In this document: positions 1 to 10,141 of the stretch, in pieces
Position numbering within the stretch: the stretch's first letter is position 1
Layout: the number at the start of each line of letters is the position of its first letter
Source of the DNA: an uncultured Dehalococcoidia bacterium
GTDB lineage: Bacteria > Chloroflexota > Dehalococcoidia > Lucifugimonadales > UBA3495
DNA length: 10,141 nt
Assembly: GCA_950072105.1 (NCBI GenBank)
Contig: CATMOE010000095.1
Location: forward strand, 1-10,141
Direction: 5' to 3'
Notes under the pieces: generated by a model
Databases searched by the model: none
What the model was told of the DNA's origin: nothing
Seen by the model: only the letters and a program-made list of their open reading frames with translations
Made by a program: the position numbers and the translations under genes

Positions 1-45
1 CCGGGAGTCCTACAATACTGCCACATCCCCCTGATCTCTCCTTAA

Positions 46-64
46 CAAAAGTGTCCCACTTTTG
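46..64. promoter_or_regulatory. Inverted repeat, candidate operator
   Basis: CAAAAGTG-TCC-CACTTTTG, perfect 8-bp arms, in the AT-rich region upstream of the Rieske gene. Confidence 0.35.
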
Positions 65-157
65 CTGGTTGCCAACAATATTGGCCATATGTTCCAGTTT
101 CATGATTCAGGCGCTTAGATTAGGATTATGTCCGATATTCTTAGAGTTGATTAAAAT

Positions 158-481
158 ATGGCTGAGCCAGGGTTTGAAAAAGTTGCCGAAACCGGCGATC
201 TCTCTCCTGGGCAAATGAAATCGGTTACCTTGGGTGAGGAAGAATTGCTATTGGCCAACGTGGATGGGACTTTCTGCGCGATCGGCAATTCATGCACCCA
301 TAGGGGAGGCGCACTTTCGGATGGCGACCTTGACGGAGAGGAAGTTGAGTGTCCCCTTCACGGGGCGACATGTAACGTTGTTACCGGCGAGGTAGTTGGT
401 CCGCCGGCGCAAGAAGGCGTTCAGGCTTACGAAGTGCGAATCTCAGGCAACGATGTCATTATGGGACCGGCGAAAGGTTAG
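158..481 (+). CDS. Rieske [2Fe-2S] ferredoxin (non-heme iron oxygenase ferredoxin subunit / NirD-like)
   Basis: 107 aa with both Rieske boxes, NSCTHRGG (CxH) and VECPLHG (CxxH). The size and the GDLSPGQMK...YEVRI pattern are typical. Confidence 0.93.
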   Translation: MAEPGFEKVAETGDLSPGQMKSVTLGEEELLLANVDGTFCAIGNSCTHRGGALSDGDLDGEEVECPLHGATCNVVTGEVVGPPAQEGVQAYEVRISGNDVIMGPAKG

Positions 482-533
482 CGAATCATACATTTGGGCC
501 GGGTTAGTCATCCCTTCAGCGCTATCGTCTTTC

Positions 534-1049
534 TTACGACGTATCCAATCCAAAGCTGCTGTTGAGCCTTCCCATCATCTCGTAGTAGCACGCCGTGAAG
601 GCCAAGCTCACAGCTCCCGCATCACCCACAAGGTGAGTTACGGCCTGCCAAGTCGAGTCGCGTACCTTATTCCGAATCACTTCTAGCGCGAAGTGGACCC
701 ATATGCCTTCTTTGGGCAGCAGGCCTCGGGGCGCGGTGCCCGCGGCGATGGCGTCAACGACCGCGTCTCGTACCCCGGCCTCTCGGGCCAGCGGCTCAAA
801 AGCGTTCCAAAGGTTGGCGCTATCTTGCTCGTGAGCCACGGCGAGAGCCACGGTGTATTTTATCCAAGGCTCTAGATCAGATTGGCCCACGAGTTCGTCC
901 AAGCCGGCCAGCCCGTTCGCTACGTGGGGATTGGCGAACAACGCCTGGAACGTGTCCGCTAATCCTGACTGAGCCGCGGTAACCTGGGCATAGCGTGACC
1001 GCATGTTCGGTGGCACTTGGGTTTCTGGGGTTAGATCTAGACGCGGCAT
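534..1049 (-). CDS. Carboxymuconolactone decarboxylase (AhpD-like fold) family protein
   Basis: AAGGAG SD upstream of GTG 1052 / ATG 1049. MPRL start, 'AREAGVRDAVVDAI' and 'TACYYEMMGRLNSSFGL' resemble the CMD-family pattern. No CxxC. Confidence 0.72.
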   Translation of the reverse strand: MPRLDLTPETQVPPNMRSRYAQVTAAQSGLADTFQALFANPHVANGLAGLDELVGQSDLEPWIKYTVALAVAHEQDSANLWNAFEPLAREAGVRDAVVDAIAAGTAPRGLLPKEGIWVHFALEVIRNKVRDSTWQAVTHLVGDAGAVSLAFTACYYEMMGRLNSSFGLDTS

Positions 1050-1120
1050 CACCGCTCCTTCATCTCGAGTCGTGAATTGGTACAGGCGGCATCGTGCACA
1101 TGGGGTCCTGGATCAGGCGC

Positions 1121-1354
1121 TCACACTTCCTGTTTCTTGTCCCATTCGCTATTAAACCAGTCCCACCATTTCTTCTGTTCTTCTTCGTTGGGAGAACTTG
1201 CCATCATTTCCCTCATGGGTTTATGTGCTTCGTCAGTAGAGTTCATAAAGTGCGTAGCACTTTGCTTTGCTATACCCTTGGCTGTCTCGCCCTCAAAATC
1301 CTCATCACATCCACCCTCACCATTCATTATTTCTTTACATGTAAATGATTTCAT
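1121..1354 (-). CDS. Small DUF1059-like putative metal-binding protein (77 aa)
   Basis: GGGAG SD, then ATG at 1354. MKSFTCKE...GGCDEDFEGET...THF...AH pattern (2 Cys + 2 His) with a helical W-rich C-terminus. Family recognised from memory. Confidence 0.72.
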   Translation of the reverse strand: MKSFTCKEIMNGEGGCDEDFEGETAKGIAKQSATHFMNSTDEAHKPMREMMASSPNEEEQKKWWDWFNSEWDKKQEV

Positions 1355-1453
1355 TTTTGCCGCTCCCAATATTGCTGTATCGACTCGCGCTTTCTTGTCC
1401 GCCTCTACAACATATTTCCAGAGCGCTAAGTACCAGTCTGTCCGAGAAACCTT

Positions 1454-1470
1454 GGCCAGTCACGCTGGCC
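1454..1470 (-). promoter_or_regulatory. Candidate bacterial SECIS element (3' UTR of the 1901..1473 gene)
   Basis: mRNA GGCCAG-CGUGA-CUGGCC, a perfect 6-bp stem beginning 14 nt after the UGA, with GU at loop positions 2-3. Possible lower stem UCUGU (1479-1475) with ACAGA (1441-1437). Confidence 0.62.
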
Positions 1471-1472
1471 TC

Positions 1473-1901
1473 TTACAGAACGGGTCAATTCGTGTAGGTG
1501 TCTGACTGAACGACCTCGTAACCGCTTTTCAAAATGTCATCTTCCGACCGGATGGTGTTGGCGACGTGATCCCGGGGTACGATCACGAAATGGTATCGCC
1601 AGATGGGGCTGTACCCTGGATCTCCGGGCCTGGTGTCGTATATACCGTACTGGCCCGTAACTCTTTCCGGCCTGCCATCGGGACCGTCGATGGTGTATAC
1701 CAGGACAAATTCCTTGCCATACTTCTACTTTTCCGGATCGATGTAGACGATTCCCGCGGGCATGGCGAAAACCATCTCGCCACGAACCCTCCGAGGTCCG
1801 ACCCGCTGGCCGTGGGGATTGGAAAATGTCAACAGCGGGTCCGTGATTTCCACGGTCACGTCGCCGCTGTAATGTAGCCCTCCGGATGAGTCACTTGCCA
1901 T
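1473..1901 (-). CDS. Unannotated 142-codon gene (DUF7482-like, YSPIW...N-U-P-V-L); candidate selenoprotein, interrupted by an in-frame TAG (may be a pseudogene)
   Basis: Strong SD AAAGGAG, then ATG at 1901. Manual translation: MASDSSGGLHYSGDVTVEITDPLLTFSNPHGQRVGPRRVRGEMVFAMPAGIVYIDPEK*KYGKEFVLVYTIDGPDGRPERVTGQYGIYDTRPGDPGYSPIWRYHFVIVPRDHVANTIRSEDDILKSGYEVVQSDTYTN(TGA)PVL-TAA. TAG at 1725-1727 (codon 59), TGA at 1485-1487 (codon 139), TAA at 1473-1475. Confidence 0.78.
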
Positions 1902-1971
1902 TATTTATATCTCCTTTGCCGATTTTATCCGGGGTGCTTGACCCCGGTCTTCTTCCAAATACCTGCAGGCG

Positions 1972-2541
1972 TTAGGCATGCTGTTCGGGTCTCATATGGG
2001 AGCGAACGATCTCCGCGTGGGCTTGAATCTTACCCCGGTCCATGCGCAACGGTTGTCCTTCCGAATCGAATGGGGCCTTGAAATCAAAGGCATGGGCCGT
2101 TGGACCGTTATCGTGCAGGTGCTCTAGGCGTTTGGCGCCCTGTGCTCTGGTGGGGGTCTCGTCATCCGGTATCCACCAGGCTACGAAGGCGGGCCAGTCA
2201 CCTTTGACGAACCAGTCGTCGCGTTTGCTCAGAACCTCGGCATGGAACCCATAGTAGGTAAAGGCGTAAACCGACTCCACATCTTCCCAAAGAGAAAGGG
2301 TTGCCGGGGCATCGCGGTGCTCCCCGCTGGTAAGGAATCGGGGACTGACGTCGCGAGTGCCCCAATCCCGCTCACGGGTAGCGTGGTCTCTTTTCCAACT
2401 ATTACCGGACCGGTTTACGAACCCCTCCGAGTTCTCGGCGCTGGTATAAATAAAGGGGTTCCGGTCATGGAATCCATTGATCTGCTCGTGGTCGCGCGGC
2501 TGCTGGAGTATGCCAAACGTATACAGGACCAATTTCGCCAT
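1972..2541 (-). CDS. DUF3291 family protein (dimeric alpha-beta barrel, ABM-like)
   Basis: GGAGGTG SD. Motifs AENSEGFVNR, TLSLWEDVESVYAFTYYGFHAEVL...DDWF, WWIPD...P, RLEHLHDNGPTAHAFDF are characteristic of DUF3291. Confidence 0.88.
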   Translation of the reverse strand: MAKLVLYTFGILQQPRDHEQINGFHDRNPFIYTSAENSEGFVNRSGNSWKRDHATRERDWGTRDVSPRFLTSGEHRDAPATLSLWEDVESVYAFTYYGFHAEVLSKRDDWFVKGDWPAFVAWWIPDDETPTRAQGAKRLEHLHDNGPTAHAFDFKAPFDSEGQPLRMDRGKIQAHAEIVRSHMRPEQHA

Positions 2542-2666
2542 GCTGTCACCTCCGGTCAGGTCACGATTTAGTATCTTCGTGAAGTTATTGGGTGTCTAGG
2601 CTAAACTGCTGGCATTTCATTAGAGTTCTCGCCGGTGGTGAGGACATTTTACACCGGCCTAACGCT

Positions 2667-3425
2667 CTACGACGGGCTTCGGTTGCCTGCCAGGTGTTCC
2701 AGAGCCTTACGCCACTTATCCAGATCACCCCGGCCAAAGCCATCCCGATAGGTAATCACGCCATTGCCGTCGATGGCGATCTTGGTAGATTGCTGCAATA
2801 TGTGAAGGTCCCGAAGCCCGGAGCTACCAATCCCGGCCACGGACCAGGGGTAACCCTGCTTCTGGCGGTCTTGTTCCAGAACGGCGACGGTTTGAGTAGG
2901 GTCTGATCCCACCAGGTAAAACGCGATGTTTTCAGTGTATTTAGGGTCCAGGGTCGCTAGGCGCCGCAACTCGGCGCGACATACCGGTCACCAGGCCGCA
3001 TGAAAAAAGAGAAAAGCCGGTTGCTTTCTCTGCAGCAGATCGGCGGATGTGAGGATAGTACCGTCAAGTAGCTCAAGCTCGAAGTCAGGAATCCGGTTCC
3101 CCACCTTGGTACCTATTGGAGGTGGAGGCGCCGCGGGTTCAGAAGTTGGAATCGCAGTCGTTTGAGATGGGACCGAAGTCGCTGCATTTTCGTTTGTTGC
3201 AAGGGTAGCTGGATCTCCTTCCTCTGAGGGCGCTGTCGGCGATGCGGATGGCGTGACGGCGGCTGTAGCGCTAGCAGGTAAAGACGGCTGAGATTGGGAG
3301 GTTTGATTGCCGGGGACTGTCGTGGGAGAGGCCGCTTCTTGGCTTATCGATGATCCGCCGCAGGCCGATTGGGCCAATACCGTCAATGTCACACCCAACG
3401 AAACTGCGACGAGTCTTAGCCGCAT
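2667..3425 (-). CDS. TlpA/peroxiredoxin-like thioredoxin-fold lipoprotein, selenoprotein with UxxC (252 aa, Sec146)
   Basis: Track ORFs 2988..3425 and 2667..2969 are in the same frame, joined by TGA at 2988-2990: ...VGNRIPDFELELLDG...FLFFHAAW-U-PVC-RAELRRL...IAIDGNGVITY. This matches the TlpA/AhpC-TSA pattern F.A.WCPxC..E. N-terminal signal peptide with lipobox QSA-C, then a Pro/Ser/Thr/Ala-rich linker. Confidence 0.9.
2961..2977 (-). promoter_or_regulatory. Candidate bacterial SECIS element within the TlpA-like CDS
   Basis: mRNA GCGCCG-AGUUG-CGGCGC, a perfect 6-bp stem starting 10 nt after the UGA, with GU at loop positions 2-3. Flanking GUC...GAC can extend the stem. Confidence 0.7.
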
Positions 3426-3434
3426 CGGTTGATT

Positions 3435-3527
3435 TTAGTAGATGCCGAGAGCGATTACCGCCACAATCAGCGGCAATTTGGGCGCGACGATCGAGCCGGG
3501 CATACCAGGGAGCCACGAGATATCCAT
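3435..3527 (-). CDS. Possible 30-aa membrane peptide or gene remnant (MDISWLPGMPGSIVAPKLPLIVAVIALGIY)
   Basis: Fills the gap between the ABC gene and the selenoprotein gene, and its TAA ends 9 nt before ATG 3425. Hydrophobic C-terminal half. Only a weak SD (AGAGAG). Confidence 0.25.
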   Translation of the reverse strand: MDISWLPGMPGSIVAPKLPLIVAVIALGIY

Positions 3528-3567
3528 CTCTCTGATTCTCGAAACTGGTGGGCGTTCGTGTCTTTGG

Positions 3568-5499
3568 TCAGCGGGAGGTGGTAAGTCTCCCGTCTTCGGC
3601 GAAGGCGACGGTGCCATCGCTGAATATCACGCCATCCTCGCAATGACACTCTACTTTCCCGCCTTGGAATTGCTCATCGTAAAGTTGGGCATACAGCCCG
3701 CCCCGTGACAGCAACTCAGAGTGGGTGCCCCGTTCCACGATGCGGCCCCGGTTTATGGCGAAGATAACGTCGGCGGCCATTATGGTCGAAAGGCGATGGG
3801 CGATGGCCACCGTGGTACGCTCTTTCATCAGCGGTTCTAGCGCCGCTTGTACATACCGCTCGCTGGCGCTGTCCAGCGCTGAAGTGGCCTCGTCTAGGAT
3901 CAGCAATTTGGGTTGGTGCAGGATGACTCTGGCGATGGATAATCGCTGCCTTTCGCCCCCCGACATCCGGTAGCCGCGCTCCCCAACGATGGTGTCGTAG
4001 CCCTCGGCGAACTCCATGATTCGATCGTGGATATAGGCAGCCCTGGCTGCGGCCTCCATCTCGTCTTGAGTAGCGTCCGGTTTGCTGTACAGGAGGTTGT
4101 TCCGGATACTGGCGTGGAACAAGTAGTTTTCTTGAGACACGTACCCGATCATGCGGGACAGGGACTCCAATTTGATCTTCCGCACGTCGATTCCGTCGAT
4201 CAGCACCCTGCCCTCGTTGGCGTCGTACAACCGGGGAATCAGGTATGAGATTGTCGTCTTGCCGGCCCCACTGGGACCCACGAAGGCGGCGAGCTGGCCG
4301 GGCAGGATCTCAAAATCGATCCCATCCAATGCCCAGCGGGGCTCCGGATCGCCGGTTCGGGCGCTTTCCTGAGCCTCTTCATTGTTCGAAACATAGTTCA
4401 CTCGAACCGAATCGAATCTGATGGCCCCAGCCACCCGCTCCGGCTGGATGTCCACCGCCTCGGGATCGTCAACGATGTCGGCCTTGATATCCAGGTATTC
4501 GAAGATGCGCTCGAATAACGCCATGGAAGACTGAAGCTCCACTGACACCTGAAGCAACGTGCCTATGGGGAAATATAGGCGGGCTTGCAACGTGGTAAAC
4601 GCGATGATTGTGCCAGGAGATATACCGTCACGCCCGATTCCTGAGATCAAGTAGCCCGCCAACACGTAGATGATCACCGGCGAGATTGAGAAAAAGGTTT
4701 GCATAACCGCCCAGAACGACTGGCCGGTCATTTGGCGGCGCACCACCAGGTCGGACAGGTGCTGGTTCTCCCAGTGAAATCGCTCTATCTCCAGCTTCTG
4801 CCGGCCAAACAGCTTGGACAGCATGATCCCGGAGATAGACAACGTTTCTTGGGTGATGGCAGTCATTTCCGCAGTGGATTTTTGAACCTCGGCGGACACG
4901 GCGCGGCGTTTCTCACCGACGATCCTAGTCAAGAACGCGAATACAGGTACGATTCCCACGGCTACCAAGGTCAACTGCCAGGAAAGAATGGCCATGGCGA
5001 TCACGGTGCTGATGAGGATCACGATGTTAGATAAAATGTCGGTAATGGTGCTGGTGACCACGTTTTGGACGCCACCGACGTCGTTGGTTACCCGGGACTG
5101 AATCTCTCCTGTTTTGGTGCCGGTGAAGAAACCCAAAGAAAGGGTTTGGAGATGGCGGTACAACCGGTCCCGCAGGTCCCGCATCACTTTTTGCCCGACT
5201 TGGTTGGTAACGTAGGTTTGCACGATGCCGATGGCACCGGTAACCACGGTTATTCCGGCCATGACACCGGCGATGATCCATAGTAGGTTGAGGTTAGGGC
5301 TGCCGCTTTCGGGGAATAGCGCCGAGTCGAATATAACCCGGATCAACAGTGGGTTAACTACTCCTAGCCCGGCGGTGAATAGGATCAACAGTCCGACGAT
5401 GGTTATCTGGGACCGATAGGGGCGGAAAGAAGCGGCGATGCGCCGGATGAGACTTTGCTGCGGCCGATTAATCTGGGGTTCGATCCCACCGGTACTCAT
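3568..5499 (-). CDS. ABC exporter, fused permease + ATP-binding (MsbA/MdlB/Atm1-like half transporter)
   Basis: N-terminal multi-TM domain, Walker A GPSGAGKT, Q-loop VSQE, signature MSGGERQR, Walker B LLILDEATSALD, H-loop IAHRLST. Confidence 0.96.
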   Translation of the reverse strand: MSTGGIEPQINRPQQSLIRRIAASFRPYRSQITIVGLLILFTAGLGVVNPLLIRVIFDSALFPESGSPNLNLLWIIAGVMAGITVVTGAIGIVQTYVTNQVGQKVMRDLRDRLYRHLQTLSLGFFTGTKTGEIQSRVTNDVGGVQNVVTSTITDILSNIVILISTVIAMAILSWQLTLVAVGIVPVFAFLTRIVGEKRRAVSAEVQKSTAEMTAITQETLSISGIMLSKLFGRQKLEIERFHWENQHLSDLVVRRQMTGQSFWAVMQTFFSISPVIIYVLAGYLISGIGRDGISPGTIIAFTTLQARLYFPIGTLLQVSVELQSSMALFERIFEYLDIKADIVDDPEAVDIQPERVAGAIRFDSVRVNYVSNNEEAQESARTGDPEPRWALDGIDFEILPGQLAAFVGPSGAGKTTISYLIPRLYDANEGRVLIDGIDVRKIKLESLSRMIGYVSQENYLFHASIRNNLLYSKPDATQDEMEAAARAAYIHDRIMEFAEGYDTIVGERGYRMSGGERQRLSIARVILHQPKLLILDEATSALDSASERYVQAALEPLMKERTTVAIAHRLSTIMAADVIFAINRGRIVERGTHSELLSRGGLYAQLYDEQFQGGKVECHCEDGVIFSDGTVAFAEDGRLTTSR

Positions 5500-5600
5500 G
5501 CTGATGTTCTCTCAACCGTCATTGATTCGGGTAACACGCCGGCCTTTGGTCAGTTACTACTCTGAAGTATCGCTCTCCAGCTATACGGGAAAACTTTGCG

Positions 5601-6032
5601 TTAGTCGTGGACATCGGGTTTTAACTGATTGTCCTCGTCAGGGTCGACCACAACGGTCAGCCGTTTGATCTTCCCTTCCTTGACCAACAGGATGCGCAAG
5701 TGGTGTTCTAATCCCAATTCGGTATGAGTGGTGTCTTTGCGCTCTAACCGGCAGACAACCATGTCCCCCCAAAGGTCTATCCCGCGTAGCTCGACAACTT
5801 GGTCAAGCCGCGCCGACCGCCGGAGGAAGCTGTCCCTGATGGCGGCCTTGCCAACAGCCGGATCCCGGCCGACGGTAACCCGTATGGCATCTTCGGCGAA
5901 GAAGTCCATGACTTCGTCGATGTTGGAGCCCCCGGTACGGGTGCACCGGTCTAGAGCTTCGCTATAAGCAACAGCCAACCGATAAAGGTCGTTGGACACC
6001 GCCGTTCCAATCTCCATCTTCTCAGTTGCCAT
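5601..6032 (-). CDS. SnoaL-like / NTF2 family protein (143 aa)
   Basis: SD AAGGGAG before ATG 6032, preferred over the track start at 6173. Motifs 'FFAEDA', 'GKAAIRDSF', 'VKEGKIKR' are typical of the NTF2/SnoaL fold. Confidence 0.85.
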   Translation of the reverse strand: MATEKMEIGTAVSNDLYRLAVAYSEALDRCTRTGGSNIDEVMDFFAEDAIRVTVGRDPAVGKAAIRDSFLRRSARLDQVVELRGIDLWGDMVVCRLERKDTTHTELGLEHHLRILLVKEGKIKRLTVVVDPDEDNQLKPDVHD

Positions 6033-6321
6033 GTCTTCTCCCTTGCGTGGTGGTTGTAGCCGTTCTTTTAGAATAGCTCTCGAACACATTTCCGGCTGCT
6101 TGGTCCCGTCCCATCCGCCGCGCCATGATGGCCCAGAACCCAGCCAATATGGTGTCTTCGATTCTACACCCATTGTGTGAAGGCCATATCCGGCCTACCC
6201 TGAGGACGCATCCGATGGCGGGGTCCCGTGTGGTACCCAACTCGTTGGCTTGGAGATATTATAGGCAGCGGCACCGCCATTAGTCTCAAAGAAATTCGGC
6301 GACTGTGCAACGAGGTGCGGG

Positions 6322-6975
6322 ATGATTTATGAGTCGCGAATCTACCATACGGTACCTGGTAAGCTCCCAGAACTCCATGCCAGAATCTCCAACCATACAA
6401 TGGGATATTTCAAAAAGCACGGCATCGGAATTATGGGGTTCTGGAACGACGAGATCGGAGCCGGCAACAAGCTCACCTCTGTTCTCACTTTTGAAAGTCT
6501 GGCCGCCCGGGAAGAGATTTGGGCATCTTTTCGAGCGGACCCGGCTCACAAGCAGGCGCGGGCCGAATACGAAGCCGAAGCGCCGCTGGTGGTCAAGATC
6601 ACCAACCGCTTGATGCAGTTGACGGATTATTCACCCGAGCCTCATCTGTCCTCCGAAGTACAGGAGGTGCGGGTGTATGACGCTATGCTGGGCAAGACGT
6701 CCGCGATGCACCAACGATTTTCCAACCACACTCTTAACTCATTTGAGAGGGCGGGTATTGACAGCATTGCCTTCTGGACGGAGATAGTAGGCACCAGTAA
6801 CCGGCTGGTGTACATGCTGGGTTACTCTAGCCTGGGTGACCGGGAGAAGTGCTGGACGGCGCATCTGACCAACGCCGAATGGCGCAAGGCGAGGGCCGAG
6901 TCGGAGAAGGACGGCCCCCTTGTCCGGGCCACTCACCACACACTTATACGTCCGACTCCTTACTCACCGAGGTAG
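6322..6975 (+). CDS. NIPSNAP family protein with two tandem NIPSNAP domains
   Basis: GAGGTG SD. Repeat 1 runs MIYESRIY..PGKL..LHARISNHT...FKKHGI...TDYSP and repeat 2 runs EVRVY..GK...HQRFSNHT...FERAGI...TPYSP. Confidence 0.92.
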   Translation: MIYESRIYHTVPGKLPELHARISNHTMGYFKKHGIGIMGFWNDEIGAGNKLTSVLTFESLAAREEIWASFRADPAHKQARAEYEAEAPLVVKITNRLMQLTDYSPEPHLSSEVQEVRVYDAMLGKTSAMHQRFSNHTLNSFERAGIDSIAFWTEIVGTSNRLVYMLGYSSLGDREKCWTAHLTNAEWRKARAESEKDGPLVRATHHTLIRPTPYSPR

Positions 6976-7024
6976 TTTAAAGTCGTGGAGTGCCGCAAGG
7001 TCACTGGAGAACTTGGCTCCGGTT

Positions 7025-7816
7025 CTACCGGCTGCCGGCGGACCGTCCTCCATCCACCATGTAGACACCTCCGGTGCAAAAGCTGCTTTCGTCACTGGCG
7101 AGGAACAGCATCATATTGGCTACTTCCTCGGGGTTTCCATAGCGTTGGAGAGGTATACGCGCCTCGAAGGATCGTTTTATATGCTCCAATGTTACCGCTG
7201 AATCGTCCGCGGCGGCGGCGCGCATCTCCTCTAAGGAGCGCATCATTCGCGTCTCGATGGGGGCGGGATTGACGGTGTTGACCCGGATACCTAGGGGGGC
7301 GCACTCCAGGGCGGCGGTGCGCATCATGCCGATGACCGCATGTTTGCTGGTGACGTACGCCGATATACCGGCACTGCCACCGATACCGGCGGTTGATGAT
7401 GTGATCACGATGCTGCCGCCGCCCCGGTTACGCATCACAGGAATCACGTACTTTAGTCCCAGCCAGACTCCGCGCACGTTCACCGCCATGACCCGGTCGA
7501 AGATGTCGATGGGATACTCCGGTATTGACGACAGCGTCCCTTCTATCCCCGCGTTCGCCAGATATATATCGACGCCCCCCCAGCGTTCGACAGCCGCGTT
7601 GACATAACTTTGGACCTGTTCAGGCTGGGTAACATCGGCAACCGCGTAGCTGGCCATGTCTTCGCCGATGGACTGGACAACGCTTTGGAGCGCTGACTCA
7701 TCCAGGTCAACCAAGACGACCTTAGCGCCCTCCGCGGTAAACCGTCTAGCGGCCGCCTGACCGATGCCTCCGGCCCCTCCGGTGATCAAGGCGATTTTTC
7801 CTGTAAGGCGTGCCAT
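7025..7816 (-). CDS. Classical short-chain dehydrogenase/reductase (SDR), probably NAD-dependent (263 aa)
   Basis: GGAGG SD before ATG 7816. TGGAGGIG, acidic VD at the end of beta2, NAG, catalytic S...YVTSK, C-terminal VDGG. Confidence 0.95.
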   Translation of the reverse strand: MARLTGKIALITGGAGGIGQAAARRFTAEGAKVVLVDLDESALQSVVQSIGEDMASYAVADVTQPEQVQSYVNAAVERWGGVDIYLANAGIEGTLSSIPEYPIDIFDRVMAVNVRGVWLGLKYVIPVMRNRGGGSIVITSSTAGIGGSAGISAYVTSKHAVIGMMRTAALECAPLGIRVNTVNPAPIETRMMRSLEEMRAAAADDSAVTLEHIKRSFEARIPLQRYGNPEEVANMMLFLASDESSFCTGGVYMVDGGRSAGSR

Positions 7817-7861
7817 GTGGCGCCTCCATTCCGTGGATATGTCTATGTGCAAGCATCGCTG

Positions 7862-8815
7862 TTAAGCGTCGTCGAAGAAGCGGCGGGGGTTTTCCACCAT
7901 TATCGAGTTGATGTCTTGATCGGTGGCGCCCAGCTCTTTTAGCCGGGGCAAGACTTTGCGGGTGATGAACAGATATCCGTCAGGATTGAACGCCTTCCTT
8001 TCCTCCGCTATTTCCCTGGAAACTTGGGTGCTCGGCACCGAATTGTCGTGGGAAAGCATCAGCCGGTGCGCGAAGCCGGCGTCGATCAGTTGCTTAACGA
8101 CCTCGGTGCGCCGTTCCCAGTTGGGAGTTTCCGCCGTGCGGCCGCCGGGATAGCGGTCCAACCCCAACCAGACGCCCTTGTTGAGCAGACCTAGCAGGTA
8201 ATCCAGGTCGGTGTCGTCGTTGCTGTGGCCCACGTAGACCCGGTTCAGGTCCACTCCCTCTTCCTCCAGGATGCGGATCTGCGCTTCTCCTACCCGGTCG
8301 GGGGACCAGGTATGCGTGGAGATTCGCACTCCAGTCTCCTTTTGGGCGATGGCCGCGGCCCGCAGTACGATCTCCTGGGGAGGCGTGATACCGCCTCGGT
8401 CGCTGGCGACCTTTATGATTCCAGCTTTGATTCCGCTGTCCTCGATGCCCTCCTGGATCTCCCGGATGAAATGGGGAGCGATGGCGCTGGGTGTTGACGC
8501 GGCAAAGTCCCGAGGGACGGCCAGATGGTTGCCGGTGCAGGCGATGATATGTACTCTGCTCCCCTTGGAAACCTCCTCCAATAAGCCGATATCCCGGCCC
8601 AGGTCGAAGGTTGTGACATCCACGATGGTGCGCACCCCCTCGTCATAAGCCGCCTTGAGTTCAACGATGCCTTCCGCCTCGACGGCCCGGTGGTCGATGA
8701 ACCCAGGATAAGTTTGGCTCATGCCGGCCGCGCTGAGCAGAACATGCTCGTGGCTCAGGGTAAATCCGAGGTCAGATGCCTCCACCGGGCCTAAAACCGT
8801 GTTAACCGTCGACAT
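7862..8815 (-). CDS. Phosphotriesterase/PTE-like lactonase family amidohydrolase (317 aa)
   Basis: AGGAGG SD before ATG 8815. VNTVLGPV..LGFTLSHEH, GIIKVA (bridging Lys), STHT, VGHS, SHD metal ligands and a C-terminal NPRRFF. Confidence 0.95.
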   Translation of the reverse strand: MSTVNTVLGPVEASDLGFTLSHEHVLLSAAGMSQTYPGFIDHRAVEAEGIVELKAAYDEGVRTIVDVTTFDLGRDIGLLEEVSKGSRVHIIACTGNHLAVPRDFAASTPSAIAPHFIREIQEGIEDSGIKAGIIKVASDRGGITPPQEIVLRAAAIAQKETGVRISTHTWSPDRVGEAQIRILEEEGVDLNRVYVGHSNDDTDLDYLLGLLNKGVWLGLDRYPGGRTAETPNWERRTEVVKQLIDAGFAHRLMLSHDNSVPSTQVSREIAEERKAFNPDGYLFITRKVLPRLKELGATDQDINSIMVENPRRFFDDA

Positions 8816-9175
8816 GTCGTGGCCTCCTAGCCGATTATCGCTGAAATTCCCACCTGGCATGGGCGCCGCTGGTCCGGATTTTACCATCGAAATGGTTCGC
8901 ACAACGTGGCGGATGAACGGAGGGCGGTCCAACTCATTATCGCCACATGGAAGGGCAGGGAGATTTGGCCGTATCGGTGCAGTTGGGACAGCGAGAGGGG
9001 TAACGGCGGCCTGAACCCGCGATAACCCGGATAAGCGTCTCCCAACAGGACGTAAGGCAAGTGCTAAACTGAGCGACGGTCCGGTGGACGTTTGATCCCG
9101 GTGGATCTTGAAGAATCGAACCGAGCAAGCCGGATATACGCGCCGATTTTAATCTGACACGAATGGATCTCCGGA

Positions 9176-9430
9176 ATGATTTTCAAGTTTCTAGGTCACC
9201 GATCGGTTTTATTCTGGCAAGTCGTGACGATCGTAGCGATGATATCGGTCGCTTGTGGCCAGAATGACGATATATCCACGGCTTCTCCGCCGACGCCGGA
9301 ATACGCTGGCGCGGGCTTCACTGCCGGGGAACAAAAGTTGCGCATCGACTGGCAGTGGCAATTGGCGGAGGAGCCGGTGTCTTGGAGATTTGGCACGTCT
9401 ACGCCGTTTCGGCTCTCCTGGCAAGGGTGA
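9176..9430 (+). pseudogene. Short lipoprotein-like ORF, probably a truncated gene
   Basis: Signal peptide with lipobox SVA-C, a Pro-rich linker, then 'DWQWQL', reminiscent of the start of GH114 (endo-alpha-1,4-polygalactosaminidase) domains. It stops about 20 residues later. Confidence 0.4.
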
Positions 9431-10010
9431 AAACTATTCTCAGGGCTTTCGTGACTGGAACCACCCAATGTTGGAACATTATTGCCTCAATATCGACCTA
9501 ATATCGCCCACTTAGCAACTATCTTTGTATCATTAAGTGACAGCTCCGAAACGCACCTTTCCACCGGCGGGGTCCAAGGGGGTATCAAACGTGTCCTGGG
9601 AATACCACCGTGACACCCTCTAGATTGACGGACCACGGACGGGGATAGATAGTGTGTCGGCCTGGTCTGGTCCGCTCCGGTCCGCTAAAAAGGTTACCGA
9701 AAGAGCCCCGTGGTCCCGGAGTTTCGTATATGGAGCCAGGCAGGTCCGGTAACCTGGGTAGCAACAACATCGGCATGGCGGCAGCGAAATTAATCCGGAC
9801 GCCACCAAAGGTGGCTGGAGTTCACTCGAATGGGGTCCTATACGGACGACGGCTGATGTCACCTACTGGCGACATATTCTTGCGGGCTCAACACCGCTAC
9901 TGGCATCAAACCAATCCCGCTGGACTTCAGCGCTGACTTTATCGTCGGTAGGGGATAGCGCCAGACCATTCACCGCCGATGCAGCTGCGTTCTCTTTCCT
10001 CTATCCAACC

Positions 10011-10141
10011 CAGAGAGAGGCCAGACTCGCTTCCAGCCTCGACCACCCAAATGTCACCCGTGTCCATGACTTCCAGGTGGAGGGCGACACTGCCTATATC
10101 GTCATGGAGTACGTCCCGGACTCCCTGGACAAACATGTCCG
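10011..10141 (+). pseudogene. Hanks-type Ser/Thr kinase fragment (subdomains III-V), runs off the window, N-terminal subdomains missing
   Basis: Manual translation from 10011: QREARLASSLDHPNVTRVHDFQVEGDTAYIVMEYVPDSLDKHV, a PknB-like pattern. The frame is open from 9762, but no GxGxxG loop, VAxK motif or ATG/GTG start precedes it. Confidence 0.75.

Follow-up and report, generated by a model that had tools for sequence, protein, structure and literature searches.

An apparently uncatalogued DUF7482-like selenoprotein family, with a nonsense allele of its gene in an uncultured Dehalococcoidia bacterium

Bacterial selenoproteins that are decoded by SelB through a bSECIS element fall into 119 families in the catalogue of PMC13188914 (Table 1). 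In the bSECIS model of that paper, a short stem capped by a G-U loop stands 17-28 nt downstream of the UGA codon. The gene described here shares with these families the UGA and the G-U-loop stem, homologues with Cys, and selA, selB, selD and tRNA-Sec; it differs in that none of the 119 has this domain or its N-U-P-V motif, and in that its SECIS, placed behind the stop codon in the 3' untranslated region, is under no coding constraint. The domain itself is homologous to Pfam DUF7482 (PF24298), a two- or multi-repeat and mostly exported family with an NCP[VI] motif whose Cys falls at the UGA column. Compared with PF24298, however, the protein studied here is a single repeat with Sec in place of Cys and an extra N-terminal YxNP segment, and its clade has no signal peptide. 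It also differs from the thioredoxin-fold selenoproteins with UxxC or CxxU motifs, which have a partner Cys, whereas none is conserved in the DUF7482-like Sec family.

A further point of comparison is offered by the cargos of family 1 encapsulins. The available parts of the sources describe LTVGSLRR as the targeting peptide of ferritin-like cargos in M. xanthus, with TVGSLIQ also acting as a targeting peptide (PMC7925596, PMC10960027), and report N-terminal TVGSL on IMEF-associated ferredoxin cargos (PMC8346489). The family 1 cargo types given there are peroxidases, ferritin-like proteins, hemerythrins, bacterioferritins and ferredoxins, with no selenoprotein and no DUF7482 protein among them (PMC8346489). 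The TVGSL peptide of these cargos is often present in the predicted proteins of a sister Sec clade, whereas the clade of the gene studied here has no such tag.

That gene lies in a stretch of 10,141 nucleotides (the window; contig CATMOE010000095.1 of assembly GCA_950072105.1) from an uncultured Dehalococcoidia bacterium. By its named relatives the organism belongs with marine Chloroflexota/Dehalococcoidia, presumably in the lineage labelled SAR202. Taken as a whole, the locus is probably a nonsense allele of a real DUF7482-like selenoprotein gene, whose lone selenol may serve as a redox or detoxification centre; members of the family would be delivered according to the N-terminal tags that they carry.

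The family is real and apparently uncatalogued. An earlier note on this DNA did not know it as a described selenoprotein family, and it is absent both from the 2026 catalogue of 119 families (PMC13188914) and from NCBIfam, of which no model matches any Sec branch tested. No description of it was found in the abstract and content section of BSepDB (PMC13326102) or in the available portions of the deep-Sep (PMC12013277) and SelCysML (PMC13745706) reports. Searches of the open-access literature yielded no description of a DUF7482-like selenoprotein family and no paper on DUF7482 by name.

The gene, its UGA codon and its hairpin

The gene occupies 1473..1901 on the minus strand and encodes a single-repeat protein of 142 aa. 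Its Shine-Dalgarno sequence AAGGAG (1911..1916, read 1916-1911) stands 9 nt upstream of the ATG at 1901, and its frame ends ...YTN, TGA (1485..1487, codon 139), P-V-L, TAA (1473..1475), so that the predicted Sec is the fourth residue from the C-terminus. The strong ribosome-binding site, the quoted peptides and the N-TGA-PVL-TAA ending that the earlier note had reported are all found on this strand, and as no Cys occurs anywhere in the read-through translation, its statement that this would be the sole thiol or selenol stands as well. Its description of a hidden gene is correct as far as a real gene with Shine-Dalgarno sequence, TGA-PVL-TAA ending and hairpin is concerned, but the frame is not open: an in-frame TAG at codon 59 (1725..1727) had gone unreported. 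The gene is missing from the list of open reading frames because the resulting pieces of 58 and 79 aa are below the limit or lack a start. Compared with eight diverged relatives, its dN/dS is 0.03-0.17.

Several neighboring genes in the window are co-oriented with it on the minus strand. A DUF3291 gene (1972..2541) is the neighbor in nine loci of the marine clade. At 0.8 kb upstream lies a TlpA/AhpC-TSA-like gene (2667..3425) with the motif W-U-P-V-C, its UGA at 2990-2988 and a hairpin of its own; gene callers split it at the in-frame UGA. It is a selenoprotein of known kind and provides an internal control for Sec decoding. Downstream are genes for an 82-aa protein with a weak DUF1059 match (1121-1369) and for a 172-aa protein without Pfam match (534-1052), which we take to resemble AhpD/CMD.

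Two nucleotides after the TAA, and wholly within the 3' untranslated region since the frame closes four codons behind the UGA, follows the hairpin GGCCAG-CGUGA-CUGGCC (1454..1470, read 1470-1454), the SECIS-like element announced by the earlier note. With its 6-bp stem, CGUGA loop 20 nt after the UGA and energy of -9.6 kcal/mol it conforms to the bSECIS model of PMC13188914. Folding of this single sequence does not place it above shuffles (z 0.03 to -1.4), and its significance is drawn instead from conservation across relatives. Using as criterion a stem of at least 5 bp, a G early in the loop and -5 kcal/mol or lower, a hairpin follows 47 of the 50 distinct TGA tails; the figure is 8 of 31 for Cys tails and 51 of 598 for ordinary TGA stops in the window genome. 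From 43 of the 50 tails, 36 distinct hairpins could be aligned in a five-base loop register (the other seven tails have four-base loops or broken stems). Among these 36 the loop G and U are invariant, 97% of the stem cells are paired and two-sided, compensatory changes occur in all six pairs; the covariation score was reached by none of 500 shuffles and slid controls pair in 20-45%, although the register was picked for pairing, a choice that favors the structure. Since the element sits in untranslated RNA, the covariation reveals a bacterial SECIS that is free of coding constraint.

The codons at the UGA column show a consistent pattern. TGA-P-[VI]-[LI] is kept in 22 of the 23 GTDB loci and in all 14 metagenome loci (out of 17) that reach the C-terminus, nearly always with a stop codon directly behind it. 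When the distinct tails of all loci are counted together, TGA stands at the column in 50, a Cys codon in 31 and another codon in four, and neither TAA nor TAG occurs there; the P-[VI]-[LIV] after the TGA is kept through synonymous changes. Of 57 protein homologues, compared at protein level, 47 stop just before the column and nine are fragments or frameshifted, while a single one (P0019, 65% identical to the closest match) reads on past the column as N-C-P-V-I. A tail-inclusive profile matched 20 of 401 genomes of a phylum sample, 17 of which bear TGA at the column; in a class sample it matched 19 of 401, 10 of them with TGA. Every single-repeat match in these samples that reaches the column has TGA, whereas the repeat-type matches show no stop, the position being taken by Cys or some other residue. 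In a set of 147 distant representatives, 36 of the 77 single-domain proteins stop immediately ahead of the column, while none of the 69 multi-repeat proteins does. The Sec forms are mostly from Chloroflexota, other records being labelled Bacillota, Clostridia and Solirubrobacterales (the last a contig of 508 bases); samples of these other groups gave mainly Cys or non-Cys forms. One genome (G472; L088/L142) carries a second, frameshifted copy that ends V-D-TGA-P-I-L and is followed by a hairpin remnant. The unpublished genomes are counted as follows, and no conclusion rests on any of them: G286/G474 counts once in the 22 of 23 loci, the 50 tails and the two selA counts of 17/17 and 23/24 given below, G097 is one Cys tail, and G204, G232 and G331 are within the 308 of 401.

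The window genome has selA, selB and selD above profile cut-offs (selD itself with a TGA) and tRNA-Sec (selC). All 17 TGA-bearing genomes have selA, against 308 of 401 overall, a modest difference (p about 0.016) between genomes whose kin are not independent; the same dependence among kin applies to the further set in which 23 of 24 genomes have selA. The window genome is rich in selenoproteins: it has no fewer than seven U-G-S-C paralogues whose hairpins are nearly identical (contigs C1, C16, C22, C30, C66, C73 and C133), together with several other U-x-x-C candidates. The UGSC family is already catalogued in PMC13188914. One contig of the same genome holds 30 tRNA calls, 29 of them within 17631-22111, a large array possibly derived from a mobile element.

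At the level of the family, then, the proposal that the UGA encodes Sec holds: Cys aligns with the TGA both in P0019 and in two-repeat DUF7482 proteins, other genomes keep TGA-P-[VI]-x with its hairpin, and the complete machinery is present. None of the three contrary outcomes listed in the earlier note (relatives that end at the Asn or lack Cys at this column, no other TGA-bearing orthologues with the P-V kept, a genome without selABCD) was found. In intact alleles the short hairpin that follows the true stop would be bound by SelB, and the sequence comparisons make it very likely that Sec is inserted at the UGA, four residues from the C-terminus.

Domain, branches and a link to encapsulins

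The earlier note named the family as DUF7482. The homology is real, as HHalign of the single-repeat profile against two-repeat DUF7482 proteins, members that pass the Pfam cut-off, gives 99.7% (E 1e-26, 113 columns) in an alignment that puts the NCPV Cys at the UGA column. Membership in the narrow sense does not follow: the window protein is a single repeat, whereas the Pfam model spans 257 positions and two repeats, and its scores of 17.3 and 18.8 bits remain below the gathering cut-off of 27.5 bits, the matched stretch being residues 84-123 (1533..1652, minus strand). Structure models point to a beta-rich domain in which the Sec is placed at the end of the last beta-strand. Foldseek found no match at E<=0.001 for either the single-repeat model (pLDDT 76) or the two-repeat model (pLDDT 97.6). 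The best Z in a fold comparison with 48,161 PDB chains was 2.5-2.6, a weak match that does not show a new fold; PDB sequence matches had E>=0.24 at best and the ESM Atlas returned unnamed clusters only, below 0.9.

A quick tree was built from 98 rows and 120 columns, leaving out fragments and three unpublished loci. It has many open forks and separates three branches: the window clade, a FEN/VEN-U-PV clade and one with twin-arginine-like signals. The Cys protein P0019 nests among the Sec forms, whereas the two-repeat Cys proteins group by themselves. Further members that end before the column carry peptidoglycan-binding domains. These differences suggest that N-terminal tags may send the same Sec module to different places, by way of twin-arginine-like signals, peptidoglycan-binding domains or the TVGSL encapsulin peptide, while proteins without a tag, as in the window clade, would stay in the cytoplasm.

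The TVGSL peptide occurs N-terminally, as [LFWS]TVGSL, in ten genomes of the FEN/VEN clade (nine distinct, as two loci are 99.9% identical). All ten have a family 1 encapsulin (NF041155, PF04454), which is adjacent to the Sec gene in seven, while the 11 genomes of this clade without the tag, including one with TVGQL, have none. For comparison, the baseline in one class is 15 of 61 genomes, and related encapsulins occur in 10 of 52 genomes in which no Sec gene was found, besides the decayed G208. Six of the seven adjacent pairs are divergent rather than operonic, and TVGSL is scattered on the tree (six changes). In four genomes that yielded no Sec gene, the ferritin-like genes next to shells of 48-51% identity end in TVGSL[LF]; because cargos of related shells end in this way, TVGSL can be regarded as the native tag of these shells. 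The window protein has no targeting motif, TVGSL is found within the first 70 aa of none of the 2729 long ORFs of the window genome (92% complete), and PF04454 has no match there. The gene comparisons thus make the tagged Sec branch a likely, though putative, encapsulin cargo. In the open-access literature we found no paper relating encapsulin to selenocysteine and no description of a selenocysteine protein loaded into a bacterial nanocompartment.

Two observations concern the shells themselves. Decay has affected both the Sec gene of G208 and the encapsulin gene next to it (L120:6500-7400). Six loci (L136, L137, L138, L147, L148 and L155) have a family 1 encapsulin without a tagged cargo gene in the flanks covered, the cargo being probably encoded elsewhere.

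Possible roles of the selenol

The neighborhoods of the Sec gene vary among loci. Within 5 kb, the 23 GTDB loci of the window clade show a chromate transporter in seven (most loci have no chromate module), PadR in seven (in one case fused to rhodanese) and a DSP-type phosphatase in four, according to a scan of 58 selected ORFs from 17 of these loci. Glutaredoxin-like UxxC genes (U-F-T-C with a DinB-like tail) are found nearby in two loci (L027:2600-3325 and L036:5460-6032). No conserved partner Cys, be it UxxC or CxxU, is found in the family alignments.

On this basis the single selenol, located where the last beta-strand ends, could be a redox or electrophile-handling centre with a role in stress or in metal(loid) detoxification. 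Because a conserved second Cys is missing, it would have to be re-reduced in trans by partners of the thioredoxin or glutaredoxin type. We favor this role because of the neighboring genes and because known family 1 cargos have roles in stress and in iron handling, but give it about even confidence.

Of the alternatives, the one that fares best is that the Sec is a ligand for a metal or metalloid (Cu, Hg, As, Se), used for binding, delivery or sequestration rather than as a cycling catalyst. The missing resolving Cys would fit such a ligand, as would the chromate transporter, PadR and PadR-rhodanese neighbors, the cupredoxin domains fused to two-repeat Cys relatives (2 of 66 scanned) and a targeting to encapsulins, which suits sequestration. 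Yet no cluster of conserved His, Cys or Met residues lies beside the Sec, and redox genes are also among the neighbors, which leaves this possibility rather unlikely. A structural role is improbable. Single repeats joined by an inter-subunit diselenide would mimic, as covalent dimers of a binding domain, the two-repeat Cys proteins, whose model forms one rigid unit (pTM 0.91), and Sec is indeed confined to single-repeat forms; many repeats, however, have no Cys at all and the cytoplasmic forms reside in a reducing milieu. A homodimer prediction (score 0.00) was counted neither for nor against. Cys is absent from 46 of 165 repeats of multi-repeat proteins, from which it follows that the fold can work without a thiol, and also from several single-domain forms; six single-domain relatives (P0142, P0164, P0167, P0173, P0174 and L086) have His, Arg or Leu at the Sec/Cys column.

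A decaying allele and the meaning of the family

The copy in the window cannot be equated with the intact gene. Its TAG lies 80 codons ahead of the Sec codon, at a position where relatives carry CAG (Gln); L008 differs from the window coding sequence at that single base, and in relatives such as L008, L002 and L003 the frame is open from start to UGA. The TAG recurs in L009 and L010, and among assembled contigs of four runs it is present in three (one an RNA library) with CAG in the fourth, though some of these records may be the source of the window genome itself. An assembly error was rejected in view of these recurrences. The nonsense allele segregates in ocean samples. Contigs from the RNA library cover the gene, which shows neither transcription nor its level.

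It is very improbable that the TAG is read through or recoded and that this copy still makes a selenoprotein. The TAG allele is the assembled form in three of four runs, including the RNA library, and the remainder of the frame is intact, but CAG stands in the near-identical L008 and in one run, and other marine relatives bear different lesions in this gene. Moreover, the window genome has no PylS match over cut-off and no tRNA with a CUA anticodon, and folding gave no significant RNA structure after the TAG; pyrrolysine insertion and read-through were rejected on these grounds. Later in-frame starts are found at codons 106 and 124 only. The change from CAG to TAG therefore very likely prevents the Sec protein in the window genome, so that the earlier expectation of a selenoprotein from this very copy, made without notice of the TAG, does not hold. 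For the TGA of the same frame, an ordinary stop, with proteins ending at Asn and P-V-L plus hairpin as a conserved terminator-like element, is hardly tenable: databases do end these proteins at Asn and the hairpin does lie after the TAA, but the stop at this column is TGA in all 50 tails and never TAA or TAG, the residues behind it survive synonymous change, the Cys form is nested among TGA forms, and the loop GU is invariant with no U-tract.

Lesions of other kinds are found in marine relatives: L042 has a TAG at codon 58, the G002 lineage (L004, L017-L019) a frameshift near codon 22, and L044 has lost its Sec tail. The occurrence of several independent lesions suggests that selection is relaxed there, and decay of the selenoprotein gene seems to recur in ocean lineages. 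L023 is another of the marine relatives with independent lesions. For the G002 lineage, a shortened Sec protein might still be made from an internal ATG that lies downstream of the frameshift. The window copy is accordingly a decaying allele and not the one to test.

The finding adds a selenoprotein family that is missing from the 2026 catalogue and from NCBIfam, and whose proteins gene callers end four residues early in dozens of genomes. It would also mark the functional residue of an uncharacterised domain for which no solved structural relative was found. Through the tagged branch, selenium biochemistry is connected with encapsulin compartments in a concrete way that can be tested, and shells that have no neighboring cargo gene gain a candidate cargo. 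On balance we lean towards a Sec family, with a fold unlike solved structures, whose members have diversified into forms that are cytoplasmic, exported, bound to the cell wall or packaged in encapsulins, and in whose tagged branch the selenol would reduce or trap a toxic oxyanion, metal or peroxide inside the shell.
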